A stretch of 37,773 bases of DNA from a virus. Its lineage: Duplodnaviria; Caudoviricetes. Numbering within the stretch: the stretch's first letter is position 1; every line of letters begins with the position of its first letter. Shown here in pieces: positions 1 to 37,773 of this stretch. The translations under genes and the position numbers were made by a program. The notes under the pieces are model-generated. The model did no database searches and was not told the origin of the DNA. It worked only from the letters and a program-made list of their open reading frames with translations. The stretch lies in the IMG/VR virus record IMGVR_UViG_3300035660_000038, positions 1 through 37,773 of that record, one strand, 5' to 3'.

Positions 1-49
1 ATATATTTACTATAAAATATTTAGCTCTAAAAATAATACACTTTTTTTG

Positions 50-84
50 AGGGCAGTTTTAGACCTCCGAAAAACTGCTTCCCC
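50..84. other. Inverted repeat/hairpin in AT-rich non-coding DNA
   Basis: gggcagtttt-agacctccga-aaaactgcttccc; the core GCAGTTTT/AAAACTGC pairs perfectly. Confidence 0.5.
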
Positions 85-514
85 ATGTTATATTTATATA
101 TTCTTTTCTATCTTAAAATATTACAATGTTATTTTATCATCGTTTAACTGTGTTAAACATTATAATTTCCCGATATTTATTACAGCTATATGTACCAACG
201 GTTTCCGAATAAATTTGAAATATTTTGATTCTCTAGATAAAAGTAAAAAAAATACTATTTTTTATCTTCAGGAATAAATTATAATTAAATTATAAAGTTT
301 AAATAATATAATATATATATAGTATATATATACATATATATATAATAATAAAAGATAAAAGAATATAAACTCTGAGAGTATTGATAAACAATACTTCTTT
401 ATATATGTATATGAATAGAATATTTCAAACTTATTAATATAATTTAGAGCATTGTTTTTAGTATGGTATATTTTATAATAATAGAGATTTTATATTTTAG
501 TGTAAAACTTTCCT

Positions 515-557
515 AAAAAAGAAGAGGGGTTATTTTTGTTTTTAGAAAAATAACCCC
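515..557 (-). terminator. Rho-independent terminator closing the leftward small-ORF operon
   Basis: 12-bp perfect stem ggggttattttt (526-537) / aaaaataacccc (546-557), followed on the minus strand by a T-rich tail, just downstream of the last leftward ORF. Confidence 0.75.
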
Positions 558-581
558 TTACTCCTTTAAGATAATAATACA

Positions 582-650
582 TTATTGTTCTTCAAATTCT
601 CTTTGTAAAATATTTCTGAATACTTTTCTCAATTGCTCTTCCTTAGTCAT
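582..650 (-). CDS. Putative 22-aa microprotein (MTKEEQLRKVFRNILQREFEEQ)
   Basis: Read manually; strong SD AGGAGGT upstream of ATG; not in ORF track. Confidence 0.4.
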   Translation of the reverse strand: MTKEEQLRKVFRNILQREFEEQ

Positions 651-731
651 ATTTTACCTCCTTTTCCTTTTTTAGACCTTCAAAAACCCTCAAAATTTTG
701 ATTCCTTTCAATGTTGCCTTATGATTGTACC

Positions 732-941
732 TTACTTTAAGTCATATTCATAAATAACTTTTTCATTCTTGATCGCTAAATAATGGTTATTGATATAAGG
801 AAAATCGTAGCAATAAAATTTATTTAATATCTCTTGCAATAATAGGATTATATTCCAATCTTCTACCCGACGATATTTTTTATATAATCCTACATACCAT
901 TTATACTTATTCAATAACCATATTTCTATTTTCTTTTTCAT
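732..941 (-). CDS. Hypothetical phage protein
   Basis: ORF track; SD AAGGAGGTGA upstream. Confidence 0.7.
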   Translation of the reverse strand: MKKKIEIWLLNKYKWYVGLYKKYRRVEDWNIILLLQEILNKFYCYDFPYINNHYLAIKNEKVIYEYDLK

Positions 942-996
942 TATTAATCACCTCCTTTATTCCTTTATTCCTTATCAATATAACTTTAAGTTATAG

Positions 997-1020
997 ATAG
1001 CCTACCTAAAAGCAGGCTAT
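997..1020 (-). terminator. Intergenic stem-loop (possible terminator/processing site)
   Basis: atagcct-N10-aggctat inverted repeat immediately after the stop of 1029..1289. Confidence 0.45.
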
Positions 1021-1028
1021 TTCGGAAT

Positions 1029-1289
1029 CTATTTATTCAGGTTGGTTAGGATATATTTGCCAGTTTCGATTCTAGTTTTAACTTCAATGGTATCAGTATT
1101 ACCTAAAAATCTATTTAGGTATTTAGTGGTAGTTCGGCTATAATCCCAGGTATTTTTATCCAGGTATATTTTACCATTAGATTTTAGGGCAATAATAGAA
1201 TCATAGCTTTGAAAATAAACTCCTTTGTTTGTTTCGATAATAAACTGATCCTTAGCTCCTTCAAAATTAGAGACTTTGACGTGTAACAT
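1029..1289 (-). CDS. Conserved-type small phage early protein (FQSYDSIIA...WDYSRTT motif)
   Basis: ORF track; SD GGAGG; motif resembles a widespread small phage hypothetical family. Confidence 0.8.
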   Translation of the reverse strand: MLHVKVSNFEGAKDQFIIETNKGVYFQSYDSIIALKSNGKIYLDKNTWDYSRTTTKYLNRFLGNTDTIEVKTRIETGKYILTNLNK

Positions 1290-1490
1290 TTATAGACCCT
1301 CCTTTTTTAAATATTCATAATAAGATTTTAATATATTCTTTTGTTTCAACGTTAATTTTAGAAACCATTCATTTAATTTATGATGCTCTTCTTTTTCTAT
1401 ATAGTATTCAGGTGATAGTATCATATTATTCTTTTCAATTTCCTCTAATGAAACAGTAAAACATAATGGGTTTTTAGATATAATTTTCAT
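1290..1490 (-). CDS. Hypothetical phage protein
   Basis: ORF track; SD GAGGAGGT; abuts next gene. Confidence 0.7.
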   Translation of the reverse strand: MKIISKNPLCFTVSLEEIEKNNMILSPEYYIEKEEHHKLNEWFLKLTLKQKNILKSYYEYLKKEGL

Positions 1491-1504
1491 TTAATTAAAC
1501 CTCC

Positions 1505-1687
1505 TCAGATTTTCATAAAATAAGTAAATTCGTTAGTAAAAATATTCTGATGATCAAGTAACTTATAATTTAGATGTACTCTATTTTGTTTTAAGCCAGT
1601 AAACATTTCCAGGTCTTTAATAAGGTCTAAAAACTTTATAGTCTTACAATGAAATGGTGCATAATTATCTTTTTTAATTATTAACAT
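1505..1687 (-). CDS. Hypothetical phage protein (start revised to MLIIKK)
   Basis: Track ORF 1505..1717; ATG at 1687 follows AGGAAGGG and avoids overlap with 1701..1874. Confidence 0.55.
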   Translation of the reverse strand: MLIIKKDNYAPFHCKTIKFLDLIKDLEMFTGLKQNRVHLNYKLLDHQNIFTNEFTYFMKI

Positions 1688-1700
1688 TTTAACCCTTCCT

Positions 1701-1874
1701 TTATTTAATAGCCTCATACCAATAAATAGATTGAATGCCTGAATCAGGATAATGATAAACTCCTACTTTTACAGTCCAGTTATTTTTTCTTAATTCTTTG
1801 ACTGCAATATTTCTGTTTTTTGCGTTTCTAAAAGTATCGTTTTTATGCTTTTTCCCATTGGTGTAAATATTCAT
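1701..1874 (-). CDS. 57-aa hypothetical protein (MNIYTNGKKH...)
   Basis: Read manually; SD AGGAGG at 1885-1890; below track cutoff. Confidence 0.65.
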   Translation of the reverse strand: MNIYTNGKKHKNDTFRNAKNRNIAVKELRKNNWTVKVGVYHYPDSGIQSIYWYEAIK

Positions 1875-1957
1875 TTCGGTTTGACCTCCTTATATTAAGA
1901 TTGAATTGGTTATACAGAAGAGGGGAAGGCTAGATAATTTTCCCCCTTCCTTGCCCT

Positions 1958-2146
1958 CTACCTATTCTTTTCGACAATTTTATCTAGTAATGATTCAATT
2001 TTCCCTCTTAAATATATTAATGTTATTAAAGAGCCGAATTGTTCATCATCGTTTTTTAATTGCCCTTTTTTTCTTAAAATACCAGCGATATTATCACATA
2101 ACATATTTTTTATTTTATGAATAATAATATCTTTTTTCATATTCAA
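1958..2146 (-). CDS. Hypothetical phage protein
   Basis: ORF track; SD AAGGAGAGAGG upstream. Confidence 0.65.
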   Translation of the reverse strand: MNMKKDIIIHKIKNMLCDNIAGILRKKGQLKNDDEQFGSLITLIYLRGKIESLLDKIVEKNR

Positions 2147-2162
2147 AAACCTCTCTCCTTTT

Positions 2163-2339
2163 TTATTTATTCTTTTCTTTGTAATTTACAAAATCTTGAT
2201 ATGTTTCTTTAGCCGGATGCGATCTTAAGTAAGATAACCATAATTCATAATTCTCTTTTTTCATTTTATACTCATTATGATTAGTTACTACATCCTTGAG
2301 ATATTCATTATACTTTATTTTCATTGCTTCTGATAACAT
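2163..2339 (-). CDS. 58-aa hypothetical protein (MLSEAMKIKY...)
   Basis: Read manually; SD AAAGGAG upstream. Confidence 0.65.
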   Translation of the reverse strand: MLSEAMKIKYNEYLKDVVTNHNEYKMKKENYELWLSYLRSHPAKETYQDFVNYKEKNK

Positions 2340-2449
2340 TTGATTAATCTCCTTTCTTATTCTTTACTTATTCTATTCCCCAAAAGATTATATTTTAGAC
2401 ATCATTATGAAATATATTTTATCTTTTGTTATAAATACTTATACGATAA

Positions 2450-2465
2450 TGTTCCACGTGGAACA
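2450..2465. promoter_or_regulatory. parS: parS centromere-like site (ParB/Spo0J binding)
   Basis: TGTTCCACGTGGAACA, a perfect palindrome (18 bp with flanks, 2449-2466) of the bacterial chromosomal parS family (consensus TGTTNCACGTGAAACA); intergenic. Confidence 0.85.
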
Positions 2466-2474
2466 TAATTTATA

Positions 2475-2681
2475 TTAATAAATCTCACCATTAATCATAA
2501 CTTTATGGCTATTTTTTAGATAACTTTGTAAATTTGATTCTTTTTCTTCTTTAAGAAGTGTTTTGTAACTATTTCTGGTTAGCCAACCATAAAACTGCCC
2601 ATTACAGAAAACTTTGTAACATGTACCTTTAGCCAGAGTGTTTTTTATTATTCTTTTAGAAGTTAAATCCATAATATACAT
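2475..2681 (-). CDS. Hypothetical protein, first gene of leftward operon
   Basis: ORF track; SD AAGGAGG. Confidence 0.7.
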   Translation of the reverse strand: MYIMDLTSKRIIKNTLAKGTCYKVFCNGQFYGWLTRNSYKTLLKEEKESNLQSYLKNSHKVMINGEIY

Positions 2682-2778
2682 TTTATAATCCTCCTTTTCT
2701 TTTATTTTACTTACTAACTACCTTATACGACATCGACCTTTTAAATTCCTGCAAACAAACGTTTTATTTGCAAAGAAA

Positions 2779-2875
2779 AGCAAGATAGTGCCTAACTATT
2801 TTAAGAAGCAGGGAAAAATAAGGGTTTATGTAAGGTCGAAAAAGATAGGTTAGCAAGAAAGTTCCTAACTATTTT
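2779..2875. repeat. Two 24-bp direct repeats (22/24 identical), 73 bp apart
   Basis: agcaagatagtgcctaactatttt (2779-2802) and agcaagaaagttcctaactatttt (2852-2875). Confidence 0.75.
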
Positions 2876-2889
2876 GAAAGATTGCAAGG

Positions 2890-3145
2890 ATCGGCTCAAC
2901 CCGGTTAGACCAAGTGAATTATAGCGGAAGTAAAACCTTATTTCTCTGCCTGGCGTTAGACCGGTTGCTTTGTCCTGAGAGAGGATTACTTAGTCCGGGC
3001 AAAGGAAGCAATTTAAAGGGTATAATTTTAGAGATTTAGGCTATTACCTGCTTGCATCAGGCAGGTAGAAGCATTGGTTGCTCTTAATAAAAGGAAGGAT
3101 AGTCTAACAATAGAAGAGCCTTACAGATTGCTAAGGTCTATTGCT
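2890..3145 (+). ncRNA. Candidate structured non-coding element
   Basis: Locally GC-richer, no credible gene; several hairpins (2968-3004, 3045-3067, 3108-3143), the first two with G-U pairs on the + strand. Confidence 0.3.
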
Positions 3146-3263
3146 TATGATTGAAAAAGAAGAGACCCCGCCAACCCCCCATGCCACCCCTATATTATAG
3201 TATATGTCCCTCTCCCAAACTGCTTTAATTTTTACATCATATAATATATATTACAATATGATA

Positions 3264-3292
3264 TTGACATATCTCCAAATATAATATATCAT
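3264..3292 (+). promoter_or_regulatory. sigma70-type promoter
   Basis: TTGACA-N17-TATCAT. Confidence 0.75.
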
Positions 3293-3314
3293 ATATAGAA
3301 AGAGGTGATATGTA

Positions 3315-3515
3315 ATGAGCAAATATCTCGAATTTGCTACAATAGAAGAGAAAAAAACAAAAATCATTGGAGTATGGTCTAAAAAGAATGGAGATAGACT
3401 CGGATTGATTAAATGGTTTGGTAGATGGAGGCAATATGCTTTTTTCCCCGAAACTGAAACTTTATTCAATGTAGAATGTCTTAATGATATTCAATCTTAC
3501 ATAAGTGAATTGTAA
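3315..3515 (+). CDS. Small phage hypothetical protein (LGxIKW...WRQY.FFP motif)
   Basis: ORF track; SD GAGGTGA; own promoter. Confidence 0.8.
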   Translation: MSKYLEFATIEEKKTKIIGVWSKKNGDRLGLIKWFGRWRQYAFFPETETLFNVECLNDIQSYISEL

Positions 3516-3520
3516 TAAAT

Positions 3521-3748
3521 ATGAATAATTTAATCAAATATATATTAAATCTAACTGATGATACTTCCAAATGGTCTTATATTAATCGCAAAGGAAAAGT
3601 TATAATATGTACTAAAAAGCAATTTTGGTCTTATATTAAAAAAAGAAAAATTAACCACGAAAAAATAATGAAAAAGGCTATAGATACTTTATTTGCTCCT
3701 TTTTCACTTTATTACAGAGTAAAAAACAAAAAGAAACCTTTTATATAA
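3521..3748 (+). CDS. Hypothetical basic protein
   Basis: ORF track; weak SD. Confidence 0.5.
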   Translation: MNNLIKYILNLTDDTSKWSYINRKGKVIICTKKQFWSYIKKRKINHEKIMKKAIDTLFAPFSLYYRVKNKKKPFI

Positions 3749-3762
3749 TATATCATACTATA

Positions 3763-3791
3763 TTGACATATATTAATCTGTAGTATATAAT
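3763..3791 (+). promoter_or_regulatory. sigma70-type promoter, perfect consensus
   Basis: TTGACA-N17-TATAAT. Confidence 0.85.
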
Positions 3792-3808
3792 AATATAAGA
3801 GGTGATAT

Positions 3809-4093
3809 ATGTTATCCATAAAAGTTGATATAAATAATATAGAAGAAATAGTAAACTGTTTCAATATACTTATCTATAATTACGTAGAAAAGGGTAATGA
3901 CCTGAATAATGCTATAATATTAGTTCCTTCTAAAATTTATAAGATTATGACAAAAAGGTGTAACAAAGAAGAAATCAAAGAAGGAGTAGGTATAAAAAAT
4001 GCACATTTTGGATGGGTTAGATTAATTAAAGACATAAATCTGAAAAACAAATGTATTATTATTGATAAGAAGTTTTTTAATCTCCCCTGTTAA
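3809..4093 (+). CDS. Hypothetical protein
   Basis: ORF track; SD GAGGTGA. Confidence 0.7.
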   Translation: MLSIKVDINNIEEIVNCFNILIYNYVEKGNDLNNAIILVPSKIYKIMTKRCNKEEIKEGVGIKNAHFGWVRLIKDINLKNKCIIIDKKFFNLPC

Positions 4094-4143
4094 TAACTCT
4101 TTTCTTTTTATTCTTATGTATTAAAGATATTGGAGGAAAAAAT

Positions 4144-4860
4144 ATGAATAAAATAGGTTGGTGCGATTTAACCTTTAATCCTGTCTGGGGTTGCAGGAAT
4201 GATTGTTCATATTGTTATGCAAGAAAAATAGCAAGTTTTCGATATAATCAAATGGCTGATAAAGAATACAAATATATGTATTACAAAGATGAGATATGTC
4301 GAGGAGAATTTGCAAATAGATTAAGACATTTTGTTCCTACCTTTATAGAATCTAATTTTAATAAGAAATTCCCCAAAAAAACCCAACGGATATTTGTAGG
4401 ATCTATGAGTGAAATTTATTATTGGAGAAGGGAATGGGTGGAAGAAGTAATAGAAAAGATAAAACAATATCCTCAACATACTTTCCAATTCTTGACTAAA
4501 TATCCTCGGATATATTCAAAGTATGTACTTCCAAATAATTGCTGGTTGGGAATGACCATAACAAAGGAAGAAGATGTAGATAAAAATTGGGGATATTTTT
4601 ACAATGAAAATAATAGGTGTTTTTTCTCTGTCGAACCTTTTTTGGATAGGATCAATCCTGAATCTTTGGAATGTATAGATTGGGTGATAATCGGAGCCGA
4701 AACTGGCAATAGAAAAGGTAAGATTATTCCTAAAAGGGAATGGATTGAAGAAATAATCAATTTTTGTAGGAATAAAAATATCCCATTATTTTTAAAAGAC
4801 AGCATATATAAAGGTTATCCCGATTTGTCAATTATGAAGGAGTTTCCCAATGGCAGTTGA
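4144..4860 (+). CDS. DUF5131 / phage Gp37Gp68-family radical-SAM-like protein
   Basis: KIGWCD.TFNPVWGC, CxxxCxxCYA, IFVGSMSE, HTFQFLTK, SVEP, IDWVIIGAETG, IPLFLKD motifs. Confidence 0.9.
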   Translation: MNKIGWCDLTFNPVWGCRNDCSYCYARKIASFRYNQMADKEYKYMYYKDEICRGEFANRLRHFVPTFIESNFNKKFPKKTQRIFVGSMSEIYYWRREWVEEVIEKIKQYPQHTFQFLTKYPRIYSKYVLPNNCWLGMTITKEEDVDKNWGYFYNENNRCFFSVEPFLDRINPESLECIDWVIIGAETGNRKGKIIPKREWIEEIINFCRNKNIPLFLKDSIYKGYPDLSIMKEFPNGS

Positions 4861-4887
4861 GAATATATAAATTCTTATCCTATACTA

Positions 4888-4915
4888 TTGACAAATATAA
4901 TATAAGTATTATAAT
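4888..4915 (+). promoter_or_regulatory. sigma70-type promoter
   Basis: TTGACA-N16-TATAAT. Confidence 0.7.
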
Positions 4916-4947
4916 AAGTTATAATATAGAGAAAGGAGGGAATATAG

Positions 4948-5262
4948 ATGTATATAGCAATTCTCATCTTATACCTGATAGCAGGTATTATATCTCTTAT
5001 TTTATGGTTTAGTATAGATACTCTGAAATACAGTACAAATTGTGATAAGGTTGATTTACGATATATTAAGGATGATATTAAACATCTAAGGAGAAGATTA
5101 TTTGATGTTGATAATCTATATGCTAATGATATACATAATACCCGCAGACCTAAAGTAGATATTCTATCCGATAAAATGGATGAAGTCATAAAAGATATTT
5201 GGGAAGAAATTAGTGGATTTGAAATTAGAATTAATAAATTAGAGAAAAAAAAAGGAGTGTGA
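4948..5262 (+). CDS. Membrane-anchored coiled-coil hypothetical protein
   Basis: N-terminal hydrophobic helix, helical remainder; SD AAGGAGG. Confidence 0.75.
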   Translation: MYIAILILYLIAGIISLILWFSIDTLKYSTNCDKVDLRYIKDDIKHLRRRLFDVDNLYANDIHNTRRPKVDILSDKMDEVIKDIWEEISGFEIRINKLEKKKGV

Positions 5263-5267
5263 TTTGA

Positions 5268-5660
5268 ATGCCAAAATGTAGCACTGGAATTGTATATAAT
5301 GATACTACTTCTGGAACTTCTTGGACTTATGAACAAATGCCAGTAACTATACCTTACGTTAGTCCATTAGCGCCTTATGGTGAACAATGTAAACAAGAAA
5401 GGAGTGATAATATGCGATACTTATATTATGTGATTTTAGTCAATCCAAAGAATGATGATTTCTTTACCATCAAGGTTGTTGCTAAATCTGAAACTTCTGC
5501 TCTTGCTCTTATGGAAGCATACAATAAGAGTCAATTTAAAACACCAATTGATGCAATAAAGTATGATGACTTAAAAACTAATTGTAAGGTTCTTATGGAA
5601 TGGAAGGAAGAAGATTCATTAAAAAAAGCTATCGAAACTATAAAAAAGGCAGTGGAATAA
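5268..5660 (+). CDS. Hypothetical protein; second in-frame start at 5412
   Basis: SD-like AAGGAGTG before both ATG 5268 and ATG 5412. Confidence 0.7.
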   Translation: MPKCSTGIVYNDTTSGTSWTYEQMPVTIPYVSPLAPYGEQCKQERSDNMRYLYYVILVNPKNDDFFTIKVVAKSETSALALMEAYNKSQFKTPIDAIKYDDLKTNCKVLMEWKEEDSLKKAIETIKKAVE

Positions 5661-5681
5661 TATACCATAGGGGGGTATGAT

Positions 5682-5936
5682 ATGTTAATAAATGAAGTAT
5701 TCGATAAAAAATTGAAGAAACCATTGGAAGTTAAAATAAAACATTATTATATTGTTACTAATGACAATCTTGATTTATATGGAAAAGGAGATACTGAAGT
5801 AGAGGCAATCAAAGATTTTAAACTTGCTTTAATGGATATATATGAAACTTTGATAATAGATAAACCATATATTAAAAATTTGAGATCCTGTAAGAAATTA
5901 TATAAAAAATGGGAAGTTTATTTCGATTTCAAATAA
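5682..5936 (+). CDS. HicB-like fold protein
   Basis: YIVT..DL..YGKGDT.VEAIKDF pattern typical of the HicB N-terminal partial RNase H fold. Confidence 0.55.
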   Translation: MLINEVFDKKLKKPLEVKIKHYYIVTNDNLDLYGKGDTEVEAIKDFKLALMDIYETLIIDKPYIKNLRSCKKLYKKWEVYFDFK

Positions 5937-5956
5937 GAAAGGAGTGTGATTATGAT

Positions 5957-6127
5957 ATGTATCTTACTGTAAAAGAATTAGCTGAAAGACTGAAGGTAAA
6001 ACCTGTTACTATCTATAAGTGGTGCAGGGAAGGTTATTTCGATATTGCCAAGATTAACTTATCTGGAACGATTAGGTTTGAAGAAAATAAGTTAGAAGAC
6101 TGTTTCGATAAGTTGAGAGCAAGATAA
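5957..6127 (+). CDS. Excisionase/MerR-like HTH (HTH_17) DNA-binding protein
   Basis: YLTVKELAERLKV.PVTIYKW..EG...KI..SGTIRF; start revised to ATG 5957. Confidence 0.85.
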   Translation: MYLTVKELAERLKVKPVTIYKWCREGYFDIAKINLSGTIRFEENKLEDCFDKLRAR

Positions 6128-6130
6128 TTT

Positions 6131-6643
6131 ATGGATAAAAAATTATCCGAACATTTCAATTATTCTGAATTTAGGTGTCCCTGTGGCAAATGTCCTGATA
6201 TTGAGGTTGACCATAGTCTAATTGCAGGATTGGAAAAGTTAAGGATATGTAACCACCAACCGATTTATATTGCCAGTGGGTTAAGATGTAAGAAATATAA
6301 TGATAGTATAGGTGGTTATGACACCTCCGAACATTTGTATGGTCTTGCCGCAGATATATATAATGAAACCTTGAAACCTTTTTATCTTAAAATAAAAAAG
6401 ATAAACCATTCTGCCCTTATTGAATTAATAACATTGGCAGAAACTGCCTTGAAGGTAGGGATAAGGAGAATAGGTTTATATCCTTTCTCTATGTTCCTGC
6501 ATTTAGATATGGCTAAACCTTCACCTTCTGTCTCTTGGATTAGACAGAAAAATGGTTTTTATTATTACTATAAAACTTTAGAAGAAGCCATTGAAGTTAT
6601 AGAAACTATGATGCTTTCAGATTATCCTGAAAAATTCTCTTGA
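6131..6643 (+). CDS. Peptidase M15A-family endolysin (Zn peptidase)
   Basis: HFNYSEFRCPCG, SGLRC..YN..IGG...SEHLYGLAADI, FLHLD. Confidence 0.9.
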   Translation: MDKKLSEHFNYSEFRCPCGKCPDIEVDHSLIAGLEKLRICNHQPIYIASGLRCKKYNDSIGGYDTSEHLYGLAADIYNETLKPFYLKIKKINHSALIELITLAETALKVGIRRIGLYPFSMFLHLDMAKPSPSVSWIRQKNGFYYYYKTLEEAIEVIETMMLSDYPEKFS

Positions 6644-6655
6644 AAGGAAAGGAAT

Positions 6656-6970
6656 ATGAAATTAGAAGATTTTTATTATAGAAAAGAAAAAAATGATACT
6701 TTTGTTGAAATTATTGCTCTTATACGTAAGAATAAAACAGGTGAGATAAGAGAATATAAAGATGAGTTATATTGGGGTAATTGGTATCGAAGTGAAGAAC
6801 CCTCTACTTTTATATGGGAAGATGGTAATTATTCTTGTGATTGCAATAGATATTTATTTTTTCAAAGAGTAAAAAATGAAAATGAAGATAATAAAAAATG
6901 CGGAGATGAATTATATTCAGTTAATTTAAAAAATCCTAAAAATAATGAGATATTTTATAAAGAATATTAA
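6656..6970 (+). CDS. Hypothetical protein with WEDGNYSCDCNR motif, copy 1
   Basis: ORF track; near-identical inverted copy at 35791..36105. Confidence 0.85.
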   Translation: MKLEDFYYRKEKNDTFVEIIALIRKNKTGEIREYKDELYWGNWYRSEEPSTFIWEDGNYSCDCNRYLFFQRVKNENEDNKKCGDELYSVNLKNPKNNEIFYKEY

Positions 6971-6975
6971 ATAAC

Positions 6976-7006
6976 TTGACAAATGAAATTATATATTGTA
7001 TATATT
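6976..7006 (+). promoter_or_regulatory. Possible promoter for packaging/structural operon
   Basis: TTGACA at 6976 followed by an AT-rich TATATA/TATATT 17-19 bp later. Confidence 0.45.
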
Positions 7007-7040
7007 AAGGGTAGTGCAATGCCATAGACGGAGGACTGCC

Positions 7041-7607
7041 ATGCCCGTTAGAAAAAAGTTTGAAGAAAGAGCAGATACTACCCAATACCAAGCCATACAA
7101 TATTTCGGAGCAAGAGAAGAAGAAATATTACGCCGACATCTTGCTGGTGATAGAAATGATAACATAGCCAGAGATTTAAAATTATCCGAAGCCCGTGTCT
7201 CGACAATCATCAACTCCCCCTTATTCCAAAAAAGGCAGTCCTCCGAAACTTCTATCATTAATGAAAAGTTTAAAGATAAAATATCCGACCCCGTTACTAA
7301 AATCTTTCGTGATAATGCTAAGGCAGCTGCTAATAAGATCGTAAGTTTAATGAAAATTTCAAAATCAGAATCCTTACAACACCTTACCGCCAAAGACGTA
7401 CTTGGTTATAGTGGTCATATCATTAAATCTGGAGAAGACCACAGTACCAAGATATTCATAGAAGAAAAAGTATCCAATGATATATATGTGGCATTACAGG
7501 CACTCGATATTAAAAAGATAGAAAATGCACAAGAGATAAAGGAAGAGATAGAAAATGTCGTTCACTCAGACCGACCCCCAGAAATTAGCGAAGTTAGGCA
7601 GGATTAA
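7041..7607 (+). CDS. terS: Putative terminase small subunit (N-terminal HTH)
   Basis: SD GGAGGA before ATG 7041; HTH (NDNIARDLKLSEARVSTII); immediately upstream of and overlapping TerL. Confidence 0.7.
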   Translation: MPVRKKFEERADTTQYQAIQYFGAREEEILRRHLAGDRNDNIARDLKLSEARVSTIINSPLFQKRQSSETSIINEKFKDKISDPVTKIFRDNAKAAANKIVSLMKISKSESLQHLTAKDVLGYSGHIIKSGEDHSTKIFIEEKVSNDIYVALQALDIKKIENAQEIKEEIENVVHSDRPPEISEVRQD

Positions 7608-9117
7608 CTTCTGGTTTTTTTGCAGAGCAATTATAGGTAATGATTGGTTAACTGAAAAAGTTCACTTACCGCTTTGTAATTTCCTACAAATCCGTTATCC
7701 TAATAAAAAATTGATAGAATTACCCCGTGGTTTCCTGAAAACTACCGTAGCTTCCACCTATTATCCTATCTGGAGAGTGGTAAGCGAACCTCATTTGAGA
7801 TTTTTAATTGTACAGAATACCTTCGATAATGCAGCTAAACGTGTCCACGAAATCAGAAGTATCTTTGAAAAGAATGAATTATTTCGTGCTTGCTATCCCG
7901 AACTAATCCCTAATTTTAATAGCAAGAGTATTAGGTGGTCTGATGAATGTGCCGAAGTAAATCGTCCACAAGTTTTTCCTGAAGGAACATTTGAGGCAGC
8001 AGGAGTGGGAACTAAAATTACCGCTCGACATTATGATGAAATAATAGAAGATGACCTGGTTACTCCCGATGTATCTGATATGTCAGAAGAAGAAATCATA
8101 CCCAATTTAGAGGATATTAAAAAAGCCATTGGTTGGCACAAAATGGCAACTAACCTACTAATAGATTATAGAAATTCTGCTCGTATCCAGATAGGAACGA
8201 GATGGTTTTTAGAGGATATGATAGGTTGGATTAAGGAAAATGAACCTAACTATGCACGTTATTTTATGAACCCTTATGGAAAACCAGAAGGAGATTATCG
8301 TGAAGATTATGACCCTATTTATCCTCAAAGATTTGATAGAGAAATTTTAGAGCAAAAAAGAATAGAAATGGGAACTTATATGTTTGCCACACAGATGATG
8401 TTAAATCCTATGCCTTCTTCCAAGATGATATTCAAACCGATGTGGAACAGATATTATAATGTAGTCCCCGAAACTACCAATATCCTTGCTCTGGATACTG
8501 CACTTGGTCAGAAGGAAGAGAATTGTGATAGTGCTTTTATCGTAGGTGGTGGTGCGGATAATAAATTAATCTATATACTGGAAGCCATTAATGGACAGTT
8601 TGAGATGCCTGACCAAATAAAACTTGCATTTATGTTAATTAGGAAATATAATATTCATAAAGTGATAATCGAGACTATTGCTTATCAGGAAGCACTGGCC
8701 AAAGGGATTGAAATGGAAAGGGATAAGATTGACGAGAATGGTATAAAGATAAATGAAGATGCTCATTTTACCGTCATTCGAGAAGACCCTAAAAGTAGGG
8801 ATGCCAAATCCAAGAGGATAGAAGGTTTAGTACCTTATTTCGAAAATGGTAAGATACTGATGTCTAAAGAGATGCGTAATCTGGAAAAACAGTTGAGGGA
8901 ATATCCTCATGGTCGCAAGGTGGATTTACTCGATGCTCTAGGTTATCTGGTTAGAAATATGAATTATAAGTTGGAATTAAGAACGATTAAAGTTCACGAA
9001 CCTTTTAGTTTTGAAGCAATTATGGAAGAACTTGATGGTAAGGCAAATAAAGATAAATATCCATTCGCCCATGCACGCTCCTATAGTATGAAGGGCGGGA
9101 ATATATATAATAATTAA
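7555..9117 (+). CDS. terL: Terminase large subunit
   Basis: Walker A-like LPRGFLKTT, Walker B IIEDD, coupling motif IGTRW, RNase H nuclease LALDTA..DSA..IETIAYQ..DLLDAL. Confidence 0.95.
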   Translation: MSFTQTDPQKLAKLGRINFWFFCRAIIGNDWLTEKVHLPLCNFLQIRYPNKKLIELPRGFLKTTVASTYYPIWRVVSEPHLRFLIVQNTFDNAAKRVHEIRSIFEKNELFRACYPELIPNFNSKSIRWSDECAEVNRPQVFPEGTFEAAGVGTKITARHYDEIIEDDLVTPDVSDMSEEEIIPNLEDIKKAIGWHKMATNLLIDYRNSARIQIGTRWFLEDMIGWIKENEPNYARYFMNPYGKPEGDYREDYDPIYPQRFDREILEQKRIEMGTYMFATQMMLNPMPSSKMIFKPMWNRYYNVVPETTNILALDTALGQKEENCDSAFIVGGGADNKLIYILEAINGQFEMPDQIKLAFMLIRKYNIHKVIIETIAYQEALAKGIEMERDKIDENGIKINEDAHFTVIREDPKSRDAKSKRIEGLVPYFENGKILMSKEMRNLEKQLREYPHGRKVDLLDALGYLVRNMNYKLELRTIKVHEPFSFEAIMEELDGKANKDKYPFAHARSYSMKGGNIYNN

Positions 9118-9125
9118 TAGAAGGG

Positions 9126-9401
9126 GTGATAAATATGACAGGGGTAAGTTCTGGTATAAAAATGATTTCTTCCCGAATATTAGAAAGGGAAGGTTGGTTT
9201 CTCGGTGCAACATTAACCAGTGGTGGTACTGATGCAAGCGTTACCTTTTATGATAGCAAGGATGAAGATATATCTGGTGCTATAGAGATAGGTTATATAA
9301 GTCAGGATGTACCTTATACTGATGATATAATCCATTGCATTTATGGCATTTATGCTGAGGTATCCGAAGGCGCGGAATATCTGTGTAAATATAGTATATA
9401 A
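9126..9401 (+). CDS. Small beta-rich virion protein, distant paralog of 15655-16806 family
   Basis: Shared pattern W/YLxG.xL...hYD...GIYA. Confidence 0.7.
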   Translation: MINMTGVSSGIKMISSRILEREGWFLGATLTSGGTDASVTFYDSKDEDISGAIEIGYISQDVPYTDDIIHCIYGIYAEVSEGAEYLCKYSI

Positions 9402-9420
9402 GAAAAAGAAGGTGATTTAG

Positions 9421-9636
9421 ATGCCCCTAAAAAAAGGTTCGAGTCAGGGAACAATTTCTGCAAATATCGAAGAATGTATCATTTCTTATAAGAAGAAGGG
9501 GACTATAGGGACTATCACGCCAAGAAATTTAAAACATGCCATGGAAATATGTCAAGGTATTGCCTATTCTACGGCAAGAAGAAGTAGTGGGAAGAAGAAA
9601 AGAACGCCTATTTCGGAGGCAATACATGGCAGATGA
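9421..9636 (+). CDS. Small basic phage protein (MPLKKGSS..TISANI type)
   Basis: Common small gene between terminase and portal; SD AAGGTGA. Confidence 0.8.
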   Translation: MPLKKGSSQGTISANIEECIISYKKKGTIGTITPRNLKHAMEICQGIAYSTARRSSGKKKRTPISEAIHGR

Positions 9637-11401
9637 AATGAAGATAAAAGACTGGCAAAGGAATATAAGTGGTGGTTTGCAATATATGAAGGACTATGCA
9701 AAACCCATTAATTGGGATTTGTATAGGAATTATTATCGGGGTATTTTTGACGTTGGGACTGTTGGACAAAGAAAATATTCGGTAGCCATTATATTTGCTA
9801 TTTTGCGAAGTATGGTACCTAAAACCTACTTTACCGATCCGACGGTTTATGTTTCTCATACCGTACCTGGTTTCGGAAATAGTGCCAGAATAGTGCAGAA
9901 ATTAGACAACAAAATGATAGAAAGTACTAAATTAAAGTATGTTCTAAAACCTTCTATATTACAGGCAGCACTTTGTGGGACTTGTCCTGTACTTACTGGT
10001 TTTGATAGTGAGTATGGTTATAAACCAGAACTGAAAGCCACTGTATTAGACAATACAGGTGTAGAAGTATCTATCGGTGGAACTCTTACCCGTTTTAATG
10101 AAAAAGGTAATTTGATTGAATATGACAATTATATTAAACCTGGCAAACCTTGGGCTATAGAAATAACTCCTGAATTCTTTATCGTTCCTTACGGATTAAA
10201 ATATCTTCATCAAGCACCGTGGGTAGCCAGATTATATATTAGAGAATTAGAAGATGTTAAACAAGATAAAAAAATGTCTCATACTCAGGATTTAAAAGCC
10301 AATGGGATGACTACCTTTGACTGGATGAAGAATAAACATATTACCGGCAAGATACCGCAAAATAGATTTGGTGATTTTGTCTTCCTGTGGGAAATCAGGG
10401 ATTTAAAAAGAGGAAGAATGATGATTATGCAGGAAGGATATAATAAATGGCTTTATAATGAAGTGGATTTGATGCAGAAATATGGTAATCCTTATTTAGA
10501 CCTTAACTTTAATCCTGATCCCATTTATTATTATGGGATACCAGACTCTAAATATTTGGAAGATCAGCAATTAGCCATCAATGAAACCAGAACTTTACAT
10601 ATGGAACATCGAAGGTTAGCCAAACTTCGTTTCCTTTATGACCAGAATATCATTAGTGAAGATGAAGTAATAAAGTTAGTTACCGAAGATGCAGGAGCAG
10701 GAATAAAATGCGATGGTAATGTGGAGGCGGCAGTGAAGATATTCCAACCTTATGTTCCTCCTGATTTTAACATTGATGTGGAAGCCATTAGAGGAGATGC
10801 CCGTGAAATATCGGGATTTTCCCGTAATGAAGTAGGTGAATTTGAAGGTGGAAGGCAGACGGCAACCGAATCGCAAATAGTGCATATGGCTTCTCAAATT
10901 AGGGTCAACGAAAGAAAAGATTTAGTAGCTGATTTATTAGTGGATATAATAAAAAGATATAATGCCTATATGTTTTCTGAATGGGAAAAAGAACAAGTAG
11001 AAGACATTATTGGACCTGATGGAATTCGTTATTGGGTCAAGTTCACTAATAAACAGATAGAAAGTGATTATGCCTTTAAAGTTGACCCCGAAAATAGCAA
11101 TCCTACTTCCATAGAGGTTAGAAGACAAGAAGCCATTATGCTGGCACAATATTTGCAGAATAGTCCTGTGGTGCAAAGTGCAGTGCAAAGTGGTAAACCA
11201 GTCCCTTATGATTTTACGGCACTGGACAGATACGTGGCTCAACAGTTTCAAGGCGTTCCCATTGATGAAATTATGCCTCCCAGTGCTGGTATCGGTATGA
11301 ATGAAGAAACTCCCATACCACTGGAAGAATTAAATCGCCAGATGCTTCTTAAAGGAAAGATGGCAGCGGGTGGTGGTGCAGGTGCCAAATTACCAGTATA
11401 A
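9626..11401 (+). CDS. Portal protein
   Basis: Size (~590 aa) and position after TerL; P22-like portal motifs (YYYGIPD..L.DQQ..IN, REISG...VG....RQTATE); start revised to ATG 9626 with SD GGAGG. Confidence 0.9.
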   Translation: MADEMKIKDWQRNISGGLQYMKDYAKPINWDLYRNYYRGIFDVGTVGQRKYSVAIIFAILRSMVPKTYFTDPTVYVSHTVPGFGNSARIVQKLDNKMIESTKLKYVLKPSILQAALCGTCPVLTGFDSEYGYKPELKATVLDNTGVEVSIGGTLTRFNEKGNLIEYDNYIKPGKPWAIEITPEFFIVPYGLKYLHQAPWVARLYIRELEDVKQDKKMSHTQDLKANGMTTFDWMKNKHITGKIPQNRFGDFVFLWEIRDLKRGRMMIMQEGYNKWLYNEVDLMQKYGNPYLDLNFNPDPIYYYGIPDSKYLEDQQLAINETRTLHMEHRRLAKLRFLYDQNIISEDEVIKLVTEDAGAGIKCDGNVEAAVKIFQPYVPPDFNIDVEAIRGDAREISGFSRNEVGEFEGGRQTATESQIVHMASQIRVNERKDLVADLLVDIIKRYNAYMFSEWEKEQVEDIIGPDGIRYWVKFTNKQIESDYAFKVDPENSNPTSIEVRRQEAIMLAQYLQNSPVVQSAVQSGKPVPYDFTALDRYVAQQFQGVPIDEIMPPSAGIGMNEETPIPLEELNRQMLLKGKMAAGGGAGAKLPV

Positions 11402-11633
11402 GTGTAGTATATGTTCTCACATACAGGAACATATTCATAATATTGATGATAGGCATAATGAGAAGTGTGACATTTGTGGTAATGAAGTGGAGATAATGAT
11501 AGGAGATAGCGTTGCCGTCCATATCTTTCATGCTTATTGGCACGAACATCTGGATAGGCATCCTATTTATATAGAGAGTAAAAAGCAATTATATGAAGAG
11601 GCAAAAAAAAGGAATAAAACTGCTTATTATTAA
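11382..11633 (+). CDS. FmdB-family zinc-ribbon protein
   Basis: (M)PNYQYKCSIC...KCDICG; GTG start at 11382. Confidence 0.85.
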   Translation: MPNYQYKCSICSHIQEHIHNIDDRHNEKCDICGNEVEIMIGDSVAVHIFHAYWHEHLDRHPIYIESKKQLYEEAKKRNKTAYY

Positions 11634-11657
11634 ATTAAATAAAAGAGGTGTTATTTT

Positions 11658-11969
11658 TTGGATGAGGTAAAAGAAATAAGAAGTATATTAATTACCATGA
11701 GCGAGGTTGGTAAACCAGAATTTAAAATCGAGGGTATGTGGAGCAGGAAGGAATGTAATCGGATAACTCCAAAGTTACATAAGGCAATAAAACTTTTGAA
11801 ACGAGATTACAAACGAATGATTGAAAATAAAATTCTTGAAGAAGAGGCTAAAAAGAAACAAATAGAAATGGAAGAAAAAAGATTAACGCAATTAGCCAAA
11901 GCCAGAGAATTATTGAAGGAAAATAGATTAAAGGCTAAGGAGGTAAAAGCCAATGTTACTACCAAATGA
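11658..11969 (+). CDS. Hypothetical protein, C-terminal coiled coil
   Basis: ORF track; SD GAGGTG. Confidence 0.75.
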   Translation: MDEVKEIRSILITMSEVGKPEFKIEGMWSRKECNRITPKLHKAIKLLKRDYKRMIENKILEEEAKKKQIEMEEKRLTQLAKARELLKENRLKAKEVKANVTTK

Positions 11970-12603
11970 GGAAGTAAAGAAAGAAAGTACACCGAAACCA
12001 GAGGACGTTTCAACATCTGATGATAAAATTAAAGATTACGAGTCCCGTCTGCAAAAAGCAGAAGCAGAAAGATTAATCTGGAAGAACAGGGCAACCAAAG
12101 CAGAAGATGAGATATACACGCCAGAATATTTGGAATATATGAAAGGTGGAGAGGAACAAAAAAGTAATCCTCTTAAATCATATAGTGAAGACCAACTGGC
12201 AAGTATGACCGAAGAACAAAAGATAGGTTTAATCGCCAGGTCTGTTTATCAAGAGATTAAAAATGAACAGGATAAGGAAAAATTGGCAAATCAATCCAGA
12301 GAACATAAAACTAATGTGAAAAAAGCAGAAGTAGAAATGGACAAATTTGCTAAAGATAATCCTGAGTTCTGGAATTATGCGATGAAGGTCGCAGAAATCT
12401 CCGAAGAAAGTCCACGATTAAATCTGGAACAATGTTATGCTCTGGCTAATCCTGGTTATAGGATTGGTGGGAAGAAAGAGGATAAACCTAAAGAACCACC
12501 TGATACTAAACCAAAATTAGAAGGCGGGATAAGAAAAGAAGAGGATAAAAATAAATCTTTAAGAGATGTTATAGTGGAAGAATATCATAAAAGACAACAA
12601 TAA
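11953..12603 (+). CDS. Capsid scaffolding protein
   Basis: Charged, helical, directly upstream of major capsid gene. Confidence 0.75.
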   Translation: MLLPNEEVKKESTPKPEDVSTSDDKIKDYESRLQKAEAERLIWKNRATKAEDEIYTPEYLEYMKGGEEQKSNPLKSYSEDQLASMTEEQKIGLIARSVYQEIKNEQDKEKLANQSREHKTNVKKAEVEMDKFAKDNPEFWNYAMKVAEISEESPRLNLEQCYALANPGYRIGGKKEDKPKEPPDTKPKLEGGIRKEEDKNKSLRDVIVEEYHKRQQ

Positions 12604-12631
12604 AACACAATTCTTAAAGAGGTGAAATAAA

Positions 12632-13606
12632 ATGGCTAATCCAACCTTAACCAAGACTTGGGATGATTTGCATACTTCAACCTGGGAAAGAAAAGGTCAG
12701 GATTTAGTAGATATAGCTTTCAATAAAAATCCTACTTTATTTATGTTACAAAAAAGAGGTAGGATTGTAAATCGTGCTGGTGGAACGGATATAACTATCC
12801 CATTAGAATATGGTGAAAATGCTACCGTTACTTCCATAGGTCGTGGAAGTAAAATCAGTATAGTGGATAATGAAAAGTTCCATACTGCCGTATATCCCTG
12901 GAAGTGGATAGCTTGTTCTATAGTTTCTTATATGACTGATGTGCAGAAAAATAAAGGTGAAGCCGCTATCTTTAATCAGGTAGAAGCCAATCTTAAAAAT
13001 GCACGCAAATCTATTGAGAAATCTATGAATACTATGTTAATGGGAGATGGAAGTGGAAATTCAAATTTAGATATAGATGGATTCAAGAAATACGTTCCCA
13101 CTACTTACAATTCTGGTAGTATCGGTGGAATAGATACTGCTACTAACCCCAAATGGGAAACTCAATATACTTCTATGTCTGGTCTTGACCATACCGTTTA
13201 TCTCATTGATTATATGAGGACTATGTTTAATAATTGTTCTGATGATAATGGCGGAGATAGTCCCAACCATATAATTACCACACAAGGTATATATGAGTGG
13301 TATGAAGATGAAGTATCCGAAATCCATCAGTTAGTGAATAAGAACGAACTTGCTGATGCTGGATTTAAGACTCTTGAGTACAAAGGATGTCCAATGACTT
13401 GGACTTCGGTTCAAACTGCTGGATATATGCATTTCTTGAATCTGGACTATTTTGAACTTTCCAATGACCCATCCAAGTGGTTTGAAATGACCGAATGGAA
13501 GAATGCACAAGATAGTTTAGATAGAGTATGCCAGATTGTAGCTCAAGGTAACTTAACCTGCTCCAATAGAAGGAGACAGGGTTTAATTGCTTATATAACA
13601 ACGTAA
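12632..13606 (+). CDS. Major capsid protein (HK97 fold)
   Basis: 324 aa; GG..I..PLEY, LMGDGSG....IDGF, IITTQGIYE.Y, AGF.TLEYKG motifs; position. Confidence 0.9.
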   Translation: MANPTLTKTWDDLHTSTWERKGQDLVDIAFNKNPTLFMLQKRGRIVNRAGGTDITIPLEYGENATVTSIGRGSKISIVDNEKFHTAVYPWKWIACSIVSYMTDVQKNKGEAAIFNQVEANLKNARKSIEKSMNTMLMGDGSGNSNLDIDGFKKYVPTTYNSGSIGGIDTATNPKWETQYTSMSGLDHTVYLIDYMRTMFNNCSDDNGGDSPNHIITTQGIYEWYEDEVSEIHQLVNKNELADAGFKTLEYKGCPMTWTSVQTAGYMHFLNLDYFELSNDPSKWFEMTEWKNAQDSLDRVCQIVAQGNLTCSNRRRQGLIAYITT

Positions 13607-13676
13607 GATAATCTCCGAGGAGTAAGCCAATATTCCTTAAAAGATTAGCCCAAAAAAATCAAAGGAGTGAAATAAA

Positions 13677-14417
13677 ATGAGTAATAAAGTAATAAATTCA
13701 ATTCCAATTAAATTAGGAATATACGATACTACAACCGATAGTACTTTATTGGCAGATTTAGGTGCCATTAATGAACTTGAAGATGGTAGGAAATTTAGAT
13801 TATGTAGAAATTCAACTGCTGCGGCATTAGTACCTGGAAAAGCAGTCCAAGCACCAGCAGAGAATACTTATGATGAAGATATAGCTATTGGGACTGCTGC
13901 CATTGGTGATACTACTTTAGACGTTACCGTTCATGCCAGTTATGGTGCTACCGTAGCCGCCAATGATTTTGCTGAAGGATATTTCTGTGTAGGTGCTGGT
14001 AGTGGTGAATTAGGACATGGTAGGAAGATTAAAAGTAATACCGCAGCTACTGTAGGTAATGATACTACTTTAACTTTCTATGATGCCTTAACCGATACTA
14101 TTAGTGCAAGTTCTACTGGTGCATGGTGTAAAAGTCCATTCAATAATGTAGTAATTGATGCTGGGACTGGTAGAGTAGTTGGAGTACCTGTTTGTGATGT
14201 TACCATAAGTACTAGTTCTGGTTATTATTACTTCTGGGCACAAGTGGCAGGACCCTGTTCTATGGTATCTGGTGGAGCTATTGTAGCAGGCGATAACGTA
14301 ATGTCATCTTCTGGTACAGCGATAGCTACTACTGGAACTACACCTGAAACTATCGGAACTGCTATGCAGGCATTTGATAGTGGCGATGCTGGTTGGGTAT
14401 GGTTGAATTTAGAATAA
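13677..14417 (+). CDS. Capsid cement/decoration protein, paralog A
   Basis: LG....EDGRKFR, YYFWAQVAGP; G/A/T rich; follows MCP. Confidence 0.7.
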   Translation: MSNKVINSIPIKLGIYDTTTDSTLLADLGAINELEDGRKFRLCRNSTAAALVPGKAVQAPAENTYDEDIAIGTAAIGDTTLDVTVHASYGATVAANDFAEGYFCVGAGSGELGHGRKIKSNTAATVGNDTTLTFYDALTDTISASSTGAWCKSPFNNVVIDAGTGRVVGVPVCDVTISTSSGYYYFWAQVAGPCSMVSGGAIVAGDNVMSSSGTAIATTGTTPETIGTAMQAFDSGDAGWVWLNLE

Positions 14418-14449
14418 TACTAACCTGTATAAAGTTTTAACTTGCATAT

Positions 14450-14479
14450 GGGAGTTGCAAGGGCAATCCTGCAACTCCC
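14450..14479 (+). terminator. Strong stem-loop attenuator after capsid/cement genes
   Basis: gggagttgca-N10-tgcaactccc perfect 10-bp stem; only a short T tail on +, A-run follows. Confidence 0.6.
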
Positions 14480-14508
14480 TTAAAAAAAATATTAAAGGAG
14501 TGATTATA

Positions 14509-15402
14509 ATGGGAAGGACAAGTAATTTAAGTAATATAAGAGGTGGAACTGGTAGAAGTGGTACTTTAGCCCAAGGTAATATGATATACGGTAGAAAATT
14601 AGTGGGTGGAAGCGGAAATCAAGGTTTATATACTCAAAGTGCAACAAAATATTATACCTTAGGGACTCGTTTGGTAACACCTGACGGTAGAGTTTTTAGA
14701 TATGCAAAGTGTAGTGCTTCCAGAACCACTGGTTTTGCTATGATGTTCAATGGTGGTATATTTGCTACTGTTGGTGCAGATGGTGGAGTATTATTACCTG
14801 TGGCTATAGTTGCTGGAGATAACCATTGCCACGTAACTATTACCGCTACTGATGGTTCTAACCAAGCTTCTTATGAAACTGCTGATGGTGCTGTTACTGC
14901 CGATGAACTTGAAGGTGGATATTTATATGTATATGGAACTCAAGGCGGTGGAGGTAGTGATACCTATCAACGAGAAAATAGATACATTACAGGAAATACT
15001 GCGGTTGCTGCTGGTGGTGGAGTTATACAGGTAAATGTAGAAGAACCATTTACCTTTGCTCATTCTACTTCTATTAAAGTAGAAGTAATGCCAAATCCTT
15101 GGGCAACTTTAGCTATGATTGCAGAAGATTATGTATCTGTTGCAGGTTTTCCTGTTTGTGGAACTGTAACGTCGGGATATTACTTCTGGTGTCAGACTTG
15201 GGGACCACTTAGAATATCTGGACAAAACTATAATTTAGGAAAAACTGCTGGTGAAAGAAATATATGGTTTGGTCCTGATGGAAGTATTCGTAGTTCTCAA
15301 ATCCAAGGTGCTACTAACTGCCGACAACTTGCTGGATTTGTTTTACCAAGAACTTCTGCTTCATTTGGAAATACTTTTCTGATGTTACAGATTTGTCCAT
15401 AA
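14509..15402 (+). CDS. Capsid cement/decoration protein, paralog B
   Basis: LGTRL..PDGRVFRY, YYFWCQTWGP; start revised to ATG 14509 (SD AAGGAG). Confidence 0.7.
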   Translation: MGRTSNLSNIRGGTGRSGTLAQGNMIYGRKLVGGSGNQGLYTQSATKYYTLGTRLVTPDGRVFRYAKCSASRTTGFAMMFNGGIFATVGADGGVLLPVAIVAGDNHCHVTITATDGSNQASYETADGAVTADELEGGYLYVYGTQGGGGSDTYQRENRYITGNTAVAAGGGVIQVNVEEPFTFAHSTSIKVEVMPNPWATLAMIAEDYVSVAGFPVCGTVTSGYYFWCQTWGPLRISGQNYNLGKTAGERNIWFGPDGSIRSSQIQGATNCRQLAGFVLPRTSASFGNTFLMLQICP

Positions 15403-15415
15403 GGAGGAGATTAAA

Positions 15416-15640
15416 ATGGATTTAACTATTTTAAACGTAGCCAAAGATAATTTAATTGCCAAAAAAGCTCTTGCAGGGGTTATGCAGGTAGATGCACAAA
15501 AATACTATATTCCTTATGATGAAGTATTGGCAATATTTAGTGAAGTATCTACTGCTTTAACCGATTTAAATAATAGGTTAATTACCGCAGAAGCAGGATT
15601 AGCAAATAGAATGTTATGCACAAAATATAAAATTGATTAA
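15416..15640 (+). CDS. Small helical virion protein (possible trimerisation coil)
   Basis: SD AAGGAGG; heptad LTDLNNRLITAE. Confidence 0.75.
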   Translation: MDLTILNVAKDNLIAKKALAGVMQVDAQKYYIPYDEVLAIFSEVSTALTDLNNRLITAEAGLANRMLCTKYKID

Positions 15641-15654
15641 AGGAGTGAGATAAA

Positions 15655-15930
15655 ATGATTAGTTTATATAAAACTATAACAGCAGATACCCAAGTATCCA
15701 CTACCGAATGCTACCTTGATGGTGTTGAATTAGCCCATACTGCTAATACAACTCTGGCAGTTTACGATGAGTCGGTGGGTGCTGGTGCGGCTGGTAAACT
15801 CGTTAGTACCACTTCAGTTACTGCTTATCAAAGACAAAGTTGTATTATATTTCCTACACCTGGATTAAAGATGAGTGGTATTTACGCAGACTGGACTGCT
15901 GGTACAGGAACAGTTTACTATCATTATTAA
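15655..15930 (+). CDS. Small beta-sandwich virion protein, family copy
   Basis: LYKTITA.TQV.TTECYLDG...YDE...GIY..W..GTGT.YYHY. Confidence 0.85.
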   Translation: MISLYKTITADTQVSTTECYLDGVELAHTANTTLAVYDESVGAGAAGKLVSTTSVTAYQRQSCIIFPTPGLKMSGIYADWTAGTGTVYYHY

Positions 15931-15945
15931 GGAAGGTGAAGTCAA

Positions 15946-16215
15946 ATGTTATATAAAACCATTACGGCAAGTACGCAAGTGACTACTACTGAATGTTATT
16001 TAGACGGCATTGAGTTCACTCATACTGATAATGCAGAATTGAAGATTTATGATGAAGCAGTCGGTGCAGGTTCTGCCACTAAACTTGTCTGTACTGTTTA
16101 TGCTACTGGTTATCAAAGAGAAGCGAATATAATGTTCCCCAGACCTGGAATAAAATTAAGTGGAATATATGTGGTCTGGACGGTCGGTACGGGAACAATA
16201 TATTATCACTATTAG
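15946..16215 (+). CDS. Small beta-sandwich virion protein, family copy
   Basis: Clear paralog of 15655..15930. Confidence 0.85.
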   Translation: MLYKTITASTQVTTTECYLDGIEFTHTDNAELKIYDEAVGAGSATKLVCTVYATGYQREANIMFPRPGIKLSGIYVVWTVGTGTIYYHY

Positions 16216-16230
16216 AGGGAGGTAAAATAA

Positions 16231-16806
16231 ATGACTAACCAAATATTATACAAAAGTATAACCGCAGCAACTCAAGTGGCGACATCAGAATGTTATTTAG
16301 ATGGTGTAGTGTTAAGTCTGGAAAATGAATTTATGGTTTATGATGAAGCCGATAGTTCTAAAACTGCTGCAAAACTCGTTTGTCTTATGCACGCTTCCTC
16401 TTATTACCGTTTTGAAAGTATAATGTTTCCTCCACCTGGAGTAAAAATGAGTAGTGGAATTTATGCCTATTGGAATGAAAAGGGTGCAAACTTTATATAT
16501 TATCATTTCGGTAAAAGTGATAAAGCGGCAAGAGATATTCTATACAGTTCAATATTAAGTGCTACAGATAAGTTAGTAAGCAATGCACCTTGTTATTTAG
16601 TCGGTGCAGAAATCAGTAGTGGTACAATGGCAATTTATGATGAACCTGATGCAACTCATAGTGCAGGAAGTTTGGTTGCTACTTTAAAAATGGGTAGTTA
16701 TAAATCATATAATAGGATGATTTTTACTAAACCTATTAAATGTAACAATGGTATCTATGTGGATAACCAAAGTGCCATAGGAACGATTTACTATAGTGTA
16801 GAATAA
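16231..16806 (+). CDS. Tandem two-domain member of same family
   Basis: Motif set (LY.SI, CYL.G, YDE, GIY, IYY) occurs twice. Confidence 0.85.
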   Translation: MTNQILYKSITAATQVATSECYLDGVVLSLENEFMVYDEADSSKTAAKLVCLMHASSYYRFESIMFPPPGVKMSSGIYAYWNEKGANFIYYHFGKSDKAARDILYSSILSATDKLVSNAPCYLVGAEISSGTMAIYDEPDATHSAGSLVATLKMGSYKSYNRMIFTKPIKCNNGIYVDNQSAIGTIYYSVE

Positions 16807-16809
16807 ACA

Positions 16810-16831
16810 AAGGGGCTGAAATATGCCCCTT
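16810..16831 (+). terminator. Stem-loop, possible terminator
   Basis: aaggggc-tgaaatat-gcccctt followed by caatttt. Confidence 0.5.
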
Positions 16832-16852
16832 CAATTTTACAGGAGGGCATTT

Positions 16853-17050
16853 ATGAATATCGAGGATTTAAAGAAAAGAAAAGAATTATTGGAAACTAAT
16901 TTAAAGCAGGTGAATGATAGGATAACGCAGGACACACAACAAGCGTTAAGAATTCAAGGAGCTTTGTTGGACGTGAATGAAATTATTGCAGAAGATGAAA
17001 AGAAATTAAAAGAAGATGAGGGAAAGAAACCTGATAAGAAGGTGAAGTAA
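16853..17050 (+). CDS. Small coiled-coil protein
   Basis: SD AGGAGG before ATG 16853; heptad pattern. Confidence 0.75.
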   Translation: MNIEDLKKRKELLETNLKQVNDRITQDTQQALRIQGALLDVNEIIAEDEKKLKEDEGKKPDKKVK

Positions 17051-17851
17051 ATAAAACCATATAAATTAGATAATGATGAAATTGTAAAATTATATAATAA
17101 TGGTAAATCTACGGAAAATATATCCAATATAATGAATGTTCCTAATGCTCATATAATTATAAGAGTTTTAAAGAAAAAAGAAATAAAAAGAAGGACAGCA
17201 GAAGAAGCAGCAGATTTACGTTGCAATATTAATATTGATATTGATAAAATGATTAATTTATATGAAAGTGGTAAACCGAGTACAGAGATAGCAAAAATAT
17301 TCAATACAACTTCCAGTACAATTTTAATTAAATTAAAAAAGAATAATATAAGAATAAAAAGTCCTAATGAATATCATACAAAAAGAAAACCATATACAGA
17401 AGAACAGAGAAAGAATTTAGTTAATAGACTTATGGGACATTCTGTTTCAAAGGAAACAAGACTTAAACTTAGTGAAGCAAGAATGGGAGAAAAAAATCCA
17501 ATGTATGGGAAAATTGTATCAGAGGAAACAAGAAGAAAATTAAGTAAAGTGCATAAAGGAGAAAAAAGTTATTTATGGAAAGGTGGAGTAACTTTATTTA
17601 GACATGGTTTAAGAACATGTTTTGAATATCGTCAATGGAGAAGTGATATTTTCACAAAAGATAATTTTACTTGTCAAGAATGTGGACAAATCGGTAAAAG
17701 ATTACACGCACATCATATAGAAGCTTTCTCTTCTATTATACAAAAATATGAGATTACAACTATACAAGAAGCATTAGAATGCGAAGAGTTATGGAATATC
17801 AATAATGGGATAACATTATGTGAAAAATGCCATAAAGAATTAAAGAGGTGA
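17051..17851 (+). CDS. Free-standing HNH homing endonuclease with HTH repeats and NUMOD3 motifs; probable ATA start at 17051
   Basis: HSVSKETRLKLS and VSEETRRKLS (NUMOD3); CQECG..LHAHH...NGITLCEKCH (HNH); frame open back to 17051. Confidence 0.85.
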   Translation: MKPYKLDNDEIVKLYNNGKSTENISNIMNVPNAHIIIRVLKKKEIKRRTAEEAADLRCNINIDIDKMINLYESGKPSTEIAKIFNTTSSTILIKLKKNNIRIKSPNEYHTKRKPYTEEQRKNLVNRLMGHSVSKETRLKLSEARMGEKNPMYGKIVSEETRRKLSKVHKGEKSYLWKGGVTLFRHGLRTCFEYRQWRSDIFTKDNFTCQECGQIGKRLHAHHIEAFSSIIQKYEITTIQEALECEELWNINNGITLCEKCHKELKR

Positions 17852-17863
17852 GGAAAATTGAGT

Positions 17864-18814
17864 ATGACAAAAACCCAAATGTTGGATATTTTAGAAAATA
17901 GTATCATAAGTCGCACAGACAAAAGTGTTTTGTGTTCTTTCGCATTAGATTGGGCACTTTCATACTTGGATCGCACGACAGCAGCGAGAGGTTTTGCCTT
18001 CTCTGATCTCAATCGTGAGGATATTACCTGTACTACGATTTCCTGTACCTTTGCCACTACCGATGTGAATGCTACCACGAATATCATAACCGTAAGTATT
18101 GATATACCGACAGGCACTAAAATAGTATTTACTGCTGGAGATGATACTGGTGATGTTGTTCCTGCTGGTCTTACTGCTTCTACCGATTATTGGGCAATAA
18201 GGCAAAGTTCTACTACGATTAAAGTAGCAGAATCTTATTTATTGGCATGGCAGGGAACAGCAATAGACATAACCGATACTGGTACAGGTACTCATACGGT
18301 AACTGCTTATCGAGAAAGATTAGCTAAACCAAGTGAGTGCAGATATATTTATAGTATAAGATTATTAGACGGGGCAGAAAGTAGAAAATTGATACCTATG
18401 CCTCCCAGAAGATTGGATTTATTTGAACCATTTGGAATACAGACTGCTCCTGCCAGAACGACTCACTACGTAGAATGGAAGGACTGGATTCAGTTATATC
18501 CCATTCCAGATGCTACTTACGTTATAAAGATAAGATATTATAAATGGCAAACTGCCTTTGCCGAAGGTGCTTCAACTGCTGAGATAGATTACATCGATGA
18601 CATTATTATCAAAGCTGCTGCCATACACGTGTGGACTATACTTGGTGAGCCAGAACAGGCAGCCATAATGGAAAGGGCAGTGGAAACTGATTTAATTAAA
18701 TGCGGTAAACTGGAAAAACTTAAACCCGACCTAGTGATAAAGCCAAATATGGGTAGTTATGCCAGAAGTGATGAAGATACTTGGAATGATCCATTTGTAA
18801 CCAGCCAGAGGTGA
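17864..18814 (+). CDS. Head-tail adaptor (tubular protein A/gp4-like) with inserted beta domain
   Basis: IQLYPIPDATY.IKIRYY and DDIII.AA pattern of adaptor proteins; position. Confidence 0.7.
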   Translation: MTKTQMLDILENSIISRTDKSVLCSFALDWALSYLDRTTAARGFAFSDLNREDITCTTISCTFATTDVNATTNIITVSIDIPTGTKIVFTAGDDTGDVVPAGLTASTDYWAIRQSSTTIKVAESYLLAWQGTAIDITDTGTGTHTVTAYRERLAKPSECRYIYSIRLLDGAESRKLIPMPPRRLDLFEPFGIQTAPARTTHYVEWKDWIQLYPIPDATYVIKIRYYKWQTAFAEGASTAEIDYIDDIIIKAAAIHVWTILGEPEQAAIMERAVETDLIKCGKLEKLKPDLVIKPNMGSYARSDEDTWNDPFVTSQR

Positions 18815-18820
18815 TATTAA

Positions 18821-19576
18821 TTGACTCAATATAAAGATAAAGATTATCTATATGATAATTATACAAATAAAAAATTAACTACATATCAAATTGCTAAATT
18901 ATATAATGTAACTGGTGAAGCAATTCAGTATTGGATGAAAAAATTTAATATCCCTTGTCGTTCAAAAAGTGAAGTAGTTCATTTAGCCAAAGGTAATCAT
19001 TGTATTTTATCACCAGAGGCAATTGAGTGGTTAAGTGGAGAATTACTTGGTGATGGAAGTTTAGGTTCGCAATCTAAATATTCAGCATTATTTCAATATT
19101 GTTCTAAATATCTTGAATATATAGAATATGTAAGAGATACACTTAAATCTTTTGGTATAAAACAATCTGGTAGAATACATAAACAATATCATAGAGATTA
19201 TGATAGTTATAGTTATTTTTATCGTTCTAAAGCTTATGTAGAATTATTACCTATCTATAAACAATGGTATCCAGAAGGTAAGAAGATAGTACCCAAAGAT
19301 ATTAAATTAACTTCATTGACCTTAAGACAATGGCACATTGGGGATGGATGTTTAAGACATAGAGAACATAGAAGACCATTTATAATATTATCTACTTATG
19401 GATTTATTGTTTCTGATGTAGAACAGTTAGTAAATAAGTTAAAAAATATTGGATTTATAATTAAAAGACAACCAAGTACAAATGTAATTCGAGTTACTCC
19501 ATATTCTACTAAAGAATTTCTTAATTATATTGGTAAATGCCCTGTGAATTGTTATCAGTATAAATGGGCATATTAG
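18821..19576 (+). CDS. Free-standing LAGLIDADG homing endonuclease with N-terminal HTH
   Basis: LSGELLGDGSL and LRQWHIGDGCL motifs, WYPEGKKIVP; TTG start. Confidence 0.9.
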   Translation: MTQYKDKDYLYDNYTNKKLTTYQIAKLYNVTGEAIQYWMKKFNIPCRSKSEVVHLAKGNHCILSPEAIEWLSGELLGDGSLGSQSKYSALFQYCSKYLEYIEYVRDTLKSFGIKQSGRIHKQYHRDYDSYSYFYRSKAYVELLPIYKQWYPEGKKIVPKDIKLTSLTLRQWHIGDGCLRHREHRRPFIILSTYGFIVSDVEQLVNKLKNIGFIIKRQPSTNVIRVTPYSTKEFLNYIGKCPVNCYQYKWAY

Positions 19577-19588
19577 AGAGGTATAATA

Positions 19589-20062
19589 ATGGGACATACT
19601 TTTTATCCTGTAACGAAAGCAGATAATCTATATAGTCCTTTATCCAATGTTACTTCTTCTGGAACATTGATAGAAGAAAAATTAACTTGGTTTATCATTA
19701 ATCCTTTATATGATACGTGGGATGAGTTTAATGACTACGGGAGAACACGTTGGTGCGATTGGTATTTTGCTGATTATGCCATAATTACTCCAAGTGGAAC
19801 TTATAACATTGTAACTAAAGAAGATAACTTATTTAACCAGGTTACAACTCCAGCATTAAATTACAGTGAAGTGAGTAATCCAAGTAAAACTTATACACTT
19901 GTAACTAAAGAAGATAATGCATTCGTTCAAGTCTCTACTCCAGTAGTAACTTTTACTGCTGTAACTAATCCAAGTAGAACTTTTAATGCTATAACTAAAG
20001 GAGATAATTCATTCAATCAGGTTACTGTTCCGACATCATCTTATAGTGAGGTAACTAAATAA
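19589..20062 (+). CDS. Virion protein with 10-aa tandem repeats
   Basis: [FY]xx[VI][TS] recurring every 10 residues in the C-terminal half. Confidence 0.8.
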   Translation: MGHTFYPVTKADNLYSPLSNVTSSGTLIEEKLTWFIINPLYDTWDEFNDYGRTRWCDWYFADYAIITPSGTYNIVTKEDNLFNQVTTPALNYSEVSNPSKTYTLVTKEDNAFVQVSTPVVTFTAVTNPSRTFNAITKGDNSFNQVTVPTSSYSEVTK

Positions 20063-20857
20063 ATGGCAATAGATATAGGTAGTGAGGCAACAGACCGTAC
20101 TTCTGGTGATACAAAAAATAACACTTACATTAGTTTAAACAATCCTGCTACCAGTAATGGTACAATTACTTCTATTGAAATATGGCCGACTGTCGGAGGT
20201 GGTGTTATATCTGGTTTTGAAGTAGCAATATTTTATTTAGTTAGTGGAAGTAATTATTCTACTCGTGATTATGAAGCAATTCCAGGAAACATAACCGCAG
20301 GGCAGAAATCGACGTTTACCGTTGACCTTGACATCCAAGTAGGAGATTTGATTGGATGCACTTGGACTGGTGGTGCGTCTGCTTCGATTGAATGTGATAA
20401 TACTGGTGGTAGTGGTATTTTATATGCTACTGGAAATGTAATCCCTTGCACTAATCAAGCATTTAGTGTTTTAAGGGCTGCTGGCATACATAGTCTTCAC
20501 GGTATAGGGGTAATGCTCCCCACAGTTACCACTCAAGCAGTTACTGATATATTAACAACTACTGCTACAGGTAATGGAAATATAACTGATACAGGTGGAG
20601 AGAATTGTACTAAACGAGGAATATGTTATAACATAACAGGAAATCCAACCGTAACAGATAGTAAAGTAGAAGAAACAGGTTCGTTTGGAACTGGTGCTTT
20701 TACGGAAAGTTTGATAAATTTAGATAATGAAAAAAAGTATTATGCTAAGGCATATACTTATAATAGTGTTGGTTATGCTTATGGTGCAGAAGTAGAATTT
20801 ACTACTCTTGGAGGAGGTTCTCCAGCAGCAACTCATAATTTTTTTGGTCATAATTGA
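20063..20857 (+). CDS. Surface protein: beta-sandwich plus C-terminal Fn3/Ig-like domain
   Basis: PTVTTQAVTDI..ATGNGNI..RGICY...YYAKAY..NSVGYAYG..VEFTT. Confidence 0.75.
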   Translation: MAIDIGSEATDRTSGDTKNNTYISLNNPATSNGTITSIEIWPTVGGGVISGFEVAIFYLVSGSNYSTRDYEAIPGNITAGQKSTFTVDLDIQVGDLIGCTWTGGASASIECDNTGGSGILYATGNVIPCTNQAFSVLRAAGIHSLHGIGVMLPTVTTQAVTDILTTTATGNGNITDTGGENCTKRGICYNITGNPTVTDSKVEETGSFGTGAFTESLINLDNEKKYYAKAYTYNSVGYAYGAEVEFTTLGGGSPAATHNFFGHN

Positions 20858-20869
20858 GGAGAAATAATA

Positions 20870-23395
20870 ATGGCAACAACGACAACAAATATTTCATTAA
20901 CAAAGCCAGATGCGACTGACACCTCACTTATCCGTGAGGATATAAATAGTAACTCCGATATAATAGACGGCAGATTTTCATCAACATATTTAGCTGTCCA
21001 ATCTAAAAGTGCAGTAAGTATTACAGGTGGAAATATCACAGGTATTACCGATTTACCCATTGCCGATGGTGGAACGGGTTCATCTACTGCAATACTTGCC
21101 AGAACTGCTTTAGGTTTAGAAATAGGAACTAATGTGCAGGCATACGATGCAGGACTTCTTTCTATTGCGGCACTTACTACTGCTGCCAACAAATCTATAT
21201 ACACAACTGCCTCCGATGTTTATGCCACTTATGACCTAACTGCTTTTGGAATGAGTATATTAGATGATGCCAATGAGGCAACTTTTAAGGCAACGGTTAA
21301 TCTTGAAATAGGGACAGATGTACAGGCATACGATGCTTCATTGACTTCCATTTCTGCTTTAACTTATGTATCAGGAAGTTATATTGCCTTAACTGCTGCC
21401 GATACTTATACAGTAAGAACTTATACACAAGTATTAAGTGATATTGGAGCTGCCAATTCAGGTGCTAATTCAAGTATAACTTCACTTACAGGACTGACCA
21501 CTCCATTAGCGGCAAACTATGGTGGAACTGGTATTGCTAATGCCGCTGGAGAAACAATAACTCTTACGGGCGGATTTGCACTTAATTTAACTTTAAGTGC
21601 AGCAACAGGTGTAACTTTGCCTACTTCGGGAACATTAGTTAATTCTGCTGTGGCAACCTTATCTTCTCTTACTTCTATTGGAACTATAACTACTGGTGGA
21701 CTTGGAACAGGTGCAGTTATTGCAGGGGTTACGATGACTTTAGGTTCTGACGTTAATTATGACCTTTATTATAGATCTTCAAATATTTTAACCAGACTTG
21801 CACCTAATACTGCCGCAAGTAATAAATTTTTACGAATGATAGGAACTGGGACTGCTGGTCAAGCACCTTCTTGGGAAGCATTAGGGGCAAGTGATATACC
21901 AGATATATCGGCAACTTATTCAGTAAAGGCTGGTAATACCAGTCTAGTTACATTGGGAACAGTAACTACTGGAACTTGGACTGCAACTACCATAAAAGCA
22001 AACTATCTACAAAATGCGGCAACCGATTTAGGTGCTGCCGATGTAAATGTTGTATTAAGTAATAGTAATGGTTCTTATGTTACCAACTTAACTACTGACG
22101 GAACTATAACTGCTACAGTTGGATTTGCAGGGGCATTAACTGGAAATGTAACTGGTAATGCTTCGGGAACTGCTGCGACAGTTACGGGTGCGGCACAAGC
22201 AGCAATTACTTCTCTCGGAACTTTAACTACTTTATCTATTGATAATTTAACACTTGATTTAAATACTATTTCATCTACTTCTGGAGATATAAATATTACT
22301 CCCGTTGCTGGAAGTAAAATAGTTTTAGATGGAACTGTGAATATAGATGCAGGAGTAATAACTTCTGTTACTTCTCTTAATGCTTTGACCCTAACTTCTG
22401 TTGCTACTGGATTTACCATTGCAGGTGGAACAAGTTCAAAGACTCTAACTATGGATGCTGATATAACTATATCTACTTTGATAAAATGCAGAAATAATGC
22501 TACCGCAGCACCAGCCGTAGGGGATGACAGTGATGATGGTTATGCAGTCAACTCTGTATGGTCTGATGTAACTGCTGATAAAAGTTATATTTGTGTAGAT
22601 TCTACTGTTGGTGCGGCAGTATGGAAAGAAATATCTCCTCTTAGTAAGGTAACTGCCAAAACTACTACAGCAACTTTAACTTTAGCAGAAGAAGGAGTAA
22701 TATTAGTAAGTGCTGCCGGTGGTGCTTATACGGTTACTTTACCGACGGCAGTAGGACATACTGGATTAACTTATCACTTTATTAAAACTGATGCAAATTA
22801 TACCTTAATAACTTTAGCCGCTAATGGTGCACAGACCTTTAATTATGAAAGTTCTACAGGTGCACCTGTTGCTACTTATGCACGATTAAATACTTATTGT
22901 GCAGAGGTAACTGTAGTTTCGGATGGGGCTAATTGGCAATGTATCAATGAAAGATTAGGGCAGGTGCCAGAATGTTGGGTATATTTATCTGCTGACCAAT
23001 TGAATCTTAGTTCGGGATTATTTACTTTAGTTACCTTAGACACCGAAAGTTATGATATTGGAAGTAATTTTAATACAAGTACTTATAAATTTGTAGCACC
23101 AATTCCTGGCAAATATCAAATATTGGGTGAAGTAGCTTGGTTAGGTGCAACTGTGGTAGCAGATAAAATATACGATGGAGCAATTTATAAAAATGGAGCA
23201 GCTATTGGATATACAAATGCACACAGTAGTAACACCCAGTATTTAAACAATTCAATCACTTTAGTTGATACCTTAGCCATTAATGACTTTATCCAATTAT
23301 ATGCTTATAATTATGCTGAGGTTAACACTGTTGACCTTGATGGTGGAATGGCATCAGTAACAAGAATGTTGGTAAAGTTGGTATCGAAAACTTAA
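20870..23395 (+). CDS. Tail fibre / receptor-binding protein with C-terminal C1q/TNF-like domain
   Basis: LEIGT.VQAYDA repeat x2, T/G/A-rich shaft; C-terminal V.LDTE.YDIGSNFN..TYKFVAPIPGKY. Confidence 0.85.
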   Translation: MATTTTNISLTKPDATDTSLIREDINSNSDIIDGRFSSTYLAVQSKSAVSITGGNITGITDLPIADGGTGSSTAILARTALGLEIGTNVQAYDAGLLSIAALTTAANKSIYTTASDVYATYDLTAFGMSILDDANEATFKATVNLEIGTDVQAYDASLTSISALTYVSGSYIALTAADTYTVRTYTQVLSDIGAANSGANSSITSLTGLTTPLAANYGGTGIANAAGETITLTGGFALNLTLSAATGVTLPTSGTLVNSAVATLSSLTSIGTITTGGLGTGAVIAGVTMTLGSDVNYDLYYRSSNILTRLAPNTAASNKFLRMIGTGTAGQAPSWEALGASDIPDISATYSVKAGNTSLVTLGTVTTGTWTATTIKANYLQNAATDLGAADVNVVLSNSNGSYVTNLTTDGTITATVGFAGALTGNVTGNASGTAATVTGAAQAAITSLGTLTTLSIDNLTLDLNTISSTSGDINITPVAGSKIVLDGTVNIDAGVITSVTSLNALTLTSVATGFTIAGGTSSKTLTMDADITISTLIKCRNNATAAPAVGDDSDDGYAVNSVWSDVTADKSYICVDSTVGAAVWKEISPLSKVTAKTTTATLTLAEEGVILVSAAGGAYTVTLPTAVGHTGLTYHFIKTDANYTLITLAANGAQTFNYESSTGAPVATYARLNTYCAEVTVVSDGANWQCINERLGQVPECWVYLSADQLNLSSGLFTLVTLDTESYDIGSNFNTSTYKFVAPIPGKYQILGEVAWLGATVVADKIYDGAIYKNGAAIGYTNAHSSNTQYLNNSITLVDTLAINDFIQLYAYNYAEVNTVDLDGGMASVTRMLVKLVSKT

Positions 23396-23422
23396 ATGCA
23401 AATAAGTAAGGAGACGATATAT

Positions 23423-23776
23423 ATGAAGAAGATTATTCTAATAATTTTAGCAGTATTAATATTTAGTGGAATTGGTTATGCTCAAAAGATTGAATTAACC
23501 GAAAGGGAGTTGCTTATTCAGTTGAATGAGAAGGTAACTTATATTAATGAAAGTGTATCAAGAATTGAAAATAATCTTGTTACAACTACAAATAAAGCAA
23601 ATATTTTAGAGGGTAGAGTAACTGTAACCGAACAAAGTTTATTATCTATTTGTGATAGGATTAAAGGTTTAACGGAAAGTTGGAGCTGGATTGTAAGACT
23701 CTTTGCAACGGTTATTGTTGGTATATTCTTAAAGGGGATTTATGATTTTAGAAAAGCGAATCATAAAAATAATTAA
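23423..23776 (+). CDS. Exported coiled-coil protein with C-terminal TM anchor (lysis cluster)
   Basis: Signal-like MKKIILIILAVLIFSGIGYA, heptads, C-terminal hydrophobic helix. Confidence 0.7.
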   Translation: MKKIILIILAVLIFSGIGYAQKIELTERELLIQLNEKVTYINESVSRIENNLVTTTNKANILEGRVTVTEQSLLSICDRIKGLTESWSWIVRLFATVIVGIFLKGIYDFRKANHKNN

Positions 23777-24011
23777 ATCTCTAGACCGAGTAATGGACTC
23801 TTGGGATAAATTAACTATTAGACGAACTTTATTGATTTTTTATAGTATTCTTATAGTTATGCAGACTATAATTACGACTTTATTCTGGATATTCAATAAA
23901 GATATTTCAGAAACTTGGTTAGGAATTATGACCATCGAATATGGTATATGGGCTACCATGATAGGATTCTACTTCGCCGAAAGGCGAAAAAATAATAATA
24001 GAGGTGAATAA
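23742..24011 (+). CDS. Putative holin (2 TM, basic C-terminus)
   Basis: Two hydrophobic helices; GFYFAERRK tail. Confidence 0.6.
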   Translation: MILEKRIIKIIKSLDRVMDSWDKLTIRRTLLIFYSILIVMQTIITTLFWIFNKDISETWLGIMTIEYGIWATMIGFYFAERRKNNNRGE

Positions 24012-24013
24012 TT

Positions 24014-24349
24014 ATGTTTGTTATTAGTTTAATATTAGGAGTAGCAGTTCTTTGGTTAGTATTAAAAAGTTTAAGGAGTTCGGTGAAGGATAAGAAGGAC
24101 GTAGTTCAAGATGGAATTGTATGCGATGGTTCTTATACCGTACATTACAAGAAATGGGGTTGGACGAATTGTCCTGAAAACCGACAAGAAGCAGGAACTT
24201 ACTGGACAAATCGTGTTGACGGTAGAACATTTTATTTGGGTATTACTACAAGCAATGCTATAGGAACTTATGGTAGTCCTTGTCCAAAAACTTATATTAA
24301 AGAAGTTACACAAAGACCACCTAAGGGAACATGTGCAGAAGTAAAATAA
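24014..24349 (+). CDS. Membrane-anchored protein with 4 Cys
   Basis: N-terminal TM; SD GAGGTGA. Confidence 0.75.
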   Translation: MFVISLILGVAVLWLVLKSLRSSVKDKKDVVQDGIVCDGSYTVHYKKWGWTNCPENRQEAGTYWTNRVDGRTFYLGITTSNAIGTYGSPCPKTYIKEVTQRPPKGTCAEVK

Positions 24350-24372
24350 ATAAAGAAAGGAAATAATAAATA

Positions 24373-24525
24373 ATGTCAACATTAAAATTAGTATATAACA
24401 TAGTATCTGTTATATCTATTGTATTCTTTATCTTTCATCCCAAAGATGTATTAGGTTTTTGGGTGGTAAAAATAAAGACGGTTATATTGGGAATTTGGAA
24501 ATTGATTAAAAGGGTAAAGAAATGA
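24373..24525 (+). CDS. 50-aa membrane peptide (MSTLKLVYNIV...)
   Basis: Read manually; ATGA overlap with next gene. Confidence 0.6.
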   Translation: MSTLKLVYNIVSVISIVFFIFHPKDVLGFWVVKIKTVILGIWKLIKRVKK

Positions 24526-25280
24526 AAACATTAAAATTAATTGTAATTGTTATCTTAATAGGATTACTTGCTTTTGGAGTCTGGAGAGGATATAAGTGGT
24601 ATGATAATTGGGTAGATAACAAATTTAGTGAGATAGAATTTTTGAAAAGAAATCAGGATATTACTATACAGAAAATTACTGATTTATCAACAGTCTTAAC
24701 TAAAGTAGTAAATGAGACTGCCAAAGTAACTACTGTTCCAAAGGTAGATGCAAATTATGAAAGTCTGAAGGAGCAGGTCATCGAACTTAAGAAAAATGAA
24801 AATGCAAATAAAGACGAGATTAAAGTATTAAAGGAAAAACTATCTGAACAAAGGCAAGCATTTTTGGCAAGTGATGATACTTTACTCATTAAAACTACTA
24901 ATGATGAAACTTTATTACTCTATCGAGATACAGAAGGAAAGTTACAACCTGCTTCAGATAATATAGAAAAAATAATTGAGCACAAGGATATATCTGAAGT
25001 TCCTGTAACTATAGAAGAAGCAAAATTTAAGAAAAATAACTGGAATTTGAAAGCAGGGGGATTTTATTCCTTTGATAAAACATACGGAATAATTATCTCC
25101 AAAGGAATAATTACTGTAAAAGATTACAGTCTTAACGTTGGTATTTTAATTAATGACTTTGAAGATTTCAAATTAATTGCTGGTGCAGATGTGGGTTATT
25201 CCATAAAAGATAATCTTGAGATTGGTATAGGTTATAATACAGAAAAAGAGATTTATTTGAAATTACAATATACATTCTGA
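24522..25280 (+). CDS. TM + coiled coil + C-terminal outer-membrane-type beta strands; spanin candidate
   Basis: N-terminal TM, long heptad region, ~6 amphipathic strands ending YLKLQYTF-COOH. Confidence 0.65.
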   Translation: MKTLKLIVIVILIGLLAFGVWRGYKWYDNWVDNKFSEIEFLKRNQDITIQKITDLSTVLTKVVNETAKVTTVPKVDANYESLKEQVIELKKNENANKDEIKVLKEKLSEQRQAFLASDDTLLIKTTNDETLLLYRDTEGKLQPASDNIEKIIEHKDISEVPVTIEEAKFKKNNWNLKAGGFYSFDKTYGIIISKGIITVKDYSLNVGILINDFEDFKLIAGADVGYSIKDNLEIGIGYNTEKEIYLKLQYTF

Positions 25281-25292
25281 AGGAGAACAATT

Positions 25293-25757
25293 GTGCACAA
25301 CAACAAAGAATATATGAAGGAGTATTTTAAAAAATACCCAGAGAAAAAGAAAGCAGCTCGTAAAAAATATTATGAAAACCATAAAGATCTTTGCAAGGAA
25401 AAAGTAAAAATATGGCATGATAATAATGTAGATAGTATAAATAAATACCATAGAGAATATAATAAGAATAGATACAATAAATTTAGAATTGCTGTATTTA
25501 ATCTTCTTTCCAACAATAATCCTCATTGTGTTAGATGTAATTGTGATGATATTAGACTTTTGGAAATCAACCATAAAAATGGTGGTGGAAAAAAAGAAAT
25601 CAGAAATTCTATCAAATTTTATAATGATATTCTTTCAGAAATAAGAAAAACTGATGATATTGAATTACTTTGTAAGGTTTGTAATAGTTGGCATTATTTA
25701 GAATTAAAATATGGAGAGTTACCTTATAAGATTTCTTATGATAAAATATTAATATAA
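25293..25757 (+). CDS. HNH-like endonuclease
   Basis: Basic helical N-terminus; CVRC...LEINHKNGGG...LLCKVCN; GTG start. Confidence 0.8.
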   Translation: MHNNKEYMKEYFKKYPEKKKAARKKYYENHKDLCKEKVKIWHDNNVDSINKYHREYNKNRYNKFRIAVFNLLSNNNPHCVRCNCDDIRLLEINHKNGGGKKEIRNSIKFYNDILSEIRKTDDIELLCKVCNSWHYLELKYGELPYKISYDKILI

Positions 25758-25785
25758 ATTGAATTATGATAAAAAGGAGTTAATT

Positions 25786-27579
25786 ATGCCCCAACCCTTC
25801 CTGAGAACAAAGATATATCCCATTTTTGCACCAAGCAAAGGCTTATCCTATAATGTTCCTGCTCCATTTTTAGACCCAAGAGCAAGTCCAGATTGTAAAA
25901 ATGTTAGATTCTATGACCAAATCGTAGAGAAGCGTACAGGTTATCCTTCTACTGACTATGCTACTGGAACTATTACTGGTATTCCATTAAAGTTATATAC
26001 TTATGTAACTATTTCTGGAGTGGAATATGAAATATTATCCACTACTACTAACATATATTATAACAATGCAGGTGCATGGACTTCTATTGCGGCTACTCTT
26101 AGTGCTGAATTTCTGGATGCCGATAACTGGACTTCCACTGGCTGGACTGGAACTTGGGCAACAGGTTGGACACATACGGCTGGGAATACTACTGCTTTAT
26201 CGCACAACCACGCCGCAGTAAATGCAACTGATTACCATATTATTTATATCGTTTCAGGATGGACGGCAGGAACTTTTACTGTTGCTTTGGGTGGTAAATC
26301 CTCCGCAGGACTTTATAAAAGTGGAGTATTCGATTTAACTACTTCTTCCACAGCGGTTTTAACTATTACTCCAACTTCCACTTTTGACGGCAAAATTGTG
26401 ATTACCATTTCTACAGGTTTGGATATAGATAATAGAATATCTTTGAATACAATGTTTATTAATAGTAAGTTTTATTTAGTAATAGGTAGTAGGAATTATG
26501 CAGGTCAAAAATGGGATGGAACGACTTATAATGCCATAACGTCAACGGCGGTATATAAACCAAAGATATTATTACCTTACCAATTTAGATTATTAATGTT
26601 TAATATAGACGAAGACGGAACTGATTTTCCAATCAAATTTAGGTATAGTATTGCTAATCCTACTGATGCAACAACTGACTGGACTGCTACTGGTTCGGGT
26701 AGTCGTAATATGATACAGGGGAAAGGTTCTCAGATAATGAATGCCTTGGAAATAAAAGATTATGTAGGGGTGTATAAAGATAAATCTATCAGTATTCTTG
26801 ATTATGTGGGTGGTTCAAGTATATTTTCTACGGCAGTCCATATAGATGGGGTAGGACTTTTGGCACAAGATGCTATTATTAATCTTGGTACAAGCCATTT
26901 GTTCTTGGGGAGTGATTATAATATTTATGAATGGAACGGCGGTTGGGAATTAATCCCTATAGGTGACCCTGTAAAGAAATATATCAAAGATAATATCTAC
27001 AAAACTAATAAATTAAGATGTTTCGCTATTCCTAACTTCGAGAGGACAGAGGCACATTTCTTTATTCCCATCGGAACTGATACTTATCCTACCAGATTTT
27101 TGACTTACAACTGGACAGAGAAAAGTTGGTCGCTTAATACTGTTGCTTCCTGTTCTGGTGGCGGGAATATATATAATACTGGTGTGGAAAAATCTATAAT
27201 TGCTCTATCTGCTGGCACAGTGCATAACTATGATTACAGTTCTTTAAATGATGGTTCTACTGCGATTAGTAGTTATTTCACTACGCCAGATGTTACCATA
27301 AACAAAGAAGAATATAAAATAGAACAGAAGAATTATAGCAATGTCTATGTGGATGCCAAAGGGAATAATTTATCTATGTATTACTCGGTCAATGAAGGTT
27401 CAACTTGGTCAACGGTAGATACTGATGCACTTGATTCAACTACCGTGTATAACCTTCACGCCTTTAATTATAGTAAGACAGCAAGGAATATAAGATACAA
27501 ATTTGAGAATAACACGGCAAGTGAAAGTTATTCGGTAAGATTTGTAGGGATAGAGCATAAAGATAGGGAGAGAAAATAA
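25786..27579 (+). CDS. Tail nozzle / DNA stabilisation protein (P22 gp10 / tubular B-like)
   Basis: GL......ASPDCKNVRF....EKRTG N-terminal motif, beta-propeller-like pattern; start revised to ATG 25786 (SD AAGGAG). Confidence 0.8.
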   Translation: MPQPFLRTKIYPIFAPSKGLSYNVPAPFLDPRASPDCKNVRFYDQIVEKRTGYPSTDYATGTITGIPLKLYTYVTISGVEYEILSTTTNIYYNNAGAWTSIAATLSAEFLDADNWTSTGWTGTWATGWTHTAGNTTALSHNHAAVNATDYHIIYIVSGWTAGTFTVALGGKSSAGLYKSGVFDLTTSSTAVLTITPTSTFDGKIVITISTGLDIDNRISLNTMFINSKFYLVIGSRNYAGQKWDGTTYNAITSTAVYKPKILLPYQFRLLMFNIDEDGTDFPIKFRYSIANPTDATTDWTATGSGSRNMIQGKGSQIMNALEIKDYVGVYKDKSISILDYVGGSSIFSTAVHIDGVGLLAQDAIINLGTSHLFLGSDYNIYEWNGGWELIPIGDPVKKYIKDNIYKTNKLRCFAIPNFERTEAHFFIPIGTDTYPTRFLTYNWTEKSWSLNTVASCSGGGNIYNTGVEKSIIALSAGTVHNYDYSSLNDGSTAISSYFTTPDVTINKEEYKIEQKNYSNVYVDAKGNNLSMYYSVNEGSTWSTVDTDALDSTTVYNLHAFNYSKTARNIRYKFENNTASESYSVRFVGIEHKDRERK

Positions 27580-29141
27580 TGGGATGGATTTCGCCTACTG
27601 GACATATTGATATTGATAACAAATGGAATAATGAAGAATTGGCTTATGATGATACTTTAGATACTAATGCTGTTTCAGATGCTTGGACAGGAAAGACATG
27701 GGGTAGTTTTATTGAGTTTACTCATGCATCTATGCCTTGTAGTGGAGTTCGTTTTTGTGCTCCTACTGGTGCAAGTAATCAAGTTGATATAGATGTTTAT
27801 TACAGTGATAGTTGGCACGATGTATACCAAGGAACTTTTGCACATGAATTGCCTACTTTTATCGAAAAGTCGTTAGAAAGTTCCCAAACTATTACTTCTT
27901 TTAGATTTCGATTTTACATAAATGTTCCTGGTAGTTGGTCAAAGGATTTTTATGAGGTCGAATTTTATGAAGAAGCAGTTACTGTAACTACAGAAGCAGC
28001 AACCGAAATATCTTATCAATGTGCAATGGGGAATGGAACTATTACATCAGGAACAAATGCAACTGAAAGAGGTTTTGAAGTCAAAGTAGCAGTAGATTTT
28101 TATGGGGTTGGACCCTATGTATGGTGGCATTTAATAGGGTTTATAGACATTGGTGATATAGTATGGGATATGGGGCAATGGACGGGAACTCTAACGAAAA
28201 CAGAAACTGAAACGGGAGATTTTGCTGAAGGTGCATATGAATTAGTATTGGGTTATCCAGATGTATTTGGTGAACCTGATTCTATTTTTGATGATGCCTT
28301 AGAAGAATGTGAAAGTTATACTTATAGAGCATATGCAATTATTGGTGGAGTAACTTATTATGGTGAATATGTAGCATTTGATACTTTATGTTATCCTGTT
28401 GGTGAATATCATCCGAAAGATGATATAAGTGATGGTAATCCTATAGAACCTATTATACAAATAGAAATACCACCAGAAGAAATAACACCAATAGAAATAC
28501 CACCATATGGATACCCACCATTTGAATGGATACCACCAGAAGAAATACCATATCCACCATGGGATTGGACCTTGCCGCCGTGGGAAATGCCAGATTATCC
28601 GTCATTATCTTTTGTGGGTGATTTCTATTATAAAAAACCTTATACCAAGAAAGACCTTGACGAATTGAGAGAAAAATGTATTATATATAATAAGAACAGT
28701 GTAGAACTTGCTCTGGTATTAAGGCACAATATGAATGTGTTAAAAGAATTCTTTAATATGATGACCGATTATCTGGGTAAAGAGGAATTTAATGATTTCA
28801 CAGACTTAATACCACCACAAAATTTGAAGCAATTATATTTAGACCCATTAGGAGTAAACGATTTTAAAGATATGATAAATGGATTTATAAGAAATTCAAT
28901 AGACAATAATATGGCAGTCAACAGAAATTTTAAGTTAATAGAAGAAGGTTTAGTTGATTATGAAACCGGAAGTGAGGATGCTTATTTTAAGGAAATCAAT
29001 ACATCAACCAAATCAATAAACGAGGATGATCCAGATGTGGAAAGATTAAAAAGAGTGATTGATAATCTTAATGAAGATACTTCGTCAAACTACGATAATA
29101 TAACTTATAATTTAGAAGTTATAAGAGCAAGGTTATTATAA
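27579..29141 (+). CDS. Mosaic virion protein: jelly-roll-like + Fn3-like + Pro-rich linker + three helical repeats
   Basis: VTVTTEAA..GNGTI..ERGF...YRAYA..TYYG (Fn3-like); PPEEI repeats; repeated N..[VL]I/L helices. Confidence 0.75.
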   Translation: MGWISPTGHIDIDNKWNNEELAYDDTLDTNAVSDAWTGKTWGSFIEFTHASMPCSGVRFCAPTGASNQVDIDVYYSDSWHDVYQGTFAHELPTFIEKSLESSQTITSFRFRFYINVPGSWSKDFYEVEFYEEAVTVTTEAATEISYQCAMGNGTITSGTNATERGFEVKVAVDFYGVGPYVWWHLIGFIDIGDIVWDMGQWTGTLTKTETETGDFAEGAYELVLGYPDVFGEPDSIFDDALEECESYTYRAYAIIGGVTYYGEYVAFDTLCYPVGEYHPKDDISDGNPIEPIIQIEIPPEEITPIEIPPYGYPPFEWIPPEEIPYPPWDWTLPPWEMPDYPSLSFVGDFYYKKPYTKKDLDELREKCIIYNKNSVELALVLRHNMNVLKEFFNMMTDYLGKEEFNDFTDLIPPQNLKQLYLDPLGVNDFKDMINGFIRNSIDNNMAVNRNFKLIEEGLVDYETGSEDAYFKEINTSTKSINEDDPDVERLKRVIDNLNEDTSSNYDNITYNLEVIRARLL

Positions 29142-29155
29142 AGAGGTGAATAAAA

Positions 29156-29842
29156 ATGCCTTATGGAGAATATCAATGGATAAATCCAAATTATAATCCA
29201 GTTACTGGAAAGACAAATAAAGATGAGAAATATAAAAAAATCATAGGGACAATGCCTTCTATAACAACGGAACAACAGACAGTCAATACTCCTTTGTCCA
29301 GTTATTTAGCAGAAGCAATAGCCAATATTGGTAAACAAAACCAACCAACCTTTGAAGATTGGTCGAAAACTAATGTTCCAGAGATGTTTGGAGGTGCATT
29401 GGGAGGAGAGACTCAAAGTGCTTATGCCGAAGCACTGACAGGAAAGTTCCCAGAGTCATATTATCAAGAAGCAATCTATAATCCGATGAAAACACAATTT
29501 ATTCAAGATATTATGCCAGCAATTAAGGAAAGTTATGTAGGTACAGGTGCTATAACAGGGACAGAAGTAGGAGAAAAATTGGCTCGAGAAGCAGGAAGAA
29601 TGGAAGAAAGTCTGATGGGAACAAGGGCAACATTAGCACAACAAGCGAAAGAAAGGTCATATGGAGCAGCAACTAAATATGTAGAGCAATGGCAAAATCA
29701 GTTAGGTATAGCATATCAAAACTATATTGCACAAAATCCAACTTCTTCTGATATATTGCAGATTGCCTTAAGTTACTTGAATATTCCTTTAATGGCGGTT
29801 TACCAAAAACCAACAGATAAATACGGTAAACCAATAAAATAA
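29156..29842 (+). CDS. Putative ejection (internal virion) protein 1
   Basis: A/G/Q-rich helical; position after nozzle, typical of podoviruses. Confidence 0.6.
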   Translation: MPYGEYQWINPNYNPVTGKTNKDEKYKKIIGTMPSITTEQQTVNTPLSSYLAEAIANIGKQNQPTFEDWSKTNVPEMFGGALGGETQSAYAEALTGKFPESYYQEAIYNPMKTQFIQDIMPAIKESYVGTGAITGTEVGEKLAREAGRMEESLMGTRATLAQQAKERSYGAATKYVEQWQNQLGIAYQNYIAQNPTSSDILQIALSYLNIPLMAVYQKPTDKYGKPIK

Positions 29843-29856
29843 AGAGGTGAAATGAA

Positions 29857-30981
29857 ATGCCATTACAACAAATAAATTTAGACCAAAGTATATATTCCAA
29901 AGCTATACAGAATAGAATGATGCCACAAGGTGCAATAAAAAAAGTACCCCACAGTGGATTCCCTATCGGTGGTGGTCTTCCATCAAGTCAACCACCACCA
30001 ACCAATAGTTTTGTGGAAGAACAAAAAGCCCAATGGGCAGAAGAAGACAAGGCAAAAAAAGCTGAACGGGATATGAAATTGCAACAGGCACAGGAAATGG
30101 GTATGCGTTGGGGACAACAAGTTCAGAATGAAGGTGCACAACAAGTTCAACAGCAACTTGCCATTAAACAGCAAGTAGAACAAAATCCAGAACCTGCCGC
30201 TAAAGAAATGTATGAATTGATGAAAACCTTGCCTGATGAGGCGAAAAGCCAATTATTACAGCAGTTATTTACTCCAACCAGTACTGGAAGTACTATAAAT
30301 GGTAAACCAATTTCGGGAGCAAAATATAATGCCATAGCTAAAGTATTTTTAGATAAAGGTTGGGCAATGTTTGACCCTAAAGGGAATGTTAATTTAAGTG
30401 AACCAAAAGAAGTTCCTGAAAAAGGAACATTTACCATGAATGCCAATGGTGATGTGCTCAATACTACCACCGGCAATATAATTTATAAAAAAGAAGATAT
30501 TCCTGCAGGAATTACTTCTGTTGATTTGTTAGATATTATGAAAGAAGCAAGGGCATATGTAACGGGTTTAGTTGACCCTTCATATATAGAAGCATTAACT
30601 CCCGAAGGTAGAGCAGAATTTTTTGCCAATGCAGACAAGAAATTTAAAGACCACGTTACTTGGTTATTACAAAAAACTTATAATCTAACTCTTGACCAAG
30701 CCACAGCAATGGCTAATAAATTACCCAAACAAGAAGAAATGATTCCTACTGTTGGTGGTGGAAAAACCAATGTAGATAATACTATAGTATCAGATTTAAA
30801 AAGATTATTTGCTGAAAATCCAGACCAAGTAAAAAATAGAAAAGCATATGAAGATAAATATGGTGTTGAAAATGTTGCTACTGCATTAGGAGAAACAAGT
30901 AAACCAAAGCCGACAACTGAAAGTATAACCAAAGAATTTAAAGGATACTCTAAAAACTTCCCTATTTCTAAACCTAAATAA
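29857..30981 (+). CDS. Putative ejection protein 2
   Basis: Q-rich helical; position. Confidence 0.6.
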   Translation: MPLQQINLDQSIYSKAIQNRMMPQGAIKKVPHSGFPIGGGLPSSQPPPTNSFVEEQKAQWAEEDKAKKAERDMKLQQAQEMGMRWGQQVQNEGAQQVQQQLAIKQQVEQNPEPAAKEMYELMKTLPDEAKSQLLQQLFTPTSTGSTINGKPISGAKYNAIAKVFLDKGWAMFDPKGNVNLSEPKEVPEKGTFTMNANGDVLNTTTGNIIYKKEDIPAGITSVDLLDIMKEARAYVTGLVDPSYIEALTPEGRAEFFANADKKFKDHVTWLLQKTYNLTLDQATAMANKLPKQEEMIPTVGGGKTNVDNTIVSDLKRLFAENPDQVKNRKAYEDKYGVENVATALGETSKPKPTTESITKEFKGYSKNFPISKPK

Positions 30982-30992
30982 GGATTAAATAA

Positions 30993-33900
30993 ATGGTTAT
31001 TAAAAATTATGGAAGTGTTGAACTTCTTGATGAAGAAAAAGATTATGGAAGTGTAAAACTTCTATCAAAAGAAATAACTGTTCCAACTCCTATTCAACCA
31101 AATTATGGTTCCGTTGAATTATTACCAAAACCACAAAATATTTTAGAAGCAAAGGGAATTACAAATCCTACTTCTTGGGGAGAATTAGGTGGTTTTGAAA
31201 CATCAGATAAATATGGTACGGTAAGTATATTAAGTGAAGTTCCCACAGGAAATGAACTTCCAAGTCAACAAGAAGTGCAGAAATATTTTGTAGAAAAATA
31301 TAAACCTTTAAAAACCATACCTAAAACACAGGGATATTTAACTAAAGAACAAATTGAGGATTGGGGTAAAATTCAAAGAGAACAACCACAGGCAACTACT
31401 TGGGAATATAAACCTTTTGATGTAAGTTATAAAAAATATCATAATGTTGTATCTAATCTTTTGTTCAACTACTTACAACATTGTGAATTTGCTGTAGCCA
31501 ATACCGTTGATGCACTAATAAGAGGAGATAAAAATATTGTTGTAGCCGCTCTTAATGGTCTTACGGGAAAAGAAAAAAGAGATTGGTATGATGTTGCCAC
31601 TGGATTGGGATTTGATAAATGGATGTCTTTAGCAATAGGTATGATAGCAGGTATCAAACTTGACCCTGTTAATTATATACCATGGGCAAGTTTATATAAA
31701 TCTTTATCTACAACCATAGGTAAAACTAAAGCTATGGAAGCAATTAAAGATACAAGTGTAGTTAACTTTTTACGTAAAGGTTTTACCTCTGGCGAAGGTG
31801 CTCCTCCTACCTTATCTAAACTGGTAAAAACTCTAAAAAGATATAAAAGATATGATGAAGGTCAACTTTACGAAGAGATAGAAGGATTATCCAAAGAATT
31901 AAAAACAATAGAAAATGCAGAACTGCTTACTCAAGTAAGGGCAGGGAAAATAGCCATAGAAGATTTATCTCCTGAGAATTTAGCTGTTTTAAAACATTTC
32001 GATGCAGAATATGCCAGAATAGGTAAAGAAGCAGTAGGTTTAGGTATCTTAAAAGAAGAAGATTTAATCGAAGGTTATCAACATAATTATTATGAAGATT
32101 TAACTCGAATTGGCAGTAACTTTAAAAATGGACACGCTGGTGCACCTGCCTTTGCTAAAATGAGAAATGCAGGGAATTTTGTAGATGCCAGTAATGCACG
32201 TCTTGACCTGATCAAAAATGTAACTAAATCCATAGATGATGAAGATATTGATGGAGCAAGAAAATTAATTGAAGAATTCCCAATGGCAAATGGAACAACT
32301 TTAGTTAAGGATGCTTCTACCTTTACTTCAAAACAAATATTGGATATGGCAAATAAAGTTCCTAAACCAAACTTGAATGCCTTGGAAGATTATGGTTATT
32401 ATAAATTAGAATATACCAATGCTTTATATAGACAAAAGTTTATCAATACAGTTTTAGACCCACAATTACCTTATGCTACACCAATAAGTAAAATGACCAG
32501 TAAAACGGTAAGACCTGGCAATGCCATATATGCAGTAAAATATCGTCTTCCTGATATTAATTTGAAGGAATCCGATGAAGCAGGGATAGCCCTTTGGAAA
32601 CAGATAGTAGCCAACGCAGATAATGATATATTTGAATTGCAACCCAAATTAACCCAAGAAATACTTGATTCTCCCTATATGCAAAAGTTATTCAAAGGAG
32701 TAGGACCAAGAATATTTGAAATGCCTAAAGAAATCGTTGATTATATGAATAAAAGTTCTCAATTATTCAGCACCCAACCAGAAACATTAGGTAAAATTTT
32801 ATCCTCTGCAACCAGGATACAGAATATGTGGAAGCCATTTGCCACTATAGCCAGACCTTTCTGGCACGTCAGGAATGTTACCTTTAACCAATTCCAATTA
32901 TATTTAAGCGGAGTAAGTCCTTTTGATTTGCTTCCACGAGCCATTGAAGCAGAAAAAGCAATGAAAGGTAAAGAAGGAGTTTTAGAAACTTTAAATTATG
33001 GGAATGTAGATTTAAAGAAACTTGGATTATTAGCAAAAAAGAATGGATTATTTGGGGTAGGATTTGCAGGTGGAGATATAGCATCACAAGCTGGAGCGGT
33101 AAAGAAAATAGAAGAAGCCGCAGCAAAAGGAATGGAAACTGGGATAAACTTGAAAGATATTTTGGGAGGAGTCAAACAATTAGGTTTAAAACCAGCAGAG
33201 TTCTTTGAAGATAATGCACATATGGTAGGATTTTTAGATTATATAGCCAAAGCAGATGACCCCGATTTAGATACTGCTGTTTTAAAAGCTACCGAACACG
33301 CCTTTAAATATCTTTTTGATTACGGAGATTTATCTGGTTTTGAAAAATCAACTATGAGACTGATAGACCCTTTTTATTCGTGGCACCGGAAAGCTATCGG
33401 ACTTTACGCTGAAGAATTATTTGAACAACCACAAAAGTTTGCTAATATTGGTAAACTTAGAAAAACATTAAGTAGGATTGAACCAGAAACAGAACAAGAA
33501 AAAGCCTTAAAACCAGAGTGGATGGAAGAACAAGGTTATATAAAAGTGCCATCTTTTATTAGTAAATTTATTAGTAAAAAACCAATTTATTTCTATCTTG
33601 CTATGCCACCTGATGATTTAGATTTATTAACCAGTGTAAAGAATATGGTAAATGTTTTAACTCCTTATAAAACCATAGCAGAATTAATCATCCATACCAA
33701 AAGTTTTCCAGAATTTGGGACTAAAATAGAAGGTTATGTGCCTGCCCCTGCCTGGATGACTCATTTACCTGAAAAGACTTGGAAGTTATTGAAGTTAAGA
33801 CCAGGTAGAACAACAGATTATTCCACTGGAAAGGTAACTAATGTATTACAAATACCAACCAGTTATTTATATGCCATAGAAACCGCCATACCTACTTTAC

Positions 33901-34193
33901 GAGATTTGCATAGTTATTTTCCTCAACCAATAGAATTAGCCAGAGATAAGGCAACAGTAAAAACTTGGTCGCAGGCTACGGGATTAGGTTTGGTTAATGA
34001 AAATTTAAACCAATGGAGAAATACCATTATGTTTGACCTGAAGGCAAAGCAAGATGAATTAAATAAAAAAGCTAAAATATTTGAAGGTATTAAATGGAAT
34101 GGACAGGTTTATAATTATATTAATGAAACAGCAGAAGGTCAACAATTACAAAGAGAGATAAAGGAATTAATTGATAAATTAAGAGTTAAATAA
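30993..34193 (+). CDS. Large ejection (internal virion) protein 3
   Basis: 1066 aa, helical; RPFWHVRN, YLFDYGDLS.FEK..MR...PFYSW motifs typical of large podoviral internal proteins. Confidence 0.75.
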   Translation: MVIKNYGSVELLDEEKDYGSVKLLSKEITVPTPIQPNYGSVELLPKPQNILEAKGITNPTSWGELGGFETSDKYGTVSILSEVPTGNELPSQQEVQKYFVEKYKPLKTIPKTQGYLTKEQIEDWGKIQREQPQATTWEYKPFDVSYKKYHNVVSNLLFNYLQHCEFAVANTVDALIRGDKNIVVAALNGLTGKEKRDWYDVATGLGFDKWMSLAIGMIAGIKLDPVNYIPWASLYKSLSTTIGKTKAMEAIKDTSVVNFLRKGFTSGEGAPPTLSKLVKTLKRYKRYDEGQLYEEIEGLSKELKTIENAELLTQVRAGKIAIEDLSPENLAVLKHFDAEYARIGKEAVGLGILKEEDLIEGYQHNYYEDLTRIGSNFKNGHAGAPAFAKMRNAGNFVDASNARLDLIKNVTKSIDDEDIDGARKLIEEFPMANGTTLVKDASTFTSKQILDMANKVPKPNLNALEDYGYYKLEYTNALYRQKFINTVLDPQLPYATPISKMTSKTVRPGNAIYAVKYRLPDINLKESDEAGIALWKQIVANADNDIFELQPKLTQEILDSPYMQKLFKGVGPRIFEMPKEIVDYMNKSSQLFSTQPETLGKILSSATRIQNMWKPFATIARPFWHVRNVTFNQFQLYLSGVSPFDLLPRAIEAEKAMKGKEGVLETLNYGNVDLKKLGLLAKKNGLFGVGFAGGDIASQAGAVKKIEEAAAKGMETGINLKDILGGVKQLGLKPAEFFEDNAHMVGFLDYIAKADDPDLDTAVLKATEHAFKYLFDYGDLSGFEKSTMRLIDPFYSWHRKAIGLYAEELFEQPQKFANIGKLRKTLSRIEPETEQEKALKPEWMEEQGYIKVPSFISKFISKKPIYFYLAMPPDDLDLLTSVKNMVNVLTPYKTIAELIIHTKSFPEFGTKIEGYVPAPAWMTHLPEKTWKLLKLRPGRTTDYSTGKVTNVLQIPTSYLYAIETAIPTLRDLHSYFPQPIELARDKATVKTWSQATGLGLVNENLNQWRNTIMFDLKAKQDELNKKAKIFEGIKWNGQVYNYINETAEGQQLQREIKELIDKLRVK

Positions 34194-34209
34194 AAGCAAG
34201 GTGCAGAAT

Positions 34210-35256
34210 ATGAGGTTTCTGTTTATATCCAGACGAGGGGCAAGTTTATCCTTGGCAAAGAGAATTGCCGAAGAAGGAAATGAAGTAAAGTTCTTTGTCA
34301 ATAATAAATATTATGACAAAGTGGGCAATGGTTTAATTGACAAAGTATCTCATAAAGCAATAGAAAATTATGATTTAGTTGTCTTTGACGAATATGGTAT
34401 GGGAGAATATTCTGATAAAGTAGCAGTCCATAGACCTGTCTTTGGAAGTTCAGGTTTTGCCGATGTCTTCAATAATAATAAAGATTACAGAAATAAGATA
34501 TTAAATAAAATAGGATTGGAAATAACCACCGATAAATTAGGTATTAAACTAAACATCGGTGGTTTATTCAACGGCTTCGATTTTGTAAGACCTCTACATT
34601 TTTATATCAAACGAACTAAATTTATGGAGAACGACCTTTCAATCGAAACTGACTGTATGGGTTGTGTCCTGTGGTTTACTTCTGCAAATAAGATAACCAG
34701 AGAAACTATTCTAAAGATGAGAAACATCTTGGTCAAATCTGGCTATAAGGGTGCAGTCAATTTTGAACTTGCTATTCATAATGACAAATTCTATATTCAG
34801 AATATCATTTTAGGATTTTGCTACGATTCCACTTATGCTATGCTGGAAGGAACGAGGCAACCATTAGGTGAGTTCATCAATAAAGTAGCTAGTGGCAGTT
34901 TGAAAAGAATGAAGGCTTCTCCTGACTGGTTGGTTTCAGTTCGAGTTACCATCCCACCTTATCCTTTTCCTGTCAACAAATCCTATATTTCCAAAGTAGA
35001 AGGAATCAATTCCGACAATGATAAGCATATCTGGCTTCGTGATATTATGCTAAATGAGAAAGGAGAATATTATTCCACTGGAGCTGACGGTTTCCTTTTA
35101 ACAATCACAGCCAGAGGACTTTCGATTTACCAAGCCTTCAAAAGAGCATACCGCACTATCGGTAATTTAAGAATAGAAAATCTGCAATACAGGCACGATA
35201 TAGGAGAGAAAATTGAAAAGGATATTAATTTATTAAAGGAATGGGGATGGATTTAA
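34210..35256 (+). CDS. Degenerate PurD/GARS-like ATP-grasp-fold protein
   Basis: GARS N-domain (FLFIS..LA.RI..EGNEV..DLVVFD..G), FNG..F..P, C-terminal RAY..I..L....LQYR.DIG; lid domain and catalytic acidic residues apparently missing. Confidence 0.8.
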   Translation: MRFLFISRRGASLSLAKRIAEEGNEVKFFVNNKYYDKVGNGLIDKVSHKAIENYDLVVFDEYGMGEYSDKVAVHRPVFGSSGFADVFNNNKDYRNKILNKIGLEITTDKLGIKLNIGGLFNGFDFVRPLHFYIKRTKFMENDLSIETDCMGCVLWFTSANKITRETILKMRNILVKSGYKGAVNFELAIHNDKFYIQNIILGFCYDSTYAMLEGTRQPLGEFINKVASGSLKRMKASPDWLVSVRVTIPPYPFPVNKSYISKVEGINSDNDKHIWLRDIMLNEKGEYYSTGADGFLLTITARGLSIYQAFKRAYRTIGNLRIENLQYRHDIGEKIEKDINLLKEWGWI

Positions 35257-35286
35257 TCAAGATTATATTTTTAATAATATCATTCT

Positions 35287-35403
35287 TTACCGATAATTTC
35301 TTGTCCATCTACCACAGTCCCAAATTGACCAAATCGCATATATTATTCCAATGGCTAATATTATTATCGCCACCCAACATATTACCTTTTCTATTATATC
35401 CAT
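35287..35403 (-). CDS. 38-aa single-TM peptide
   Basis: Read manually (MDIIEKVICWVAIIILAIGII...); SD AAGGTGGTGA. Confidence 0.55.
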   Translation of the reverse strand: MDIIEKVICWVAIIILAIGIIYAIWSIWDCGRWTRNYR

Positions 35404-35424
35404 TACAATCACCACCTTTCCCTT

Positions 35425-35586
35425 CTAATTAAATAATTTTTTCACATTAATTAATGTAGAATAAATATAACAAAATAAACAAATGCCATTTGATATTAAT
35501 AAAAATATATTTTTTTTAATTATAAAAAAAATAGTAAAAATAATAAAGATTATTATGAAAAATATATTAAAAACTAATAATATCAT
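35425..35586 (-). CDS. 53-aa hydrophobic peptide (2 TM)
   Basis: Read manually; ATGA-coupled to upstream ORF. Confidence 0.45.
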   Translation of the reverse strand: MILLVFNIFFIIIFIIFTIFFIIKKNIFLLISNGICLFCYIYSTLINVKKLFN

Positions 35587-35729
35587 TTCATTTTCCTTCT
35601 TATTTTTTTAACTTCTATAATTTCAATTTCATCATTATCATTTATTGTATAACTTATTAATATAGATTTACTTTTAGTATCAAGATATATTCCTTCTTTT
35701 GTTAATAGAATATCTTTATATTTTTTCAT
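35583..35729 (-). CDS. 48-aa hypothetical protein
   Basis: Read manually (MKKYKDILLTKEG...); SD AAGGA. Confidence 0.5.
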   Translation of the reverse strand: MKKYKDILLTKEGIYLDTKSKSILISYTINDNDEIEIIEVKKIRRKMK

Positions 35730-35790
35730 TTTATCCTTTTCTTGTTTAATTGATTTCATATTTGTTCCTCCTATACGTAAAAATTAGTTT

Positions 35791-36105
35791 TTAATATTCT
35801 TTATAAAATATTTCTTCATTTTTAGGATTTTTTAAATTAACTGAATATAATTCATCTCCACATTCTTCATTATCTTCATTTTCATTTTTTACTCTTTGAA
35901 AGAATAAATACCTATTGCAATCACAAGAATAATTGCCATCTTCCCATATATAAGTAGAAGGTTCTTCATCTTGATACCAATTACCCCAATATAACTCATC
36001 TTTATATTCTCTTATCTCACCTGTTTTATTCTTACGTATAAGAGCAATAATCTTAACAAGAGTATCATTTTTTTCTTTTCTATAATAAAAATCTTCTAAT
36101 TTCAT
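35791..36105 (-). CDS. Hypothetical protein with WEDGNYSCDCNR motif, copy 2
   Basis: 96/104 aa identical to 6656..6970 by manual alignment. Confidence 0.85.
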   Translation of the reverse strand: MKLEDFYYRKEKNDTLVKIIALIRKNKTGEIREYKDELYWGNWYQDEEPSTYIWEDGNYSCDCNRYLFFQRVKNENEDNEECGDELYSVNLKNPKNEEIFYKEY

Positions 36106-36150
36106 TTTTTTACCTTCTTAAAAGGAATAGGGATGGATTTAACACCCTCT

Positions 36151-36402
36151 CTAATAACTTCTCGTATTTAAGCATATAGATTCATCTTTTCCCAGATATA
36201 CATTAGCTAATGCAACTGTCTCTCCCTCAATTTTACCATAAATCACTGTACATTCTCCACGTTTAACAATTGTATAAATTTCATCACATAAAATTCCATA
36301 TTTTGTTGCAAAAACAAATCTTCCTTTTACATATATTTTACCTTTTTCATCAAATGCGTGTATCTCCCAACCCAATAAACAAGTTTTACCTTTCATTTTC
36401 AT
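36151..36402 (-). CDS. Hypothetical protein
   Basis: ORF track; SD AAGGAG. Confidence 0.7.
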   Translation of the reverse strand: MKMKGKTCLLGWEIHAFDEKGKIYVKGRFVFATKYGILCDEIYTIVKRGECTVIYGKIEGETVALANVYLGKDESICLNTRSY

Positions 36403-36525
36403 TTTTTACTTCTCCTTTATACATTAAAATAAGCAAAAGTTAAGTCATAATCATCTATGAGCAACCTTCGTGTTGATTTTAAGGGTATCTGCGTTGATAT
36501 TCGAGGTATCTTGAATATTTAGACC

Positions 36526-36771
36526 TCATTTATCCTTCATATATCCTAATTCTCTCGCTTGTTTCACAAATTTCTTTTCTTCAACAAATTGAACATAAAT
36601 ATGTGCTATAAAATTACCTTCAGGTATAATCAATTTTCTCTCTATTATATTTTCTACTATTTGTTTGCCTAAATAAGGAAATAATAATTTACAATTTTTC
36701 ATACTTAATAACTGCCTATCTATTAATTCACTGACACAGAAACAATTTTCGGTTAGAATTTTACTTTTCAT
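36526..36771 (-). CDS. Hypothetical protein
   Basis: ORF track; SD AAGGAGTGA. Confidence 0.7.
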   Translation of the reverse strand: MKSKILTENCFCVSELIDRQLLSMKNCKLLFPYLGKQIVENIIERKLIIPEGNFIAHIYVQFVEEKKFVKQARELGYMKDK

Positions 36772-36949
36772 ATCATCACTCCTTCCTTAATTTACTTTCC
36801 TTATCTATTCTCATATTTATTTTCACATCAAAATCATCTCTAAAAAAATTTAAAGTGCTTCCAATTCCATCTATAATAAATCCCATATTATTCAAATTAC
36901 CTTCAAGAGTAATAGTAATTATCTTTATGCCTTTTTTAATTTTCATATT

Positions 36950-37771
36950 TTACTCTTTCCAATATAAATATATTTTACTTGGTTTTTTGGCAGTATGCAT
37001 TGTTTTTATCTTAATCTTTTCCATATCTGCTAAAGTATTTATCCCTTCATTAAAATCTTTTAAACTAATTTTATGTGCTACTCTACGTAACAAATCACTA
37101 TGGCTGATTTCCCCACTCTCCTTGATAATTTTGAATACATCATCTATCTTACTGCCATATTCAGTCATATAGATACTTTCTTCAATAACACTAATACCTT
37201 TATCAGTTTTCTTCTTGGTAATATAGGCTCGGTTAAAGTCTTCTTCGGTAATAATCATACTGTCATCTCTGGCAACGGAATATACCATGGCTAACTTTAA
37301 TACCGTAACCATAAATCTCTTGACATTCTTTTTCTTTTCTTCGGTAGTCTGATTATGAAATTCTTCCTGATAAGTATAGACATATTTTTTCTGTGCTTCA
37401 CCTTCCCATTTAAACTTGCCTTTAACCTTTTTTATCTTATTCAAGTCTTCGGCAAGTTTCATCTCAATTAAACTTCTCCCTTCAGGAACGACAGGAAAGG
37501 GATGAGGTATTATCGTTTCATCAGAACGAATAAAAACCATTCGGGAAAGCATACCGCTGGTAATAAATCTTGAATTGACGCTTGTCCTTAAACACTCAGG
37601 GGTAACTCCACCCAATATATTTATTTGTGCATTAGGGGTAAAGTCAAGACTTCTTGAGATAGTCCTATTACCTAAATCGGTATTATCCCAGCAAAGTATC
37701 AATGTTTCACTTAAATTACTGGCTTTTTTAGACTTACTATTTTCTTGGTCAGTAAAGAAAGTTAATTCTGG
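36950..37771 (-). CDS. DUF3987-like primase-associated helicase/ATPase with C-terminal winged helix (5' truncated by window edge)
   Basis: Frame open to window end (PELTFF...); INILGGVTP, SGMLSRMVFI, VLKLAMVYS, terminal wHTH. Confidence 0.75.
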   Translation of the reverse strand, partial: PELTFFTDQENSKSKKASNLSETLILCWDNTDLGNRTISRSLDFTPNAQINILGGVTPECLRTSVNSRFITSGMLSRMVFIRSDETIIPHPFPVVPEGRSLIEMKLAEDLNKIKKVKGKFKWEGEAQKKYVYTYQEEFHNQTTEEKKKNVKRFMVTVLKLAMVYSVARDDSMIITEEDFNRAYITKKKTDKGISVIEESIYMTEYGSKIDDVFKIIKESGEISHSDLLRRVAHKISLKDFNEGINTLADMEKIKIKTMHTAKKPSKIYLYWKE

Positions 37772-37773
37772 CG

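What the first reader, a model, noticed from the sequence alone, without database searches (positions are those of the whole stretch)
2449..2466. Phage carries a perfect host-type parS centromere: possible hijack of chromosomal ParABS
Seen: ATGTTCCACGTGGAACAT, an 18-bp perfect palindrome, intergenic right after the first leftward gene. An exact 16-mer is expected roughly 1e-5 times in 38 kb at uniform base composition. Known: TGTTCCACGTGGAACA is a canonical chromosomal parS variant (e.g. Pseudomonas aeruginosa); ParB loads there, spreads, can silence neighbouring promoters and recruits SMC; Bacillus phage phi29 uses parS/Spo0J for segregation into prespores. No parA, parB or integrase is visible in the window. 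Inference: this podovirus-like phage recruits host ParB to be segregated as an unintegrated carrier-state episome, to position its DNA, or to tie early gene expression to host state; it could also titrate ParB away from the chromosome.
Basis: partly seen in the sequence, partly recalled or inferred. Interest (0 to 1): 0.85.

Follow-up and report, generated by a model that had tools for sequence, protein, structure and literature searches.

The report
Host centromere site on Atribacterota phage
An uncultured sediment phage with no partition genes in its sequenced part carries an exact copy of the chromosome 'centromere' word (parS) used by its likely host, a probably non-sporulating Atribacterota bacterium, placed between two predicted host promoters, so it likely borrows the host's ParB protein, a trick known from Bacillus phage phi29.

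Summary
Observation confirmed: an 18-bp perfect palindrome at 2449-2466 with the exact parS 16-mer, intergenic, chance about 1e-5. No ParA, ParB or integrase is found, but the record is about 86% complete. The host is probably a low-GC Atribacterota: a related phage is binned there, and the window has two promoter motifs found, among 86 Atribacterota genomes, only in that subgroup. Atribacterota carry this site beside parAB, with parS-type ParB and SMC; Spo0A was found in 0 of 86. parS lies downstream of a SigH-like and 48 bp upstream of a SigB-like promoter. A second strain seems to keep it while lacking the adjacent gene. Against: 3 of 3 more distant relatives covering the region lack it. 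Such sites are common in viral contigs: about 2,600 versus 66 for a control word. This scan noted the same on other DNA (92 word-matched notes). Verdict: host ParB binding likely (0.8); carrier-state partition plausible, untested (0.45). A variant of the phi29 strategy in a probably non-sporulating host.

The parts
2449..2466 (.). parS: 16-bp core 2450-2465 plus the outer A/T pair typical of Atribacterota chromosomal sites
   Evidence: the exact core is in 35 of the 37 genomes whose matches were listed; outer base A in 44 of 46 host arms against 118 of 248 arms in viral-contig sites
2374..2400 (-). Predicted SigB/F-like host promoter (GTCTAAAA-N12-GGGAATA), 48 bp downstream of parS and 35 bp before the ATG at 2339
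   Evidence: 94 matches in 42 of 86 Atribacterota genomes against 3 for the reversed control; 0 of 30 host copies lie inside ORFs, and 22 of 24 point at the next gene; chance in the window 1.6e-4; resembles the SigB consensus in PMC9847131
2725..2752 (-). Predicted SigH-like host promoter (GCAGGA-N14-TGTCGTAT) heading the leftward small-gene operon
   Evidence: same motif and spacing in relatives L280 and L278, not in L302; 10 matches in 9 of 86 host genomes, 0 control; SigH over cut-off in 4 of 5 hosts tested
2475..2681 (-). 68-aa ORF of no known family between the SigH-like promoter and parS; absent from a second strain
   Evidence: joint 2466 to 2714 in run X2
2163..2339 (-). 58-aa ORF, first gene after the SigB-like promoter; no family or Atlas hit
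732..2146 (-). Further small leftward genes (57-86 aa) that vary between strains
525..558 (-). Terminator-like hairpin closing the leftward block, followed by AT-rich DNA with no leftward ORF of 40 aa or more (possible origin, untested)
3177..3190 (+). Family-conserved motif CCCCATGCCACCCC in the divergent control region, function unexplained
   Evidence: present in the window, L280, L278 and L302
3264..4915 (+). Three near-perfect sigma-70-type promoter matches (3264-3292, 3763-3791, 4888-4915) facing the rightward and virion genes
   Evidence: 11, 12 and 12 of 12 matches

Best explanation
The palindrome is an exact copy of the parS word that Atribacterota keep beside parA-parB, and it likely loads the host's ParB onto the phage genome, which would then be carried and positioned by the host's ParA and SMC while infection is stalled in a slow-growing, probably non-sporulating cell. 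Shown: the site, its host-type sequence, the host par locus, and no par genes in the 86% of the genome that is held. Inferred: the host's identity; CTP-dependent loading and sliding of ParB (established for other bacteria); a waiting or carrier phase. The site lies between a predicted SigH-like promoter upstream and a predicted SigB-like promoter 48 bp downstream, so bound ParB would probably also damp the leftward early operon and tie it to host state. It is an accessory gain of one lineage, not a core part of this phage family. Odds: host ParB binds, about 0.8; partition or positioning is the main selected benefit, about 0.45.
For: Exact parS, chance about 1e-5. Host link: the only relative found in a pattern scan of 185,579 species genomes is in a genome titled Atribacterota, which bins three contigs of it. 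The two promoter motifs occur only in G001 and G036-G086 among 86 Atribacterota genomes. Phages with pilins like these hosts' share genes with the window. The DUF5131 gene is about 70% identical in DNA to a phage-like contig in G069. Host machinery: dnaA...mnmE-parS-rsmG-parS'-parA-parB in G001; parS with at most 1 mismatch in 75 of 86 genomes; ParB HTH in 77 of 86; 21 of 21 ParBs examined have R173, G201 and the CTP-binding motif (residues from PMC7383237 passages); SMC over cut-off in 3 of 5, with split pieces in the other 2. One perfect parS with parAB stabilises an unstable plasmid, and this exact sequence binds P. aeruginosa ParB best (PMC4368675 and PMC7022226 passages). Selection across viruses: about 2,600 stretches against 66 for a same-composition palindrome; 33 of 82 sites lie outside long ORFs against 16% expected; 1 of 80 loci has a ParB hit and 0 of 80 have host oriC genes. 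A second strain in run X2 aligns up to the last base of the palindrome while lacking the adjacent gene.
Against: No binding or segregation test exists. 0 of 53 close-relative loci (256 kb) hold a true parS. Most are short, but L280, L278 and L302 cover the matching region and 4.4, 1.2 and 3.7 kb further left without it. 0 of 5 other putative Atribacterota phage records have parS. About 14% of the genome is missing and could encode a par or integrase gene. No repressor is seen that would silence the three strong rightward promoters in a carrier state. The host is inferred: no CRISPR spacer match was seen in 86 genomes, other relatives sit in bins named Methanocellales and Bathyarchaeota, and the promoter motifs were not tested outside Atribacterota genomes. 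The strain evidence rests on one contig with 30 letters on its shorter side at likeness 80, and the site was not verified base by base there.
Confidence: 0.45

Rival explanations
1. Operator or roadblock: host ParB binds, but the selected effect is on transcription. It blocks read-through from the SigH-like promoter and/or silences the SigB-like promoter, gating the early genes by host state; partition is incidental.
For: Position inside the early leader. In the second strain the site would lie about 26 bp behind the -10 box of the SigH-like promoter. Intergenic parS3 and parS4 repress adjacent genes in P. aeruginosa, and parS upstream of repA silences it under ParB excess (PMC7022226, PMC4368675 passages). 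The relatives lacking parS also lack the SigB-like promoter, so the two may form one control cassette.
Against: Strong silencing in those papers needed excess ParB, and most neighbouring genes were unchanged. In this strain a whole gene lies between the upstream promoter and parS. Other phages use the SigB-like promoter with no parS.
Confidence: 0.25
2. Decoy or lytic positioning: during replication the many phage copies soak up ParB and SMC from the 1-3 host sites, disturbing host segregation or placing phage DNA on the nucleoid; there is no carrier state.
For: Hosts have only 1-3 sites each. The phage looks lytic: no integrase or repressor found, strong sigma-70 promoters.
Against: A single site; no benefit of titration has been shown; relatives do without it.
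Confidence: 0.15
3. A phage-encoded protein, possibly in the missing 6 kb, binds the palindrome, and the likeness to host parS is secondary.
For: The genome is 86% complete; the window encodes an excisionase-like HTH protein at 5909-6127.
Against: That HTH is conserved in relatives that lack the palindrome. No par, integrase or repressor hit among 36 selected ORFs from the early regions of L280, L302 and L278. An 18 of 18 match to the host site would be a coincidence.
Confidence: 0.08
4. Neutral passenger, captured host oriC fragment, or terminator hairpin.
For: Absent from relatives; flagged as terminator-like on the + strand.
Against: Chance about 1e-5. No flank homology to 23 host parS sites (best z 2.7 over 46 comparisons) and no SigB-like motif near them. 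RNA fold z -0.76 and no U-tract on the leftward strand. The word is about 40-fold enriched in viral contigs.
Confidence: 0.07

Closest known systems
Host parS sites of Bacillus phages phi29 and Nf, read by Spo0J/ParB (PMC2731898, passages read; the primary paper it cites was not read)
   Same: A phage classed as lytic carries the host's chromosomal parS next to other host-regulator signals and is proposed to use host ParB to segregate its DNA.
   Different: phi29 has five sites plus Spo0A boxes and is trapped in the prespore. Here there is one site, in a tailed phage of about 44 kb with no sign of phi29 kinship, in a host phylum where Spo0A was found in 0 of 86 genomes; the companions are SigH-like and SigB-like promoters. 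Only 2 exact 0A boxes, both inside genes.
Chromosomal ParABS: parS2/parS3 of Pseudomonas aeruginosa (PMC4368675, PMC7022226, PMC4820964; passages) and the Atribacterota oriC locus
   Same: Identical 16-bp site, the highest-affinity variant in P. aeruginosa; one site is enough for partition and can repress neighbouring promoters.
   Different: It lies on a phage, with no parA or parB seen in cis and no oriC genes around it.
Plasmid-prophage parABS systems such as P1, N15 and some actinobacteriophages (recalled, not checked here)
   Same: A centromere on an unintegrated phage genome.
   Different: Those encode their own ParA and ParB and use their own parS sequences; none was found here.

Membership tests
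Chromosomal-type parS | 16-bp palindrome matching the consensus with an intact CACGTG core | tested here: met
   same sequence in the PMC4368675 table
Chromosomal-type parS | A cognate ParB with parS-reading residues (R173, G201) and CTP motif in the host | tested here: met
   21 of 21 Atribacterota ParBs examined; the host itself is inferred
Chromosomal-type parS | Near oriC and parAB on a chromosome | tested here: not met
   phage genes on both sides; no flank homology to host sites
Chromosomal-type parS | ParB binds, loads with CTP and spreads | not testable with these tools
   needs EMSA, BLI or ChIP
phi29-type borrowed parS | Phage encodes no ParA or ParB | tested here: inconclusive
   none in the held 86%; about 6 kb missing
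phi29-type borrowed parS | Site matches the host's own parS | tested here: met
   18 of 18 match to the usual Atribacterota site
phi29-type borrowed parS | Sporulating host with Spo0A, and 0A boxes at phage promoters | tested here: not met
   Spo0A_C in 0 of 86 genomes, B. subtilis control positive; 0A boxes at 1970 and 4629 lie inside ORFs
phi29-type borrowed parS | Several sites, kept across related phages | tested here: not met
   one site; absent from 3 of 3 relatives covering the region; seemingly kept in a close strain
phi29-type borrowed parS | ParB-dependent inheritance of phage DNA | not testable with these tools
   uncultured phage and host
Plasmid-prophage parABS | Own parA-parB operon beside the centromere | tested here: not met
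   only small ORFs of 57-94 aa within 1.6 kb of the site
SigB-dependent promoter | Consensus GTTTAA-N15(+/-2)-GGGTAT, or the Bacillales form ending GGGWAW | tested here: inconclusive
   window has GTCTAA-N14-GGGAAT, one change in the -35 box; the host sigma scores about 190 bits, under the 234 cut-off; transcription not tested
SigH-dependent promoter | AGGA, about 18 nt, GAAT, as in the C. difficile promoter table | tested here: inconclusive
   window has AGGA-N18-GTAT; SigH over cut-off in 4 of 5 hosts

The most novel reading that the evidence does not exclude
In energy-starved sediments this Atribacterota phage runs a repressor-free dormancy switch built only from host parts. A SigH-like promoter, the host centromere and a SigB-like promoter lie in series, so that ParB both carries the silent genome through rare host divisions and holds the early operon down until the host's stress or pilus sigma factor fires. 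This would extend phi29-style segregation piracy to non-sporulating subsurface bacteria and suggest a function for the thousands of orphan parS sites in viral contigs.
Probability: 0.15. Interest if true: 0.8.

Novelty: new variant of a known kind. Interest (0 to 1): 0.45.

Why it matters
Use of host parS by a phage turned up in my searches only for phi29-type phages and spores. If ParB acts here, the trick works without sporulation, in an abundant sediment phylum (14.6% on average in one deep-sea survey, PMC12630724 passage) for which my searches found no phage-focused paper. The 40-fold excess of parS in viral contigs suggests a widespread, untested use, and this short parS-plus-promoter cassette is small enough to test in E. 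coli. The promoter motifs also give a way to assign phages to this host group. The single site by itself is not rare, and it is dispensable within its own family.

Tried and rejected
Six further matches with 3 mismatches (7 in all against 1.1 expected) are not secondary sites: relatives lacking parS give a similar rate, 32 in 256 kb. One-mismatch hits in L290, L297 and L305 lie inside the terminase gene and break the core. Terminator or structured RNA: rejected. Captured host oriC fragment: rejected. Spo0A control and spore entrapment: rejected. tRNA genes: none in the window. CRISPR spacers: no full-length spacer-like match in 86 genomes; the search scored only 3 candidates per genome, so it is weak. 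I first set the SigB-like spacing at 11 nt; the window did not match that pattern and the correct spacing is 12. A viral scan with the family motif gave one unrelated contig. A scan with relative P0112 gave no new record covering the left arm. L280, L302, L278 and L286 could not be searched as whole records. The primase was not found in G001 with this query. No RNA holder was listed. Run X3 holds a small share and was not used. The Atlas gave no hit for the 58-aa ORF. PMC10286716 and bioRxiv 2025.11.03.685801 (passages) are not relevant. The base-level state of the site in the second strain remains open.

Full report
Observation. The 18-bp palindrome is at 2449-2466, 8 bp past the stop of the first leftward gene. 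It is the longest perfect palindrome in the window and the only parS match with fewer than 3 mismatches. The exact 16-mer is expected 2e-6 to 3e-5 times per window. Some 18-bp palindrome arises in 24 of 60 simulations, so the parS identity, not the symmetry, is the signal.

The phage. The record is one linear 37,773-bp contig, CheckV 86% complete, held by runs labelled sediment metagenome. Terminase, capsid, an SU10-type adaptor, tail fibres and a peptidase M15 endolysin run rightward. Small genes run leftward from 2681 and, at the far end, from a cut primase-like gene. Capsid relatives include Mx8 and Brucella Tb at under 30% identity. No ParB, ParA, tyrosine integrase or resolvase was found in six frames. 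Relatives reach 43-48 kb, so about 6 kb is unseen.

Host. A terminase alignment of 43 sequences found one relative in a pattern scan of 185,579 species genomes, in a genome titled uncultured Atribacterota, which bins three contigs of that phage. Binning alone is weak: other relatives sit in bins named Methanocellales and Bathyarchaeota. Independent support came from the DNA next to parS. Window 2353-2441 matched many Atribacterota genomes. The shared motif, GTCTAAAA-N12-GGGAATA, occurs 94 times in 42 of 86 genomes against 3 for the reversed control, and never in G002-G035. An 11-nt version occurs 39 times in 16 of 86 against 1. Of 30 host copies examined, 0 lie in ORFs and 22 of 24 with a neighbour point at it, mostly type IV pilin-like and lipoprotein-like genes. 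It resembles the SigB consensus (PMC9847131, passages), and these hosts have a SigB/F/G-like sigma, beside pilus genes in the two loci read, scoring under the family cut-off. A second motif, GCAGGA-N14-TGTCGTAT at 2752-2725, is kept in relatives L280 and L278 and occurs 10 times in 9 of 86 hosts, control 0. It fits the spacing of C. difficile SigH promoters with one change (PMC7438776, passages), and SigH is over cut-off in 4 of 5 hosts. This low-GC subgroup is probably JS1 (name recalled, from no call). No spacer match was seen and other phyla were not tested, so the host remains an inference (about 0.8).

Host machinery. G001 has dnaA, yidC, jag, mnmE, parS, rsmG, a near-parS, parA and parB in a row. 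parS with at most 1 mismatch is in 75 of 86 genomes; the reversed control rang in 18. The exact 16-mer is in 35 of the 37 genomes whose rows were printed; 160 rows were not listed. The base outside the core is A in 44 of 46 host arms, as in the phage, against 118 of 248 arms in viral sites. ParB is in 77 of 86 genomes, and 21 of 21 examined have R173, G201 and the CTP motif. SMC is present. Spo0A was found in 0 of 86.

Conservation. In run X2 a contig at depth 17 joins 2466 to 2714 with 15 other letters between. This is a strain without the 68-aa gene whose alignment reaches the last base of the palindrome. It is one contig with 30 letters on the short side, laid at likeness 80, and the site was not checked base by base. 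More distant relatives argue the other way. 0 of 53 loci with capsid or terminase above 50% identity have a true parS. Three of them (L280, L278, L302) cover the control region and the first leftward genes, and they have neither parS nor the SigB-like motif. 0 of 5 other putative Atribacterota phage records have parS. The cassette is therefore an accessory of one lineage.

How common. About 2,600 stretches of the viral collection hold the exact 16-mer (estimated from 3 of 64 parts, 121 seen) against 66 in a full scan for one control palindrome of the same composition. Of the 80 loci fetched with wide flanks, 1 had a ParB hit and 0 had host oriC genes, and 33 of 82 sites lay outside long ORFs against 16% expected. 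A BLAST of the site against named phages returned phi29-family records among 152. The scan's notes hold 92 findings that match these words, in at least 83 genomes, and the 8 shown say the same thing; others pair parS with host sigma promoters. These are unchecked and count as no evidence.

Mechanism. Shown: site, position, host par locus, no par genes in the held DNA. From papers (passages only): this sequence is the best-bound parS of P. aeruginosa, one site with parAB stabilises a plasmid, and intergenic sites repress neighbours (PMC4368675, PMC7022226, PMC4820964). phi29 uses five host parS sites with Spo0J for spore entrapment (PMC2731898). Inferred: host ParB loads on the injected phage DNA (0.8). 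I rank partition or positioning during a stalled infection first (0.45), a transcriptional roadblock between the two promoters second (0.25), decoy or lytic positioning third (0.15), a phage-encoded binder 0.08, and neutral or artefact 0.07. The first two can coexist. The weak point of the carrier reading is that no repressor explains how the strong rightward promoters would stay off.

Comparison and novelty. It works like phi29's borrowed parS but fails two of that system's marks: a sporulating host with Spo0A control, and several conserved sites. It is not a plasmid-prophage parABS. Searches for a general description of host parS on phages or for Atribacterota phage promoters found none; the library lacks most subscription journals, and no supplements were read. 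Verdict: real, a new variant of a known kind, one of many such sites, made more testable by a probable host and a compact promoter-parS-promoter layout. Interest 0.45.

Noticed in passing
L480:9482-9958(-), L484:10070-10513(+), L489:588-1001(+), L495:5320-5799(+): Four phage contigs carry a host-like type IV pilin gene (N-methyl motif, PHROG pilin) 41-45 bp behind the same SigB-like promoter; in three of them it lies opposite larger flanking genes. Possible receptor masking or superinfection exclusion in Atribacterota phages.
   Followed up: partly
G001 and G036-G086; for example L429:1498-2704, L448-L477: A probable SigB/F-like regulon in low-GC Atribacterota: a tandem sigma gene pair beside pilus genes, and a GTCTAAAA-N11/12-GGGAATA motif upstream of pilin-like and lipoprotein-like genes. 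Not found in my paper searches.
   Followed up: partly
L490:3443, L492:195, L499:947: Other phages use the same SigB-like motif at the head of a small-gene operon divergent from an HTH gene that looks like a small terminase (my reading), with no parS nearby.
   Followed up: partly
window 3177-3190; L280, L278 and L302 control regions: Motif CCCCATGCCACCCC is kept in four relatives inside otherwise unalignable non-coding DNA; possible packaging, end or origin signal.
   Followed up: partly
window 6653-6971 and 35790-36108: A 319-bp inverted duplication (94% alike) of a 104-aa gene, one copy in each arm.
   Followed up: no
window 34201-35256: 351-aa protein with a PurD/GARS C-terminal-like region at the end of the virion block, 56% identical in the G001-binned relative.
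   Followed up: no
window 15655-16806: Three tandem paralogous ORFs (91, 89 and 191 aa) after the capsid genes, with homologues in relatives.
   Followed up: no
window 17132-17851, 18821-19576, 25293-25757; P0103, P0119, P0124, P0125: Several homing-type endonuclease genes (HNH/NUMOD3, LAGLIDADG) among virion genes; some relatives have an intein-like LAGLIDADG insertion in the terminase.
   Followed up: no
L302:4930-5254, L286:2093-2167 and 5637-5710: Relatives carry tRNA genes (Thr, Ser, Ser, Trp; Ala, Trp) that the window lacks.
   Followed up: no
window 4144-4860; G069:C6: DUF5131 radical-SAM-like gene with a homologue about 70% identical in DNA on a phage-like contig in an Atribacterota genome.
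   Followed up: partly
window 1-520: AT-rich stretch with TA repeats after the leftward terminator; possible replication origin about 2 kb from parS.
   Followed up: no

What the first reader, a model, noticed from the sequence alone, without database searches (positions are those of the whole stretch)
24522..25280. Candidate new spanin class: inner-membrane anchor, coiled coil and outer-membrane beta-barrel
Seen: N-terminal TM (LIVIVILIGLLAFGVW), long coiled coil, then ~6 alternating strands (WNLKAGGFYS, YGIIISKG, YSLNVGILI, LIAGADVGYS, LEIGIGYN, IYLKLQYTF) ending in Y-x-F-COOH. It lies in a cluster of five membrane genes, and I see no lipobox or embedded o-spanin ORF. Known: a terminal Y-x-F strand is the BAM beta-signal; characterised spanins (lambda Rz/Rz1, T1 gp11) reach the outer membrane through a lipoprotein. 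Inference: a single protein bridging both membranes via a (possibly oligomeric) beta-barrel. This also implies a low-GC diderm host. The M15A endolysin is encoded 17 kb away.
Basis: partly seen in the sequence, partly recalled or inferred. Interest (0 to 1): 0.75.

Follow-up and report, generated by a model that had tools for sequence, protein, structure and literature searches.

The report
Lipid-free spanin candidate, Atribacterota phages
The last gene of a conserved, probable cell-bursting gene cluster, in uncultured phages that likely infect the two-membraned phylum Atribacterota, encodes a protein with a membrane helix at one end and six outer-membrane-type strands at the other, and it likely breaks the outer membrane without the lipid tag that known spanins need; this role is untested.

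Summary
The ORF is real (252 aa, 185 relatives, no Pfam family). It has an N-terminal hydrophobic helix that looks uncleaved. Six C-terminal strands alternate strictly and end in Phe in 120 of 120 aligned relatives, like the host TamB/BamA beta-signal. The 'long coiled coil' is only partly right: AlphaFold gives a compact beta-meander with a helical hairpin. New here: (1) the gene closes a conserved cassette, with an M15 or GH108 endolysin between it and a holin-like gene in 19 of 31 informative loci; (2) no credible lipobox ORF in the window or in two terminally repeated relatives; (3) the host is likely a low-GC Atribacterota clade (shared promoter motif, captured pilin, related phage in a MAG). 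Atribacterota have Omp85 in 84 of 86 genomes but LolA in 1 of 86. Best reading (0.6): a one-piece, lipoprotein-free spanin-like protein for hosts without lipoprotein delivery. How six strands sit in the membrane is unresolved. One complete phage with the same promoter and pilin lacks the gene. Kongari 2018 floated OMP anchors. This scan noted analogous designs on other DNA, but not this family.

The parts
24522..25280 (+). 252-aa candidate lipoprotein-free unimolecular spanin (last gene of the cassette)
   Evidence: starts in an ATGA overlap with the stop of the 50-aa gene
24528..24584 (+). N-terminal TM helix (res 3-21), likely uncleaved signal anchor
   Evidence: KD 2.52; lipobox in 1 of 120, [AVS]xA in the c-region in 14 of 120; aromatic run and invariant W30 follow
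24609..25001 (+). Predicted periplasmic domain (res 30-160): beta-meander, helical hairpin/heptads 79-116, beta hairpins
   Evidence: AF2 alone pLDDT 77.4, pTM 0.61; heptads; no clear fold match
25041..25277 (+). Six amphipathic strands (res 174-252) ending in a beta-signal
   Evidence: same -1/-3/-5 pattern as host TamB
24373..24525 (+). 50-aa protein: TM helix plus cationic amphipathic helix; conserved directly upstream
   Evidence: present in 42 of 45 loci with more than 250 nt upstream; mean net charge +4.5; no Pfam hit for the window copy or the L001 copy
24014..24349 (+). 111-aa TM-anchored Cys-containing protein filling the variable slot where relatives have the endolysin
   Evidence: 38% identical over 74 aa to a lipobox protein of phage G291
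23742..24011 (+). 89-aa holin-like membrane protein (inferred from size, hydrophobicity and position)
   Evidence: no Pfam or PHROG hit
23396..23776 (+). XhlA-like coiled-coil membrane protein (likely start 23423, signal-peptide-like N-terminus)
   Evidence: Pfam XhlA E 6.5e-8, 33.1 bits, under the 34.7 cut-off; phrog_1193
6131..6643 (+). M15 peptidase endolysin, displaced to just before the terminase genes
   Evidence: PF08291 E 2.4e-13; phrog_894 endolysin; its homologues sit in the cassette of relatives; same displaced position in the phage of G001
2374..2401 (-). Promoter-like motif TGTCTAAAA-N12-GGGAATA shared with the likely host clade (host clue, not part of the cassette)

Best explanation
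This protein is likely a one-piece, lipoprotein-free spanin: its N-terminal helix likely stays in the inner membrane, and its six C-terminal strands are likely inserted into the outer membrane by the host's BamA, so that one chain would link both membranes. After the holin-like protein and the endolysin have removed the wall, the linked chains would cluster and rearrange to merge or tear the two membranes, as proposed for Rz/Rz1 and T1 gp11. The design would suit hosts that appear to lack Lol and so could not place a lipoprotein anchor in the outer membrane. Shown: the sequence features, their conservation, cassette position, absence of a lipobox ORF, and Omp85 in the likely host phylum. Inferred: host, topology, BamA use, any role in lysis, and fusion. 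Open: whether the strands form an oligomeric barrel (for example 2 x 6), a six-stranded monomer, or stay docked on BamA as TamB does on TamA.
For: Beta-signal: F at -1 in 120/120, Y/W/F at -3 in 113/120, L at -5 in 112/120. The host TamB ends the same way (F 30/30, L at -5 29/30), and three host BamA copies end in Y-[LF]-S-I-G-H-T-F. Lipophilic face 0.90 versus 0.26; the polar face is Gly/Ser-rich (0.40) and holds 11 of the 14 columns at 97% or more conservation, as in membrane barrels. Distant relatives P0128, P0129 and L006 have their insertion in the loop between strands 5 and 6, the predicted outer side. Fold search hits include designed and natural TM barrels at Z about 6. Cassette: endolysin between the holin-like gene and this gene in 19 of 31 loci (M15 16, GH108 3); direct overlap with the M15 gene in L025 and L026. 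No credible lipobox ORF in the window, G003 or G292, while the scan did recover a real lipoprotein in G291. Host: three contigs of a related phage in Atribacterota MAG G001; promoter motif in 43/86 Atribacterota, 0/201 genomes of the phylum of G002, 0 in reversed controls; the same motif precedes a pilin in G003 and G292, which carry the gene; the G292 pilin is 61-63% identical over its length to G050/G058 pilins. Omp85 84/86, LolA 1/86 over cut-off. Diderm Terrabacteria, Atribacteria listed among them, are reported to lack Lol (PMC11784454 and bioRxiv 2021.05.31.446380, passages).
Against: No functional test exists. G291, a complete 45.7-kb phage with the same promoter motif, pilin and M15 endolysin, has no match to this family and no beta-signal ORF by my pattern, so the gene is not universal among apparent phages of this host group. 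In 12 of 31 loci, the window included, no endolysin lies in the cassette. No known monomeric OMP has fewer than 8 strands (PMC13067283, passage). The best fold match is a designed six-stranded barrel, BBn6 (Z 10.2, rmsd 2.6, 77 aligned; recalled to be soluble), and I could not see which face the model buries. The stalk is modelled as compact, unlike the two coiled coils of Rz. The holin label rests on no family hit. No CRISPR spacer or integrated prophage ties the phage to its host. One distant relative (36%) lies on a 3-kb contig of a Dehalococcoidales MAG (monoderm, recalled). The Lol searches are blunt: LolA missed Bacteroides among the controls, and lolCE gave sub-cut-off hits in 66/86. 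The window is probably 6-8 kb short of a whole genome.
Confidence: 0.6

Rival explanations
1. Non-lytic envelope modifier. The strands dock on BamA like the TamB C-terminus and jam or redirect it, or form a small OMP, to exclude superinfecting phages or remodel the surface.
For: TamB has the same topology: inner-membrane signal anchor plus six C-terminal strands forming a hybrid barrel with TamA/BamA (PMC12800296 abstract and section 10; PMC13382580 passages). The host TamB beta-signal matches. Relatives carry a host-type pilin, so this family does touch the cell surface. G291 lacks the gene.
Against: The gene sits after the endolysin in a late structural operon, not with the pilin behind its own promoter. 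There is no homology to TamB beyond chance: HHalign score 17.8, parity-preserving shuffles up to 18.7. Loops are short, with no receptor-like surface.
Confidence: 0.14
2. The 50-aa cationic amphipathic neighbour is the outer-membrane disruptor (disruptin-like), and the 252-aa protein is its accessory or one half of a two-part system.
For: Neighbour present in 42 of 45 loci, 47-59 aa, mean charge +4.5, amphipathic C-terminal helix. phiKT gp28 is a 56-aa cationic amphipathic disruptin (bioRxiv 515445, abstract). The genes overlap at ATGA.
Against: The neighbour has a TM helix, which the gp28 abstract does not describe. It is missing in L025 and L026, where the large gene abuts the endolysin directly. 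It does not explain the invariant beta-signal.
Confidence: 0.12
3. Inner-membrane-anchored (or exported) protein whose C-terminus is a soluble six-stranded barrel with the hydrophobic face inside, acting as a periplasmic lysis regulator such as an antiholin.
For: The best structural match is the six-stranded BBn6. Atribacter is reported to have unusual signal peptides, so my cleavage heuristic may fail (PMC7736352, passages).
Against: Invariant Gly/Ser/Asn/Lys/Glu on the polar face, 30 lipophilic residues on one face, Tyr/Trp/Phe at strand ends, and an invariant terminal Phe like the host's OMPs are not expected for a soluble barrel (established knowledge of OMPs).
Confidence: 0.09
4. Virion or ejected protein, or a phage of a monoderm host in which the beta-signal is coincidental.
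For: The cassette lies between the tail-fibre gene and a virion structural gene. One distant relative is in a Dehalococcoidales MAG.
Against: Host markers point to Atribacterota, which have Omp85. The Dehalococcoidales hit is a single 3-kb contig that may be mis-binned. There is no structural PHROG hit.
Confidence: 0.05

Closest known systems
Unimolecular spanin, T1 gp11 type (Kongari et al. 2018, PMC6139136; passages and section 15 read)
   Same: One chain proposed to link both membranes; beta-rich periplasmic part; lysis-cassette gene
   Different: [quoted passage not shown] No sequence link was found.
Two-component spanins, lambda Rz/Rz1 (same paper)
   Same: N-terminal TM helix (type II) followed by heptad-bearing periplasmic helices, placed after the endolysin
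   Different: No o-spanin lipoprotein, embedded or separate; no conserved Cys; stalk modelled as a compact alpha/beta domain. The paper notes only as a possibility that 'an OMP could act as an o-spanin'.
TamB (PF04357) with TamA/BamA (PMC12800296 abstract and section 10; PMC13382580 passages)
   Same: N-terminal signal anchor, six C-terminal strands and a beta-signal that engages an Omp85 barrel: shows this topology is feasible
   Different: About 1400 aa lipid-transport bridge of the host versus a 252-aa phage protein; no detectable homology; four TamB strands lie inside the TamA lumen.
DUF6808 (PF20647) and DUF6549 (PF20186) phage proteins
   Same: ESM Atlas feature look-alikes (scores 0.92 and 0.91; family on 24% and 28% of cluster members)
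   Different: No Pfam hit to either; uncharacterised, with 0 papers in the library. A lead only.
Disruptin, phiKT gp28 (bioRxiv 515445, abstract only)
   Same: Spanin-free route through the outer membrane; resembles the 50-aa neighbour in size and charge
   Different: A peptide without a beta anchor; it does not describe the 252-aa protein.

Membership tests
Unimolecular spanin (T1 gp11 type) | N-terminal outer-membrane lipoprotein signal | tested here: not met
   No Cys in the window protein's N-terminus; lipobox pattern in 1 of 120 relatives
Unimolecular spanin (T1 gp11 type) | C-terminal TM helix | tested here: not met
   Only one TM, at 3-21; the C-terminus is six strands
Unimolecular spanin (T1 gp11 type) | Complements an Rz/Rz1 lysis defect | not testable with these tools
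   Bench test
i-spanin of a two-component system | Type II membrane protein with periplasmic heptad helices, after the endolysin | tested here: met
   the coiled coil is shorter than in Rz and modelled as a hairpin
i-spanin of a two-component system | Linked o-spanin lipoprotein gene | tested here: not met
   Six-frame relaxed scan of the window (1 shadow candidate), G003 (8 rows) and G292 (3 rows): all antisense-like, none credible; the window may be incomplete
BAM-inserted outer-membrane beta protein | C-terminal beta-signal and alternating lipophilic strands with aromatic ends | tested here: met
   host comparison
BAM-inserted outer-membrane beta protein | Closed barrel of 8 or more strands with the hydrophobic face out | tested here: inconclusive
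   Six strands per chain; model coordinates not visible; oligomer state unknown
BAM-inserted outer-membrane beta protein | Host encodes BamA | tested here: met
   Omp85 in 84 of 86 Atribacterota genomes; host assignment itself inferred
TamB / DUF490 | Homology to the TamB C-terminal domain | tested here: not met
   No PF04357 hit; HHalign probability 1.7% and 3.6%, within shuffled controls
Trimeric autotransporter anchor (features recalled) | Cleaved signal peptide, helix through the pore, four strands per chain | tested here: not met
   Six strands preceded by a variable low-confidence linker, 160-171; no YadA-type Pfam hit; cleavage motif in 14 of 120
DUF6808 / DUF6549 | Pfam match over cut-off | tested here: not met
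   Atlas resemblance only

The most novel reading that the evidence does not exclude
A third architectural class of spanin: one chain held by an inner-membrane helix and a BamA-inserted six-strand module, used by phages of Lol-less diderms. The module is either an oligomeric barrel or the smallest natural membrane barrel (six strands, Gly/Ser-lined). It would answer how phages cross the outer membrane in diderm Terrabacteria that cannot deliver lipoproteins there.
Probability: 0.55. Interest if true: 0.85.

Novelty: new variant of a known kind. Interest (0 to 1): 0.7.

Why it matters
All spanins in the 2018 survey reach the outer membrane through a lipoprotein, and 91 of 677 phages had none; the Thermus and cyanobacterial phages in that list are Terrabacteria. 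Diderm Terrabacteria are reported to lack the Lol pathway, so their phages need another way out. This family gives a single 252-aa gene, with a clear topological prediction and one invariant terminal residue to delete, that makes the question testable in a lambda spanin-null lysogen or in Veillonella. It also bears on the lower size limit of membrane beta-barrels and on whether BamA can insert a substrate still tethered to the inner membrane. It ties a large phage family to Atribacterota, a common subsurface phylum.

Tried and rejected
Complex prediction of three copies of residues 168-252: no verdict, score 0.00 in both runs, controls not folded; only the trimer was tried, and the result is no evidence either way. 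Foldseek against PDB and BFVD: no match at E 0.001 or better for the whole model or the stalk. VIA on the stalk: best Z 5.4, a common arrangement. tblastn of the protein against 50,697 GenBank phage records: no match. The terminase gave only distant hits (best 29%) and no host. Profile search of 1.84 billion representatives: 17 hits, all the same family, no bridge to a named one. Cluster look-up of 10 proteins gave no organism names. blastn of the window against 86 Atribacterota genomes found no perfect spacer-length match, with only 3 candidates scored per genome. The family was found in 1 of those 86 genomes. Descent from TamB was rejected. An embedded o-spanin was rejected. The lolCE search was inconclusive. 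My first promoter pattern had the wrong spacing (8 of 86) and was corrected. Literature: of 10 searches, five were on spanins and one on the DUFs. From listings and abstract starts, none showed a beta-strand-anchored spanin. The library lacks most subscription papers, and no supplements were read. The LambdaSo paper (part 1 of 4) describes ordinary Rz/Rz1 plus Lcc6. PMC10629564 (passages) added nothing specific.

Full report
Observation. The window is a 37.8-kb tailed-phage contig, 25-38% GC by 2-kb block, with terminase, major capsid, tail-fibre and M15 endolysin genes. ORF 24522-25280 encodes 252 aa. It has no Pfam family (one marginal hit, E 0.009) and one marginal PHROG of unknown function. 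It has 185 relatives among 1104 candidates; the best 120 were listed, 52-99% identical. I aligned the window protein with 119 of them (A1). A profile search of 1.84 billion representatives found 17 hits, all apparently this family. No GenBank phage matches.

Anatomy. Residues 3-21 are strongly hydrophobic and are followed by a conserved aromatic run and invariant W30. A lipobox pattern occurs in 1 of 120 and an [AVS]xA cleavage motif in 14 of 120. Two host BamA precursors seen do show V-x-A motifs. I therefore infer an uncleaved anchor. This is a heuristic, and Atribacter signal peptides are reported to be unusual (PMC7736352, passages). Residues 79-115 have clean heptads and 38-62 a weaker 3/4 pattern. 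AlphaFold2 models 49-73 as strands and 79-116 as a helical hairpin within a compact domain, both in the whole chain and alone (pLDDT 77.4, pTM 0.61, three of five models above 74). No fold match was found.

The C-terminal module. Six strands at 176-251 have block pLDDT 80-89. 30 of 32 even positions are lipophilic against 6 of 28 odd ones. Across the family the fractions are 0.90 and 0.26. The polar face is 40% Gly/Ser and holds 11 of the 14 columns conserved at 97% or more. The beta moment was matched by 77 of 10000 shuffles, with strand limits set from the model. The end is F in 120/120, Y/W/F at -3 in 113/120 and L at -5 in 112/120. The best structural match is the designed six-stranded barrel BBn6 (Z 10.2, rmsd 2.6, 77 aligned); TM barrels follow at Z about 6, which is within the common range. 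So the monomer model probably closes on itself, but the same contacts would arise between subunits of an oligomer. Known monomeric OMPs start at 8 strands (PMC13067283, passage).

Gene context. I compared 52 loci (window plus L001-L051); they are related and some are near duplicates. The typical order is tail fibre, coiled-coil protein with a C-terminal TM, holin-like protein, variable slot, 50-aa TM/cationic protein, this gene. Of 31 loci showing the holin-like gene, 19 have an endolysin in the slot (M15 16, GH108 3; families confirmed on one example each). The other 12 do not, including the window. The window's M15 gene is homologous to the slot M15 genes but lies before the terminase, as in the related phage in G001. 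The 50-aa gene is present in 42 of 45 loci with upstream sequence; in L025 and L026 the large gene overlaps the M15 stop directly. 'Holin-like' has no family support. XhlA support is a just-sub-threshold Pfam hit for the window copy only.

No conventional spanin. A relaxed six-frame lipobox scan gave only antisense-like candidates in the window, G003 (46.0 kb) and G292 (43.4 kb). Both relatives carry the gene and have direct terminal repeats, though CheckV rates them 62% and 59% complete. The scan recovered a convincing lipoprotein in G291, so it can detect one. The window itself probably lacks 6-8 kb.

Host. A 52%-identical relative lies in an Atribacterota MAG, and a 36% relative on a 3-kb contig of a Dehalococcoidales MAG. 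The Atribacterota MAG (G001) holds three contigs of a related phage at 65-70% nucleotide identity, without visible host flanks. Window 2374-2401 matches a motif repeated in Atribacterota genomes. The exact pattern occurs in 43 of 86 of them, all among G001 and G038-G090 (43 of those 54), in 0 of 201 genomes of the rival phylum, and never reversed. I found the motif post hoc and tested no other low-GC phylum. It does, however, occur in only 30 stretches of IMG/VR, among them G003 and G292. There it precedes a type IV pilin, as it does in host locus L104 next to a sigma-factor gene. The G292 pilin is 63% and 61% identical over its length to pilins of G050 and G058. M15 homologues of the endolysin occur in 35 of 86 genomes, in the same group. 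Sampled loci of this group are 33-36% GC; it is probably class JS1 (label recalled). No spacer or integrated copy was found.

Host envelope. Omp85 is present in 84 of 86 genomes. LolA passes its cut-off in 1 of 86, but the search missed Bacteroides among the controls. lolCE passes in 0 of 86 with sub-cut-off hits in 66. Published surveys state that diderm Terrabacteria lack Lol and outer-membrane lipoproteins, and list Atribacteria among them (PMC11784454 and bioRxiv 2021.05.31.446380, passages). The C-termini of 30 host TamB copies (F 30/30, L at -5 29/30) and three BamA copies match the phage pattern. In the one imaged isolate, of the other clade, the two outer layers are 7 nm apart and their identity is uncertain; a short stalk could span that.

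Mechanism. Most likely the protein is exported with its helix retained, BamA inserts the strands, and the chain links both membranes until the wall is removed, then drives their merger or rupture (0.6). TamB shows that an inner-membrane-anchored protein can engage an Omp85 barrel with six C-terminal strands (PMC12800296, abstract and section 10; PMC13382580, passages), but no homology was detectable. The main result against is G291: complete, same promoter, pilin and M15 gene, yet without this gene or a beta-signal ORF by my pattern. Rivals are a non-lytic BamA-docking modifier (0.14), a disruptin-like role for the 50-aa neighbour (0.12), a soluble barrel (0.09), and a virion protein or monoderm host (0.05).

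Novelty. It fails the defining tests for gp11-type and Rz/Rz1 spanins but would work like them. Kongari et al. wrote that 'an OMP could act as an o-spanin' (section 15). Five spanin searches and one DUF search showed no description of such a protein in listings; no supplements were read. This scan holds no note on this family by sequence or place, but several unchecked notes on analogous barrel-anchored designs in other phages. I did not test them, except the 2018 citation. I class it as a new variant of a known kind, interest 0.7.

Noticed in passing
window 2450-2465: Perfect palindrome TGTTCCACGTGGAACA matching a parS-type site (family assignment recalled). Two copies occur in host locus L068 (G086); none in G003, G291, G292 or the G001 phage contigs. 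The phage may use the host ParB.
   Followed up: partly
window 2374-2401 (-); L104 1501-1528: Clade-specific two-block promoter-like motif, found in front of pilin genes and next to an alternative sigma-factor gene in the host; looks SigB/SigF-like (recalled). In the window it precedes a short ORF starting near 2339 (-).
   Followed up: partly
L146 5320-5799 (G292); L144 2747-3310 (G291); L112 (G003); L123: Phage-encoded type IV pilin with its host promoter, 61-63% identical to host pilins; possibly superinfection exclusion by pilus replacement.
   Followed up: partly
window 24014-24349; L144 1873-2208: The same small Cys-containing domain is anchored by a TM helix in the window and by a lipobox in G291, which suggests an inner-membrane periplasmic role. 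Other loci put an unrelated TM-anchored 135-177 aa protein in this slot (13 loci).
   Followed up: partly
L004 10775-11314 and L001 10686-10880: Directly after the target gene, relatives have either an exported thioredoxin (5 loci) or a 50-80 aa TM protein (16 loci). Both end in a C-x-x-G-x-C-x-x-P motif, followed by a metallophosphoesterase (19 loci).
   Followed up: no
window 17132-17851, 18821-19576, 25293-25757: HNH/NUMOD3, LAGLIDADG and a further endonuclease-like ORF are inserted among structural genes; similar inserts interrupt the cassette in relatives.
   Followed up: no
window 34201-35256: Last gene of the late block resembles the C domain of phosphoribosylglycinamide synthetase (PF02843, E 5e-7, under cut-off); conserved in the G001 phage.
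   Followed up: no
G291 (L143 15083-16885): Complete phage with holin-like gene, M15 endolysin and phosphoesterase but no recognisable outer-membrane lysis gene.
   Followed up: partly
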